A stretch of DNA of 64,000 nt from positions 1,024,001-1,088,000 of the forward strand of contig CAVZZO010000001.1 in the NCBI GenBank assembly GCA_963779755.1, in the 5' to 3' direction. Made by a program: the position numbers and the translations under genes. Positions 1 to 64,000 of this stretch are shown one piece after another. Each line of letters begins with the position of its first letter. Position 1 is the first letter of the stretch. Origin of the DNA: an uncultured Gemmatimonadales bacterium. Its GTDB lineage: Bacteria; Gemmatimonadota; Gemmatimonadetes; Gemmatimonadales; GWC2-71-9. The notes beneath the pieces were generated by a model, which was not told where the DNA came from, did not search any database, and saw nothing but the letters and a program-made list of their open reading frames with translations.

Positions 1-584
1 CCCGCGACCTCACAGCGCCGCCGCACTTCGCCCGCGATATGCACCGCCGTCACGCCGGCGAGGCGGGACATGTCGGCCTGGAGGGTGTGCGCCTCCTCGG
101 CGGCGTGGTGGGCCAGCCGGAAGCCGCTGGTCTGCCGCAGGAAGGCGATGCTGCGCAGCAGGTTCTCGGCGGTGCGCGGGCCGAAGCGGGGCAGGGTCGC
201 GAGGCGGCCGTCGCGGGCCGCGGCTTCCAGGTCGGCCAGAGAGTCGATGCCCAGGGCGTCATGGATCTGCCGGATCCGGGCGACGCCGAGTCCGGGAATG
301 CCGAGCATCTCGATCAGCCCGGGCGGGATCTGCTCCCGCAGGTCCTCCAGCATGCTGGAGCGGCCGGTCTGCACCAGCTCCGTGACGATGCGGAGGGTGG
401 CGGGGCCGACTCCGCGGGCCGCGGCCAGCGAGCCGTCCGCCAGCGCGGTGGGCAGATCGGCGGGGAGGCTCTTGATGGCCCGGGCGGCATTGGTGAATGC
501 CCGGATCCGGAAGGCGCTCTCCTGTTTCAGCTCGAGAAAGGACGCGATCTGCTCCAGCACATGGGCTGCCCGGCGCTTGTCCAT
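1..584 (-). CDS. polX: DNA polymerase X / PHP family protein, N-terminal part (runs off window start)
   Basis: Not in ORF track; manual translation from ATG at 584: MDKRRAAHVLEQIASFLELKQESAFRIRAFTNAARAI...RGVGPAT...LGIPGLGVARIRQIHDALGIDSLADLEAAARDGRLATLPRFGPRTAENLL...IAGEVRRRCE, with PolX HhH motifs. Start overlaps upstream stop (ATGA). Confidence 0.9.
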   Translation of the reverse strand, partial: MDKRRAAHVLEQIASFLELKQESAFRIRAFTNAARAIKSLPADLPTALADGSLAAARGVGPATLRIVTELVQTGRSSMLEDLREQIPPGLIEMLGIPGLGVARIRQIHDALGIDSLADLEAAARDGRLATLPRFGPRTAENLLRSIAFLRQTSGFRLAHHAAEEAHTLQADMSRLAGVTAVHIAGEVRRRCEVA

Positions 585-1231
585 CAGGCGCCGCCTCCGG
601 CCTCGAAGGCCAGCAGCCGAACCGCCAGCTCCAGCAACTCTTCTCCTCCGGTGATCGAATGCAGCCCCGCGGCCGCTCCTCCCTCCAGGACGGGGGCGAA
701 CAGCGGCTCTCCGCCGGCGCGTGCCAGGGCGGGTGAGGGTTGGCCGACCGCCTCTACCACGGTAACGCCGGGGCGGTCGGGGTGCAGGCCGAAAATACCC
801 AGCGCGTGCAGCGCGTCGTCGGTGGAGAACAGGAAGACCCCGTCCAGCGGCTCGTGGGGGCCGGCATCCTGCAGCCGCGCCCACACCGTCCGCTCCGGCA
901 CCTGCACATACCAGCTGCCCGCTGGCAGCGACCGACCGGCCGGGCTCTGGAGGGCGCGCTCCAGGACCGGGCGGTTCAACTGAGCGACGCGCTGTCCGTC
1001 CAGCCAGAAGAGAAAGGCGTGGTGCAATATTGCCGCGTACTCCTCCAGCGCCTCGGGCGGGCTTTCCTCCGGGACCAGGTCGCGCAGGAGCCGGACGGCT
1101 TCGAGGTCCAGCAGGAAGGCATCGCGGCTCCGCGGGTCGCGGGCCGACTGCTGCAGCGAATCGCGGATCGCCGTGAATCGCTCCGGAGCCAGATCCGCGA
1201 AGACATGAGAGAAGGGGGTGGGCCGGAGCAT
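584..1231 (-). CDS. hypothetical protein (215 aa), translationally coupled to polX
   Basis: Coding-like composition; stop overlaps polX start; no family recognised. Confidence 0.75.
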   Translation of the reverse strand: MLRPTPFSHVFADLAPERFTAIRDSLQQSARDPRSRDAFLLDLEAVRLLRDLVPEESPPEALEEYAAILHHAFLFWLDGQRVAQLNRPVLERALQSPAGRSLPAGSWYVQVPERTVWARLQDAGPHEPLDGVFLFSTDDALHALGIFGLHPDRPGVTVVEAVGQPSPALARAGGEPLFAPVLEGGAAAGLHSITGGEELLELAVRLLAFEAGGGA

Positions 1232-1307
1232 GCTCGGAGATTAATCCGGTTGCGCGGTTTCGAGGGCCCCGCGGCCGGTCGAGGGGCCGGGGAGGGTTCC
1301 GCGATGG

Positions 1308-2147
1308 TCAGGATGGCTGGGAGGGGAGAAACCCGTTCATCAGCCGGAGCCACTCGTCATGCGCCTCGACGTACGGCACGTGGCCGCAGTGGGGCAGCAG
1401 GTGAAAGGGCGCCTGCAGCAGGTCGGCGACCTCGCGGGCGCTCGCCGCGGGGATGGGATCGCTGTCGCCAATCATGACCAGTGCCCGCACCTGGAGGCGG
1501 CCGAGGGCGGGCCGGAGGTCGAAGTCTCCCAGACTGCTCCAGACCTCCTCCTGCGTGCGCCCGGTGATCCGGAAGGGCGTGAGATCACTCGCCCGGGCCG
1601 GCTGGTGGAAATATCCCGCCACCGACAGCTCGAAGAGGCGCCGGCGGTACGCATCGGGATCGCGCTCTCGCAGGCCGCTCTGCCGCAGGCGGGCGCGTTC
1701 TTCCTGCAGTGGAGCGGCCAGGTTGCGCTGGGCGAACCGCTGCTCGAACTGGTGCCGGGCCTCGCTCCAGGCGGGGGCGGGGGAGACCAGCGCGAGCGAG
1801 GCAACCCGGGCGGGATAGCGCACGGCGTACAGCTCGGCCAGCAGGCCGCCCCAGGAGTAGCCGGCCAGGTCCAGCCGGTCCAGGCCCCAGATCTCCCGCA
1901 GGGCTTCCAGGTCTTCCACCTGTTCGCGCCAGCCGACCGGCACGTTCCGCGGCACCGGTGAGCGGCCCCCGCCGCGCTGATCGTAGTAGATGAGCTCCCG
2001 TCCGCGCGCCAGCTCGTCGAACGCGGGGAGGAGGTAATCGTGATGCGCGCCGGGGCCGCCGTGCAGGACCACGACCGGGGGTCCCGACCCTGCCCGGCGC
2101 TCGAACAGCTCCACGCCCCGGATCTGCCGCTGGAAGGTCTCAGCCAT
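1308..2147 (-). CDS. alpha/beta hydrolase, proline iminopeptidase-like
   Basis: HGGPG oxyanion motif, YDQRGGGRS, GYSWGG nucleophile elbow, C-terminal GH; start trimmed to MAETFQRQ. Confidence 0.9.
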   Translation of the reverse strand: MAETFQRQIRGVELFERRAGSGPPVVVLHGGPGAHHDYLLPAFDELARGRELIYYDQRGGGRSPVPRNVPVGWREQVEDLEALREIWGLDRLDLAGYSWGGLLAELYAVRYPARVASLALVSPAPAWSEARHQFEQRFAQRNLAAPLQEERARLRQSGLRERDPDAYRRRLFELSVAGYFHQPARASDLTPFRITGRTQEEVWSSLGDFDLRPALGRLQVRALVMIGDSDPIPAASAREVADLLQAPFHLLPHCGHVPYVEAHDEWLRLMNGFLPSQPS

Positions 2148-3042
2148 AGTACTCGACCACCGTCGCCACCGAGCGGGCGTGAATGGTGGCGATGTCCTCC
2201 AACCGGGGCGCATAGCCACCGGCCATGGCGAGTACCAGCGGGAGGCCCCGCCGGCGGCAGGTCTCCACCACCAGGCGGTCGCGGCGCGCCAGACCATCGA
2301 AGCTCAGGGCCAGCCGGCCCAGCCGGTCGCCCCGGTAGGGATCGGCGCCCGCCAGGTAGAAGACGAGATCGGGCGCGGCCCGGTCGAGCAGGGGCGCGAG
2401 CCGGTCTTCCAGAATGGTCAGATATTCCCGATCGTCGCACCCGTCGGGGAGGCCCACGTCCAGGTCGCCCGGCACCTTGTGGAAGGGGTAATTCGACGCC
2501 GCATGCAACGAGAGCGTGGTCACGTCGGCGTCACCGGCGAAGAGCGAGGCGGTGCCGTTGCCCTGATGCACATCCAGGTCCACCACGGCGGCCCGCCCGA
2601 GGAGTCCTTCACGCTGCAGCCACCGCACCGCTATCGCTACATCGTTGAAGACGCAGAACCCTTCGCCCCGGTCGGCGAAGGCGTGATGGGTCCCGCCGGC
2701 GAGTGTCATGCCGGCACCCCGGTCCAGCGCATCGCGGGCCGCCTCGAGAGTGCACTGCACGGTGCGCAGCGAGCGCTCCCGGAGGCCCGGGCTCCAGGGG
2801 AAGCCCAGGCGGCGCGTCTCGGCTTCGGAGAGGTCCCCTGCCAGCACGGCGTCCACGTAGCGGGCGGTATGCACCAGCTGGAGGGCCCAGCGCTCCGCCC
2901 GTTCGGGTTCTTCCAGGGCTGACGGCGCCAGTATCCCATGGGCAAGCACGGTGTCGCGGATGAGCGGGTACTTGCTGATGGGAAAGCGGTGGCCTGCCGG
3001 CAGGGGGACGTGGTAACGGGCGGAGGACCAGGCGCGGAGCAT
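2140..3042 (-). CDS. histone deacetylase family (Zn-dependent) protein
   Basis: GHRFP, GGTHHA, GFC, DLDVHQGNGT, GADP..D, GGY motifs. Confidence 0.95.
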   Translation of the reverse strand: MLRAWSSARYHVPLPAGHRFPISKYPLIRDTVLAHGILAPSALEEPERAERWALQLVHTARYVDAVLAGDLSEAETRRLGFPWSPGLRERSLRTVQCTLEAARDALDRGAGMTLAGGTHHAFADRGEGFCVFNDVAIAVRWLQREGLLGRAAVVDLDVHQGNGTASLFAGDADVTTLSLHAASNYPFHKVPGDLDVGLPDGCDDREYLTILEDRLAPLLDRAAPDLVFYLAGADPYRGDRLGRLALSFDGLARRDRLVVETCRRRGLPLVLAMAGGYAPRLEDIATIHARSVATVVEYYG

Positions 3043-3102
3043 GGGAAGGGGCAGGAGATCGGGAATCAGGAACGGCGGGCCTTCCGCGCCTGTTCCGGAC
3101 TC

Positions 3103-3558
3103 CTAGAGCAGAACCGCCAGCGCGTCCGCTACCTGGCGCACCGCCGCTTCTTCCTCGGGGGTGAAAGGGTCGGGGACGTCGCTGTCGATGTCGATCTGTC
3201 CCAGGATATCGGCCCCGCGGCGGATCAGGACGACCAGCTCCGAGCGGGTGAAGATGTTGCAGGCGATGTAGTTCTCGATGGCCCGCACGTCGCCCACGTT
3301 CTGGTCTTCTCGCTGGGCAACGGCGCTGCCGCAGACCCCATGTCCCACGGCGATCCGGACATGCTCCGTCTCCCGGCCGGCAAAGGCCTCGAGATGGAGG
3401 GTCTCGCCCTGCAGCATGTAGAGATAGACGGACGTGTAAGGCGGGCCGGCGCTCTGGATCCGGTCGGCGGCGAGCTGGAGCAGGGCCTGGCGGCCGGCAT
3501 CGCGGGCAAAGGCGCCGCGGAGGGCCGCGACGATGCGCTCGGCCTGCAGCACGGGCAT
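3103..3558 (-). CDS. GAF-domain protein, free methionine-R-sulfoxide reductase (fRMsr/MsrC)-like
   Basis: VRIAVGHGVCG, YIAC, RSELVV, GQIDIDS motifs. Confidence 0.85.
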   Translation of the reverse strand: MPVLQAERIVAALRGAFARDAGRQALLQLAADRIQSAGPPYTSVYLYMLQGETLHLEAFAGRETEHVRIAVGHGVCGSAVAQREDQNVGDVRAIENYIACNIFTRSELVVLIRRGADILGQIDIDSDVPDPFTPEEEAAVRQVADALAVLL

Positions 3559-3561
3559 GTC

Positions 3562-4845
3562 TCAGCCCCCGCGAACGCCGAGGGTGGCATTGACCGTCTG
3601 CCGCTCGCCGTCGCGCAGGAAGACGATCTTTACCTGGTCTCCCGCGCGGTGGCTGCGCAGGGCGGAGGTCATGGCCTGCAGATCGGGGATGTCCATCTCG
3701 CCGATCCGGACGATGATGTCGTTGCCCTTGAGGCCGGCCTGGTCGGCCGGGCTGCCGGCGCGTACGCCGGTGATGCGCACCCCGCCGGGGCTGCCCGCCA
3801 TGTCGGGGATGGTTCCCAGATAGGCGCCGTACCCGGGGGTCACGGAGCCGGGCTCGTCGTGGGCGGGGAGCTGGGCGATGGGCTTCGCGTCTTCGAAGGT
3901 GAGCGGTCCCGGCCGGTCGGCCAGGGCGCGCACGATGCTGGCGGTGAAATCGGCGACCCGTACCAGGCCATCCACGTTGATCTTCTGCCAGTCGTCGGTG
4001 GTCCGGTGATAATCCTCGTGCAGGTCGGTAAAGACATGCAGGACGGGCAGTTTGGCGGCAAAGAACGAGGACTGATCGCTGGGGCCGTAGCCGTTTCCCT
4101 GTTGCCGCAGGTCGAACCCGGCGTACCAGTTCAGGGAATCGAGCATGGCGGGGAACTCGTCGGCCGTTTCGGTGCCGTAGACGATGAGCCGGCGGTTCCG
4201 TAGCCGGCCCACCATGTCCATGTTGACCATGGCCTCGGTGGCGCTCAGCGGATAGAGCGGATGCTGGACGTAATATCCGGAGCCGAGCAGGCCCAGCTCC
4301 TCGCCGCTGAAGGCGATGAAGACGACGGTCCGCAGGGGCGGATTGGCGGCCAGCCGCGCGGCGATGTGGATGAGCGCCGCGGTACCGCTGGCGTTGTCGT
4401 CGGCGCCGTTGTGGATCCGCCCCATGCTGTCGGGGTCGAGGCTCCCGAATCGCCCGTCGCCGAGGTGGTCGTAATGGGCACCCACCACGACCGTCTGGTT
4501 CCGCAGGACCGGGTCGCGGCCGGGCAGGACGCCGATCACGTTCCGGCCGATGACATCGCCCAGCCGGGCCTGGGCCGCCGCGGGGGCATTTTCCGAGATG
4601 GGAAAGGCCTGGAACCAGCCCTGGGAGCCGGGCTGGAGGCCGGCCTGCGCAAAGCGGCGGGCAAGATATTGGGCCGCGGAATCGGCGCCCGGTGAACCGG
4701 TGAGCCGGCCCCCCAGGGCGTCCGACGCCAGATACTGGACGTCCCGGAGGATCTGATAGGCCTCCGGCGTTGTCTGTGCGCGCGCCGGGCTTCCGCCCAG
4801 CGAAACCAGAGCCAGGAAGAAGGCAAAGAAGATCTGTCTCCGCAT
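3562..4845 (-). CDS. secreted M28 family peptidase with C-terminal PDZ domain
   Basis: Signal peptide (MRRQIFF...ARA-Q), GAHYDHLG, GADDNASG, GEELGLLGS, PSDQ, DYH; PDZ YLGTIPD...GSPADQAGL. Confidence 0.92.
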   Translation of the reverse strand: MRRQIFFAFFLALVSLGGSPARAQTTPEAYQILRDVQYLASDALGGRLTGSPGADSAAQYLARRFAQAGLQPGSQGWFQAFPISENAPAAAQARLGDVIGRNVIGVLPGRDPVLRNQTVVVGAHYDHLGDGRFGSLDPDSMGRIHNGADDNASGTAALIHIAARLAANPPLRTVVFIAFSGEELGLLGSGYYVQHPLYPLSATEAMVNMDMVGRLRNRRLIVYGTETADEFPAMLDSLNWYAGFDLRQQGNGYGPSDQSSFFAAKLPVLHVFTDLHEDYHRTTDDWQKINVDGLVRVADFTASIVRALADRPGPLTFEDAKPIAQLPAHDEPGSVTPGYGAYLGTIPDMAGSPGGVRITGVRAGSPADQAGLKGNDIIVRIGEMDIPDLQAMTSALRSHRAGDQVKIVFLRDGERQTVNATLGVRGG

Positions 4846-4898
4846 GCCTGAAAGAAACTTTCCCTGCTGGTCCCGCGTCAACCTGACATTCCAGCACG

Positions 4899-4927
4899 TT
4901 GCCGCGCTTACGGTTGCCTCTTATCTT
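4899..4927 (+). promoter_or_regulatory. putative sigma70 promoter of HEAT-repeat gene
   Basis: TTGCCG-N17-TATCTT, 20 nt before ATG 4948. Confidence 0.45.
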
Positions 4928-4947
4928 CACGCGGCCCCTTCAATCTC

Positions 4948-6431
4948 ATGATCGATACCACCTCCGTTACAACCAGCCTGGCCCGCGTGCTGTCACTCCT
5001 CCGGCTCGATCCGGAGGATCGCGATGCTCAGAAGGCAGCCTTTCGTGCCCTGCTGGTACGAATGGGAGGCCAGGACGTCGAGCTCCAGGTCACCGCGCAG
5101 GGCCTCAGGGTTAACGGAACGCGGGTCCCCGAGGCCACGATGGGGCTGGCGGAGCTGCGCCGGCCGCTGCTGAGCCATGGGATCGGCGAGTTGTTCATTC
5201 CCGGGGCGCTCGCTCCAGCCCAGCTCCTCCAGCTCATCCGCGCCATCGCCGCGCCGCCGGAGACCTACGCCCGGCTGCAGCAGCTGCGAGACTCGCTCAC
5301 CGAGCACGGCATTACCGGCGTCCGCGTGGCTCCCCCCTCGATGCCCCAGCGGAGAAAGGCGCCGAGGAGGAGGGAGCCCTCTCGGCCCTGGGCCCCGGCG
5401 CCGCCAGCGAGGATTCGGTCGGGCTGCTCCATTTCGTCACCCTCGAACTGCCGAGCGGCGGGCGCCTGGCCGATCTGCTGAGTCGGCTGGAGGACAACCC
5501 CGACGCCGCCGAGGTGTCGGAGCTGCTGAACGAGGTGGTCGGCTTCGGAGAGATGGCCTGCCGGCGGGAACAGTGGTTGGAGGTGCTCCAGGCGGCGGCG
5601 GCGCTGGTGAGGCTGGAGGAGCTGGCGAGCGAGGAATCGGCCCGGCGGGGGTACCATATCGCGCTGCGCCGGCTGATGTCGCGCAGCGCCCTGGACCAGG
5701 TGGTCCGGATGGCCGCCAGCGGAAACCACAAGGCCGAAGCCATCACCGTTCTGCGGCGGATCGGGGCGGAGGGAACGGAGCTGCTGGTCAACGCGCTGGT
5801 GAGCGCGCGCGAACTGGACGAGCGGCGTGCCTACTTCTCGGCACTGAGTCAGATGCGCGAGGGGACCGACCTGCTGGTCCACATGCTGGGGCACGATGAG
5901 TGGTTCGTGGTGCGCAATGTGGCCTATCTCTGCGGCGAGCTGGAGCTGGAGAGCGCCGTGCCCGCGCTAGGTAACCTCACCGGCCACCTGGACGACCGGG
6001 TCCGCCGGGCCGTCGCGGCGGCGCTGGGCCGGATCGGCACCGGCGCCACCATCGAACCTCTGCGCCGCCTGCTCACCGATTCGTCCGCCATTGTCCGGCT
6101 GGACGCCGCCATGGCGATCGACGGTCCGAAGGGGCGCCCCCTGGTGCCCGCCCTGCGTGAGCTCATTTCCCGGGATCCGGAGCACGACGTGCAGCGGGAG
6201 ATGCTGCTGGCGCTGGCCCGGATCGGCACGCCCGAGGCGATCGACGGCATCGCGGCCTCCGCCGCGGGGGGCCGGGGACTGTTCCAGCGCAAGGCCGTGG
6301 CGCTCCGTCTGGCCGCCATTGCCGCGCTGCGCCAGGCGGGGGGCGACCGCGCCGGCGCGGCGTTGCACGGTCTGGCCGCTGACAAGGACCCGCAGGTGCG
6401 CCAGGCGGTGCAGCAGGCGCTGGCGGACTGA
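4948..6431 (+). pseudogene. HEAT-repeat protein split by a one-base frameshift at C6 run 5332-5337 (real or assembly error)
   Basis: ORFs 4948..5481 and 5514..6431 join into one frame if one C is added (...VAPPLDAPAEKGAEEEGALS...); C-terminal HEAT repeats (WFVVRNVA, DDRVRRAVAAALGRIG). Confidence 0.8.
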
Positions 6432-6438
6432 GCGGCCG

Positions 6439-7506
6439 TTAGCGCAGCACGAAGTCGGTCGTTGCCTCCACCCGTCGCGCGAAGGCTGCCAGCAGCCGGA
6501 TCGCGCGATCAACATCCGCCAGCGCAATCATCTCATTGGGGCTGTGCATATAGCGCAGCGGAACGGAGACCAGGCCGGTCGCCACGCCGCGGTGGGCCGT
6601 GAAGATGGCGTCCGCGTCGGTCCCGGTGTCGCGGGGCGCCGCCTGGATGGTATAGGGGATTTCCTCCTCTCCGGCGGCGGCGGCCAGCATATCGAACACC
6701 GCCGCATTCACGGCCGATCCACGCGAGAGCACCGGTCCGCCGCCCAGGCGGACATCGCCGTGCCGCTTCTTCTCGACTCCGGGCGTATCGGTGGCGTGGG
6801 TTACGTCTACTACGATCGCGATGTCCGCCTCGAGGCCGGTCGCGGAGGTCCTGGCACCGCCGCCGGTGTGGGCGATCTCTTCCTGCGTGGTGGCCACGGC
6901 CGTCACCTGGGCGAGGGGCCGGTCCTGCGCCAGCAGCCGGAGCGCCTCGAGCGCCACGAAGGCTCCCATGCGGTTATCGAGGCTGCGGCTCACCAGCCGT
7001 CCTCCGGGGTATTCCTGCACGCCGGCGGCCAGCACGCCGGCATCGCCCACGCGGATCCGTTCCAGCGCATCCGCGCGGCTCCCTGCGCCGATGTCGATCC
7101 AGAGATCCGAGGCCCTGGAGACCTTCTCCCGGTCCTCCTTATCCATCAGATGGATGGCTTTCTTCCCGATGACGCCGGCCTCCACCCCGCCGCGCCCCAG
7201 CAGCAGCACCCGCTGACCCACGAAGACCTGGTGGTCCCATCCGCCGACCGGCTCGAAGTAGACATAGCCGTCGTCGTCGATGTAGGTGACCATGAGCCCG
7301 ATTTCGTCGATATGCCCGGCGAACATGATGCGGGGCCGCGCGCCGCGGTTGATCGTGGCGCAGGAGTTCCCCGCCGGATCGGCCACGACTTCTTCGGCAA
7401 ATCGCTCGGCCTGGGCGCGCCAGAGGCGGGCTGGTCCCAGTTCGAAGCCGGAAGGGCCGGGCGTGTCGAGCAGCCGGGAGAGAAACTGCAGGGCGTCCTG
7501 GTTCAT
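6439..7506 (-). CDS. M42 family metallopeptidase (TET aminopeptidase-like)
   Basis: PGPSGFE, GHIDEIG, LDNR, QEEI, VDVTH, RYMHSPNE. Confidence 0.95.
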   Translation of the reverse strand: MNQDALQFLSRLLDTPGPSGFELGPARLWRAQAERFAEEVVADPAGNSCATINRGARPRIMFAGHIDEIGLMVTYIDDDGYVYFEPVGGWDHQVFVGQRVLLLGRGGVEAGVIGKKAIHLMDKEDREKVSRASDLWIDIGAGSRADALERIRVGDAGVLAAGVQEYPGGRLVSRSLDNRMGAFVALEALRLLAQDRPLAQVTAVATTQEEIAHTGGGARTSATGLEADIAIVVDVTHATDTPGVEKKRHGDVRLGGGPVLSRGSAVNAAVFDMLAAAAGEEEIPYTIQAAPRDTGTDADAIFTAHRGVATGLVSVPLRYMHSPNEMIALADVDRAIRLLAAFARRVEATTDFVLR

Positions 7507-7546
7507 GGGATCGATCGATGGTGGAGTGGAATCGGAAGGGCCGGCG

Positions 7547-7981
7547 TCATCCCCCCGCCAGCCGCTGCGGGGTAAAGGCCAGCATGAGCAGCAGGCCGGC
7601 GCCGGTAATGCCCAGCAGGGCCGGCAGATCGCCGCTGAGGAGGAAGATGACCCCGCCCAGCGCCATGCCCCCCTCGATCAGCGCCCAGAGGACTACGGCT
7701 CGCGGCTGATTGGCCGCCCACCATTCGTGCTCGGGTTGGTCTCCCGCCGGGGGAATGAGCCGGGAGCGCAGGAGCAGGGCCGCGCCGTAGCATGCGGCCG
7801 CCACGACGCCGCCCACCAGCCGGAGGCTGGAGGCCGGGACAGGCGGCGCCACGCGGAAGGACGAACCCGGCGCGCCGCGCCACGCCACGGCGACGCCCAC
7901 GAGCACCAGCGGCCCGAGCAGGAGGGCCAGGTGGAGGATGGTCGCCGTCGTGCGGCTGGGGCCGCTCGGGGTCTGGGGCAT
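7547..7981 (-). CDS. hypothetical membrane protein (about 4 TM)
   Basis: Hydrophobic segments, WALIEG motif. Confidence 0.7.
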   Translation of the reverse strand: MPQTPSGPSRTTATILHLALLLGPLVLVGVAVAWRGAPGSSFRVAPPVPASSLRLVGGVVAAACYGAALLLRSRLIPPAGDQPEHEWWAANQPRAVVLWALIEGGMALGGVIFLLSGDLPALLGITGAGLLLMLAFTPQRLAGG

Positions 7982-8194
7982 GGCCGATCCGGGAAGGTGG
8001 TGCCAGTGAAGCTAGAGCGGCAGCCGGAGTGCGTCCAGCAGCCCGTGATACAGCACGCCTTGGGCGGGGGTGCCGGCTCACAGGTGATTGCAGTCACCGC
8101 CTGTCCTCCCTTTTCCCGGCAGACTGGTGCCAGACGCCGGCACACCGCGCCGGTGCCAGGTACGGCGCTTCACTCGTACGGAGGGAACCTTACC

Positions 8195-8341
8195 ATGCTG
8201 ATGACCATATTCGTCGTGCTTCTGGTTCTCTGGCTGCTCGGAATGGTGACGGGCTACGTGTTTGGCGGCCTCCTGCATCTGTTGCTGGTGGTCGCGATCG
8301 TGGCCCTGCTGATCCGGGTCATCCAGGGCCGCACGGTCTAG
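8195..8341 (+). CDS. small membrane protein, lmo0937/DUF5670-like (48 aa)
   Basis: MLMTIFVVLLVLWLLGMVTGYVFGGLLHLLLVVAIVALLIRVIQGRTV; GGAGG RBS upstream. Confidence 0.85.
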   Translation: MLMTIFVVLLVLWLLGMVTGYVFGGLLHLLLVVAIVALLIRVIQGRTV

Positions 8342-8349
8342 GGGGCGAC

Positions 8350-8571
8350 ATGCGTGTCGCCACGCTGGTGGGCATCGTCCTCATCGTGCTCGGCGCTCTG
8401 GCGCTGGTGTTCGAGGGGTTCAGCTACCAGGACAAGGACTCTGTCGATCTGGGTGTGGCCAAGGTCACGGCCAAGCATCAGGAGCATGTCCCCATTCCGC
8501 CGATTGTCGGCGGGCTGGCGATCGTTGGCGGGCTGGTGCTGGTGGTGTGGGGGGTGAAGGCGAAACCCTGA
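8350..8571 (+). CDS. small 2-TM membrane protein, DUF3185-like (73 aa)
   Basis: MRVATLVGIVLIVLG...GFSY...VDLG...PIPPIVGGLAIVGG. Confidence 0.8.
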   Translation: MRVATLVGIVLIVLGALALVFEGFSYQDKDSVDLGVAKVTAKHQEHVPIPPIVGGLAIVGGLVLVVWGVKAKP

Positions 8572-8667
8572 GAACAGGGGAACAGGGGAACAGGGGAACA
8601 GGGAAAGGGAGAAAGGGGAACAGGGGAAGGTCGGTTACCTTTCCCTGTTCCCCTTTCCCTGTTGCCC
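8572..8667. repeat. 8-mer tandem repeat (GAACAGGG) with inverted complement forming a hairpin
   Basis: Four exact units 8572-8603 plus degenerate units; inverted arm CCTTTCCCTGTTCCCCTTTCCCTGTT from 8638. Confidence 0.9.
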
Positions 8668-9837
8668 ATGGCCCTGGCCCCCGCCGCCCGCACCCGGAAT
8701 TTCACCGAATCGGTCATCCGCGGCATGACGCGGCTGGCGCGCCAGCATGACGCGATCAACCTGGCGCAGGGCTTTCCCGACTTTCCCGCGCCGGCCCTGC
8801 TCAAGCAGGCCGCCACGCGCGCGGTCCAGCAGGACATCAACCAGTACGCTATCACCTGGGGGGCCAAGCGGCTGCGCGATGCGCTGGCCGCCGCCTACCA
8901 GGGGCGCTACGGACTGGCGGTGGATCCGGAGACCGAGCTGACGGTTACCTGCGGAGCCACCGAAGCGATGGCTTCCACCCTGCTGGCCCTGGTGAATCCG
9001 GGGGACGAGGTCATCGTTCCCGAGCCGTTCTACGAGAACTACGGGCCGGACGCGATCCTCTGCGATGCCCGGCCGGTGTTCGTCCCGCTCCGGCCCGGTG
9101 AGCCGCTCGATCTCGACCGGCTGGCGGCAGCCGGATCTCCACGCACCCGCGCCGTCATTCTCAACACTCCCAATAATCCCACGGGGCGGGTGCTTGCCCG
9201 GGCGGAGCTGGACGGCGTGGCCGAGCTATGCCGGCGCTGGAATGCCTGGGCCATCACCGACGAGATCTACGAGCATATCCGCTACCGGGGGGAGCACATC
9301 CCCATCGCCACGCTGCCCGGCATGCGGGAGCGCACCGTCACCATCAGCGGTGCCTCCAAGACCTTCAGCGTCACCGGCTGGCGGGTGGGCTGGATCGTGG
9401 CGCCACCCGGCGCGACGGACGCGATCCGCAAGGTGCACGATTTTCTCACCGTCGGGGCTCCGGCGCCGCTGCAGGAAGCGGTTGCCGTCGCTCTGGAGTC
9501 GCTCGGGGCTTCCTTCTATGAGGAACTGGCGGCGGCCTACCTCCGGCGACGGGACGTGCTGGTGGGCGCGCTCCAGCGCGCGGGCTTCGCCTGCACGCCG
9601 CCGGAGGGGGCGTACTACGTACTGGCGGACTTCTCCGGACTGTCCCGCCGGGATGACGTGGCCTTCAGCCACTGGCTCACGCGCGAGATCGGCGTGGCGC
9701 CGGTGCCGGGCTCGAGCTTCTTCCACCGGCCGGAGGACGGGCGCCGGCTGGTGCGGTTCGCCTTCTGCAAGTCCGAACAACTGCTGGCTGAGGCCGCCGG
9801 GCGGCTGGAGCGGGTGCGAGGCTCGGCACCCGCCTGA
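8668..9837 (+). CDS. PLP-dependent class I/II aminotransferase (YbdL / kynurenine aminotransferase-like)
   Basis: INLAQGFPDF, TCGATEA, NTPNNPTG, DEIYEH, SKTFSVTGWRVG, VRFAFCK. Confidence 0.93.
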   Translation: MALAPAARTRNFTESVIRGMTRLARQHDAINLAQGFPDFPAPALLKQAATRAVQQDINQYAITWGAKRLRDALAAAYQGRYGLAVDPETELTVTCGATEAMASTLLALVNPGDEVIVPEPFYENYGPDAILCDARPVFVPLRPGEPLDLDRLAAAGSPRTRAVILNTPNNPTGRVLARAELDGVAELCRRWNAWAITDEIYEHIRYRGEHIPIATLPGMRERTVTISGASKTFSVTGWRVGWIVAPPGATDAIRKVHDFLTVGAPAPLQEAVAVALESLGASFYEELAAAYLRRRDVLVGALQRAGFACTPPEGAYYVLADFSGLSRRDDVAFSHWLTREIGVAPVPGSSFFHRPEDGRRLVRFAFCKSEQLLAEAAGRLERVRGSAPA

Positions 9838-9937
9838 CGGCCCCGGAAAACCGGTGTGCGGACCGGATCGTTACCTTCCTGAAGCGGCTGCCGCGGCGTT
9901 CCGGGGCCCCCGATTTCCTTCAGCTCTCGACTGTCGC

Positions 9938-10573
9938 ATGGATCCCACTCCGGACAACGCCGGTCTTCGCTCCCCCGCCGCTGCGGGGGGGCGAAAGCTG
10001 TCGTTGTCGGGAGAGCGATCGCTGCGCGAGCGCCTGCTGGCCCGCGATGAACGGGCGCTGGCGGAGCTGATCGATCTGGCCACTCCGTGGCTGCTGGGGA
10101 TCACCCAGGGGATGCTGAGCGATCCCGATGAGGCCGAGGAGGTCGTGCAGGAGGCGTTCACCATCGTCTGGCAGCGTATTCAGCTGCTGGAGCCGGGTGC
10201 CCCGGGGCTGATGCCGTGGCTGCTGCGGATCACGCGAAACCGCGCCATCGACCGGCTGCGGAGCCGGCGCCGTCGCCGGACCAAGCGGGCCAGGCTGGAG
10301 CAGGAGAGCGGCCTGGAGGCGGTCACCCCGCCGCACGAGCCCAACGAGGCGGCATACCCCGGCTGGCATGTGCACGAGTCGGTGCACGCGGCACTGGCCG
10401 CCCTCCCCGCCGAGCAGCAGGCGGCGGTGCGGCTGGCCTATTTTCAGGGCCTGACCCATTCAGAAATCGCCCAGCGGCTGGATCTGCCCTTGGGGACGGT
10501 AAAGACGCGTTTGCGCCTGGCGTTCGACAAGCTCCGGGTGGCGCTGGCGCCCATCAAGGACTGGGTCCTATGA
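9938..10573 (+). CDS. ECF sigma factor (SigK-like)
   Basis: AEEVVQEAF, WLLRITRNRAIDRLR, LAYFQGLTHSEIA, PLGTVKTRLR; start approximate. Confidence 0.92.
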   Translation: MDPTPDNAGLRSPAAAGGRKLSLSGERSLRERLLARDERALAELIDLATPWLLGITQGMLSDPDEAEEVVQEAFTIVWQRIQLLEPGAPGLMPWLLRITRNRAIDRLRSRRRRRTKRARLEQESGLEAVTPPHEPNEAAYPGWHVHESVHAALAALPAEQQAAVRLAYFQGLTHSEIAQRLDLPLGTVKTRLRLAFDKLRVALAPIKDWVL

Positions 10574-11319
10574 GCAACACGCATGAGTGGTTCATCGAGC
10601 ATCGCGCTGCGTTCGTGTCCGGCGGCCTGGATCGCCAGGAGGAAAAGTCGTTTGTCGACCATCTGGTACGCTGCGAGGAGTGCACCCGGGAAGTCGCGCG
10701 GCTGGAACGGGAACTCGAGTGGCTGCCCATGGCGACGACGCCGGTCGCGCCGCGGCCAGGGTTGCAGCGCAAACTGCTGGAGGGGGCGCTCGGAGTGGGG
10801 CGCTGGCGCTGGAACCGTCTGACCGCGGTGGCAGTCGCCGCGTCGCTGCTGCTGGCGGTCGCGATCTACGCCCGCGACCGGCGGGTGCAGTCGCACCTCC
10901 GGGCCCAACTGGCCCGGCAGGAGCAGGTGCTGGCCTCGCGTACGTCCGCCCTGGCGGCGGTGCAGGATACGCTGTCCGTCATGCGGGACGCGGCCACCGT
11001 GCTGCAGGCCAACTTCACCACCCAGGGCCATACCGGCGGCGTGCTCATCTTCGCCGACAGCGCCTCGCATCGCTGGAATGTGGTGGTGCACGGATTGCCC
11101 CCGGCCGCACCGGGCGAGATGTACCAGTTCTGGTTCATCGCGCCGGACGGGATGATCCGGGCGGCCGAAGTGCATCCCAACGCGGCGGGAGCCGTCATGA
11201 TGACCCTGAGCATGCCCTCTTCGGGGCAACCGGTGCTGGGCGCCGCGCTGTCGGTGGAGCCGGCGAACGAGCAGTCGCCCGGGCCGCAGGGGACGGTCCT
11301 GGCGCACCTGACTCTCTGA
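10570..11319 (+). CDS. anti-sigma factor (ZAS HxxxCxxC, TM, RskA-like C-terminus)
   Basis: HLVRCEEC, single TM, YQFW, ALSVEP..SPGP; ATGA overlap with sigma gene. Confidence 0.9.
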   Translation: MSNTHEWFIEHRAAFVSGGLDRQEEKSFVDHLVRCEECTREVARLERELEWLPMATTPVAPRPGLQRKLLEGALGVGRWRWNRLTAVAVAASLLLAVAIYARDRRVQSHLRAQLARQEQVLASRTSALAAVQDTLSVMRDAATVLQANFTTQGHTGGVLIFADSASHRWNVVVHGLPPAAPGEMYQFWFIAPDGMIRAAEVHPNAAGAVMMTLSMPSSGQPVLGAALSVEPANEQSPGPQGTVLAHLTL

Positions 11320-11322
11320 GCC

Positions 11323-12213
11323 TCAGGCGCTGGCGATCGCGGAGCGCTCCGGCCGGCCCCAGATTCCCAGCCGGGCAGTGTTCTTCCCCGAATCCTTGGC
11401 TTCGTACATCATGCGATCGGCGGCGCGGAGCGCGTGGCTGATTGACGGTGGGGGGCTCTCGAAGGTGACGACCCCGGCGCTCAGCGTCAGCCGGGTGGTT
11501 TCTTCCCGGAAGCTCTCGCGGCAGGCCAGGAGCAGCTTCTCCGCCGCCTGATACGCGCTGTCCGCCTGGGTTTCCGGCATGAGGACCGCGAACTCGTCGC
11601 CGCCCAGGCGGGCCACCGTATCGGTGGAGCGGAAGCACTCGCTGAGCACCCGCGCCACCAGCTGCAGCAAACGGTCTCCCTCCAGGTGGCCCAGGCGGTC
11701 GTTCACCCGCTTGAAATCATCCAGATCCACAAAGGCCACGCTGAACGGCTGGCCGTAGCGCTGCGCGCGGAGCAATTCCTCTTCCAGTCGCTGAAAGAAG
11801 CCGCGGCGGTTGATCAGACCGGTGGCGGGGTCGGTCTGGGCCAGCGCATGCTGCTGTTCCAGCTCGGTGCGCAGGGCAGGCAACAGGAGGGAGATTACCA
11901 GAAAGATTCCCAGCCGGGCGCCCGCATTCCACGCCGGCACGAGCCAGCTTTCGTAGTGGGGGGTCGAGAGGCCGTCGGCCGTCAGCCAGCCGAAGACCGC
12001 GAGGACGGAGATGAGCGTTCCGGCGCGCCGGCCCAGCGGCCAGCTCGCCAGCGCAATGGGAACCAGGTAGAAGAGTGTGAAAGAGTAGTCCGCCGCGGTC
12101 ACGTAGTCGGCCACGCTCACCGCCACCATCAGCGCCAGCGTCATGGCCCAGACCAGTGCCCGGGGCTGCCGCGATACCCAGCCGAAGACGGTCTTTACCA
12201 CGGGGCGTGCCAT
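11323..12213 (-). CDS. membrane-anchored diguanylate cyclase
   Basis: N-terminal TMs; DLDDFKRVND, GHLEGD, RLGGDEF, MYEAK. Confidence 0.95.
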   Translation of the reverse strand: MARPVVKTVFGWVSRQPRALVWAMTLALMVAVSVADYVTAADYSFTLFYLVPIALASWPLGRRAGTLISVLAVFGWLTADGLSTPHYESWLVPAWNAGARLGIFLVISLLLPALRTELEQQHALAQTDPATGLINRRGFFQRLEEELLRAQRYGQPFSVAFVDLDDFKRVNDRLGHLEGDRLLQLVARVLSECFRSTDTVARLGGDEFAVLMPETQADSAYQAAEKLLLACRESFREETTRLTLSAGVVTFESPPPSISHALRAADRMMYEAKDSGKNTARLGIWGRPERSAIASA

Positions 12214-12295
12214 CGAGGCCCTGCCAGGGAAAAGGTGCTCCCACTACAAAATACGCGGAGCGGCGTGAAAGGGGCGTGAAGAGGGGTGGAGACGC

Positions 12296-13795
12296 CTACT
12301 CCGGGGTGGTCCCCGGGGTGGTCTCGTCCTCGCCGCCGTACTGGGTGCTGTCCGGATTGAGAGAGTCGCGGGCGATGACCACGCCGTCGGCGCCCAGCAG
12401 CCGGAACAGCTTCCACTGCAGCTGGCGCGCCGCGTAGGGGCGGGAGCCGTTGTACATGAGCGAGACGATCAGCACCCCGTCCTGCCGGCCCAGGTAACCG
12501 GAGACGGTCGAGACGGTACCCAGGGTACCGGTCTTGGCCCGCACCACGCCCTGGCCGGGGAAGCCGGAGTTGAGGCGCCGGAGGGTCCCATCGCCGTTGG
12601 CGGGCAGCAGCATGGGGAAGTTGCGGCCCGCATCCGTCGTGGGGAACCGCGCCAGGTAGGTAATGAACGTCCGGGGGGTGGCGCGGTCATCGGCCGAGAG
12701 GCCGCTGCCGTCTACCAGGTGCACGGCCGTCAGACCCGTCACCTGCTCGACATGCCGCATCAGCTTGTCGGGTCCGTCCTGCCGGCCCGACGCCCACTGC
12801 AGCAGGAGTTCGGCTCCCAGATTGAGGCTGCGCCGGTTGACGTCGCTCGCCACCGAGTCGAACACCGCAGACTGGACCTCCGCGAGCACCTGCTCCAGCG
12901 AATCGTCGGAGGCGGGGCCGCTGGTGACGGCCCATTCGATTCCCGCCTGGCGCAGTGCCGATGCCCAGGCGCGGGCCAGCACCGCCCGAGGATTGGTGGC
13001 TACCGCGGCGAACCCCTTGCCCCGGCTGTGGACGCCGATCGTACCCGTCACCAGCCAGCCGCCGTTGGACATGCTCTTGAGCCGGAGGCGGGTCCGCCGG
13101 CCGGAAATGGTGGTGGCGTGCACCACCACGAGAGCGCCGGCGCCCGAAGGCTGGTCGTCGGTGACCATGGGCCGCACCCCCGGCCGGGCTCCCGGCTCCA
13201 CCCGGAACGAGACGATGTTCTCGTGCAGTGTCAGCGGCCCGACCAGGGGCGCGAAGAGCCGCCCCCAATGCCGGTGCGACCAGCCCGAGGGATACTTTGC
13301 CTCGGCGGGGCCGGTGGCGCTCCGCACCTCGAGCGGCCCGGTGAGTTTCCGGATTCCCCGGGCTTGGAGCTGCCAGGCGAGATCTACCAGCCGCGGCCCC
13401 ACTCCTTCGGGGCTTTCCAGGGAAGGATCGCCGTTGAGCTCCAGGGCCCAATGCCCCATCCAGCGACCGGTGAGGGGATCCACCGCGCCCTCCCCGATCA
13501 CCCGGGTGTGACGGCGGGCATCCGATCCCAGGACGGTCCGTGCGTAGCCGGTAGTGAAGAGCTTGACGGTCGAGGCAGGGATGAGGGGCTCATCGGCATG
13601 CGAGTCCCAGAGGATCCGGCCCTGCTGGTCGGCGATGGCAATGCCCCACTTGCCCGGCGCCGATCGCTGCGCCGAGTGGTACCAGTGCTGGATGGCCTGC
13701 ACCTGGGCTTCACTCAGCGACTGGGCGGCCAGTGGCTGAACGGTCAGGGTGCAGAGCGCAACGGCAAGCACAGGGCGCATAATGGTGCGGATCAT
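12296..13795 (-). CDS. dacB: D-alanyl-D-alanine carboxypeptidase/endopeptidase (PBP4, peptidase S13)
   Basis: PASTVK (SxxK), SLN (SxN), DGSGLS, KTGT; signal peptide; start at 13795 or 13780. Confidence 0.9.
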   Translation of the reverse strand: MIRTIMRPVLAVALCTLTVQPLAAQSLSEAQVQAIQHWYHSAQRSAPGKWGIAIADQQGRILWDSHADEPLIPASTVKLFTTGYARTVLGSDARRHTRVIGEGAVDPLTGRWMGHWALELNGDPSLESPEGVGPRLVDLAWQLQARGIRKLTGPLEVRSATGPAEAKYPSGWSHRHWGRLFAPLVGPLTLHENIVSFRVEPGARPGVRPMVTDDQPSGAGALVVVHATTISGRRTRLRLKSMSNGGWLVTGTIGVHSRGKGFAAVATNPRAVLARAWASALRQAGIEWAVTSGPASDDSLEQVLAEVQSAVFDSVASDVNRRSLNLGAELLLQWASGRQDGPDKLMRHVEQVTGLTAVHLVDGSGLSADDRATPRTFITYLARFPTTDAGRNFPMLLPANGDGTLRRLNSGFPGQGVVRAKTGTLGTVSTVSGYLGRQDGVLIVSLMYNGSRPYAARQLQWKLFRLLGADGVVIARDSLNPDSTQYGGEDETTPGTTPE

Positions 13796-14061
13796 CGGCG
13801 ACGCAGCTCGAAGATCGAGTCCGGATTGAGGCGTGGCGTGAAGGACGGGGGGTGTCCCGTGGTGCTTCAGGAATAACGGATAGTATCGCTGCAAGCTTCG
13901 GGCCTCCGGCGGGAGGGCCGCTCTATCGGTTGCCCGAGGGGGAAACGTAGTGACGACAAGGACTTCGAAAAGACCCGGGCGTTGCGGAATGCCCGGGAGT
14001 GTGGCAGGGATACGAAAGGACTGAGGGCTGAGGGCTCGGGAGGACTGAGTGCCGGGTTGCG

Positions 14062-15686
14062 CTAGTCGCTTGCCGGCATTCCCGGTTTCCAGCGCCACAG
14101 GTAAAGCCGGATCGTTCCGCACCGTCCCTGGCACAGCTCCTCTCCCTCGGCCGACAGGGTGTCCAGCAGTTCAGGAGACAGGTTGTTGAAGGTGGCGTAC
14201 TTCTCCTCGAAGCCAACAACTACCCCCGGGGCGCCGGGGAAATGTGCCCGCAGGCTCGCCGGCGTGGTGAGCACGGGGACTCCGGCGTAGACGTCGGGGC
14301 TGCCCATCGGCTTGCGTTTGAACCCGCCTGGCGTGCCTTTGCCGGTGTCCGCTCGTTCCCAGCTTTCCAGCAGGGCACGCTGAACGGTGAAGTCGAGTTT
14401 GCCCCAGTAGAACAGGGCCGGGAGGGGAGAGGCGTTGCCCCAGGGGAGCGTGCGCAGTGTGGAGTCGTGCTGGAGGATGGCGCGGCTGGCGCGCCAGTCG
14501 GCAATGGGAGGTGCATGAACCTCTCGACGGGTGCGGTTGAATGCCGGCTGGGTGATCCACGCGGTGACTCCGACAATGCCGACCACTCCCGCAGCGAAAA
14601 GCGGCCGGAGCCGGGCCGCGTCACGCAGCCAGGCAAAGAGGGCCAGCGTGCTCCACGCGGCCGTGATGGCGGTCGCCAGCAGAAACGCGGGCACCGCGAG
14701 GAGGATGTAGCGCTCCGCTTTCCAGGGGAACACGAGGCTGTGCAGCAACACCGGAAGGCCGAACCACACGCCGAGGAACACTCCCAGGCGTGGTCGCCGG
14801 AGCAGCAGCAGCAGCCAGATCAGAGGAATGAGCGAGACGGCCAGGGGAAAATGCGCCGAGAGAATGCGATAGTACCCGGTGATGGGTCCCCCGCCGGGGG
14901 CGCTCAGTTCGGCCCAGAGCGGCACCGCGCCCGCCCGCCAGAAGAGGTAGCTCACCAGGCCGGGCCGGACCGCGACGACTGCAATTGCGGCGACCAGGCC
15001 CGCCGTGGCCGCCTGCAGAGGGGCGCTGCGCCGCCAGGCCTCGCCTCCGAGCCGGCGCCAGTCGGCGAGGCCGAACAGGGCGAGCAGGGCACAAAAACCC
15101 GCCGCGGTGCTCAGGGTGACGATCTGTTCGCGGGTCGCCAGGCCGAAGGCCACAGTTGTCGCGGCGAGCCAGGCCCATTGGCGGCCCAGGGCCGGACCTG
15201 GCGGGGCGGGAGGGGCCGGGGCCGGGTCGCGCAGCAGCCGCCACGCGGCGTAGAGCGCCACCAGGCCGAAGGTGAGCTGCAGGGTGTAGAACCGCGCGTA
15301 GCGGGAGAGGTGCACCGTTTCGGGATAGATCCCGCCGATGGCGGCGGCCCACACAGCGGCCCAGGGGCCCGCCATGGCGCCCGCGATGAGCGTAAGCAGC
15401 AGCAAATCGAGCGTGCCGAAGAGCGCGGCGGGCAGCCGGGCCGCCCGCTCGGGGGGGCTACCCGCCGCAGGGCCGCCGCCGCCATTCGGGAGTAATCGAG
15501 GCCCCGGTGATAGACCGTTCCGGACGGGAGTCGCGGCGTTCCCTGTTGCAGCACGCCGTGCGCGGCATAGTACTGAATCGCCTCGTCGGTGGCGAAGGGG
15601 GCGTGTCCCAGCGCGCCCAGCCGGAGCCAGCCGCCCCAGAGGAGGAACAGGGCCGTGAGCAGGACCGGCAGCCGGCGATGGTCCAT
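14062..15686 (-). pseudogene. GT-C / family 39 (ArnT/PMT-like) membrane glycosyltransferase split by frameshift at G7 run 15451-15457
   Basis: N-part LR...DEAIQY; one extra base restores ...VAPPERAARLPAALFGTLDLLL... continuing into SRYARFY and ERYIL of ORF 14062..15405. Confidence 0.8.
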
Positions 15687-15699
15687 TACTGATGGTCCA

Positions 15700-15846
15700 T
15701 TACTGAGTGGTCTCCATTACGCGGGAGCCCGGGTGGGGAGCCGCCGGAGGCAAGACGATAAGTTCGCCGACCTGGCCCAGGGCGACGGCTTGTACCCTCA
15801 CCACGATCAGGGTGATGGCCATGAGGACCATGGGGCGGGACAGCAC
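15700..15846 (-). pseudogene. possible remnant C-terminal TM of an ArnC/DPM1-like GT2
   Basis: Manual translation VLSRPMVLMAITLIVVRVQAVALGQVGELIVLPPAAPHPGSRVMETTQ*, resembling RPLLxLGxLLIxxGVQxxxxGLIGE tails. Confidence 0.4.
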
Positions 15847-18512
15847 CCGGCCGGTTGCCGCAGGGTGCGGTCACGTTGCCGGGTGACCCTCCAGGCGGCG
15901 GGTGCCCGCGCCAGCCCGGTGATGGGGGCCCAGAGCAGCGGCAGCGACAAGCGGTGCCGGCCGGACAGGCCCAGCAGTACCCGGCCCAGCAGCCAGGGGA
16001 GCCACCGCCCCAGGGCAAAGCGGATCACCGCGGCGCGCGGGGCATCGCCTTCGGACCAGCGCTTGAGCAGGTAGACGCCAAAGGCGCGCCCGTCATCGGC
16101 CAGCTGGTGCCGCAAGGCGGGGAGGTCACGCCGATGGCGGTGCCACACCAGGGCGCGGGGCTCGTAGCGCAGCAGCATGCCATGATGTACCAGCCGGTAG
16201 AACATATCGAGGTCTCCACCGCCGTGAGCCGGGGTACCGACATCCAGGGCCGTGTCGAACCCGCCCAGGGCCTGCAGGGCCGGCCGGCGGAACGCCATGT
16301 TGGCGCCGACACCGACCCGATAGATAGCGAGGTGGGCCGACGGGGACATGCAGGCGCGATGGAACAGGCGTGGCCGCAGGCCCTTGCCCATGCCGCCATA
16401 GACCTGTTCAAAGAGAACCTGCGCCCGGGTGTTCAGCTCCAGCGGGCCCACCAGGCCCGTCACGGCCATGACGCGCGGATCCCTGAAACCCGCTGCGATG
16501 CCCCGGAGCCAGTCCGGGTCGACCTGGACGTCGTCATCAGTAAAGGCGATGATCTCGTGGGAGGCCTCGCTGATGCCACGGTTCCGGGCCCAGTCGAGAC
16601 CGGCCCGCGGCTCCAGGATGTAGCGGACCGGAAATCTGGCGGCCACCTCGCGGCTGCGCCCGTCCGAGGGCGCATTGTCGATCACGATGAGTTCCACGCC
16701 GGAGTATCGCAGTCTGGCCAGGCTACGCAGGCAACTCTCCAGCTCGGCCGGCCGATTCCGGGTGCAGACCACGACGGAAATCGCGGGGAGCCGGCCCGAG
16801 CCGGATTCTTCAGCACCGGCCGCCGGACAGGGCTCCTCACTCGCCCCGGCCCCGGCTGCCAGCACCGCGCCCGCGCGTCCCGGAAGGGCGGCATCTTCGG
16901 CGCTGAGCGAGACCCAGGCGGCCGGCCGTCCCCGGGCGCGCACCAGGACACGCAGCGGGCCGCCGGTGGCGCCGGTGAGAAGCCCGGGCCCGGGCAATCC
17001 GGAATCCCAGACGGCCACATCGGCGGGTACGAGGCCGTTCCCGCCCTCTCCCTCCTCTCCCGGCGGGGGAAGGCCGGGCAGAACCTTCAGTGTCTCGTTC
17101 CAGGCGGAGGCCGGCGCATACCACTGGCCTTCCAGCGGAGTCTCCCGGGGGGCGGCGCGCCGGTTCACCGAGGGCGCCCACCAGGTCCGGGTGGGCAGGG
17201 TCAGCGTTTCGAACTCCAGGTATTGCGGCCCCGGCAGCGCGCCGGGTGCCGGGGGGTCCGGGCGGAGGAGTGCGTCCGGGGTGCCGCATTCCTGTCCGGC
17301 ACTCCAGGCCAGCCCCGCCAGCAATTCGTTCCCGAGGTCCAGCAGCCGCCCGTTCAGGTGTCTTCCCTCCAGTGGCTCGGTGCCTGGAATGGGGGGCAGG
17401 AGACCAATGGGCACCCGGCCGGCGCGAAGCCGGGCGCCGGCCGGGCGGTACCGTTCCAGCATGGCGCGGGCAGTCCCCAGGCCCGCCGCGAGGTCGAGGT
17501 CGAGCAGCGGCGCTAGGGGCGGCGCGGCGCTGAAGAAGCGGCGCAACTCTGCTTGCCGCCCGGTGTCTCCCAGCTCTTCGGCGGCACCGCGGCAGTACCA
17601 GTAACCGCGGAGCGCGCCGTAGGCCTTCTGGTACCGGCGGCGCAGGCGGAGCAGCTCCAGGAGGGGCAGGGCCCGCTGGAGCAGCCATGCCGCGCGATCG
17701 CCCCAGACCGGCCGGCGAAAGGTCAGCTCACGCAGGCTGGTTCTGGCCCGCCCCGGCGCCCGCCACCAGCGGGCCAGCGGCAGGCTGTTTCGAAGGTCCG
17801 GATGCAGCGTTCCCAGCAAAACGTCGCCCCGCCCCTCGTCTCGTGCCCGCGCCAGCGAGCGCGACAGGGCGGTTGCGTCGTGATGGAAGCCCCGCGCGCC
17901 GGGCACGAACCGGAAGGGTGTCCCGCGCGCGATCAGGCGGGCCCCCAGCTCATGGTCTTCACCCGCGCGCTGATGGAATCCGGGGTGGAAGCCCCCGATC
18001 GCTTCGAACAACTCGCGCGAGAGACAGAAATTGCCCGAATGCAGGTCACGATAGCCGAACCGGTGGTCGCTCCGCCGCACCCGGATGGTGTGATCGTTCC
18101 ACCACTGCCGGAGCGCGCGGTGGAACAGCGACGCTCCGGCGATAGCCGCGGGAGTATCGCCGAGCAGCACCGCATCGGGCGCTTCGCGATGCGCGGCTTC
18201 GTAGGCCGCGAGGAGCCCGGGCTCAGGCTCGATATCATCATCCAGAAACACCAGGAGCGGGGCAGCCGCGCGGCGGGCCCCGGCGTTCCGGGCGCTGCCT
18301 GCGCCCTGGCAGTCCTGCTGCAGCACGACCATGGGGAACGGGGTCGAGGCCTCGCGGATCCGGTCCACGGTGGCCGGACCGCACCCGTCCGCGACCACGA
18401 CGGCCTCGAATGCCGCGCACCCCACGGTCTGCCGTGCCAGCGCCGCCAGCGTGCGGCAGACCGCTTCCGGCCTCTCGTGGCTCGGGATGATGACGCTGAG
18501 ACGGAGCGTCAT
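15807..18512 (-). CDS. multidomain glycosyltransferase with two GT2 domains (about 901 aa)
   Basis: Domain 1 SVIIPS..VVVADG..ARNAG..FLDDD..GED; domain 2 VVCTRNR..IDNAP..GLDWARN..FTDDD..GGGD; start MTLRLSV overlaps upstream stop. Confidence 0.88.
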   Translation of the reverse strand: MTLRLSVIIPSHERPEAVCRTLAALARQTVGCAAFEAVVVADGCGPATVDRIREASTPFPMVVLQQDCQGAGSARNAGARRAAAPLLVFLDDDIEPEPGLLAAYEAAHREAPDAVLLGDTPAAIAGASLFHRALRQWWNDHTIRVRRSDHRFGYRDLHSGNFCLSRELFEAIGGFHPGFHQRAGEDHELGARLIARGTPFRFVPGARGFHHDATALSRSLARARDEGRGDVLLGTLHPDLRNSLPLARWWRAPGRARTSLRELTFRRPVWGDRAAWLLQRALPLLELLRLRRRYQKAYGALRGYWYCRGAAEELGDTGRQAELRRFFSAAPPLAPLLDLDLAAGLGTARAMLERYRPAGARLRAGRVPIGLLPPIPGTEPLEGRHLNGRLLDLGNELLAGLAWSAGQECGTPDALLRPDPPAPGALPGPQYLEFETLTLPTRTWWAPSVNRRAAPRETPLEGQWYAPASAWNETLKVLPGLPPPGEEGEGGNGLVPADVAVWDSGLPGPGLLTGATGGPLRVLVRARGRPAAWVSLSAEDAALPGRAGAVLAAGAGASEEPCPAAGAEESGSGRLPAISVVVCTRNRPAELESCLRSLARLRYSGVELIVIDNAPSDGRSREVAARFPVRYILEPRAGLDWARNRGISEASHEIIAFTDDDVQVDPDWLRGIAAGFRDPRVMAVTGLVGPLELNTRAQVLFEQVYGGMGKGLRPRLFHRACMSPSAHLAIYRVGVGANMAFRRPALQALGGFDTALDVGTPAHGGGDLDMFYRLVHHGMLLRYEPRALVWHRHRRDLPALRHQLADDGRAFGVYLLKRWSEGDAPRAAVIRFALGRWLPWLLGRVLLGLSGRHRLSLPLLWAPITGLARAPAAWRVTRQRDRTLRQPAGCCPAPWSSWPSP

Positions 18513-19690
18513 GGCGTGGCGGGCCGGCGCAAGCGCGAGCGCAGGTAGCCCCAGGGCCCCAGTGCACAACCCCAGAGCTCCAGCAGCAACAGGGAGAGGC
18601 TGCGGTGGCCGGGCCGCCGGAAGAGGGCTCGCACCAGCTGGGGACCCTGGTCCCAGCGGAACCAGCGCCAGGCCGCGAGCAGGGTGCTGGGGTCGCGTTC
18701 CATTACCAGGGAGCGGGTCCAGGCGGCGTACACGCCGGTGCCGTAGCCCTGCAGCGTGGCGCGGAGATCCCGCCAGTCCCGCCGGTGGCGATGCCGGACC
18801 AGGGCTGCCGGATCGTAGACGATGCGGTAGCCGTGCGTCAGGATGCGGGCGAACAGCTCGTGATCGCCGCCGGAGCGGGTGGGCGTGCCGGCGTCGAGGG
18901 CCGGGTCGAACCCTCCCAGCAGCGGCAGCACGCTCTTCCGGAGGGAGAGGTTGACCCCCGCGCCCATGGGCCCGCCCTGGTGGGGGAAGTGGCTGGTGCT
19001 GTCGAAAGTGCGCCGCACAAATCCCCGCCCGAAGGGACATTCCCGCTCGAACCGCTCCTGTGCCGGGGTCTCGAGCTCCAGCGGCATGGTCAGGCCCGTT
19101 ACGCAGAGCACCAGCGGGTCCGCGAAGTTCCGCGCGAGGGCCCGGAGCCAGCCGGGATCGGGGCGCGCGTCGTCATCGGTGAACGCGATAATCTCTCCCC
19201 CCGCCTCCTGCAGGGCCCGGTTGCGAGCCACATCGAGGCCGGGGCGGGGCTCTTCGACGTACCGTACACCGGGAAAGTCGGCCAGCACCCTTCGGGTGGC
19301 GTCCCCCGCCGGGGCATTATCCACGACAAGTACCTCCTGCCCGTCGTCGGGGAGGGCGGCCACGGCGGTGAGGCAGGCGCGCAGGTCTTCGGGCCGGTCG
19401 CGGGTACAGATGGCGACGGTGCAGCGGGGCAGGGGTTGTGGCGGCAGTCCGTCGTGCGTCAGCGCCAGGGCCTGGCGCAGCCAGGCGTCCCGGAGCGCCG
19501 GGCCGCCGGCCTTCGCCAGCTGAGCCCGAAGATCGGCCGCCAGCAACCTGCCGTCCACCACCGGCAGTCGTGCCACCCCGACCGGCTGCCCGGCGAACCG
19601 CACCAGAATGTGCGCGCTATCGGACCCCGCCGGAACGACGGGTTCGGCCAGGGGGCCGGCCAGATCGAGATCTAGAATCGCGCTCGGCAT
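18509..19690 (-). CDS. glycosyltransferase family 2
   Basis: ICTRDRP, VVDNAP, GLDVARN, FTDDD, SGGD. Confidence 0.93.
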   Translation of the reverse strand: MPSAILDLDLAGPLAEPVVPAGSDSAHILVRFAGQPVGVARLPVVDGRLLAADLRAQLAKAGGPALRDAWLRQALALTHDGLPPQPLPRCTVAICTRDRPEDLRACLTAVAALPDDGQEVLVVDNAPAGDATRRVLADFPGVRYVEEPRPGLDVARNRALQEAGGEIIAFTDDDARPDPGWLRALARNFADPLVLCVTGLTMPLELETPAQERFERECPFGRGFVRRTFDSTSHFPHQGGPMGAGVNLSLRKSVLPLLGGFDPALDAGTPTRSGGDHELFARILTHGYRIVYDPAALVRHRHRRDWRDLRATLQGYGTGVYAAWTRSLVMERDPSTLLAAWRWFRWDQGPQLVRALFRRPGHRSLSLLLLELWGCALGPWGYLRSRLRRPATP

Positions 19691-19694
19691 CGGC

Positions 19695-20480
19695 TCACGC
19701 CGCCCCGGGGCTCACCGTGAGGGACGCGGCGTGGCGGTAGCGCTCGACCACCTCGCCGATGGGGCCGTGGGCGTGGACCCGGCCCTGTTCCAGCCAGGCG
19801 CCGCGGGTGCAGAGGTCCTGCACCGTCGCCAGATCGTGCGTAACCACCACCAGGGTGCCGCCGCCAGCCCGGAAGGCATGGAGCCGTTCCAGGCAGCGCT
19901 CGCGGAAGTTCTGGTCGCCCACCGCCAGGACTTCGTCCAGCAGAAGGATGTCCGGAGCGACCGAGACGGCGACCGAAAACGCGAGGCGCGCCTGCATGCC
20001 GGAGGAGTAGTACTTCACCGGCTCGTCGATGAAGTCCCCCAGCTCCGCGAAAGCGACGATTTCCGGAAGCCGCGTGCGGATTTCCGGCCGGCCGAGTCCC
20101 ATGACGGCGGCGTAGATCGACGCGTTCTCCCGCCCGGTCAGCTCGGGGTTGAAGCCCACCCCCAGCTCGATGACCGCCGCGATCCGGCCGCAGGTGGTCA
20201 CCACTCCTTCGGTCGGGGGGTAGATGCCTGCGATGAGCCGGAGGGCGGTGCTCTTGCCCGAGCCGTTGGGACCGATGAGCGCCACGGATTCTCCCCGCGC
20301 GATGCGGAGGTTGAGGCCGGACAGGGTGAACGTGGCCTGGCGCACGTGGATGGGCCGTCGCAGCACGGAGCGGATGAAGAATTCCCGCAGAGACGTGGTC
20401 CGGTGCTCGTAGTGATAGAACCGCTTCACCACGTTGCGGCACTCCACCGCCGGGGCGGAACGCTCAGGCGATTTCGGCAA
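19695..20480 (-). CDS. wzt: polysaccharide ABC exporter ATPase (Wzt/TagH-like, no C-terminal carbohydrate-binding domain)
   Basis: GPNGSGKST, GFNPELTGREN, YSSGMQARLAF, LLDEVLAVGD. Confidence 0.93.
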   Translation of the reverse strand: MPKSPERSAPAVECRNVVKRFYHYEHRTTSLREFFIRSVLRRPIHVRQATFTLSGLNLRIARGESVALIGPNGSGKSTALRLIAGIYPPTEGVVTTCGRIAAVIELGVGFNPELTGRENASIYAAVMGLGRPEIRTRLPEIVAFAELGDFIDEPVKYYSSGMQARLAFSVAVSVAPDILLLDEVLAVGDQNFRERCLERLHAFRAGGGTLVVVTHDLATVQDLCTRGAWLEQGRVHAHGPIGEVVERYRHAASLTVSPGAA

Positions 20481-21285
20481 AGAGCACCTTGTAGCGGTTG
20501 AACACCAGGTAGCCCAGGACGAACAGGATCAGCGTCGTGGCGGCGGTCTCCGCCACCAGTCCTGCGGCCGGCCAGTGGCCCTGATACAGCACGGTGTGGA
20601 AGCAGCTGAGCAGCCCGGCGATCGGATTCAGCAGGTAGAGGCCGCGGAACCGCTCAGGAACCAGCGAGGCGGCGTAGAAGACCGGAGAGACGTAGAACAG
20701 CATCAGCAGCACGATGGGCAACGCGTGCTGGACGTCGTCATAGAAGACGGCCAGGGTGGCCAGCGGCATCATGAACGCCGCTGCCAGCACGATCATGATC
20801 AGCAACAGGAGCGGCAGCAGCAGGAACGATGCGGGGATGCCGTGGTGGTGGAACAGCACCAGCAGGCCCACCGCCACTGCCATTTCAACGGCAAACTCCA
20901 CCAGCCGGCCCGCCGCCGCGGCGAGGATCAGCACTTCACTGGGAAAGGCCACGCTCCGGCGGAGCGCGGCATGCTCCCGCACCACATAGGCGCTCGCGCT
21001 CAGCATCTGCAGCAGGTAGTTCCAGACAAAATACCCGCTCAGCAGGAAGGCCCAGTAGTCGGGAATGCGGATCTTCACGATGTAATGGAAGACCAGGATC
21101 AGCACCGCCACCGTCAGCAGGGGATTGAGCAGCGTCCACACGAACCCCAGAACGCTGCGCTGGTACTTCACCTTCAGATGGCGGACCACCAGGCTGCGCA
21201 TCAGCTCGCGGTAGCGCCACAGCTCCGCCGCCAACGGTCGCCGCCGGGCGCTGGAGGCGCCGGTACGGGCAACGATGCTGGTCAT
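20464..21285 (-). CDS. wzm: polysaccharide ABC exporter permease (Wzm/TagG-like)
   Basis: LKVKYQRSVLGFVWTLLNPL, FYVSPVFY, LNPI. Confidence 0.93.
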   Translation of the reverse strand: MTSIVARTGASSARRRPLAAELWRYRELMRSLVVRHLKVKYQRSVLGFVWTLLNPLLTVAVLILVFHYIVKIRIPDYWAFLLSGYFVWNYLLQMLSASAYVVREHAALRRSVAFPSEVLILAAAAGRLVEFAVEMAVAVGLLVLFHHHGIPASFLLLPLLLLIMIVLAAAFMMPLATLAVFYDDVQHALPIVLLMLFYVSPVFYAASLVPERFRGLYLLNPIAGLLSCFHTVLYQGHWPAAGLVAETAATTLILFVLGYLVFNRYKVLFAEIA

Positions 21286-22256
21286 GAGGCGCGGCTCCGG
21301 CGGCGCGCCGCCTCGCGCCGTGCCGCCGGATAGGCAAAGAGGCCCACCCAGCAGGCGCCCCATACCCGCCAGAGCAGCCGTGCGGGGAGCGGATCGTGCC
21401 CCCGGGCGCGGCGAAGCAGGCGGGCCCCGGGTTTGAGCAGGCGCCAGGCGAGAAAGCCCGCGACGGGCGGCCCCGAGCTGAGCGCATGTTTGCTGAGCCA
21501 GGCGACCAGCGCCCGCTGGTGGCCGGCGATCTGGGCGCTCGCCGCGGCCAGATCGCAGCGGTGCCGGTGCACCGCGCGAACCGCGGGATCGTAGCGGACC
21601 TGGTGCCCCGCCCGCAGGACCCGCCAGAGCAGGTCGTGATCACCGCCGCCGGGGAGGCGGGCGCCCAGATCCAGCGCTTCATCGAAGCCGCCCAGGTCCA
21701 GCGCCACCGACCGGCGCACCGCCATGCTGCAGCCGCTGCCGACGCTTACCGCCCACGCGATCAGGGGGGCGCGGCGGCCATGGAGCCGCCGCCGGGAAGC
21801 ATCGGCGGGAAGCAGAATGCTTTCTTCGCCCCGGTCGAACCCGCCGTTCGCCTCGAACAGCCGCTGCGCGTCGGTCTCCAGCTCCAGCGTCTGGATCCGG
21901 CCGGTCACCAGCGCCACGCCGGGAGCCGACGCGAACGCGGCCGCGAGATGCGCGCCCCAGTCGGGCGTGGCGAGCGCATCGTCGTCGAGAAACGCGACGA
22001 TGTCGCCGCGGGCCGCGGCGAGCGCGCGGTTGCGGGCGAAATCCAGGCCGGGCGCCGGCTCGAGCAGGTAACGCGCGCCGGGGAACTCGGTCTCGACCAG
22101 ACGGCGCGTCCGGTCGTCGGCGGGCGCGTTATCCACCACCAGGATTTCGCGCAGCGGCGGCTGCTGCGCCGCCAGCGAGCGCAGCGCCTCCCGCAGCAGG
22201 GCGGGGCGATCGCGGGTGCAGACCGCGGCGCTGAGGCTTCCAGGCGTCAGCGCCAC
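21282..22256 (-). CDS. glycosyltransferase family 2
   Basis: VCTRDRP, VVDNAP, GLDFARN, FLDDD, GGGD; GTG start inferred. Confidence 0.9.
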   Translation of the reverse strand: MALTPGSLSAAVCTRDRPALLREALRSLAAQQPPLREILVVDNAPADDRTRRLVETEFPGARYLLEPAPGLDFARNRALAAARGDIVAFLDDDALATPDWGAHLAAAFASAPGVALVTGRIQTLELETDAQRLFEANGGFDRGEESILLPADASRRRLHGRRAPLIAWAVSVGSGCSMAVRRSVALDLGGFDEALDLGARLPGGGDHDLLWRVLRAGHQVRYDPAVRAVHRHRCDLAAASAQIAGHQRALVAWLSKHALSSGPPVAGFLAWRLLKPGARLLRRARGHDPLPARLLWRVWGACWVGLFAYPAARREAARRRSRAS

Positions 22257-23197
22257 AGCGGCCTCAATCCCGTGGGCGAGCGGTCCTGCCCGCCGCCGAG
22301 CCAGCGGCCCCCGCCGACCATGAACCCGACGGCCCAGGCCAGGCGCGCCGCCAGAATAGCGGGAGCGCAGACCAACGCGTCCCAGCGCCGGGCCCGGATC
22401 CAGGCGCCGGTCACATAGATCGCTTCGATGCCCGCGCGCGGGAGGGCCAGGCAGAGGGCCAGGCGGGGATGGCGGTAGAGCCAGGGCAGGCGGACGGCGG
22501 GAGCATTCGCCTTGCTCTCCAGCGCGCTGTAGCCCCAGCGATAGGCCCGTCGCAGCAGGTTGCCCCATCCCGGCCGGTTGCGATGCTCCACCGTAGCTTC
22601 GGGGACGAACCGGATTGTCTGGCCCGCGCGCCGGGCGGCGTATTGCCAGGCAAGCTCCTCGTGTCCGTCCGCGGCGGGATGGATCTCGGCAAAGCCGCCG
22701 CTGGCCCCGAAGACATCACGGCGCACGCTGAGGTTGGCGGGCGGGTGGTTGGCGACGCTGCCGGACGGTCTGCCGGGGTGGACGTGATAGGCGCTGGACA
22801 GGTAATCGCAGCGTGCGCTCAGCGGGGCGGAAGGGGGAAGCGCCAGCGAACCGCCCACCAGCGCCGCGCCGTGGGCGTGGGCCGCCAGGATAGCCTCCAG
22901 CCATCCCGTGCGGGGACGGCAATCCGCGTCCAGAAAGATCAGGGGATCGCCCACGGCCAGCTCGGCTCCGCGGTTGCGGGCTGCCCCCGGGTTGCCCGGC
23001 CCTTCGAGTCGCAGAACCCGGGCTCCGGCCGCCGCCGCGCCGGCGCCGGTCGCGTCGGTCGAGCCGTCATCCACCACGATCACCTCGACCGGCACGGAGC
23101 GGGCAGCGGCCCGCACCGCGCGGACCGTCGCCGCGATGGTCGCGGCCTCGTTCCGCGCCGGAATGATCACCGAGACCAACAACGGCTCAGCCGGCAT
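22247..23197 (-). CDS. glycosyltransferase family 2
   Basis: SVIIPARNE, VVDDGSTD, ARNRG, FLDAD. Confidence 0.92.
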   Translation of the reverse strand: MPAEPLLVSVIIPARNEAATIAATVRAVRAAARSVPVEVIVVDDGSTDATGAGAAAAGARVLRLEGPGNPGAARNRGAELAVGDPLIFLDADCRPRTGWLEAILAAHAHGAALVGGSLALPPSAPLSARCDYLSSAYHVHPGRPSGSVANHPPANLSVRRDVFGASGGFAEIHPAADGHEELAWQYAARRAGQTIRFVPEATVEHRNRPGWGNLLRRAYRWGYSALESKANAPAVRLPWLYRHPRLALCLALPRAGIEAIYVTGAWIRARRWDALVCAPAILAARLAWAVGFMVGGGRWLGGGQDRSPTGLRPLWR

Positions 23198-24407
23198 GGG
23201 CAACGCGTTCAGTGGACGGCAGGATGGTGCCGTACAGCTCTTCCACCGTCTGAAGGAAATCGTCCCATCCCAGCCGCTCCGCCGCCCAGCTTCCGGCCGC
23301 TTCCGCCAGCCGGCTCTGCTCCGCCGGGTCGGCCAGCAGGTCGGCGATCGCCGACCCCAGCGCCTCGGGCTCGGGACGAACCAGTCGGGCCAGGCGTTCA
23401 TCCAGTACCGAGCGATGGGTGGGAATGTCGGTCGCGACGATCGGCCGGGCCGCGGCCAGGTAGTCGAAGATCTTGAGCGGGAGATTGCCGCCGTAGGTAC
23501 GGGGGGAAACCAGCACGTCCGCCAGCGCGAGATAGGCGGGCACCCGGTCGCGCGGCTGCCGTTCGATCAGGCGGACCTGCGACAGTGGCATCTCCGCCGG
23601 GAATCGCCGGCGCAGCGAGTCGCGCGTGCCGGGCTCGGCACCTACCAGCACCAGGACGGCGCCGGGGTAGCGCTGGAGCACCCAGGGCATGGCGCGGGCC
23701 AGGAGCCCGATTCCCTGGTAGGTCTCGAACGTTCCACAATACAGGACCACGGGCTGTCCCGGCGCCAGCCGTAGCTGTTCCCGCAAATGCGACTGGTCAC
23801 CCGGCGCCGGCCGGCCGTTATGGGCCGCGAATCGCCATTCGCGCACCGGTGTGTTCGGCGCCAGCCGGCGAACCCGCTCACCGAGACCCGTGCTGCATAC
23901 CACGGCGTCGGCGCCCCGCACCAGCCACCGTTCCAGTTCGCCCGCCCAGATTCGAAGGGGGGGCAGGTTAAAGGGAAAATGGCAGGTCAACTGTTCGGAC
24001 ATGCTCGAGTGCATGTCATAGACCACAGCCGCACCGTATCGCCGCCCCCACAGGACGGCGGGGTAGGCGGCTTCCTCCACGGCGTGGACCAGGCGGTACC
24101 GCCCGGTCCGCAGGAGCGTCCGGAGCCGGGGAACCAGGGAACTGTCGAGGGCGAGCTTGCGGAAGGAGAGCCCGATGGGAACCCGGCGAAGCCCCAGCGG
24201 GTTGGGGGCGCGGAGCAGCCGTACCCCGGGCAAGTCCGGCGTCTCACCAATGGGATAGGTGAGCAGGTCGACCCCGTACGACAGCCGGACCAGGGCTTTT
24301 ACCAGTTGACGCACACAAATCGGCGTGCCCCGGTCTTCATAGAAAGGCTGGGGGGCCACCACCAGGACGCGATCGAGCGGAACTCCCCGAATCGCCGGGC
24401 CCATCAT
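23187..24407 (-). CDS. glycosyltransferase family 4
   Basis: APQPFYEDRGTP, YCGTFETYQGI, ADVLVSPR, PLKIFDYLAA. Confidence 0.92.
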   Translation of the reverse strand: MMGPAIRGVPLDRVLVVAPQPFYEDRGTPICVRQLVKALVRLSYGVDLLTYPIGETPDLPGVRLLRAPNPLGLRRVPIGLSFRKLALDSSLVPRLRTLLRTGRYRLVHAVEEAAYPAVLWGRRYGAAVVYDMHSSMSEQLTCHFPFNLPPLRIWAGELERWLVRGADAVVCSTGLGERVRRLAPNTPVREWRFAAHNGRPAPGDQSHLREQLRLAPGQPVVLYCGTFETYQGIGLLARAMPWVLQRYPGAVLVLVGAEPGTRDSLRRRFPAEMPLSQVRLIERQPRDRVPAYLALADVLVSPRTYGGNLPLKIFDYLAAARPIVATDIPTHRSVLDERLARLVRPEPEALGSAIADLLADPAEQSRLAEAAGSWAAERLGWDDFLQTVEELYGTILPSTERVAHAG

Positions 24408-24585
24408 GCTATTTCCGGTCTGCCCGCAGGGCAGCCAAGCTGAAGAGCATTCAGGGAACCACCTGCCGTGCGCAAGAAGCGAGCCGTCTAGAATTCTCCT
24501 TGCCGGGCAGCCAGCACAGGCCAGCCCAGCGTGGCACCAGAATGCACTATGGGCCACGGCCGGCCTATGACACGGAACACAGACC

Positions 24586-25422
24586 TCAGAAACGGGCTTG
24601 CTGCAGGCGGGCGAGGAGCCGGGCCGCCTCTGAGCGGACCCTGGGGTTGGGGCTGGCAAGACCGGCAGAGAGAGCCGGCCGGGCGCGGGGGCCGATCTGA
24701 AGGAGGGTCGTGGCTGCTCCGTCACGGAGCAGGGAATCCCGGCTGCCCAGGGCGGTTACCAGAGACAGCTGGATGTCGGAAGATCCCCCAGCCAGGGTCA
24801 ACTGCTCGATGGCCTCCTGACGCAGAGCGGTGTCGGTGCTGCTCAGCTGGTCCAGGAGCGGGTTGCTCCGGCGGGTGGCGGTGGGGAGCCGGGCGATCCT
24901 GCCGATGGCCCAGTTGATCATCCTGGTGGTCTGCGGGTCGATTTCCTTATCCAGGGCGCGCTGCAGGTCGGGCAGGGCCGGCTGCGCCTGCAGCCCGGCG
25001 ACCCCCAGGCCGTAGGCCGCCCGGCGCCGAACCTCGGGCCGGGAGCTGTGGAGCGCCGACCGAAGCGGTGCCAGGCCGGTGGGCGCCAGGTGCCCCAGGG
25101 TCCACGCGGCCAGGTTGCCGGTCGAATCGTCGCGCGCCTGGAGAAGACCGGCGACGGGGCCGACGTACGGGCCGGCCGCGTCACCGTAGGTCGCGAGGGC
25201 CGCGAGCGCCTGCCGTCGCTCTTCGAGTGTGCCCCGGCCCAGCTGGTGTGCCCAGTATGCCACGGGGTGGCGGTCGGCGGTGTCGGGGGAAGCGGCGCTG
25301 CTGTCGCCGGAGAGGGAATCCTGGTCGGCTGCTGGCCGCGGCGGTCCGGAGCACGCCGCGCCGGCCGCCAGCACCAGCGACAGAATCACTGCTGCGGGCA
25401 GCCGCAGCGGACGAGCGCTCAC
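24586..25422 (-). CDS. HEAT-repeat lipoprotein
   Basis: Lipobox-like GAAC after hydrophobic stretch; repeats PEVRRRAAYGLG, PRVRSEAARLL. Confidence 0.8.
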   Translation of the reverse strand: MSARPLRLPAAVILSLVLAAGAACSGPPRPAADQDSLSGDSSAASPDTADRHPVAYWAHQLGRGTLEERRQALAALATYGDAAGPYVGPVAGLLQARDDSTGNLAAWTLGHLAPTGLAPLRSALHSSRPEVRRRAAYGLGVAGLQAQPALPDLQRALDKEIDPQTTRMINWAIGRIARLPTATRRSNPLLDQLSSTDTALRQEAIEQLTLAGGSSDIQLSLVTALGSRDSLLRDGAATTLLQIGPRARPALSAGLASPNPRVRSEAARLLARLQQARF

Positions 25423-26582
25423 TTCAGCATCAGCTTGGCGATGGTCTGCAGCTGCATGTTGCTGGTCCCCTCATAGATGGTGCCGATCTTGGCGTCGCGG
25501 TAGAACTTCTCCACCGGATATTCCCGGGTATACCCGAAGCCACCGAACAGCTCCAGAGCGAGCGAGGTGACCCGTTCGGCGACCTGCGAGGCGTAGAGCT
25601 TGGCCATGGCGGCCTGCTGGGTGAAGACCTGGCCGGCGTCGCGCAGGCGGGCCGCGTTGTACACCATGAGACGGGCGGCTTCCAGTTCGGTGGCGGCCTG
25701 CGCCAGCTGGAACTGGACGCCCTGGAACTCGGCAATGGTCTTCCCGAACGCCTGGCGCTCCTTGACGTACGCGGTAGCGGCATCAAGCGCCCCGCGGGCC
25801 ACGCCGATCATCTGCGCGCCGATGCCGATGCGGCCCTCGTTGAGGGTTTCGATGGAGACCTTGTAGCCCTGGCCCACGGGGCCGAGCACGTTGGCGGCCG
25901 GAACCGGGCAGTTCTCCAGGATGAGCTCGGTGGTGCTGGAGGCCTTGATGCCCAGCTTGTGCTCGCGCTTGCCGACCGTGAAGCCGGGGAAATCGCGCTC
26001 CACCAGGAAAGCAGTGATCCCCTTATAGCCCAGGGAAGGGTCGACCGTCGCGAAGACGATGAAGAACTCCGCCTCGGCGCCGTTGGTGATCCACATCTTC
26101 TGTCCATTTAGCACCCAGGCACCGTCGCGCTCCTCGGCGCGGCACTGCAGGGCGAAGGCATCGCTGCCGCTGTTGGGCTCGGAGAGGGCATAGGCCCCGA
26201 GGAGGTCGCTGGCGAGACGGGGCAGGTAGCGCGCGCGCTGCTCGTCATTGGCCCAGCGGAGCACGCAGTTGTTCACCAGGGTATTGTGCACATCCACGTA
26301 GATGGCCGACGCCGGATCGGTCTGCGACATCGCCTCGATGGCCAGGACACAGAGAAAGAGATTTCCTCCGGCGCCGCCGAACCGTTCGGGAATCTCGATG
26401 GCCATCAGGCCCTGTTCGAAGAACTTCCGGATGAGCTCAGGCTTGAAGATGCCCGCCTCGTCCATCTCGTGCACGTGCGGCGCGATTTCCTGCTCGGTGA
26501 ACTCCCGGATGGTGGAGCGGAACAGCTCCTCCTCCTCCGAGAGCATGGTCAGGGCGGGCACGCTGGCGGTCAGTTCCTGCAT
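25419..26582 (-). CDS. acyl-CoA dehydrogenase (short/branched-chain type)
   Basis: ALSEPNSGSD, LNGQKMWITNG, KLGIKAS, RQAFGK, IYEGTSN. Confidence 0.96.
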   Translation of the reverse strand: MQELTASVPALTMLSEEEELFRSTIREFTEQEIAPHVHEMDEAGIFKPELIRKFFEQGLMAIEIPERFGGAGGNLFLCVLAIEAMSQTDPASAIYVDVHNTLVNNCVLRWANDEQRARYLPRLASDLLGAYALSEPNSGSDAFALQCRAEERDGAWVLNGQKMWITNGAEAEFFIVFATVDPSLGYKGITAFLVERDFPGFTVGKREHKLGIKASSTTELILENCPVPAANVLGPVGQGYKVSIETLNEGRIGIGAQMIGVARGALDAATAYVKERQAFGKTIAEFQGVQFQLAQAATELEAARLMVYNAARLRDAGQVFTQQAAMAKLYASQVAERVTSLALELFGGFGYTREYPVEKFYRDAKIGTIYEGTSNMQLQTIAKLMLK

Positions 26583-26636
26583 GATTTGCTCCGGAGGATA
26601 GCGTAGGCCGCCCGGTATGGCAGCGGCGGCTGCCAG

Positions 26637-26665
26637 ATTATACCTCCGCGCGGGAAGGCGTTCAA
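26637..26665 (-). promoter_or_regulatory. putative sigma70 promoter of acyl-CoA dehydrogenase
   Basis: Minus strand TTGAAC-N17-TATAAT. Confidence 0.65.
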
Positions 26666-26734
26666 CGGCGGGTGCAGCGGAGCTCCCGGGGCCGTGGACA
26701 GGCTCCGGTGGCTCGGGCTAGGTTCCGTGCTCTC

Positions 26735-27607
26735 ATGACCGCCCAGCCAGCCGGTCCGTCCAGCCACCTGCTTCACCGCCTCCGTGCCCCCGAGCCTCTC
26801 GTGGCGGTCGAGCTGCGGCCGCCCCGCACCGGGCTTGCCGCCGGCGAGAGCATGGATCTCTGGATCGACCTCTATCATGCCATCGCCCGCCTGGCGCGAC
26901 GGGACACTCACATTTTCCTGACGGACAATGCCGTGGGTCAGGCGGAGGAGGAGAACCTCGGCCACCTGATGTCGAACCTGGCGGGGGATGTCCCGCCGGC
27001 CCGGGTGGCGCCGTTCCTCACCTGCAAGCATACGCTGGAGTATTGCCTGCTCTATGCGGGCCGCGCCGCCGCGTACGGCATCGAGGCGATGACCGTGGTG
27101 GGGGGCGATTCAACGGGCGGCATTCCCCGGTGCGTGCCCCACGCCTATCTCCTGCGCCAGGCCATCCGGCAGCGCCTGCCGGGACTGACGCTGGGCGGCT
27201 GGGTGAATCCTCATGCCGATCCGGATCAGCAGATCGATTACCTGGTGCGCGAGGGTGCGGAGGCGGATTACTACCTGACGCAGATCGTGTCCCACCACGA
27301 TCTGCCGCGGATTGAGCGGTTTCTGGCCCGGGCCGGGCAACGCGGGGTAGCGACGCCCGGGGTCTTCGGCGTGTTCTTCTACCGCAGTGCCAACCCCCGC
27401 ACCCTGGCCCAGCTGGGGCACTACCTCCCGGTGCCGGCCGAGGGCATCACGAGGGAGTTCCAGGCGGGCCTGTCGGCCACCGATATCTGCGCCCGCACCA
27501 TCCGGGTGCTCCGGGAGGCCGGGGCGGAGAAGGTGTACGTCTGTAATCTGGGGTTTCAGCAGGTCGCGCGGCGCTATCAGGAGCTCATCGAACGGCTGGA
27601 GGGCTGA
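26735..27607 (+). CDS. divergent methylenetetrahydrofolate reductase (MetF)-like protein
   Basis: VELRPPR, LTDN, LTCK, GGD, LTQIV approximate the MTHFR barrel motifs. Confidence 0.7.
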   Translation: MTAQPAGPSSHLLHRLRAPEPLVAVELRPPRTGLAAGESMDLWIDLYHAIARLARRDTHIFLTDNAVGQAEEENLGHLMSNLAGDVPPARVAPFLTCKHTLEYCLLYAGRAAAYGIEAMTVVGGDSTGGIPRCVPHAYLLRQAIRQRLPGLTLGGWVNPHADPDQQIDYLVREGAEADYYLTQIVSHHDLPRIERFLARAGQRGVATPGVFGVFFYRSANPRTLAQLGHYLPVPAEGITREFQAGLSATDICARTIRVLREAGAEKVYVCNLGFQQVARRYQELIERLEG

Positions 27608-29427
27608 ACCGGCCGGCCAGGACTTCCAGCGCGAGCGGCACCCGGCCGAAGGGTGCGCTCACCTGGGCCCCCGCCACCGCCCCGTCCAGCGCGTCCAGGA
27701 CTTCCCGCGCGATCGCCACGCCCTCCGCCAGCGCTGCCTCGGCGCCGTGCTCCTGCGCCCCGCGCATCCGCTCCAGCGTGGCGGGCGGGATAACAATGCC
27801 GGGAACTTCGTTGGCCAGGAACTCCGCATTCCGCAGCGACAGAAAGGGCCAGAGGCCGGCCAGCACCGGCAGGCCGAGCGCCAGCACCCGGGGCAGGATA
27901 CGCACGAGCCCCGCGGCGTCGAACACCGGCTGGGTGACGATGAACTCGGCGCCTGCCTCCACCTTCCAGGCCAGCCGCTCCAGCTCGCGCTCGAGATCGC
28001 CGGCGCCCTGGTTGAACGCCACGCCGATCACGAACCGGGTGGGAGGCCCGATGCTGTTGCCCCCCGGATCGAGTCCCCGGTTGAGCTGGTGCACCACGTT
28101 GGTGAGCCCGATACTGTCGATGTCGAATACCGCCGTGGTATCGGGATAGGGCCCCATCACCGGGGGATCGCCCGTCACCAGCAGCACGTTCCTGAGCCCG
28201 ACGGCGGCAGCGCCCAGCAGGTCGCTCACCATGCCGAGCATGTTGCGATCCCGGCAGGTGTAGTGGACGATCGGCTCGATGCCCACCTCATGGCGGATCA
28301 GCATGGCCGCCGCCAGCACCCCCATACGGCTGTGGGCCCGCGGGCTGTCCAGCACGCTGACGGCATCCACGCCGGCTGCATGGAGGGTGCGCGCCTGGTC
28401 CACCAGCGCCGCGGGATCCCACCCTCTGGGCGGCAGCAGTTCGACGCTGGTCACGAATTGGCCGGCCGCCAGACGCCGCCCCAGCTCGCTCCGCTCGGCC
28501 ATCGGAGCAGGCTCCGCGGCGCGGGTTTCCGGGGCTGCCACCGCCGGCGCTCCCGGCGCGATCATGCGGGGCTGCAGGGTGGTGACGTAATCGCGGATCT
28601 TCCGGATGTGGTCCGGCGTGGTGCCGCAGCAGCCGCCCACGAAGCGCACCCCGGCCCGGATGAGACGGCGCGCGTAGCGGGCCATGTACTCGGGGCTGCT
28701 CAGGTAGATCCGCCGGTCGCCGACGGCGCGCGGGAGGCCGGCGTTGGGCTGGGCGGAGAGGGGCCGGTCGGTGGCGCCCGCCATGCGTTCCACGGCATCG
28801 AGCATGGGGACCGGGCCCACCGAGCAGTTCAGCCCCACCACGTCGGCGCCCAGGGCCGCGAGGCGGGCGGCGATGGTCTCGGCGGGCGCCCCGTAGGGTG
28901 TATCGCCGTCCTCGCCCACCGTCATCTGCGCCACGACCGGCAGGTCCGTCAGCCGGCGCACGGCGCGGAAGGCGGCCTCGATCTCGTCCAGATCGGCGAA
29001 GGTCTCCAGCACGAAGCCGTCTACCCCGCCCTCCAGCAGCCCGCTGACCTGCCGGGCGAAGAAGGCGGCGGCCTCGTCCCGGCTGGTGGGCCCCCAGGGC
29101 TCGATCCGGATGCCGAGCGGGCCGATGGCCCCCGCCACTGCGGCGCGCCCGTTGGCGGCCCGCCGGGCCAGCGCGACGGCGGCGCGGTTGATCTCCTCGG
29201 TGCGTTCTTCGAGGCCGTAGGCCGAGAGCTTCACCGGGTTGGCGCCGAAGGTGTTGGTCTCGAGTATCTCCGCCCCGGCCCGGACGTAGGCCCGGTGCAC
29301 GTCCTCCACCTGCTCCGGTTCCCGCAGGTTCAGCTCGTCATAGCAGACGTTCACGAAGATGCCGCGATCGTAGAGCATCGTGCCCATGGCCCCGTCGAAA
29401 ACATGGACCCGCCCGTCGGCGATGAAC

Positions 29428-29444
<17 letters not shown>
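27585..29444 (-). CDS. yitJ: bifunctional homocysteine S-methyltransferase / methylenetetrahydrofolate reductase (YitJ-like)
   Basis: [20 protein letters not shown]-terminal VELLPP, HYTCRD, TGDPP, TQPVFD. Confidence 0.93.
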
Positions 29445-33165
<3,721 letters not shown>

Positions 33166-33183
33166 AGTGGGCGGGGCTCCTTC

Positions 33184-33218
33184 AACACAAAGGCCTCGGG
33201 CTAAAACGGCCGCGAGGC
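33184..33218 (-). terminator. putative SAM-dependent intrinsic terminator of metH leader
   Basis: Minus strand GCCTCG(C)GGC-CGTTTTA-GCCCGAGGC followed by CTTTGTGTT. Confidence 0.5.
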
Positions 33219-33222
33219 TGCG

Positions 33223-33270
33223 TTTTAGCGGGATGTTTAACGTGGCCGCAATCAGCGCAAATCGCCACGA
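33223..33270 (-). ncRNA. SAM-II (SAM_alpha-like) riboswitch aptamer upstream of metH
   Basis: Minus strand TCGTGGCGATTTGCGCTGATTGCGGCCACGTTAAACATCCCGCTAAAA: P1 CGTGGC/GCCACG, GATTT loop, TTGC pairing with GC(T)AA, as in SAM-II pseudoknots; location fits. Confidence 0.85.
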
Positions 33271-33343
33271 ACTGGGGTCAGGATTCAGGAGTGAGGAGTG
33301 AAGGCCGCGGCCCCTCCCCTCGCCCCGCCCGACCGTATAGTCT

Positions 33344-33418
33344 GTCCTGCCGTCCTGCCGTCCTGCCGTCCTGCCGTCCTGCCGTCCTGCCGTCCTGCCG
33401 TCCTGCCGTCCTGCCGTC
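33344..33418. repeat. perfect 8-mer tandem repeat (GTCCTGCC)x9 plus GTC
   Basis: Counted directly. Confidence 0.97.
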
Positions 33419-33461
33419 TTCAGATATAGCACCGCCTCTCATCAAAGACCAGTCGCGCCCT

Positions 33462-33761
33462 CTACAGCCCCAGCCGTTCCGCCGCCTCGCCGGGGGTAAT
33501 GCCTGCGATGATGACGGTCTTTCGCCGTCCGCTCTGGCCACTGGCGATCGTCACGGCCGACCGGCCCACCCGCAGCCGGCCCGCCAGGAAGCGGATCAGC
33601 GCGTCGTTGGCGGCGCCGTCGACCGGCGGGGAGGTGAGGCGAACGCGGAGCCGGCCGTCGTGGAGGCCGGCCAGGGCGCTGCGGGAGGCCCGGGGCTGCA
33701 CCAGCAGGTGCAACCGGACGCCCGTAGCACAGGGTTCCACCGGGGCATGGCCCGGCGTCAC
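33462..33761 (-). CDS. DUF167 / YggU family protein
   Basis: VQPRASR, PPVDGAANDALIRFLA, SGQSGRRK; GTG start overlapping yggT stop inferred. Confidence 0.9.
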   Translation of the reverse strand: MTPGHAPVEPCATGVRLHLLVQPRASRSALAGLHDGRLRVRLTSPPVDGAANDALIRFLAGRLRVGRSAVTIASGQSGRRKTVIIAGITPGEAAERLGL

Positions 33762-34339
33762 GCCCGCAGCAGCTGGAAGAGAAACCACCGGATGATGATC
33801 AGTGCGAACCAGGCGACCAGGGGACTGAAGTCGAGCGGCCCCATGGCGGGCAGCAGGCGCCGGATGGGCACCACCAGCCAGTCGGTGAGCCGGTAGGCCA
33901 GACGCATGCCGCCGCCGAAGCGCGACGAGCCGATCCAGCTGCCGATCACCCGCAGCAGGAGGGCCAGGGCCAGGATCCAGTAGGCCAGGTTGATGGCCAG
34001 CCCCATCCAGGCGCGGGGCCCGCCGTGGGCGAGCGCCCCGGCGTAGAACACGGCATTGATGATCCAGTTGACCACCGCCAGCAGCAGCAGCCCGCCCACC
34101 AGAACGACGCCGGCGAGCCAGAGCGGGGCGTCCTGCGGGTTGCCGCCGAACCGCGCGACCCGTCGCTCGATGGGACGGAGGAGGGGATCGCTGATGGATC
34201 GTACCAGCCTGGGCCAGGGGCCGAACGCCTTCAAGCGGCCGCGGCGCACGGCCCAGTGCGTCGCCACCACCACACAGGCCAGCAGAAAGGCCCCCAGGAC
34301 TACCCAGCGCGTGACCGCGCCAATCCAGTAGACGATCAT
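33758..34339 (-). CDS. yggT: YggT family membrane protein
   Basis: SDPLLRPI, LTDWLVVPIRRLLP, LDFSPLVA. Confidence 0.9.
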   Translation of the reverse strand: MIVYWIGAVTRWVVLGAFLLACVVVATHWAVRRGRLKAFGPWPRLVRSISDPLLRPIERRVARFGGNPQDAPLWLAGVVLVGGLLLLAVVNWIINAVFYAGALAHGGPRAWMGLAINLAYWILALALLLRVIGSWIGSSRFGGGMRLAYRLTDWLVVPIRRLLPAMGPLDFSPLVAWFALIIIRWFLFQLLRA

Positions 34340-34345
34340 GTTCCC

Positions 34346-34786
34346 TCAGCGGGGGACGGTGAAGGTGGTCGTCCCGCCCCCGGCGTATTCGCAGGCGAGC
34401 GTATAACTGCCGCGGACCGTGGCATCCTCCAGAATAACCGGCGTGCCCCGGCAGGAGGCCAGCTGGTGTCCGGTGGTGTCCCGGAAGGCTACCGTCACCT
34501 CCGGGGTGCCATCCCGCGGAGTGAGCGTGCGGGCGGTCGTCGGGGTGAGCTGGTCGAGACCCAGCTCCCGCAACGACCGCGGCGCCTGGCCGCGATGAGA
34601 ACTGCGGTAGCTCATGGCCCGGTCGACGAGATCGTAAATCTCCCGACCCAGGACCTGCGCATCCTGCGCCGCGGTGGCGGGATGCGCCTGCGCGGCGGCG
34701 GGGGCCCGTGCCTCCTCGGCCGGCGGCTTCCGCTGGCAGCCCGCCAGCGGCAGGAGACCGGCGAACAGTATCAGGGATCGCACCAT
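34346..34786 (-). CDS. hypothetical lipoprotein
   Basis: MVRSLILFAGLLPLAGC lipobox. Confidence 0.75.
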   Translation of the reverse strand: MVRSLILFAGLLPLAGCQRKPPAEEARAPAAAQAHPATAAQDAQVLGREIYDLVDRAMSYRSSHRGQAPRSLRELGLDQLTPTTARTLTPRDGTPEVTVAFRDTTGHQLASCRGTPVILEDATVRGSYTLACEYAGGGTTTFTVPR

Positions 34787-34816
34787 CAGTGGCCTGATTT
34801 CCGGAGAAGAATGATT

Positions 34817-34879
34817 CACAGATAACGCAGATGAGACAGATAACACAGATGGCACAGATGACTCAGATTACACGGATGA
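34817..34879. repeat. degenerate 9-mer tandem repeat (consensus CACAGATRA) x7
   Basis: cacagataa cgcagatga gacagataa cacagatgg cacagatga ctcagatta cacggatga. Confidence 0.88.
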
Positions 34880-34974
34880 CACCGATTCCTCCAATCCGGT
34901 CGCTGCCTCCGGCCCTGGGCCCGGCAAGGATGGGCCGGCCCGAGACGGCTGCTGATCTGTGCCGTCGGTGGATA

Positions 34975-35002
34975 CGAGAAAGCCCGGCCATGCGGCCGGG
35001 CT
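34975..35002 (-). terminator. putative intrinsic terminator after GNAT gene
   Basis: AGCCCGGCC-4nt-GGCCGGGCT perfect stem followed by short TTTCTC on minus strand. Confidence 0.5.
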
Positions 35003-35024
35003 CCGGATTGTCTTTCGCCGGGGG

Positions 35025-35471
35025 TCAGGCGGGGACCGGGACCCCGATGCGTTTTTCCATGAGATACCAGGTTCCTCCACCGATGTAGGTCTCGCGGCGG
35101 AGCACCCGCTGCCAGCCGCAGGCGCAGAGCATCGCTTCCGAGCGGAGGTCTTCGGTCCAGAACTCCAGCAGGTGCGCGTCGGCCTCCAGGGCGCTCTGCT
35201 CGAATGCACCGAGCAGGCGGTGGGCGTGGCCCTGGTGGCGCTCTTCCGGGGTAATGGCCAACTCCTGCAGGTGGGCCACGCCGCCCTGCAGGGAGAAGCG
35301 CAGCCCGCCGATCCAGTCGCCGATTTCGTTGGTGAGCACCAGGTAGCGGTCCTCATGATGGACCGTGGAGCCGGTCTCTTCCTCATGCCGGAGCAGGAGC
35401 TCTTCGAACCACTCGGCGAACTCCTCGCCGCGCTCCATTTCTCTGATGGTGACCTCGCCGATATCCGACAT
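35025..35471 (-). CDS. GNAT family N-acetyltransferase
   Basis: LQELAITPEERHQGHAHRLL acetyl-CoA-binding motif A. Confidence 0.85.
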   Translation of the reverse strand: MSDIGEVTIREMERGEEFAEWFEELLLRHEEETGSTVHHEDRYLVLTNEIGDWIGGLRFSLQGGVAHLQELAITPEERHQGHAHRLLGAFEQSALEADAHLLEFWTEDLRSEAMLCACGWQRVLRRETYIGGGTWYLMEKRIGVPVPA

Positions 35472-35514
35472 CGCACTCCATCCAGCGGTGTAGGGGGACT
35501 TGCAGACCGCAGGC

Positions 35515-35531
35515 TGCAACCTTGGTGCCAA
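35515..35531 (-). promoter_or_regulatory. sigma54 (-24/-12) promoter of GNAT gene
   Basis: Minus strand TTGGCACCAAGGTTGCA = GG-N10-GC near-consensus, about 44 nt upstream of ATG. Confidence 0.8.
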
Positions 35532-35854
35532 CCGTCCCCGCCGGGGGTTACTCCATTATTGTAGCAGAAAAGCCGCGACGACTGTGGCTCCGATCACCCT
35601 TGTAAGATGATTCAAGTCAACAGCTTGTATCTTGCGGCCCGGACCGGATTTGGCCCGCCGCCCTGGGCCCGGAAACCCCGGGCGATTGCCCCTCACGGCC
35701 CGGCTTCGGCCCCGGTTGTACCCTGAGAGGACGGTGCGCCGGCCCGGGGATGCACGTTGATATAACGCCGCGGACCGCCGGAAGTTCCGCAAGGCGCACG
35801 TGCGGGTGATTATTTTCCTGTGGCACTCACGCGCTTCGGCGCCTGGAGGACTAC

Positions 35855-36304
35855 ATGCCGACGACATCAACCGCTCACCGCTCCGCCACCATCCGTTGCC
35901 CCTTTTGCAGCACGCTCAACCGGGTTGATCTGACACGGCTGGGGCAGGGGCCCAAGTGTTCGGAGTGCGGCAAGCCGCTGCGGCTTGACCGGCCGGTAAA
36001 GGCAACCGACGCCGATTTCCAGCAGACCATTGCGAATACCAGCGTGCCGGTGGTGGTGGACTTCTACGCCGACTGGTGCGGTCCCTGCAAGATGATGGCG
36101 CCGGTGCTGGATGATTTCGCGCACCAGCACGCCGGGCAGGTGCTGGTGCTCAAACTCGATACCGACGCCAATCCCGCCACCGCCCAGCGGTTCGGCATCC
36201 GGGGCATTCCGACGCTGATCGCGTTCCGGCAGGGCCAGGAGGCGGCGCGCCGGGTGGGGCTGGTGCAGCGGCCGGAGCTGGACGCGCTGGTGGCCGGCAC
36301 CTAG
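35855..36304 (+). CDS. trxC: thioredoxin 2 with N-terminal Zn finger
   Basis: CPFC..NR..CSEC then DFYADWCGPC, GIPTL; GGAGG RBS. Confidence 0.95.
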   Translation: MPTTSTAHRSATIRCPFCSTLNRVDLTRLGQGPKCSECGKPLRLDRPVKATDADFQQTIANTSVPVVVDFYADWCGPCKMMAPVLDDFAHQHAGQVLVLKLDTDANPATAQRFGIRGIPTLIAFRQGQEAARRVGLVQRPELDALVAGT

Positions 36305-37668
36305 CGCAGACCCACGGCGATGGCCGTCAGGAGCAGGGCGACCGCGAAGAGGCCCAGCGCCAGCAGCATGGGCACCACGAAACGGAGCCAGCGTCCGAAG
36401 CCCACGCCCGCGGCGGCGAGGATGGCCATGAGCGCTCCGTTGGTGGGGGTAATCAACTCGCAGAAGCCGGCGCCCAGCTGGTAGGCCAGCACGGTCACCT
36501 GGCGGGTGAGCCCCAGCAGGTCCGACAGCGGCACCAGGATCGGCATGGTCAGTACCGCCTCGCCGCTGACGCTGGGCACGGGCACGTGGAGAAGGGCCTC
36601 GACGGCCATGATGCCCAGGGCCGACAGCTGCCGGGGCAGTGAGGCAATGGGGGCGAACATGCCCTGGACGATCGTGTCGATGATGCGGCCGTCCTGCAGT
36701 ACCACCGAGATGGTCCGGGCGAAGCCGATGAGCAGGGCCGCGTAGGCCATGGACCGGAACCCCGCGACGAAGGCATCCGCCGTTCCGCCTGCCCCGAGGC
36801 CGCCGAGCAGCCCCGCGACCACGCCCATCACGAAGAACAGGGCCGACATCTGGTCGAAGTCCCAGCCCAGTCCCAGGATCCCGTAGACGAATACCACGAA
36901 GGTGAGCAGGACCAGGAGCAGCACCGCCAGGCGCCGTCCGCCGCCGGTCGCGGCCGCTTCGGCCGGCGGGGCTTCGGCCGCGACCCGGTGGCGCCGGGCG
37001 TAGCGCATGGTGCCCCAGATCCAGATGCCCAGCCCGATGGCCAGGGCTGCCAGCCGGAACCCGGCGCCGGAGCCCAGGGGCAGCTGCGCCAGCTTCTGGG
37101 CGATCTGTACCTGGAAGGGATTGACCGGGCTCAGCGCGGCGCCCACCGCGGCCGCGCCGAGGCTCACGGCCACGGCGGTCAGCTCGTCAAAGCCCAGCCG
37201 GCGGGTGAGCAGCAGCAGCACCGGCACGAAGGCGATGATCTCCTCCTGCATGTTCTCCAGCGCGCCCGCCGCCGCGAAGGCGATGCAGGTAACGGGAATG
37301 ACCAGGATCTCGCTGTGCTGCAGCGCGCGCGCCAGCGCGTGCACGCCCTCGTTCAGGGCGCCGGTCCGCTCCACCACGGTAAATGCGCCGCCGATCAGGA
37401 AGACGAGGAAGATCACGCTGGCGGCGTCGGCCATGCCGCGGGGGATGGCCACCATGGCCGCGAAGGGACCAACCGGCGCCGGCTCCACATGGTGATAGGT
37501 GCCGGCGACGACCACCTCCCGGCCAGTGGCCGGGTCCTCCCGCCGCTGGTACTGCCCGGCCGGGAGGATGTAGCTCAGCGCGGCCGCCAGGATGATGCAG
37601 GCGGTGAGGAGGACAAGGGGATGGGGAAAGCGGAGCCGGCCGGCGCCGGCGCTCACCGGGTCCGGCAC
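36301..37668 (-). CDS. YfcC family (C4-dicarboxylate anaerobic carrier-like) transporter
   Basis: FPHPLVLL, PAGQY, NPFQVQIAQ, VPSVSGEAVLTMPIL, ITPTNG. Confidence 0.9.
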   Translation of the reverse strand: MPDPVSAGAGRLRFPHPLVLLTACIILAAALSYILPAGQYQRREDPATGREVVVAGTYHHVEPAPVGPFAAMVAIPRGMADAASVIFLVFLIGGAFTVVERTGALNEGVHALARALQHSEILVIPVTCIAFAAAGALENMQEEIIAFVPVLLLLTRRLGFDELTAVAVSLGAAAVGAALSPVNPFQVQIAQKLAQLPLGSGAGFRLAALAIGLGIWIWGTMRYARRHRVAAEAPPAEAAATGGGRRLAVLLLVLLTFVVFVYGILGLGWDFDQMSALFFVMGVVAGLLGGLGAGGTADAFVAGFRSMAYAALLIGFARTISVVLQDGRIIDTIVQGMFAPIASLPRQLSALGIMAVEALLHVPVPSVSGEAVLTMPILVPLSDLLGLTRQVTVLAYQLGAGFCELITPTNGALMAILAAAGVGFGRWLRFVVPMLLALGLFAVALLLTAIAVGLR

Positions 37669-37922
37669 TGCCGGGTGGCAGGGGGCTTGTTGCCGCAGGC
37701 GATGGTCTCGTTCATGCCGGTGGCCAGCACGCCGCAGGCGGTGCGCTGGGCCGACTGCGCCGCTTCCTCCTCGTTCTCATGCGAGGCAGTGGCGCAGTTG
37801 CGCTGGCCGTTGAATTCGACGCAGACCTCGCAGGTCGCCTTCTGGGCGGAGAGGGTGTTATAGAGCAACAGCCCCGCGAAGGCGACCACCGCGATGATGG
37901 TCAGAATGGTGGATTTGCGCAT
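37653..37922 (-). CDS. small exported six-cysteine hypothetical protein (89 aa)
   Basis: N-terminal TM/signal; CEVC...C...C...C...C. Confidence 0.8.
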   Translation of the reverse strand: MRKSTILTIIAVVAFAGLLLYNTLSAQKATCEVCVEFNGQRNCATASHENEEEAAQSAQRTACGVLATGMNETIACGNKPPATRQCRTR

Positions 37923-37929
37923 GGGATTC

Positions 37930-38655
37930 CTAGCCGCGGGCGAACGACAGCAGGGCGGGCAGGGAGCCCAGAATGAACATGATGGCGCCTACCCCGGCGG
38001 CCTGGCCGGTGGAAATCCTGCCCTTGATCCGGATTCCCAGCGCCAGCAGAACCGTGGACCAGATGATGAAAAGGTCGACCCGTCCCAGCAGCGCCAGCAC
38101 GCCGGCACTGGTATGTGTCGGGTCGGCAAAGCGGGCGAGGCTCAGGCTGACATCGGCCACGCCGTGAATCTTCTCCGGCGGCAGCAGGGCGGCCAGCACC
38201 GCCATGACGATCCACTGCACCAGGCGCGGATAGTAGGAGAACACGGCGACCATGACGGCGCCCCCCAGCATGGCGGTGGATGAGAACAGCTTGCCCACCA
38301 CCCAGAGCACCACGCCCACCACCAGCGGGAGGATCAGCGTACTCAAGATGATGCCGATGCCGGCGAACTTGCGGCTGATTTCCATCCCCCGCTGCACCTG
38401 TTCCTGGGTGAGCTGCGGGTTCTTGGCCAGCGCGGCCTGCACCTGACGCGAGGTCTCCGCGTCGAACACCGGCGTCATCAGGCCGCGGGTCGCGAAATAC
38501 AGCACGGCGGTCAGCACCACCAGCACCAGCAGCGGCAGGACGATGTTGCTGCCGTCCCGCCGCTCGAACACCTTTCCCGGAGCGTAGAAGATCTCGAAAA
38601 TGTCTTCCCAGAAGGCGGCCTTGGGTTCCTGCGGAGGAGCAGCCGTGGCAGTCAT
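37930..38655 (-). CDS. Yip1 family membrane protein
   Basis: IFYAPGKVF, multi-TM, DLFIIW. Confidence 0.85.
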   Translation of the reverse strand: MTATAAPPQEPKAAFWEDIFEIFYAPGKVFERRDGSNIVLPLLVLVVLTAVLYFATRGLMTPVFDAETSRQVQAALAKNPQLTQEQVQRGMEISRKFAGIGIILSTLILPLVVGVVLWVVGKLFSSTAMLGGAVMVAVFSYYPRLVQWIVMAVLAALLPPEKIHGVADVSLSLARFADPTHTSAGVLALLGRVDLFIIWSTVLLALGIRIKGRISTGQAAGVGAIMFILGSLPALLSFARG

Positions 38656-38668
38656 GGGATGGCTCCGG

Positions 38669-38995
38669 TCAGCGGGGAACGGTGATGGTGCTGGTGATCC
38701 ACTTCAGGTAGTCGGCGCTGCCCGCCTCGAGCGGCAGCGCGATGATTTCGGGAACCTCATAGGGATGCAGCGCGCGAATACGACGCTCCAGCGCCGGCCA
38801 GGCCTCGGCGGTCGTCTTGCAGTGACAATACCACTCCTCGGCCGTCTCCACCTTGCCCTGCCAGCGATAGGTGCTCGCGACCGGGCCCGCCACCTGGGCG
38901 CAGGCCGCCAGCCGCTCTTCCACCAGCCGGGCCGCGAGCTGCTCCGCCTCCTGCCGCGAACCCAGGGCGGTGGTTACCTGGAGATAGGGCTGCAC
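38669..38995 (-). CDS. cutA: divalent-cation tolerance protein CutA
   Basis: LVEERLAACAQ, STYRWQG, KTT, HPYEVPEII, YLKW; GTG start inferred. Confidence 0.93.
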   Translation of the reverse strand: MQPYLQVTTALGSRQEAEQLAARLVEERLAACAQVAGPVASTYRWQGKVETAEEWYCHCKTTAEAWPALERRIRALHPYEVPEIIALPLEAGSADYLKWITSTITVPR

Positions 38996-39009
38996 CGGCC
39001 GGCGAGAGG

Positions 39010-39375
39010 TTACTGGGCCGGGATCTTGGTGTCGTCGCCCCGCTTGCCGTCGGCGATGGGGTCGATGGCGGTCCGCCACCCATCCTTGAACTCCACCGTG
39101 AGCCGGTGCGCCTGGGTATCGGCCTCGATGCTCACGATGTCCGGGAACTTGCGGGCATAGGCCAGGGCGACGCGCGCCTGCGACCCCGAGCCCGAGTTGT
39201 AGGGCCGCGCATATTCCCGCCCGATGGCGACGACGATAGCCTGATCCCGCCCGTAGGAGGCGAACTTGTCGGCGTCGATCAGGCCCTTCTGGCTGGAGAC
39301 GTGGTCGTAGTAATCGTACGACCGGCAGCCAGTGGCCAGAAGGCCGGCGGCGAGCAGGAGGGCAAGGCGCTTCAT
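39010..39375 (-). CDS. hypothetical lipoprotein
   Basis: MKRLALLLAAGLLATGC lipobox. Confidence 0.8.
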   Translation of the reverse strand: MKRLALLLAAGLLATGCRSYDYYDHVSSQKGLIDADKFASYGRDQAIVVAIGREYARPYNSGSGSQARVALAYARKFPDIVSIEADTQAHRLTVEFKDGWRTAIDPIADGKRGDDTKIPAQ

Positions 39376-39523
39376 CGGGTATCCCGGGTAAGAGTGACCG
39401 GCTCAAAAGTCATTCCGGGGGCGCTGGATGTAAAGTCCCGGGACCGATATCCTCCATGGCCGGCGGGCCTCCGCCCCTCGTTCGGTTGCCTGCATTCTCT
39501 TCTCGGCAGGAGTCCGGGAGCCC

Positions 39524-40459
39524 ATGACATCCACGCGCGCTCTTTTCGTCTCCCTCCTGGCCCTGCTGCTGCCGGCCGCCGCCCATGCCCAGGATTCGTT
39601 GTCGGGCTCCCTGGTGGTGTTCAACGCCGGGTCGCTGGCGCGGCCGTTCCACGCGCTGCTCGCCGCCTTCGCCGCCGATCATCCCGGGGTGCGGCCCGCG
39701 CAGGAAAACTCCGGCAGCCTGGAGGCGGCCCGGAAGCTCACCGACCTGGGCAAGATCCCCGACGTGCTGGGCGTGGCGGATTACCACATCCTCCCGTCCC
39801 TCATCGTTCCCAGGTTCGCGCCGTGGTACCTGCTCTTCGCCCGGAACCGGATGGTCATCATCTACTCCGGCCAGTCCATCGGGGCCCGGGAGATCAACGG
39901 GCAGAACTGGTGGCGGGTGGTGCAGCGGCCCGGGGTGCGGGCCGGGCGCTCCGAGCCCGCGCTGGACCCCAACGGATATCGCACCCTGATGGTTTTTCAG
40001 CTGGCGGAGCGGTATTACCGCCGGCCGGGGCTGGAAGCCAGGCTGCTCCGGGCCTTTCCGAAGACCTACATGCGGCCCAAGGAGGCCGATCTGACGGCGC
40101 TGGTGCAGGCGGGGGAGCTGGACTACGCCTTTTCCTATGTATCGATTGCCCGCGCGAGCGGGCTGAGATACGTGACGCTGCCCGACTCGATCGACCTGGG
40201 CGACCCCAGCCTGGCCCGGTGGTACAGCGAGGCCGCGGTGCGCCTGCCCGGGGCCACCCGAAAGGACACCGTCACCTTCCGTGGCGAACCGATCGTCTAT
40301 GGACTCACCATCCCGGCCGATGCCCCCCATCCGGCGCTGGCCCGGGCCTTCGTCCGATTCGCGCTCTCCAGGCGGGGAGAGGAGCTGATGCGCGAGGCGG
40401 GGCTGGAGGTGCTCGAATCCCCCGTTATCAGGGGCAGGGAAGCGCCCAACCTGAAATAG
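39524..40459 (+). CDS. wtpA: tungstate/molybdate-binding periplasmic protein, WtpA-like
   Basis: FNAGSL, GSLEAARK, FARNRMV, DPNGYR, RPKE, GEPIVYGLTI; AHA-Q signal peptide. Confidence 0.85.
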   Translation: MTSTRALFVSLLALLLPAAAHAQDSLSGSLVVFNAGSLARPFHALLAAFAADHPGVRPAQENSGSLEAARKLTDLGKIPDVLGVADYHILPSLIVPRFAPWYLLFARNRMVIIYSGQSIGAREINGQNWWRVVQRPGVRAGRSEPALDPNGYRTLMVFQLAERYYRRPGLEARLLRAFPKTYMRPKEADLTALVQAGELDYAFSYVSIARASGLRYVTLPDSIDLGDPSLARWYSEAAVRLPGATRKDTVTFRGEPIVYGLTIPADAPHPALARAFVRFALSRRGEELMREAGLEVLESPVIRGREAPNLK

Positions 40460-40462
40460 GTT

Positions 40463-40537
40463 GTCCCTTGTCCCCTGTCCCTTCTCCCTCTAACCTCCCC
40501 CCGTTCCTCATTCCTGACCCCTGTTCCCGGTTTCTGA
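40463..40537. repeat. degenerate pyrimidine-rich 7-mer repeats (GTCCCYT / TTCCTG-like)
   Basis: gtccctt gtcccct gtccctt ... gttcctc attcctg acccctg ttcccgg. Confidence 0.7.
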
Positions 40538-40538
40538 C

Positions 40539-42167
40539 ATGAGTGCCATTCTCTCGATCCCCACCCCCCGCAACGAGCCGGTCCTCAGCTACGCGCCCGG
40601 CACTCCGGCCCGCGCCGAGCTGAAGGACGTGCTGAAGCGGATGGGCGGGGAGATTCCCGAGATTCCCTGTGTCGTCGGCGGCAAGGAGGTCCGCACCGGC
40701 AAGTTGGCGGACGTGGTGGCGCCGCACGATCATCGCCACGTGGTCGCCCGGGTGCACCAGGCCGATGCCGCGACCATCCAGCAGGCGGTGGCGGCCGCCC
40801 GCGAGGCCCAGCGGGAATGGGCCGCCTGGAGCTATCAGGACCGGCTGGCGGTCTTTCTCCGCGCGGCAGACCTGCTGGCCGGCCCCTGGCGGCAGGAAGT
40901 GAACGCCGCCACCATGCTGGGCCAGAGCAAGACGCCCCACCAGGCAGAAATCGACAGCGCCTGCGAACTGATCGACTTTCTGCGTTTCAATCCCTGGTAC
41001 GCCGAACGGATCTACCGGGAGCAGCCGGAGTCGCCCGCCGGCGTCTGGAACCGGATGGACCACCGGCCGCTCGAAGGGTTCGTCTACGCCATCACGCCCT
41101 TCAATTTCACGTCCATCGGCGGCAACCTGCCCACCGCGCCCGCCATGCTGGGCAACGCGGTGCTCTGGAAGCCGGCGGGTACCGCGGTCTACAGCAACTG
41201 GCTGTTCTTCCGGGTCCTGGAGGAGGCGGGCCTGCCGCCCGGTGTGATCAACTTCGTGCCCGGCCCGAGCGGCATGGTGACCGACCTGCTCCTGGCCGAC
41301 CGGCACCTGGCCGGTATCCACTTCACCGGGTCGACCGAGGTCTTTCAGCTGCTGTGGCGGAAGGTCGCCGAGCACCTGGAGGGCTACGCCGGCTATCCCC
41401 GCGTGGTGGGCGAGACCGGCGGGAAGGATTTCATCGTCGCCCATCCCAGCGCCGACCCGGCAGCCCTGGCGGTCGGGATGGTGCGCGGCGCGTTCGAGTA
41501 CCAGGGACAGAAGTGCAGCGCCGCCTCCCGCGCCTACGTGCCGCAGTCGCTCTGGCCCGAGGTGCGGGAGCGGGTCCTGGCCATGATGCAGGAAATCCGC
41601 ATGGGAGACGTCACCGACTTCCGCACCTTCATGGGGGCGGTGATCGACGCCCGGGCCTTCCAGCGGCTCAAGGGGTATCTGGACGAAGCCGCCGGGGCGA
41701 AGGGCGTCAGCGTTCTCGCCGGCGGAAAGTGCGACGACCGCACCGGCTGGTTCGTCGAGCCGACCCTGCTCCAGGTGGAAGACCCGCGCTACCGCACCAT
41801 GTGCGAGGAGCTGTTCGGGCCGGTGCTGACCCTGCACGTCTACCCGGACGCCCGCTGGTCCGAGACGCTCGATCTGGTCGACAGCACCAGCCCCTACGCG
41901 CTCACCGGCGCCGTCTTCGCGCGCGACCGGCGGGCCGTGGTGGAAGCGGAAGCCCGGTTGCGGAACGCGGCGGGCAACTTCTACATCAACGATAAGCCGA
42001 CCGGCGCGGTGGTGGGCCAGCAGCCGTTTGGCGGCGCCCGCGCCAGCGGCACCAACGATAAGGCGGGCTCCATGCTGAACCTGATCCGCTGGATCAGCCC
42101 CCGGTCGATCAAGGAAACTTTCGTGCCGCCGGCGGAGTGGACGTATCCGTATATGGGTGAGAAGTGA
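40539..42167 (+). CDS. pruA: L-glutamate gamma-semialdehyde (P5C) dehydrogenase
   Basis: NEPVLSYAPG, QAEIDSACE, PFNF, FTGST, GETGGK, YQGQKCSA, EELFGP, QQPFGGARASGTNDKAG. Confidence 0.96.
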   Translation: MSAILSIPTPRNEPVLSYAPGTPARAELKDVLKRMGGEIPEIPCVVGGKEVRTGKLADVVAPHDHRHVVARVHQADAATIQQAVAAAREAQREWAAWSYQDRLAVFLRAADLLAGPWRQEVNAATMLGQSKTPHQAEIDSACELIDFLRFNPWYAERIYREQPESPAGVWNRMDHRPLEGFVYAITPFNFTSIGGNLPTAPAMLGNAVLWKPAGTAVYSNWLFFRVLEEAGLPPGVINFVPGPSGMVTDLLLADRHLAGIHFTGSTEVFQLLWRKVAEHLEGYAGYPRVVGETGGKDFIVAHPSADPAALAVGMVRGAFEYQGQKCSAASRAYVPQSLWPEVRERVLAMMQEIRMGDVTDFRTFMGAVIDARAFQRLKGYLDEAAGAKGVSVLAGGKCDDRTGWFVEPTLLQVEDPRYRTMCEELFGPVLTLHVYPDARWSETLDLVDSTSPYALTGAVFARDRRAVVEAEARLRNAAGNFYINDKPTGAVVGQQPFGGARASGTNDKAGSMLNLIRWISPRSIKETFVPPAEWTYPYMGEK

Positions 42168-42293
42168 GCGTGAGGCGTAAAACGTGAGACGTAAGGCGTG
42201 AGGGGTGAGGCGTAAGACGTGAGGTGTGAGGCGTGAGGGGTGAGGGGTAAGGTGTAAGACGCGAGGCGTAAGACGTGAGGCGTGAGGAGTGAG
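42168..42293. repeat. degenerate 7-mer tandem repeat (consensus RNGTRAG) x18
   Basis: gcgtgag gcgtaaa acgtgag acgtaag ... gagtgag in unbroken 7-nt register after the pruA stop. Confidence 0.93.
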
Positions 42294-42346
42294 ATGTCAG
42301 CCGGCGTGACCGCGTAGCTCGCACGTCTTCGGCAACGGTACCGGGT

Positions 42347-42721
42347 ATGTCTACCATTCTCGTCCCCCCTCCCAAGCCGCCGCGCTTCGAGCCGCCCTAC
42401 AGTCCCTGGCGGGGGGCGGTGCGAGCACTCGGCGTTACCGGCTTCCTGTTGTTTCTGGTTCTGGGGGCCATGGTGATGACCGAGAACAAGGTCCCGTGGC
42501 CGATTACCGTTTTCGAGCTGGTGGGGGCGGGCTTTCTGGCCCTGCTGCTGGCCTGGCGCCTGGAGTTGCTCGGCGGCCTCCTGCTCACCGGCAGTATGGT
42601 CCTCGCCATCATCTGGTTGCCCCCCAGTCTCGACACATGGCGGCCCTGGTTTCTGGCGCTCGAGGTCTTCCTCGGGCTGGTCGGCGTCCTGCTCGTCCTG
42701 CTTCCCCGGAGCCACTCCTGA
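42347..42721 (+). CDS. hypothetical membrane protein (about 4 TM)
   Basis: Hydrophobic segments, LAWRLELLGG. Confidence 0.75.
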   Translation: MSTILVPPPKPPRFEPPYSPWRGAVRALGVTGFLLFLVLGAMVMTENKVPWPITVFELVGAGFLALLLAWRLELLGGLLLTGSMVLAIIWLPPSLDTWRPWFLALEVFLGLVGVLLVLLPRSHS

Positions 42722-43500
42722 TCGCGCCGTCCGGCCTGGCCCTGGCCGGGATGCTCCTGGCGGGCACCACGGCGGCGCAGCAGCCCGGGATCTCGTATGG
42801 AGCCGGGCAGTTGAACGAAACCGGCTGGCGCCAGACGGTCGTCGCGGTGGTCACGACCCACGCCGGGCGCAGCATGGCCCGCGATACCCTGGAGCGCGAG
42901 GGCCGGCTGAGCCTCCAGGCGACGCCGGCAGTGGAAGGCCTCCGGATCCGGACCTGGTTCGACAGTCTGCTGCTCCGGCGCAGCTCCGCGACCGGCACCC
43001 TGCGGCCCGATACCGACGGGCTCATCGGGGGTCGCTATACCGGAATCCTGAGCCCGGACGGCCGCTATACGGCCTTACGGACGCCGTTTCTCCCCCAGGA
43101 AACTCTGGAGGTCGAGGACCTCTCCGGCGTGGCTGCCGACCTTCTGCCCCGGCTGCCCCCGATGCCGCTGCGCCCCGGTGCGCGCTGGCAGGACAGCTCG
43201 GGTACGCTCACCATCACCCGCCTCGGTGACAGCGCGGCGCTGGGCCGTTCCCTGGAACGCTACCGGCTGGAGCGGGAAACCGCCGCCACCGAGAGCCGGA
43301 TAACGGCCGACTCGAGCCGCTACGCGGTAAGCCGCAAAGAGACGGAGACCGGCGAATACGTGTGGGATCCGGAGCGGGGGCTGCTTCGCTGGGACCGGGA
43401 GATCCGCTCGCAGGCCGAGATCCCCGCCGGCGGCCCCTTCCCCCGGGCGGTGCGATCGGAGATCCGGCAGCGGATCCGGGTGGAACGGATCGAGGACTGA
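42718..43500 (+). CDS. hypothetical exported beta-rich protein (start CTG 42718 or ATG 42751)
   Basis: Signal-like LIAPSGLALAGMLLAGTTAA-Q; LPPMPLRPGARW, WDPERG. Confidence 0.7.
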   Translation: MIAPSGLALAGMLLAGTTAAQQPGISYGAGQLNETGWRQTVVAVVTTHAGRSMARDTLEREGRLSLQATPAVEGLRIRTWFDSLLLRRSSATGTLRPDTDGLIGGRYTGILSPDGRYTALRTPFLPQETLEVEDLSGVAADLLPRLPPMPLRPGARWQDSSGTLTITRLGDSAALGRSLERYRLERETAATESRITADSSRYAVSRKETETGEYVWDPERGLLRWDREIRSQAEIPAGGPFPRAVRSEIRQRIRVERIED

Positions 43501-43543
43501 AGGTCGGCGCACCAAGCCTGGCTGCGGCAGCCGCTCGGTACCC

Positions 43544-43573
43544 TTGACGCGGAGTACTTTGTGACGTAAAGTA
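43544..43573 (+). promoter_or_regulatory. sigma70 promoter with overlapping inverted-repeat operator
   Basis: TTGACG-N17-TAAAGT; TACTTT-N7-AAAGTA at 43555-43573. Confidence 0.7.
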
Positions 43574-43641
43574 ACCCCGATACAATGGCTCCGGAACGGC
43601 AGTCCCTCCAGGCCCAACTCTCTCCCCGAGGGGAGCACCGC

Positions 43642-45396
43642 ATGCGATTCCCTTCCATAGATGCCCTGGCGCGTCACGCGCGCTCGGCCCTGACGCGGTT
43701 TCCCTGGACCATGGCGGCGGCGACGGTGGCGACGGTGGCGGGAATGGTGGCCGTGGGGCACGGAGGCCGGGACCAGTGGGTGCGGCTCACCATGGTGGCC
43801 CTGCTGGGCCTGCCGCTCACGATGGCCGTGAGCCTGCTGGGCTGGCGCCGAGGCTGGGCCGGGGTGAAAACGGGCCTGGTCCAGGTGGCGGGAATCCTCG
43901 TGCTGGCGGCGTTCTACTTCGCCTGGCCCGGCCCGGAGGAAAAGCACAACGCCATTCGCTATTTCCAGCTGAGCGCCGGGCTGCACCTGCTGGTGGCCTT
44001 TCTGCCGTTTGGGGGCGAACGGGACCAGCCGGCGTTCTGGCAATACAACCGCCGTCTGTTCGAAGGCTTCCTGCGGGCGGCCTTGTTCTCCGCCGTGCTC
44101 TTCCTCGGCCTGGCCGTCGCCCTGGTGTCGCTGGACCAGCTGTTCGGCGTCCGGGTTCCGGAGGAGGCCTACGGACGACTCTGGATCCTGCTGGCCTTTC
44201 TGGTCCACCCCTGGATTTTCGCCAGCGGCCTGCCGAAGGAAGTCGGAGACCTGACGCAGGCGAGAGACTATCCCCGCGGCCTCAAGATCTTTACCCAGTA
44301 CGTGCTCACGCCGCTGGTCGCGATCTATCTCGTGATGCTGACCGCCTACCTGGGGAAGATCGTCATCAGCGGATCCTGGCCCAGCGGATGGGTGGGGTAT
44401 CTGGTGGCCAGCGTGGCGGTGACGGGAGTGCTCGGCTTCCTCCTGGTCCACCCGCTGCGGCTGGAGCAGGGCGAGGCCTGGATCCGGACCTACTCACGCT
44501 GGCTCTTCATCGGGCTGATTCCGGCCGCGATCATGTTTCTGCTCGCGCTGTGGAAACGGGCGGAGCCCTACGGTCTGACGGAGCTGCGGGTACTGGGATT
44601 CCTGCTGGGTGGGTGGCTGCTGGGGCTGGCGCTGTTCTATACGCTGCGCCGCAATTCCGGTATCCGGGTCATTCCGGTCTCACTGGCGGCGATTCTGCTG
44701 CTGTCGCTGTACGGTCCCGCCAGCGCTACCCGGATCGCCCTCAGGAGCCAGGCGGCCCGGCTGCGGGCCCTGCTGCAGGACGCCGGCCCGAAGGCGGCGG
44801 CCGAGGCCCGGACCCGGGAGATCAGTGCGGCGGCGCGGTTTCTTCTGGAGCACGGCGCGCAGCACGAGCTGCGCCAGGCGCTGCGACGGGGAATTCCCCA
44901 GGCGGATTCGCTGCTGGCCGGGAGCGATTCGCTGACCGACAGCACGGTGGCGGCGGTCCTGGGGACGGCGGGTCTGTACTACGAGCCGAGCGCTTCCAAC
45001 TCGCGCGGGTACATCTCGCTGTCGCTCCGGTCCGATTCCTCGGCCGTCGCGATCGCCGGCTACGATTATGAGGCGGAGGTCGGCGGCCCCGGCGAGCGAA
45101 GCGTTTTCGCTGGAGGGGATACCCTGCGGGTGCGCTCCGATTCCGGCGGGGCCGCGGTGGAACTGGTGTTTCCGGGAGCCAATCCCCTGGTGATTCCCCT
45201 CGACTCCGTCCTGCAGCCGCCCGCCCCCGGTGCGATGTGGGAGCGGCAGGTTCCGGCGGCCCGGATGCTGGTGCGGGCTGAGCGGGAGGACCTCCGTGCG
45301 ATGCTGCTGCTGAACTGGATCCGTGCCGAGCGGCAGGCGAATACCCTGCGGGTGACCGAGTGGCGCGGCAGGCTCTATTGGACGGGACGGGAATAG
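43642..45396 (+). CDS. DUF4153-like multi-pass membrane protein
   Basis: ALTRFP, FWQYN, YVLTPLVAIY, SWPSGWV, YGLTELR, SQAARL. Confidence 0.8.
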   Translation: MRFPSIDALARHARSALTRFPWTMAAATVATVAGMVAVGHGGRDQWVRLTMVALLGLPLTMAVSLLGWRRGWAGVKTGLVQVAGILVLAAFYFAWPGPEEKHNAIRYFQLSAGLHLLVAFLPFGGERDQPAFWQYNRRLFEGFLRAALFSAVLFLGLAVALVSLDQLFGVRVPEEAYGRLWILLAFLVHPWIFASGLPKEVGDLTQARDYPRGLKIFTQYVLTPLVAIYLVMLTAYLGKIVISGSWPSGWVGYLVASVAVTGVLGFLLVHPLRLEQGEAWIRTYSRWLFIGLIPAAIMFLLALWKRAEPYGLTELRVLGFLLGGWLLGLALFYTLRRNSGIRVIPVSLAAILLLSLYGPASATRIALRSQAARLRALLQDAGPKAAAEARTREISAAARFLLEHGAQHELRQALRRGIPQADSLLAGSDSLTDSTVAAVLGTAGLYYEPSASNSRGYISLSLRSDSSAVAIAGYDYEAEVGGPGERSVFAGGDTLRVRSDSGGAAVELVFPGANPLVIPLDSVLQPPAPGAMWERQVPAARMLVRAEREDLRAMLLLNWIRAERQANTLRVTEWRGRLYWTGRE

Positions 45397-45532
45397 GACG
45401 GGAAGAAGACGGGAATAGGACGGGAAGAAGACGGGAATAGGACGGGAAGAAGACGGGAATAGGACGGGAACCTGTTTCAGTCCTGCTCCCGTCTTTCTCC
45501 CGTCCTTCTCCCGTCCTATTCCCGTCCTTTTT
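45386..45532. repeat. alternating 11-mer repeat (GACGGGAATAG/GACGGGAAGAA) with inverted 11-mer array and T5 tract
   Basis: Seven full units plus a partial, 45386-45470; four inverted units 45483-45526; TTTTT 45528-45532. Confidence 0.93.
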
Positions 45533-47118
45533 CAGTGTGCCGGTCCTCCCCCCATCACCTTGCCCGTCCGGAACAGCAGCAGCAGCGGCAGCGCCGCGGT
45601 GAAGGTGATCCCCATGAGCAGGAAGATCTTCTCGAAGGCCAGCACGGACGCCTGCCTGCTCACCAGGTGATCCATCAGCGCCAGGGCATGCCGGCTGGCT
45701 TCCGCGGCCGTCTCCCCCATGCGCTGGAACTTGTGGGTCGCGCCGGCCATCCAGTTCTGCACGGCGGTACCCGAATCGGTCACGTGGGCGGCCAGCGCGG
45801 TGCGGCTCTGTTCGCCGAAGTGCCGGATCAGCGTGGCGGTGACGGCGATGCCCATGCTTCCGCCCAGCTGGCGCGAGAGGTTGAACAGGCCGGTGCCCTG
45901 GGGGATCCGGGCCGGCGCCAGGGTCGCGACCGCGGCATTGGTGAGCGGCACGAAGATGAGCCCCAGGCCCACCCCGCGCAGGATCATGGGCCAGAACAGG
46001 TCGTGCATGCCGATGTCGGTGGTAAAGTGGTAGTGCATCCACATGGCCCAGAGGAACAGCAGCACCCCCACGGTGATCGATGCCCGGGCATCGATCCGGT
46101 TGGCGAAGCGTCCGGCCACCGCCATGGTGGCGGCGCTGGCGAGGGCGCCGGGGAGGATCACCTTGCCGGTGTCCCAGGCCGAGTAGCCCAGCAGCGTCTG
46201 GAGGAACACCGGCAGGGCGAACACGCTGGCGTAGAGCGCGAAGCCGAGGATGGCGCCGAAGATGACGCCGGCGGCGAGCTGCCGGTCGCGCAGGACGTGG
46301 AGGTCCACCACGGGGTGATCGGCGGTCAGCTCGCGCCAGATGAAGCAGAGGACGCCCAGCGCGGCCAGCATCCCCTCCACGACGATCTCCCGGGAGGAGA
46401 ACCAGTCGTGCGCCTCGCCGCGCTCCAGCATGATCTGCAGCGCCCCGATGCCCACGATGAGCAATGCCAGCCCAAGCCAGTCCACCCGGTCCGACCGCTC
46501 CACCTTGTGCCCCGGCTCCGGCACGAACTGCCAGCAGAGCAGCGCGGCCATGATGCCCAGCGGGATGTTGATGTAGAAGATCCAGGGCCAGGAATAATTG
46601 TCGGTGATCCATCCGCCCAGCGTGGGCCCGAGCGTGGGGCCGACCATCACGCCCATGCCGAAGATGGCCATGGCGGTGCCCCGCTCCTCCAGCGGGAACA
46701 CGTCGAACAGAATGGCCTGGGCGGTGGAGATGAGCGCGCCGCCGCCCAGTCCCTGGACCACCCGCCAGAACACCAGCGATTCCAGGGTATGGGCGTTCCC
46801 GGCGAAGAAGGAGGCCAGGGTGAACAGGGCGATCGAGCCGGTGTAGTAATTGCGCCGCCCGAACCGGTCCGAAAACCAGCTGGTGAGCGGCAGCACGATC
46901 ACGTTGGCCACGATGTAGCCCGTGCTGACCCAGGCGATTTCTTCCAGCGTGGCGCCCAGGTTCCCCATCATGTGGGGAATGGCCACATTCACGATGCTGG
47001 TATCCACCAGCTCCAGCACGCTCGCCAGCGTGACCGCAAACGCGATCAGGTACCGGTTGCGATAGACCGACGCGCGGTCGATGCCGGCGCCGGGGAAGGG
47101 CAGGACGGCAGAGCTCAT
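45532..47118 (-). CDS. emrB: DHA2 family MFS efflux permease (EmrB-like)
   Basis: DTSIVNVAIP, WVSTGY, GPTLGPTLGGW, WIFYINIP, LERGEAHDWF, RQLGGS. Confidence 0.94.
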   Translation of the reverse strand: MSSAVLPFPGAGIDRASVYRNRYLIAFAVTLASVLELVDTSIVNVAIPHMMGNLGATLEEIAWVSTGYIVANVIVLPLTSWFSDRFGRRNYYTGSIALFTLASFFAGNAHTLESLVFWRVVQGLGGGALISTAQAILFDVFPLEERGTAMAIFGMGVMVGPTLGPTLGGWITDNYSWPWIFYINIPLGIMAALLCWQFVPEPGHKVERSDRVDWLGLALLIVGIGALQIMLERGEAHDWFSSREIVVEGMLAALGVLCFIWRELTADHPVVDLHVLRDRQLAAGVIFGAILGFALYASVFALPVFLQTLLGYSAWDTGKVILPGALASAATMAVAGRFANRIDARASITVGVLLFLWAMWMHYHFTTDIGMHDLFWPMILRGVGLGLIFVPLTNAAVATLAPARIPQGTGLFNLSRQLGGSMGIAVTATLIRHFGEQSRTALAAHVTDSGTAVQNWMAGATHKFQRMGETAAEASRHALALMDHLVSRQASVLAFEKIFLLMGITFTAALPLLLLFRTGKVMGGGPAH

Positions 47119-48224
47119 GAACCGGCTTTGGTATTGATCGTGACCTGTACCGACATGCCGGGACGAAGCGGGTAGCCCGGCTCGCTGCCCTTCACCCGGA
47201 TGCGCACCGGGACCCGCTGAACAACCTTGGTGAAGTTGCCGGTGGCGTTGTCGGGCGGCAGCAGCGCGAATTTGGCGCCGGTCGCCGGGCTGATGCTCTC
47301 CACCGTGCCCTGGAACTCATGCCCGCCGTAGGCGTCCACCGTGAAACTGGCCGGTTGCCCCGGGCGGATGTCCTCCAACTGGGTTTCCTTCAGGTTTGCC
47401 GTCACCCAGACGTCGCTCAGCGGCACCAGGGTCATCAGGTCCTGCCCCACCTGTACCAGCTCGCCCGGTTCGATGCTGCGCTCGGCGATGATGCCGGAGT
47501 CGGGGGCGGTGATGACGGTATAGCTGAGCTGCAGCCGCGCGTTATCCACCGCCGACTGGGCCGCGGCTACCCGCGCGCTGGCGCCCCGCAACGCCGCCTC
47601 GGCCGAGGAGACGTTGCTGCCCATGGCGGAAGCCTGCCGCCGCGCCGCCTCCAACCGCGCCGCGGCCGCGTCATACGCGCTCTGCGCGGCGTCGAGCTGC
47701 TGCGGCGAGATGATGTGCTGCTCGGCCAGGCCCTGGTAGCGCCGCAGGTCGGACTCGGCCTTACGCATGTCCGCCTCGGCCGAGGCCACGGTCGCGCCGG
47801 CGCTGGCTGCGGAGGCCCGGCTGCTCATCAGCTGGGCCTGCGCCTGGCCGGCTCGCGTGCTGCTGCCCGCCTGGCTCAGCGCCGCCGCGAGGTCGGCCTC
47901 GGCCAGCTTCAGCTTGAGCTGCAGGTCGCGCGAATCGAGCGTCACCAGCGTGTCGCCCGTCCTCACCCGCTGATTGTCGTCCACCCAGACGGAATCCGCG
48001 AAGGCCTGGACCTTGGGGGCGATGGGTGTGAGGTGACCGTCGATCTGGGCGTTGTCGGTGGTGACGTGGGTGCGGCCGTAGAGGTACTTGTGCACGCCCC
48101 AGACCGCCGCCGCCACGACCACGACGGCCACGATGATGAGCCGCAGGCGTCCCCGGCGTGCCGGAGCCTCGGGGGCAGACTCGGCCGCGGGATCGCTGTC
48201 CTTCATGCGAACTTGGGTTGCCAT
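47115..48224 (-). CDS. emrA: HlyD family membrane-fusion protein (EmrA-like)
   Basis: TTDNAQ, ANLKETQL, FALLPPDNATGNFTKVVQRVPV. Confidence 0.95.
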   Translation of the reverse strand: MATQVRMKDSDPAAESAPEAPARRGRLRLIIVAVVVVAAAVWGVHKYLYGRTHVTTDNAQIDGHLTPIAPKVQAFADSVWVDDNQRVRTGDTLVTLDSRDLQLKLKLAEADLAAALSQAGSSTRAGQAQAQLMSSRASAASAGATVASAEADMRKAESDLRRYQGLAEQHIISPQQLDAAQSAYDAAAARLEAARRQASAMGSNVSSAEAALRGASARVAAAQSAVDNARLQLSYTVITAPDSGIIAERSIEPGELVQVGQDLMTLVPLSDVWVTANLKETQLEDIRPGQPASFTVDAYGGHEFQGTVESISPATGAKFALLPPDNATGNFTKVVQRVPVRIRVKGSEPGYPLRPGMSVQVTINTKAGS

Positions 48225-48301
48225 GGCGTCAGTGTCTTTCCGTTCTTCGCGGGCGGGGGGGCCGCCCTGGGTTCGTCGTTATTCCGGCCGTCTCCGGCCG
48301 C

Positions 48302-49612
48302 CTACTGTACCTGGTCGAGAATGCCCAGCGCGCGGTACGCGGTTACGCGGGCCGACCCCAGCCGGACCTCCGCCTGTATCAGGCCGTCGCGGGCCGCGAT
48401 GACCGACCCCTGGGCGTTGGTCGTTTCCACGCTGCCGGCCACGCCGGCCCGGAACCGCTGATTGGCCTGATCCAGTTCCTGCAGGGCGAGCTGCAGCCGC
48501 TCCTGTGCCAGATCCACCTGTTGCCGGGCGGAGCCGAGGTCGAGCAGCGCCTTGCGCACCTCCGTCTCCACCTGCCGCGCCAGATCCTGCTCCCGGATCC
48601 GTTGCGCCTCCAGCCGGAGCGACTGCTCCTGCGCCCGCACCGGGCGCCGCAGGCCGTCGAAGAGTGGAACGGCGAGGCCGATCTGCACGTTCCACGAGCC
48701 GGCCAGCCCGCTCACGCTCTGGCCCGACTGCTGGTAGAAGCCGCTCGCCGCGAGACTGGGCAGATTCTCGTACTTGATGGCCTTGAGCGAGCGCTCCACC
48801 ACCTGCGTCCGCCGGTGCTCCGCCGCCATCTCGGGCCGGTGCCCCAGCGCGAACTCCACGGCGGAATCGGGCGGCACGGGAAGATCCTCCGGGGCCGGCA
48901 GGAGGGAGTCGGCCAGCGCCAGGGGCTCGGCGGGCGGCAGGTTGAGCGCGCGCTTGAGGTCCAGCATGGCCTGGTCGCGGTCGTTGCGGGCGATGACCAG
49001 CTGGGCCCGTACCGCCGCGAAGTTCACCTGGTTGCGGGTCACGTCAATCACCGGGCTCACGCCGGCATCGAACTGCTGCTGCGCCACATGCAGCAGGTCG
49101 GCCGATACGGCGCTGTCGGCCTGGCGGGCGTGAACGGTTGCCACGGTGCTCTGAGCCCGCAGGTAGGCCAGCCCGGCGGTGGCGGCGGTCAGCTCACCCA
49201 CCGACCGGGCGTCGAGGCCCGCGGCGGCCGCGGAATCGCCGGCGGCGCGCAGGCGTTCGATGGTCGAGGCGTTGAAGAGCACCTGCGACGCGCGAACCTG
49301 CAGCCGGTAGATGCTGAACGGATCGGTCACCCCGCTGGCGATGGGCAGGCCGAACTCGTCCAGGTTCAGCGTCTGCCGGGTCAGGCTGGCCGATCCGTCG
49401 ATCTGCGGGAGCAGGTCGGCCCGGCGCAGGGCCACCTTGCGCCCGGCGCCGCTGGCGCCGATGCGGGCCAGGGCGGCGTCGACTCCGCGCTCCCGCCCCA
49501 GCCTGATGGCCTGGCTCAGCGTCAGCGGCCCGTTGAGCGGCGAAGCGGGAGCCTGGGCCAGCGCCGGCAGCGGCAGCGCCAGCAGGAGAGCGGCGAAACG
49601 TACGGCGTGCAT
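48302..49612 (-). CDS. TolC family outer membrane efflux protein
   Basis: Signal peptide, LLPQI, YENLPSL, VPLFDG, RFRAG; operon context. Confidence 0.9.
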   Translation of the reverse strand: MHAVRFAALLLALPLPALAQAPASPLNGPLTLSQAIRLGRERGVDAALARIGASGAGRKVALRRADLLPQIDGSASLTRQTLNLDEFGLPIASGVTDPFSIYRLQVRASQVLFNASTIERLRAAGDSAAAAGLDARSVGELTAATAGLAYLRAQSTVATVHARQADSAVSADLLHVAQQQFDAGVSPVIDVTRNQVNFAAVRAQLVIARNDRDQAMLDLKRALNLPPAEPLALADSLLPAPEDLPVPPDSAVEFALGHRPEMAAEHRRTQVVERSLKAIKYENLPSLAASGFYQQSGQSVSGLAGSWNVQIGLAVPLFDGLRRPVRAQEQSLRLEAQRIREQDLARQVETEVRKALLDLGSARQQVDLAQERLQLALQELDQANQRFRAGVAGSVETTNAQGSVIAARDGLIQAEVRLGSARVTAYRALGILDQVQ

Positions 49613-49614
49613 GG

Positions 49615-50277
49615 TCAGTCCTTGGTTGCGCCGGCGGCGCGAGGAAGAAGGCCGTTGAGGATGAGATCCAGCGCGCCCTCCAGCACTTCCTCATCCGTCG
49701 GCGTATCGGGATCGAACGCGCTGAAGAGGCAGCGATGCTGGGCGAACTGGACCAGCGTGAGCGGAATGGTCCGGGCCACAAACCGGGTATTGACCGGGCG
49801 GAATTCGCCGGCGGCAATGCCTCGCTCCAACGTCTGAATCAGGAGGCGGCGGGAGCGGAGAACTACTTCGTCGAAGTAGAACCGGGCCAACTCGGGGAAG
49901 TGGCCCAGCTCGGAGTGGACCAGCCGCGACATGCGCGCCATATCCTCGCTCCGGACACTCTGCCAGAAACGCCGGATCAGCGCGATCAGCAACTCACGGG
50001 CGCTGCCGGTATGGGTGCGGACCAGCTCCTCGCCCGCCTGGATGATGGGTACCTTCCGGGCGCGGACCATCTCCCGGAACAGGGTCTCCTTGGAATCGAA
50101 ATAGAGATACACCGTTCCCTTGCTGACGCCGGCCTTCCGGGCCACATCCTCCAGCCTGGTCTCGGCATAGCCGCGCTCGGCGAACATGGCGTGAGCGGCG
50201 TCGATGATCTCCTCGGGCCGGGCATCCGGGCGGCGGCGCCACTTGGGGTTCTTCGGGCTTGTTTCGGGCGTATCCAT
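49615..50277 (-). CDS. TetR/AcrR family regulator
   Basis: FAERGYAETRLEDVARKAGVSKGTVYLYFDSKETLF; AGGAG RBS. Confidence 0.95.
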   Translation of the reverse strand: MDTPETSPKNPKWRRRPDARPEEIIDAAHAMFAERGYAETRLEDVARKAGVSKGTVYLYFDSKETLFREMVRARKVPIIQAGEELVRTHTGSARELLIALIRRFWQSVRSEDMARMSRLVHSELGHFPELARFYFDEVVLRSRRLLIQTLERGIAAGEFRPVNTRFVARTIPLTLVQFAQHRCLFSAFDPDTPTDEEVLEGALDLILNGLLPRAAGATKD

Positions 50278-50291
50278 CTTGAACAACTCCT

Positions 50292-50337
50292 AATAACTGA
50301 CCGGGCAGTAATGTATAAATGACTGATTGGTCGTCAA
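50292..50337 (-). promoter_or_regulatory. promoter of tetR-efflux operon with two putative TetR operators
   Basis: Minus strand TTGACG-N16-TACATT; imperfect palindromes TGACGACCAATCAGTCATT and TTACTGCCCGGTCAGTTATT. Confidence 0.65.
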
Positions 50338-50456
50338 GAGGGGGAATACGGGGAACGGGAAACCGCCCGAAGACCAAAGGAAAGACACGAAGACCGGGGA
50401 GAATGTGACTGCAGGGAGGCGCAGGGTCGTTTGTGCGTCCTTCTCCTTCTCCTCTC

Positions 50457-50485
50457 TTGCTGCACCCCGCGTGACGTCGTAGTAT
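50457..50485 (+). promoter_or_regulatory. putative sigma70 promoter of TPR-ABC-M16 operon
   Basis: TTGCTG-N17-TAGTAT. Confidence 0.4.
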
Positions 50486-50513
50486 TTCCCAACCCCTCCG
50501 TCGAGGCCTGCCG

Positions 50514-51632
50514 ATGTCGGATCGCTTCATGAGCTCCGACGACTACGACGAAACCGCCCACCAACTCTATAACGAAGGCCGATACGATGAGGCGCTGGAT
50601 GCACTGAACGAAGGTCTCTCTGTTTATCCCCACGCTGTCGAACTGAACATCGGGAAAGCCTACGCCCATCTGGCGCGGGAAGAATACGCCTGGGCCCGGC
50701 GCGTCTTCGAGACGGCGCTCTGTCTCGAGCCCGATCACGAGGAAGGGTTGGCCGGCCTGGGCGAGACGCTGCTCAAGTTCGGCGACCGCGCCGGTGCCCT
50801 GGCCTCCTTTGAGCGGGTGCTGGCGCTGGGATTCCAGGACGATCACGATCTCATGCTGCAGATCGGCCGTGCGCTCTTCCGGGAGTCGCTGCTGCCGCAC
50901 GCCGCCCGGTTCTTCGAGCTGGCGGTCAACGCGCAGACCGAATCGCCCGAGGCGGCCGCCTGCACCGGCTACGTCACTCACCGGTTGGGCCAGGATGCCG
51001 CGGCACTCTACTGGCTGCGCCGCGCCCTCGAGCTGGACCGTGAGCATACCGAGGCCCGGATCTACCTGGCCAACATTCTTTATGACCGGGGGGAATCCGA
51101 AGCCGCACTCCATCACCTGGAGCAGACCGTACCGGAAGACCATTTCGACGAACTGGGCCTCTGGCGCTGCATCGAACTCAAGAAGGCACTCTACCGCCTG
51201 GCCGATGACGATCCGGAGCTGACACCCTGGCTGGGCCGGCTGGAGGACCTCAACACCGTGCCCGACAGGGTGGACCTGCTCCTGGCCGAGGTGGAAGCGC
51301 AGCAGTCCGACGGCACGGTGCGCGATCCCAACCAGCTGGATCTGTTCGGCACGCTGGTTTCCGACCTGCACGCCATGCAGAAGCGCCCGATCATGACCGA
51401 CCAGCATCAGGTGGCCACGCTGGCGGGACGGACCCTGCGGGGCACCTGGGAGGAGATCCTGCTGCAGATGAAGGAAGCCGAGGGCGGCTGGGCCCACGCC
51501 TCGCTCGCCGAATACATGCTGTCGCTGGCCGAACGGGGACGGGCCGAAACCGGCGTGATTATTCCTACTACCGACGCCGAGGCCTTCATCCGGGCCAGCG
51601 CCCAGGCGGGCGTGTTGCGCATCATTCAGTGA
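50514..51632 (+). CDS. tetratricopeptide repeat protein with unknown C-terminal domain
   Basis: Multiple TPRs (GRYDEAL, GLGETLLKFG, YLANILYDRG). Confidence 0.88.
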   Translation: MSDRFMSSDDYDETAHQLYNEGRYDEALDALNEGLSVYPHAVELNIGKAYAHLAREEYAWARRVFETALCLEPDHEEGLAGLGETLLKFGDRAGALASFERVLALGFQDDHDLMLQIGRALFRESLLPHAARFFELAVNAQTESPEAAACTGYVTHRLGQDAAALYWLRRALELDREHTEARIYLANILYDRGESEAALHHLEQTVPEDHFDELGLWRCIELKKALYRLADDDPELTPWLGRLEDLNTVPDRVDLLLAEVEAQQSDGTVRDPNQLDLFGTLVSDLHAMQKRPIMTDQHQVATLAGRTLRGTWEEILLQMKEAEGGWAHASLAEYMLSLAERGRAETGVIIPTTDAEAFIRASAQAGVLRIIQ

Positions 51633-52543
51633 TTGCACTGCAGGGTGTCTCCAAAACCTATCGGGGGTGGGGCCGCCGCAATCCGGTGCACGCGCTGGAT
51701 GGCCTGACGCTGGCGGTGGAGCGGGGCGAGATCTTCGGAATTGCCGGGCCCAATGGGGCCGGCAAGTCCACCATGCTGTCCATCCTCCTCGGCTATATCC
51801 GCCCTACCGCCGGCACCGCGCTGATCGACGGGCGCCCCCCCCGGGCCTATGCCGAGTCCGCCGGCATTTCCTATCTCACCGAGTTGGTATCCATTCCGCC
51901 GTACTGGCGCCTGGAGTCGGCTCTGGAACGGTTCGCCACCCTGGAGGGGCTCTCCGGAAGCGAGCGGCGGGTCCGCGTGTCCGAGGCCATCGACCAGATG
52001 GGCCTGGACGAGCACCGGCGTAAGCAGGTGCGGCATCTCTCCAAGGGCAACCTTCAGCGGCTGGGTGTCGCCCAGGCGCTGCTGGGCGAGCGCGACCTGG
52101 TCATTCTGGACGAGCCCACCCACGGGCTCGATCCGGTCTGGATGCTCCGCTTCCGCGCCATCGTCGCCCGGCTGCGCCGGCCCTCGCGCACCATCCTGAT
52201 CGCTTCCCACAACCTCGACGAGTTGGAGCGGATCACCGATCGCGTGGCCATCCTGGGGCAGGGGAAGCTGCAGCGGGTGGTGGCGAGCGGCGGTGGAGAG
52301 ACGGGCGGGGCGTACCGGCTGGCGCTGACAGCCGATCACCCCGCCCTGGCCGAGGTTTTCCCCGCGGCCGTGCGGGTGGAGGGCCGCGCGCGGGAGTTCC
52401 GTGTCGAGGGCGATCTGGCGGCGCTGAACGGCGCCTTGCAGCGTCTGCTGGCGGCGGGCGCGCAGGTAGCGGCATTCTATCCGGAGCGCAGCGGGCTGGA
52501 GGCCGAGTTCCACTCCGCCGTGGGCGGGGAAGGAGGCAAATGA
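51629..52543 (+). CDS. ABC-2 type transporter ATP-binding protein
   Basis: GPNGAGKST, LSKGNLQR, ILDEPTHGLDP, SH. Confidence 0.93.
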   Translation: MIALQGVSKTYRGWGRRNPVHALDGLTLAVERGEIFGIAGPNGAGKSTMLSILLGYIRPTAGTALIDGRPPRAYAESAGISYLTELVSIPPYWRLESALERFATLEGLSGSERRVRVSEAIDQMGLDEHRRKQVRHLSKGNLQRLGVAQALLGERDLVILDEPTHGLDPVWMLRFRAIVARLRRPSRTILIASHNLDELERITDRVAILGQGKLQRVVASGGGETGGAYRLALTADHPALAEVFPAAVRVEGRAREFRVEGDLAALNGALQRLLAAGAQVAAFYPERSGLEAEFHSAVGGEGGK

Positions 52544-53250
52544 TCCGTCTCCCCCTGGCCTATGCCCGCTGGATGCTCCGCGATCTCGCCCGCCAGCAGG
52601 GGCTGGTGATTCTGATCGTCGCCGTGCTGGTGCTGTATGGCGTCTCCCGGGTGGATCCCACTCCGCTGCCGCAGCAGGCGGGCGGCATCCTGGCCGGCAT
52701 TGTCTCGACCCTGGCATGGCCCCTGGTGCTGTTCTGCTCCGCCGCCATCGTGAGCCACGACCGCTATCAGGGGTTCTACCGCAGCTACTTCAGCCGCCCC
52801 GTCTCACCGGCGGGTTATTACCTGCAGCGCTGGATTCTGGGCGGGGTGACGGCCCTGCTGGCGGTGCCGGTCCTGGCCGGCGCGACCGCCCTGGTGACCG
52901 GTGCATTTCCCTTCCCCTGGAAGCTGCTGGCGAACCTGGCCCTGTTCTATCTCCTCTTCGGCGGCGTGGCGTTCTTCTGGACCACCCTGATCCGTCTCGA
53001 CTGGCTGGTCGCCCTCCTCCTGCTGCTGGTGCAGACGGTGCTCTTCAAGATGCAGCAGGGAGGGCTGCAGCTGGGCGCCATCGCCGGGCTCCTCTATCAC
53101 GCGTTGCCGCCGTTCCATCTCGTTTCCCTCGACGGCCCGGTGCCGGCCGGCGCAGCGCTGGCGCATGTCCTGCTCTACGGCGGCGGCCTGGTGGCCGGGG
53201 CCGTGGTCATCCTCCTGGTCCGGCCGCTCGGCGCCGGGGGGCGCTCCTGA
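52540..53250 (+). CDS. ABC-2 type transporter permease
   Basis: About 6 TM, DRYQGFYRSYFSRPVS; coupled to ATPase. Confidence 0.8.
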   Translation: MIRLPLAYARWMLRDLARQQGLVILIVAVLVLYGVSRVDPTPLPQQAGGILAGIVSTLAWPLVLFCSAAIVSHDRYQGFYRSYFSRPVSPAGYYLQRWILGGVTALLAVPVLAGATALVTGAFPFPWKLLANLALFYLLFGGVAFFWTTLIRLDWLVALLLLLVQTVLFKMQQGGLQLGAIAGLLYHALPPFHLVSLDGPVPAGAALAHVLLYGGGLVAGAVVILLVRPLGAGGRS

Positions 53251-55865
53251 TGCCGGGCTGGACCGACGGCGTACGCCGGGAGATTCTGCCCAACGGGCTC
53301 ACCCTGCTGGTGCAGCGCGATCCCGCGGCGCCCGCGGCGGCGGTCGTCACGCACGTGAAGGCGGGCTTCTTCGACGAGCCCGACCGCTGGCAGGGAATCT
53401 CCCACGTGCTGGAACACATGTTTTTCAAGGGAACCGAACGGCGTGGCCCTGGCGATATCGCCCGGGAGACCAAGTCGGCCGGCGGCTATCTCAACGCCGG
53501 CACCAGCTACGACTACACCACCTATTACGTGGTGCTGCCGGCCCCCTCGCTGGAGCGGGCGCTGGACATCCAGGCCGATGCGCTGCAGCACTCGCAACTC
53601 GACGCGGGCGAATTGCAGCGCGAGCTGGGCGTCATCATCGAGGAGGCCCGCCGCAAGCTGGATTCCCCCGGCGCGGTGACGCACGAGACGCTGCACGCGG
53701 TCATGTTCGACCAGCACCGGATTCGCCGCTGGCGGATCGGCCGGGAGGAAGTTCTGGCGCGCTTCACCCGCGACGACGTGCTGGGCTACTATCGGTCGCG
53801 CTATGTTCCGTCGCGGGTGATCGTCTCCATCGCGGGCGATGTGGATCCCGACCAGGCGCTGGAGCTGGCGCGCCGCGCTTACGGCGGCTGGGCACCAGGG
53901 GCCGCGGCCAGCGATCCCTCGCCGCCGGAGCCGCCGCACCGCCAGGTCCGCGCCCGCACCCTGCGGGGCGATGTTACCCACGCCCACCTGGCCCTGGGCT
54001 GGCATGCCGTTCCGCCGCTTGACCGCGAGGCGCCGGCCCTGGATCTCGCCTCCGCGGTGCTGGCGATGGGGCGGGGGAGCTGGCTCTATCGCGAGTTGCG
54101 CGATCCGGGGCTGGTCACCTCCTCCGCCGCCTGGTATTACGCACCCACCGAGCTGGGCATCTTCGGCGCCGCGGCCCAGTTCGAGCCGGGGCGGCTGGAC
54201 GATGTTCTGCGGGGTATCGCGGCATCGGTGCGCCGGCTGGCCGATGTCGGACCGGGCGCCGAGGACCTCGAGCGCGCCCGCGCCATGTTCCTCACCCGCT
54301 GGGTGCGCCGGCTCGAGCCGACCGACGGCCGCGCCTCAGCCCTGGCCGGCGCCGAGGCGCTGCGCGACGTCGATCTGCTGGATGAGGAATACCGGGCCAT
54401 CCAGGCCGTAACCTGCGATGATATCCGCGAGGCCGCCGCCCGTTACCTCCTCCCTGATGCCGTCGCCGGGGTGCTCTACCTCCCGCGCCAGGCGGGCAAG
54501 GATCTCGACGCCTCCCGGTTGGCGGAGGTATTCCGGACCCGGGGAGTGGCGCGCGCCGTGCCGCTGCCGCCGGTCCTGCCGCCCGCCCCGGCGCGCAGCC
54601 CGCGCTCCCGCCGGGAGGCGGAGGTGGCTGTCGCTGCGCTGGATGGCGCCGATCTGCTGGTGCGGCGCAAGCCGGGCATCCCGGTGGTGCACGTGGGCGT
54701 CTACCTGCCGCAGACGGGCGATCCGCCGGGGCAGGCCGGGCTCGGCGCCCTGGTGACCCGCAGCGCGGTTCGCGGCGCGGGGCAGCTGGATGCGGCCGGC
54801 CTGGCGCTGGCGTTCGAGCGGCTGGGGGGAGCGCTGGGGGTGGTAGTGAGCAACGACTGGCTGGGCTTTGCCGCCTCGGTCGATGCCGGCCGGCTGGGAA
54901 CGGCGAGCCAGCTGCTCCACCTGGTACAGACCCGTCCCACGCTGCGGGACGACGATATCGCCATCGAGCGCGGCGTCCTCGCCGAGGAGGCGCGGCAGGT
55001 GGCGGACGACATGTTCCGTTTTCCCTTCCGGCTGGCCTTCGGTGCGGCCTTCGGCGATCGCGGCTACGGCCTGCCGGTGACCGGCCTGCCCGAAACGCTG
55101 GAAGCGCTGGATGCGGCGACGGTGCGCGCCGCCGCGCCCGGGGTGCTGCAGCTGCCCCGGCCGGTGATCGTGGCCGTCGGCGAGGAAGACCCGGAGCGCG
55201 CGCTCGAGACGCTGGCCGGCGTTTTCGGCGATCTGCCGGCGCGCGAGCCCTCCCTCGCCGGGCCGGCCAATGGCTGGGCGGTGGGAACCGAGCCGGCCAC
55301 CCGGGTGGCGCAGCGCGACCGGAACCAGACGGCGCTGGCGATGCTCTTCCCCGGGGTGGACCGGCGCGATCCCGAGCGCTATGCCGCCATGGTCCTGGCC
55401 TCGGTGGCGAGCGGCCTGGGCGGCAGGTTGTTCGAGAGCCTGCGGAGCCGGCGCTCGCTCGCCTACACGGTGCTGGCGGCGGCCTGGTTGCGGGGGCGCG
55501 CCGGCGCATTTCTGACTTACATCGCCACCACGCCCGCACGGGAAGACGAAGCCCGCGTGGCCATGCTGGAAGAGCTCGACGCCTTCACCCGCGACCCGGT
55601 GACCGAAGGCGAGCTGGCGCAGGCGGTGAACTATCTGGCGGGGCAGTCGCTGGTCGAGCGGCAGAGCGGGGCGGCGCTGGCGGGAGAAATTCTGGAGGCC
55701 TGGCTCATCGGTGAGGGGCTGGAGGAGCTGGAGCCGCCGGGGGCGGGATTCCGCCGGGTCACGGCGGGCGCGGTGCAGCAGGTGGCGCAGCGCATGTTGC
55801 GGCCCCAGCTGCGCGCCGAAGGGATCGTTCGCGGCCGACCGGCGTCGGCGTCGGATCAGCCCTGA
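53250..55865 (+). CDS. M16 (pitrilysin-family) zinc protease, fused two-half form
   Basis: LPNGL, HVLEHM (HxxEH), NAGT, second half LRSRRSLAY; start MPGWTDG. Confidence 0.94.
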   Translation: MPGWTDGVRREILPNGLTLLVQRDPAAPAAAVVTHVKAGFFDEPDRWQGISHVLEHMFFKGTERRGPGDIARETKSAGGYLNAGTSYDYTTYYVVLPAPSLERALDIQADALQHSQLDAGELQRELGVIIEEARRKLDSPGAVTHETLHAVMFDQHRIRRWRIGREEVLARFTRDDVLGYYRSRYVPSRVIVSIAGDVDPDQALELARRAYGGWAPGAAASDPSPPEPPHRQVRARTLRGDVTHAHLALGWHAVPPLDREAPALDLASAVLAMGRGSWLYRELRDPGLVTSSAAWYYAPTELGIFGAAAQFEPGRLDDVLRGIAASVRRLADVGPGAEDLERARAMFLTRWVRRLEPTDGRASALAGAEALRDVDLLDEEYRAIQAVTCDDIREAAARYLLPDAVAGVLYLPRQAGKDLDASRLAEVFRTRGVARAVPLPPVLPPAPARSPRSRREAEVAVAALDGADLLVRRKPGIPVVHVGVYLPQTGDPPGQAGLGALVTRSAVRGAGQLDAAGLALAFERLGGALGVVVSNDWLGFAASVDAGRLGTASQLLHLVQTRPTLRDDDIAIERGVLAEEARQVADDMFRFPFRLAFGAAFGDRGYGLPVTGLPETLEALDAATVRAAAPGVLQLPRPVIVAVGEEDPERALETLAGVFGDLPAREPSLAGPANGWAVGTEPATRVAQRDRNQTALAMLFPGVDRRDPERYAAMVLASVASGLGGRLFESLRSRRSLAYTVLAAAWLRGRAGAFLTYIATTPAREDEARVAMLEELDAFTRDPVTEGELAQAVNYLAGQSLVERQSGAALAGEILEAWLIGEGLEELEPPGAGFRRVTAGAVQQVAQRMLRPQLRAEGIVRGRPASASDQP

Positions 55866-56203
55866 GGCAGCTCTTCCACCCCGCCGGCGCCGAGCCGCCG
55901 GGCCATGACCTCCAGCGCCCGGGCCGCGGGCGCGGTGCCCGGCGTCAGCAGGTCCACCAGGCAGAGCCCGTCCTCGGGAACGGCATGGATGACGATATGC
56001 CCCTGGCGGCAGAGATGGGCAACCACGATCTCCCGCGGCCCCTCCCGCTGGACCGGCGGCCCGTAGCCGTTCAGCCCCAGCGATCCCGCGGCCGCGATCA
56101 ACAGCGCGGACAGGCCGTCGGCGTCGCGCAGCCGGGCGGGGGAGACGCCGGTCAGGCACGCGGCCCGGTGGTGGTACGATTCCACGGCGCCGGTTTCAGA
56201 CAC
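55856..56203 (-). CDS. S-adenosylmethionine decarboxylase (SpeD)-fold protein lacking catalytic residues
   Basis: LCRQGHIVIHAVPEDGLCLVDLLTPG aligns to canonical LAESHISIHTWPE.GYAAVDVFTCG; GTG start overlaps upstream stop. Confidence 0.75.
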   Translation of the reverse strand: MSETGAVESYHHRAACLTGVSPARLRDADGLSALLIAAAGSLGLNGYGPPVQREGPREIVVAHLCRQGHIVIHAVPEDGLCLVDLLTPGTAPAARALEVMARRLGAGGVEELPQG

Positions 56204-56936
56204 GCGCGGGCCAGGCCGTGACCGCGTCCCGATAGCCTTCGGGGACGCCCACGTCATAGACCGGTGCCTCGCACCGGATCCCCCGCAGCACGCCCTCCGC
56301 CGCCAGCCGCCGCAGCACCGGCGTTTCGTCGAACGCTGCTCCCGACTCGAGCCGGCCCGCTTCCTGGTCGAACAGATCGAAGATCTCCCCCGGCAGGGCG
56401 ACCCGCCCCAGCACGAAGAGCCGCGCTCCGCCGCCGGCCCCCAGGGCGCTCACGCGGTACTCACCGGTCTCCAGCGGTGAGACCGACGCTTCCCGGGTGG
56501 GCCGGGCCCGGCCGCCCGCCGGAGGCGAGGGTGCGAGCAGCAGCGTAGGCTCGCCCGAGGCGCCAAAGGCCTTGCGGAGGGCGGAGCAGGGGCTGGTGTC
56601 GCGCACCAGGAACTCGGGGAGCACGGTGAGGAACGGTGCACCGGCCAGGGCGTCGCGGGTGCGGCGAATGGCGTCGCCCAGGCCCTGGGGATGGTCCTGC
56701 GGGACGAACTCCAGCTGCAACGGGCCGGCCCAGGCGCGGGCGGCCACTTCCAAGAGCGGCCGCGCGGGATTGGTCACGATGACGGCGCGCAGCAGGCCGG
56801 CGGCGGCGATCTCGTCCAGCACCCAGAAGAGCACCGGCCGGAGCGCCACGGGCAGCAGCTCCTTGGGGATCCAGCGAGTGGCGGGATAGAGCCGGCTGCC
56901 CAGCCCGCCGCAGGGGATGACGGCTGTGTCGATCAT
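56196..56936 (-). CDS. GalU/GalF-like sugar-phosphate nucleotidyltransferase, divergent
   Basis: AVIPCGGLGSRLYPAT..PKELLP, Q..PQGLGDA, YDVG..EGY. Confidence 0.85.
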   Translation of the reverse strand: MIDTAVIPCGGLGSRLYPATRWIPKELLPVALRPVLFWVLDEIAAAGLLRAVIVTNPARPLLEVAARAWAGPLQLEFVPQDHPQGLGDAIRRTRDALAGAPFLTVLPEFLVRDTSPCSALRKAFGASGEPTLLLAPSPPAGGRARPTREASVSPLETGEYRVSALGAGGGARLFVLGRVALPGEIFDLFDQEAGRLESGAAFDETPVLRRLAAEGVLRGIRCEAPVYDVGVPEGYRDAVTAWPARV

Positions 56937-57014
56937 GATGGAAGGTAGCAGCAGTCGTTCTCAGCTCTTCGCCGGGACCAGCCAATGTTCGGAGCAGCTC
57001 CCGGCTCCCGGCTC

Positions 57015-57473
57015 CTAGAACATCGACATCGCCAGCAACGACCGCAGGTTGTCGTTGGTGGCGCGGAGGCGGGTCGAAAGCATGCGGACCACCGACCAGA
57101 GGACCTTGTAGGCCAGGTCGCGGTTGAAATCGAGCAGCAGCTCGAAATCGGGCCGGGAGATGGTCATCAGAATGCAGGGGGTGTGGGCCAGGGCGTCGGT
57201 GGAGCGTTCGCTGCGGTCGAAGACGGCCATTTCGCCGAAGCAGGAACCCGCCTTGAGAATGGCCAGGGCTTCCTCGCCGGAGCCGGGAATGGTGCGGCTG
57301 ATCCGCACCTCGCCTCCGAGAACGAGAAACAGGCGGTTGCCCTTGTCGCCCTCCTGGAAGATCGTCTCGGCCGCCTGGTATTTATGTTGCTGGCAGATCT
57401 CGGCGATGCGGGCCAGCTCGCCGTCATCCAGGTCGGCAAAGATGGCGGTATTGCGGAGCAGGTCCAGGTTCAT
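57015..57473 (-). CDS. stand-alone cyclic nucleotide-binding domain protein (no HTH)
   Basis: IFQEGD, GEVRI, FGEMA..RST. Confidence 0.92.
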   Translation of the reverse strand: MNLDLLRNTAIFADLDDGELARIAEICQQHKYQAAETIFQEGDKGNRLFLVLGGEVRISRTIPGSGEEALAILKAGSCFGEMAVFDRSERSTDALAHTPCILMTISRPDFELLLDFNRDLAYKVLWSVVRMLSTRLRATNDNLRSLLAMSMF

Positions 57474-57502
57474 GACGCGCCTCGATCCGGGGCAGGGAAA
57501 CG

Positions 57503-58072
57503 ATGTCCGAAACTACCGGCCGCCCAGAGGGGGAGCAAGACGGATCGCGGCTGGCCGCCGCCGATCTGCTGACCTTGCTGCGCTTTCCGCTGGCGGCGGC
57601 GTATCTCGCGTTTCCTTCCTTCGCGGCACGGCTCGGCATCCTGGCCGCTGCCGCGGCCAGCGACCTGCTGGACGGGCCCATGGCGCGCCGGCGCGGGGCC
57701 TCGCGTTTCGGCGCCATTCTCGATCCCATCGCCGACAAGGTCTTCATGGCCTGCGCCTTCGGCGTGGTGCTGGTGAGCGGGCGGCTGGCGTGGTATGAAG
57801 TGGCCGGCGTCCTGTTGCGCGATCTCTGGGCGGCGGCGGCCTTCGTGAGCACTATCATTCTGCGGCGGCCCGTCACTATTCCCGCCCGCTACGGCGGCAA
57901 GGCCGTCACCGTGGCGCAGGTGCTGACGCTGGCGGCGTTCCTGACCGGATCGCCGCTGCTGCGACCGCTGGCATGGGCCACCGCGGCGGTGGCCCTCTAT
58001 GCCATCCGGGATTATCACCGGGCCGCCGCCCGCGAGGCGCGGCCCCTGGGAGGAGAATCAAGCCAGGCATGA
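57503..58072 (+). CDS. CDP-alcohol phosphatidyltransferase (PgsA-like)
   Basis: LTLLR, SDLLDGPMARR...GAILDPIADK. Confidence 0.92.
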   Translation: MSETTGRPEGEQDGSRLAAADLLTLLRFPLAAAYLAFPSFAARLGILAAAAASDLLDGPMARRRGASRFGAILDPIADKVFMACAFGVVLVSGRLAWYEVAGVLLRDLWAAAAFVSTIILRRPVTIPARYGGKAVTVAQVLTLAAFLTGSPLLRPLAWATAAVALYAIRDYHRAAAREARPLGGESSQA

Positions 58073-58479
58073 GCATCGAAACCAAACAGGCGGCGCTCCA
58101 GTGGACAGGCGGGATGCGCTTCGAGGGCGGCGAGCCGGGGAAGCCCGCGATCCTGCTGGACGGCAGCGGCGAGGCCGGGGCCAGCCCGATGCTGGCGCTG
58201 CTGCTGGCGGTCGCGGCCTGCACCGGGGCCGACATCGTCAGCATCGTGGGTAAGATGCGGCAGCCGCTCGCGTCGCTCCGGATCGAGGCCGCCGGCACCC
58301 GGCGGGAAGAGGAGCCCCGGCGCTACGTCGAGCTGCGGCTGCATTACTACGCCGCGGGCGACGGCCTGGACGAGGCCAAGCTGCGGCGGGCGATCGACCT
58401 CTCGCTCGCCAAGTACTGTTCCGTCCTGCATTCACTGGCCCCGGATATCCGCGTCACGTATGACCTCACGCTGGGCTAG
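58069..58479 (+). CDS. OsmC family protein
   Basis: SPM..LL.AVAACT, SLAKYCSV. Confidence 0.92.
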   Translation: MSIETKQAALQWTGGMRFEGGEPGKPAILLDGSGEAGASPMLALLLAVAACTGADIVSIVGKMRQPLASLRIEAAGTRREEEPRRYVELRLHYYAAGDGLDEAKLRRAIDLSLAKYCSVLHSLAPDIRVTYDLTLG

Positions 58480-58906
58480 CGTGCTCGCCCTGCTCCTGGC
58501 GGGATTGCCCGCGCAGGCGCGGGCGCAACGATGGGCGGAGGCAGGCTTCGAAGGCGTCGCCACCGCGGCCGATCCGGGGTATGCCGGCGGGGGGCTCTAC
58601 GCGGCGCTGCGGCCGCCGGGGCGGCTGCGCTTCTCGTTGCTGGTCACCGCCGGCGCCCGGGGCGGGGAACGGGCGGCCCGGAGCGAGGCGGCGGTGCACT
58701 TTCTGCTGAGCCCGGCCAGCCGGCGGGGAGGATGGTACGGAGGCGGCGGTCTGGCCGCAGTGGCCGGCCGCGCCACCCACGAGTATGTCATGCTGGTGCT
58801 GGGATACGAAACCAGCCCCGCTGGTCCCGGCGGCTGGGCGCTGGAACTGGGGCTGGGGGGAGGCCTCCGGCTGGGAGCCGGATACCGATGGCGCCGCTCG
58901 TGGTGA
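58460..58906 (+). CDS. hypothetical exported protein, possibly small outer-membrane beta-barrel
   Basis: Signal peptide ARA-Q, alternating beta strands, ends LGAGYRWRRSW. Confidence 0.65.
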   Translation: MTSRWASVLALLLAGLPAQARAQRWAEAGFEGVATAADPGYAGGGLYAALRPPGRLRFSLLVTAGARGGERAARSEAAVHFLLSPASRRGGWYGGGGLAAVAGRATHEYVMLVLGYETSPAGPGGWALELGLGGGLRLGAGYRWRRSW

Positions 58907-58927
58907 GCGGCGCCGATGACTTCCCTG

Positions 58928-59200
58928 TTATTCCTCTGCGGCGGCCCCGACGGTCTCGGGATGCGCTACCACCGGCTGGCAATATCGCTCGCCCAGCAGG
59001 CGGAGCTGGCCCAGCTCCGTGGACTCGAGATCGTCGTACCGCTCCTCGAGATACTGCATGGTGTCGTCGAACCACTCCTTCTGGTGCTCCGGTGCCGCCT
59101 CGAGCACTCCGCAGCGCAGGATGTGGCTGAACAGCTCGTCGCGCGCCTGATTGAACGCAAGGGGAATATCCGGTGTCTGCCGGACCTTCTTTTTCCCCAT
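58928..59200 (-). CDS. hypothetical protein (90 aa)
   Basis: Strong RBS AAAGGAGG; coding-like composition. Confidence 0.8.
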   Translation of the reverse strand: MGKKKVRQTPDIPLAFNQARDELFSHILRCGVLEAAPEHQKEWFDDTMQYLEERYDDLESTELGQLRLLGERYCQPVVAHPETVGAAAEE

Positions 59201-59374
59201 TCAAACCCTCCTTTACAAAGTTGGTAGTCGCCTGCTACGCCACAATATAAGCGGCTTGCGCACGAAGGTGCAAACCGGATATTTGCCCGGCGGGCGCCCG
59301 GCGGCATTACATTTCCGCCCTTATGACGGGACCAGTGGAGCCCAACCGGCGGCGGGCCGCCGGAGGACGGATAG

Positions 59375-59680
59375 ATGGCCGAACACGATGAGACCTACGG
59401 CGAGGAGCGGCGCGAGCGGCTCCTCGCCTTGCTGCGGGAACTGGGCGACCGGATTCGGGAGCTGGACGGGCGGGGCGAGCTGCTGGCCCGGGCGCCGGAG
59501 CTGATGCGGCTCCTGGGCGACGTGCGCTCCGAGCTGTTTCACTACGAGGTCCGATCGACCTACGACTCACCCGAAGCGGCCGAGCATCGCCGGATTGTCG
59601 ACGATGCGCGCCGCTCCGGCACTTTCGACAGCGATCCAGAGGAGGACGACGAGCCATGGCGCCGGCCCAGGGAGGAATGA
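59375..59680 (+). CDS. hypothetical protein (101 aa)
   Basis: GGAGG RBS; stop overlaps DsbA start. Confidence 0.8.
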   Translation: MAEHDETYGEERRERLLALLRELGDRIRELDGRGELLARAPELMRLLGDVRSELFHYEVRSTYDSPEAAEHRRIVDDARRSGTFDSDPEEDDEPWRRPREE

Positions 59681-60351
59681 AGAGCTTCTATGCCGTGCTC
59701 GGGGTGATCGCGCTGGCAGGCCTGGCGGTGATCGCCTGGCTGGCCCTGCGGCCGGCCGGGGATACCTCCATCCCCGCCAATGTCACGGTCACGGCGGCCG
59801 ATACCAGCGGGTTCCACGGCTATTTCATGGGCTCCGATTCGGCGCCGGTGGAGGTCACCGAGTACGCCGACTATCAGTGCCCCGGCTGCCAGCAGTTCGA
59901 GCTGCTGCAGATGCCCATCGTCCGGGAACAGCTGATCGGCACCGGCCGGGTTCGCTGGCGCTACCGGGACTTTCCCATCGACCAGCTGCATTCCCACGCC
60001 CGGGTGGCGGCGCATGCCGCTGCCTGCGCCGACGAGCAGGGACGCTACTGGGATATGCACCGGCTGCTCTACCAGGGCCAGTCCAACTGGGCCGAGAGCG
60101 GCAAGGCCGACAACTATTTCCGGGACTACGCCAAACAGCTGGGGCTCGATCTCGACCGTTATGATGCCTGCATGAAGTCCGGGAAGTACGCGGGCCGTAT
60201 CCAGGCCAGCAAGGACGAGGGCGAGCGGGTGGGTGTGAACAGCACGCCGACGCTGCTGATCCGCGGCCGGCTCTATCCCGGCGGCCTCAATTCCGATGCG
60301 CTTGAACATCTGGTGGATTCCCTGGCACCGGCGGCCGGCGCGACGCCATGA
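59677..60351 (+). CDS. DsbA family thiol-disulfide oxidoreductase, membrane anchored
   Basis: EYADYQCPGC, RDFP, GVNSTPT. Confidence 0.93.
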   Translation: MKSFYAVLGVIALAGLAVIAWLALRPAGDTSIPANVTVTAADTSGFHGYFMGSDSAPVEVTEYADYQCPGCQQFELLQMPIVREQLIGTGRVRWRYRDFPIDQLHSHARVAAHAAACADEQGRYWDMHRLLYQGQSNWAESGKADNYFRDYAKQLGLDLDRYDACMKSGKYAGRIQASKDEGERVGVNSTPTLLIRGRLYPGGLNSDALEHLVDSLAPAAGATP

Positions 60352-60779
60352 AGTACCGCATGGCGGCGGCCCTCCTGAGCCTGGCCGGGGTGCTGGTGTC
60401 CGCCTATCTCTATCTGTTCAAGCTCGGCTTCATCGGCACGCTGGCCTGCGGCTCCGGCGACTGTGAGCGGGTCCAGTTCAGCCGCTGGAGCCATATCGCC
60501 GGCATCGAGGTGTCCCTGCTGGGGCTCCTGGGGTACGGGGCCATCATGGCGGTGAGCCTGGTCTCGCTGCAGCCCCGCTGGGCCGAGGCGCGCTGGCCGG
60601 TGCGCGCCCTGGTGCTGCTCGCGGGCGGCGGCGTCGCCCTCTCGGCCTGGCTCACCGGTGTGGAGCTGTTCATCCTGCACGCCATCTGCCGCTGGTGCGT
60701 CGGGTCGGCCACGATCATCACCCTGACCTTCATCGCCGCCCTGCTGGCCTGGCGCACGGCGCCCCCGGCGACGGCGTGA
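60348..60779 (+). CDS. vitamin K epoxide reductase (VKOR) family protein
   Basis: CGSGDCERVQFSRWS, ICRWC. Confidence 0.93.
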   Translation: MKYRMAAALLSLAGVLVSAYLYLFKLGFIGTLACGSGDCERVQFSRWSHIAGIEVSLLGLLGYGAIMAVSLVSLQPRWAEARWPVRALVLLAGGGVALSAWLTGVELFILHAICRWCVGSATIITLTFIAALLAWRTAPPATA

Positions 60780-62725
60780 CCGAAGCCTCGGGCGCCCGGG
60801 AGCCCCGGGTTTCCACCCCGCATGCTGCCCCCGTCCCGGAAGGCCGGGCCCTGATCGGGCTGTCGTTCGCGGCCCTGGGTGTGGTGTACGGCGATATCGG
60901 CACCAGCCCCCTGTACGCCATCAAGGAGTGTTTCTCCGGCGTGCACGGCCTGCCGCCGACCGAAGAGAACGTCCTGGGCGTGCTCTCGCTCATCTTCTGG
61001 TCGCTCAATTTCGTCATTTCGTTCAAGTATCTCGGCCTCATGATGATGGCCGACAACCGGGGCGAGGGCGGCATTCTCGCCCTGCTCGCCCTGATGCGCC
61101 CCCGCAGCGCGGCCCGGGCGGGGCGCTGGGTGCTGATCGCGGCGGGGCTGTTCGGTACGGCGCTGCTCTACGGCGACGGCGTGATCACGCCCGCGATCTC
61201 GGTGCTGGGCGCCATGGAAGGCCTGGCCGTGGCGGCGCCAGCCTTCAGCCACTGGGTCGTGTGGATCACCGTGATCATCCTGGTGGTGCTGTTTCTGCTG
61301 CAGAAGCGCGGCACCGCGGGCGTGGGGAATCTGTTCGGCCCCATCACCATGCTCTGGTTCTTCTGCATCGCCACGCTGGGGCTGGCCGGCATCCTGCGCG
61401 AGCCCGGCGTGCTGCGGGCCATCCTGCCCTGGTACGCCATCAAGTTCTTCATCGATGACGGCCTGCGCGGCTTTCTCATTCTGGGTGCGGTCGTGCTGGT
61501 GGTGACGGGCGGCGAAGCCCTCTACGCCGACATGGGGCATTTCGGCAAGAAGCCGATCCGGCTGGCCTGGTTCGTCCTGGTGCTGCCGGCGCTGCTGCTC
61601 AACTACTTCGGCCAGGGCGCCCTGCTGCTGGACAACCCCGAGGCGGCGTACAACCCGTTCTATTCCCTGGTGCCCTCCTGGGCGCTGTACCCCATGATCG
61701 TGGTGTCCACCATGGCGGCGGTGGTCGCCTCGCAGGCGCTCATCTCCGGCGCCTTCTCGCTGACCCGCCAGGCCATGCAGCTGGGGTATTCCCCCCGGAT
61801 GACCATCATCCATACCTCGCATACCAAGGAAGGGCAGATCTACATCCCGGAGGTGAACTGGGGGCTGATGGCGGCCTGCGTGGGCCTGGTGCTCGGGTTC
61901 CGCTCGTCCACCAACCTGGCGGCGAGCTACGGCGTGGCCGTAACCGGCACCATGACGATCACCACCATTCTCTTTGCCTTCGTGGCGCGGGCCCGCTGGC
62001 ACTGGTCGCGCGGCCGGGTGGCGGCCATTACCGGGCTGCTGCTGGTCGTGGATCTCGCCTTCTTCAGCGCCAACCTGGTAAAGATCCCCGACGGCGGCTG
62101 GTTCCCCCTCGCCGTGGCCGCCCTGGTGTACACCCTCATGACCACCTGGAAGCGGGGCCGGTATTTCCTCTCCCGCATCATGCGCGACAACAGCCTGCCG
62201 CTGGACCTGTTCATTCCCGATATCGCCCGGCGCCAGCCGCCGCGGGTGCCCGGGGTGGCCGTCTTCATGACCTCCGATGCCAGCGGTGCCCCGCCGGTGC
62301 TGCTGCATCACCTCAAGCACAACAAGGTGCTGCACGAGAAGGTGGTGCTGATGTCGCTGGTGAGCGAGGAGATCCCGCAGGTGGACGAGGCCGACCGGGT
62401 GGAGTTCAACCCGCTGGGCGAGGGGTTCTACCAGGTGGTGGCGCGCTACGGCTTCATGGAGACGCCCGACGTGCCCTCGGTGCTGCTCTCACTCCGGCGC
62501 CCCAAGCCCGAGGCGCCGGAGGAGACCGAGCCGGTGGTGGCCCGGCTCATGGATACCACGTTCTATCTGGGGCGGGAAACGCTGCTGCCGACCGGGACGT
62601 CGCGCATGGCGCGCTGGCGCAAGCGCCTGTTCATCGTGATGCAGCGGAACGCCCAGAGCGCCACCGCCTTCTTCGGCCTGCCGCCCAACCGGGTGGTCGA
62701 GATGGGGGCGCAGATCCAGTTGTAG
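60776..62725 (+). CDS. kup: potassium transporter Kup
   Basis: GVVYGDIGTSPLY, DNRGEGG, GDGVITPAISV, EALYADMGHFG, GQIYIP; GTG start overlapping VKOR stop. Confidence 0.97.
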   Translation: MTEASGAREPRVSTPHAAPVPEGRALIGLSFAALGVVYGDIGTSPLYAIKECFSGVHGLPPTEENVLGVLSLIFWSLNFVISFKYLGLMMMADNRGEGGILALLALMRPRSAARAGRWVLIAAGLFGTALLYGDGVITPAISVLGAMEGLAVAAPAFSHWVVWITVIILVVLFLLQKRGTAGVGNLFGPITMLWFFCIATLGLAGILREPGVLRAILPWYAIKFFIDDGLRGFLILGAVVLVVTGGEALYADMGHFGKKPIRLAWFVLVLPALLLNYFGQGALLLDNPEAAYNPFYSLVPSWALYPMIVVSTMAAVVASQALISGAFSLTRQAMQLGYSPRMTIIHTSHTKEGQIYIPEVNWGLMAACVGLVLGFRSSTNLAASYGVAVTGTMTITTILFAFVARARWHWSRGRVAAITGLLLVVDLAFFSANLVKIPDGGWFPLAVAALVYTLMTTWKRGRYFLSRIMRDNSLPLDLFIPDIARRQPPRVPGVAVFMTSDASGAPPVLLHHLKHNKVLHEKVVLMSLVSEEIPQVDEADRVEFNPLGEGFYQVVARYGFMETPDVPSVLLSLRRPKPEAPEETEPVVARLMDTTFYLGRETLLPTGTSRMARWRKRLFIVMQRNAQSATAFFGLPPNRVVEMGAQIQL

Positions 62726-62729
62726 GGAC

Positions 62730-62767
62730 GCGGCGCAGGGGCGAGGCATGCCTCGCTCCTGCGCCGC
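62730..62767. repeat. 18-bp-arm palindrome (REP-like / bidirectional terminator) between convergent kup and acs
   Basis: GCGGCGCAGGGGCGAGGC-AT-GCCTCGCTCCTGCGCCGC, one G-T wobble. Confidence 0.8.
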
Positions 62768-62777
62768 CCCGCCCGTC

Positions 62778-64000
<1,223 letters not shown>

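Follow-up and report, generated by a model that had tools for sequence, protein, structure and literature searches.

A SAM-II class riboswitch that probably acts as a transcriptional OFF switch of a metH-yitJ operon

We found that the leader of metH in the stretch of DNA analyzed here (64 kb; referred to below as the window) contains a SAM-II class riboswitch that probably acts as a transcriptional OFF switch of a metH-yitJ operon. We put the probability of this reading at about three in four. In the proposed mechanism, the 3' strand of the aptamer pseudoknot (CGCUAAAA) would be unoccupied when SAM is low, and an antiterminator (hairpin A) would arise once the complement of that strand, CGUUUUAGC, is transcribed. 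CGUUUUAGC occupies the loop of a putative terminator stem-loop (hairpin B) and the start of its 3' arm. Hairpin A would trap the 5' arm of B within its own loop, so that RNA polymerase reads on into metH. When SAM is high, the aptamer would retain CGCUAA in the P2b pseudoknot and hairpin A would be excluded. Hairpin B would then fold ahead of a U-rich tail, and transcription would end near 33184-33190. We infer SAM binding, kinetic trapping by A and termination at the tail. An initial annotation of this DNA had proposed a switch of this kind; its aptamer, its genes and the mutual exclusivity of the two hairpins held up, and the arrangement recurs in relatives, but its premise that SAM-II acts by occluding the ribosome-binding site and its proposed anti-RBS pairing did not.

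The covariance-model search for SAM_alpha/SAM-II that the initial annotation had suggested returned a match covering model positions 1-79 of 79, with a score that exceeded the gathering score of 36 (Table 1). This was the only Rfam family that reached threshold in the 64 kb, with both strands searched (128 kb of strand). SAM-V (RF01826) and the SAM-II long-loop family (RF01726) stayed below their gathering scores in the 64-kb window, and the Rfam search of the window returned no match to SAM-I (RF00162). The match is on the same strand as metH and in the sense orientation, and it stops 37 nt before the GTG start codon. By the covariance model, the aptamer is a true member of the SAM-II class.

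Table 1. Positions of the metH-yitJ genes and of the leader elements in the window
Feature	Positions	Strand	Details
yitJ-like gene, bifunctional homocysteine S-methyltransferase / methylenetetrahydrofolate reductase	27585-29444	-	S-methyl_trans and MTHFR domains
metH, cobalamin-dependent methionine synthase	29428-33165	-	1245 aa; in-frame GTG start at 33165
Ribosome-binding site, AAGGAG	33182-33177	-	11 nt before the GTG start
U-rich tail, CUUUGUGUU	33192-33184	-	6 U of 9, interrupted by G
Hairpin B, putative terminator stem-loop	33218-33193	-	-14.8 kcal/mol
Hairpin A, putative antiterminator, GCUAAAACG / CGUUUUAGC plus inner GCC/GGC stem	33229-33200	-	-13.8 kcal/mol
SAM-II aptamer match (Rfam SAM_alpha, RF00521)	33278-33202	-	45.3 bits, E = 5.4e-07
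P1 5' arm, CGUGGC	33269-33264	-	pairs with GCCACG
Loop strand, GAUUU	33263-33259	-	invariant in 13 of 13 leaders
P2b 5' strand, UUGCG	33251-33247	-	faces CGCUAA
P1 3' arm, GCCACG	33246-33241	-	pairs with CGUGGC
P2b 3' strand, CGCUAA (SAM-binding strand)	33230-33225	-	common to hairpin A

All of the SAM-II hallmarks that the initial annotation had described in this minus-strand leader were present where it had placed them. We aligned the window aptamer with those of 12 homologous leaders (n = 13; the loci are described below). P1 was paired in 96.2% of cells, and four of its six pairs were changed on both sides. None of 500 shuffles reached its covariation score, and controls in which the partner strand was slid along the alignment were 25-63% paired. 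The invariant GAUUU loop would correspond to the third strand of the P2b triplex around SAM in the published SAM-II structure. P2b itself (UUGC facing GC(U)AA, with a bulged U) comprises four pairs that were 100% paired in 13 of 13 leaders with zero variation, and its support in these sequences is conservation, not covariation. The GCUAAA motif was invariant in the 13 aligned leaders and was found in all 16 leaders examined. The two strands of a possible P2a (GCUG at 33256-33253 and CAGC at 33220-33217) are both present as well; if formed, this helix would overlap the first two pairs of hairpin B.

The identity of the downstream genes was also confirmed. The metH product is full-length and has all five expected Pfam domains (S-methyl_trans, Pterin_bind, B12-binding_2, B12-binding and Met_synt_B12), and the yitJ-like protein matched NF006396 with 716.6 bits against a cut-off of 453. 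The end of metH and the start of the yitJ-like gene overlap by 17 nt (29428-29444), which suggests translational coupling within a riboswitch-controlled operon.

Between the aptamer core and the start codon, the leader can form two hairpins that share their arms. Hairpin A has a 9-bp stem and the inner 3-bp stem, and hairpin B is 26 nt long with a 9-bp stem in which one C is bulged. The 5' arm of A (33229-33221) overlaps the P2b strand (33230-33225), the 3' arm of A (33208-33200) is made up of the loop of B and the first two nucleotides of the 3' arm of B, and the 5' arm of B sits within the loop of A. Because the arms are shared, A and B are mutually exclusive, and the claim that A captures the SAM-binding strand was borne out by these overlaps and by the predicted folds. 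We predicted the folds of nascent transcripts that began at P1 and had progressively later 3' ends. Hairpin A was the best fold of transcripts ending at 33200 or 33196, and B took over from 33193. When CGCUAAAA was held unpaired, mimicking a SAM-bound pseudoknot, A never formed and B was the best fold from 33193 on. This is the pattern that would be expected of a kinetically controlled OFF switch.

A simple promoter/terminator scan of positions 32900-33900 returned no promoter-like and no terminator-like sites; hairpin B was missed, since its stem is bulged and its U run is interrupted. T-rich 9-mers (at least 6 T) were rare in the window, which is 69.6% G+C, occurring at 101 of 127,982 positions. 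Hairpins of -12 kcal/mol or lower directly before such a 9-mer gave only 15 rows over both strands, and B was among the shortest of them; this rarity sets B apart. In a crude, GC3-based gene list, no other hairpin-plus-T-tail site of the window was near the 3' end of a gene, so canonical intrinsic terminators may be rare or little used in this DNA.

To place the leader among its relatives, we compared residues 1-350 of MetH with one genome per species. At least 599 stretches were matched, and the best 80 were analyzed; the highest identity to the window MetH was 71% among the matches listed, so neither the source organism nor a close relative is among these 80. Ten of these best 80 loci had, immediately upstream of metH, a SAM_alpha match that reached the gathering score; seven of them are from Marinimicrobia/Fidelibacterota (L010, L025, L058, L063, L067, L074 and L080) and three are from Gemmatimonadota (L043, L052 and L057). 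Six further loci were examined. Five of them (L041, L062, L030, L016 and L023) had SAM_alpha in the same place with scores below the gathering score (26.8-33.1 bits), and it was absent from that place in the sixth (L046). The layout of aptamer, hairpin and U-rich tail before metH therefore recurs in 15 (10 + 5) of the best 80 of at least 599 loci. Ahead of the start codon, each of the 16 SAM-II leaders (the window and these 15) has a hairpin and, after it, a tail in which at least 5 of 9 nucleotides are U. The tail is a clean run of seven U in L052, and it is U-rich and interrupted in L043 and L057. SAM-I was found in 11 of the same best 80 loci, and 10 of these aptamers were within approximately 400 nt upstream of the MetH match.

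The recurrence of the element bears on the possibility that the aptamer match arose by chance and that the hairpins reflect nothing more than the usual folding of G+C-rich sequence. The whole 121-nt leader folded no better than shuffled sequences (z = -0.69), and the window duplex between the pseudoknot strand and the terminator, which is the antiterminator duplex, was equalled by 30 of 300 dinucleotide shuffles, as would be expected if the resemblance were fortuitous. Against this stand an Rfam score above the curated cut-off for the sole match in 128 kb of strand, the correct position and orientation before a methionine gene, the same element in the same place before metH in related loci, and the covariation of P1. 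We consider a chance resemblance extremely unlikely.

A quick tree of the MetH N-terminal sequences placed the window beside L043 (Gemmatimonadales) and four rows from Lysobacterales/Gammaproteobacteria, with SH-aLRT values of 84-88; judged from these sequences, the tree gives the window no well-supported placement. One clade of 12 rows (SH-aLRT 90; L010, L025, L030, L041, L052, L057, L058, L062, L063, L067, L074 and L080) had a SAM-II leader in 12 of 12. SAM-II leaders were also found elsewhere in the tree, in the window and L043, and in L016 and L023. This distribution hints that the SAM-II leader and metH may have been inherited or transferred together. Two of the loci contained other riboswitch classes. 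A Flavobacteriales locus (L051) has a SAM-I aptamer before metH together with an opposite-facing SAM-II long-loop aptamer (RF01726, 59.8 bits), both within one intergenic region (441-500 on the minus strand and 568-666 on the plus strand). In L069, an SAH riboswitch is located at 4301-4378, downstream of the metH segment.

The genes on the other side of the leader provide information about the host. The gene just upstream of the leader encodes a DUF167/YggU protein, and the gene before that encodes a YGGT protein. Among the best 80 of at least 599 loci, a DUF167 homologue was in the same position only in L043 (52%, 90 aa) and L052 (44%), and the YGGT gene recurred only in L052 (38% over 170 aa). 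Both loci are from Gemmatimonadota, and the P1, loop and hairpin A of the window are nearly identical to their counterparts in L043. The suggestion in the initial annotation that the host is probably not a proteobacterium is supported by inference from this common gene order. A Gemmatimonadota origin is probable. An NCBIfam scan of 32 window proteins found ordinary housekeeping and transport genes and no taxonomic marker. An unassigned 603-aa window protein led, in the ESM Atlas, to DUF4153 clusters that are most commonly from Bacteroidota, which was uninformative about the host.

The DNA between the DUF167 gene and the aptamer contains a perfect tandem array (33344-33418) whose 8-nt unit reads GGCAGGAC on the metH strand, with 9.4 copies and 100% matches. 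In L043 and L052 the corresponding spacers measure only about 50-75 nt and have no octamer array. There are more tandem arrays in the window, at 8572-8628, 34817-34886, 42164-42294 and 45385-45529, with periods of 7-11 nt and 4-19 copies. By the crude gene list these short-period arrays seem to lie between genes, and it looks as though intergenic minisatellites are a general trait of this genome. The three Gemmatimonadota loci (L043, approximately 470-480; L057, approximately 1855-1865; L052, approximately 1860-1870) have a TATATT/TAGATT-like motif 20-40 nt before P1 that may be a -10 element. In the window, CTATAC is found approximately 60 nt upstream of P1 (approximately 33330-33336), immediately after the octamer array. 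The 32900-33900 scan called no sigma-70-type promoter.

We then used the homologous leaders to compare the conservation of the two hairpins. For these analyses, we determined how many shuffles reached the observed covariation score, and how much pairing remained when the partner strand was moved by 1-3 columns (slid controls). In nine Marinimicrobia-type leaders, aligned without L025 because of its long insert, the terminator was 91.5% paired, four of seven pairs were changed on both sides, and none of 500 shuffles reached its score. In four Gemmatimonadota-type leaders, the outer stem of the terminator was 95.8% paired, with three of six pairs changed on both sides and 5 of 500 shuffles reaching the score. 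The antiterminator was 88.3% paired in the nine Marinimicrobia-type leaders (slid controls, 25-43%) and 85.3% paired in the four Gemmatimonadota-type leaders (slid controls, 3-54%). Only one of its nine pairs was changed on both sides in the former group (G-C, G-U and U-A), and none of nine in the latter. Thus, the comparison of A and B in relatives that the initial annotation had called for came out differently for the two hairpins: B covaries, but A shows almost no covariation. The near lack of compensatory change in the antiterminator is explained by its 5' arm, which is the invariant aptamer core. Its complement sits in the loop or 3' shoulder of the terminator. The support for the antiterminator in these alignments is conservation, not covariation.

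We also folded the homologous leaders at an intermediate stage, using transcripts that stopped 5 nt short of the end of the terminator. In 13 of the 16 leaders, at least three of the six GCUAAA bases were paired into the terminator region. The exceptions were L063 and L074 (0 of 6 in each) and L043 (2 of 6); the value for L043 arose because an over-long terminator was picked and the cut was placed after the core hairpin. In isolated segments with the pseudoknot strand free, the terminator was the best fold in 12 of 13, and the antiterminator was best only in L025. The terminator also won in 12 of 13 segments whether the pseudoknot strand was blocked or free. Because the terminator wins at equilibrium, the switch model needs kinetic trapping. 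Pairing of the pseudoknot strand with the terminator gave a duplex that beat dinucleotide shuffles at the 5% level or better in only 7 of 13 leaders. The case for a switch is built on kinetic trapping and conservation; it draws on neither equilibrium energies nor covariation of helix A.

These results are relevant to an alternative in which the aptamer is real and hairpin B is a constitutive attenuator, with SAM acting through RNA stability, Rho-dependent termination or translation. We regard this alternative as unlikely, although several of the observations would fit it: B is at least as stable as A (Table 1), the terminator is the preferred fold of 12 of 13 segments despite a free pseudoknot strand, and the antiterminator is without covariation. 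There is also a precedent in the metA leader of Sinorhizobium meliloti, where, in the available part of the report (PMC9373788), a validated terminator follows a SAM-II aptamer and no response to SAM is predicted. What a constitutive attenuator would leave unexplained is that the complement of the invariant core has been retained in the loop or shoulder of the terminator across three lineages, where drift was possible. In addition, A is the best nascent fold until the 3' arm of B is made, and one antiterminator pair is doubly changed. These features argue against a constitutive attenuator.

In agreement with the initial annotation, the ribosome-binding site of metH is located about 40 nt downstream of, and outside, the pseudoknot. 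The 3' arm of B and the tail can pair with AAGGAG in a hairpin of -8.7 kcal/mol (33170-33200), and this pairing is also part of the minimum-energy fold of the whole leader. When A was enforced, AAGGAG had a mean unpaired probability of 0.18; enforcing B raised it to 0.52. The pairing needs the 3' arm of B, and this arm becomes available only once A has formed, so the effect would be to damp the ON state. No equivalent pairing was seen in L043, L052 or L057. The initial annotation had suggested that a CCTT/AAGG pairing might add translational control; we rejected such cooperative control because the pairing forms in the ON (low-SAM) state, a direction opposite to repression by SAM, and is not conserved in the three relatives. 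The anti-RBS pairing in the window is probably incidental. A bolder addition, which would apply to the window only, is that the freed terminator arm masks the ribosome-binding site in the ON state and produces an incoherent, dampened response, as proposed for S. meliloti.

The same data make it quite improbable that control is mainly translational, with SAM binding hiding the ribosome-binding site as in the Sargasso Sea metX SAM-II RNA. The Marinimicrobia-type leaders do read AAAGG after GCUAAA, which is Shine-Dalgarno-like, and the end of B and the tail in the window are complementary to AAGGAG. However, the ribosome-binding site in the window is far from the pseudoknot strand, the predicted pairing occurs at low SAM, which is the wrong direction for repression by SAM, and it is absent from the three Gemmatimonadota relatives.

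The arrangement that we favor, termination controlled by a SAM-II aptamer, has precedents. Reports of intrinsic terminators downstream of SAM-II aptamers date from 2005 and 2007 (PMC1273637, PMC2258182), and such terminators are described also in PMC9373788 and PMC4239095, as far as the available text of these papers goes. The initial annotation had held that SAM-II aptamers usually occlude an adjacent ribosome-binding site, which would make a terminator unusual, and the available parts of PMC1273637, PMC2258182 and PMC9373788 contradict this. For the metZ leader of S. meliloti, SAM-triggered termination that yields the sRNA RZ is predicted in the accessible part of PMC9373788. A beta-proteobacterial metX/metZ element (Leyn 2014) was proposed, in the accessible part of that paper, to use a terminator-antiterminator mechanism (PMC4239095), and excerpts from McCown 2017 (PMC5473149) later term it canonical SAM-II. 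Given these published terminators, the arrangement in the window is already of a known kind.

The SAM_alpha targets in Proteobacteria named in the available text of Leyn 2014 (PMC4239095) are metA, metX, metY, metZ, metC, hom and metW, and metH is not among the targets named there. SAM-II in Gemmatimonadota was not found in the literature searched, and the string 'Gemmatimon' has no occurrence in PMC5473149. We tentatively propose that a single compact SAM-II design is common to the metH leaders of Gemmatimonadota, Marinimicrobia (Fidelibacterota) and some Betaproteobacteria, and that in it the 3' arm of the antiterminator is a conserved complement of GCUAAA within the terminator loop; we consider this generalization possible rather than probable. 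If it is true, SAM-II would extend to phyla and to a target, metH, that are unnamed in the literature searched.

The riboswitch in the window involves no new principle. In terms of annotation, SAM probably represses metH and the yitJ-like gene by way of a SAM-II riboswitch, and a likely Gemmatimonadota example is added to a class best known from Proteobacteria. The idea of SAM-II as a mainly translational switch is corrected as well, with terminators already present in the founding papers, to judge from the parts available. The 16 leaders form a small comparative set in which the antiterminator is unusually readable, since the terminator loop contains the complement of the aptamer core. This set could serve as a compact model of kinetic, co-transcriptional control by a pseudoknot aptamer.

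Three known systems can be compared with the leader in the window. The closest are the SAM-II leaders with terminators in Proteobacteria, for which the following holds within the available accounts. The leaders of Agrobacterium tumefaciens metA, S. meliloti metZ and beta-proteobacterial metX/metZ have P1, the P2 pseudoknot and GCUAAA like the window, and they share with it a stem-loop and U tract between the pseudoknot and the open reading frame, a predicted OFF logic and a target in the methionine pathway. The window differs from them in its downstream metH-yitJ genes, its interrupted U tail and its probable Gemmatimonadota host. The second system is the Sargasso Sea metX SAM-II RNA, the structural model system, which has the same aptamer core and pseudoknot strand as the window. 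According to the available part of PMC9373788, the pseudoknot of metX SAM-II sequesters the Shine-Dalgarno sequence, and regulation is presumed to be translational. In contrast, the ribosome-binding site in the window is about 40 nt further on, with a terminator-like hairpin between.

The third comparison is with the SAM-I (S-box) leaders of metH in Bacteroidota and of yitJ in Bacillus, whose yitJ carries an S-box leader. These resemble the window in their ligand, in the kind of target and in the OFF logic of a terminator, but the SAM-I aptamer (RF00162) has an unrelated fold, with a four-way junction.
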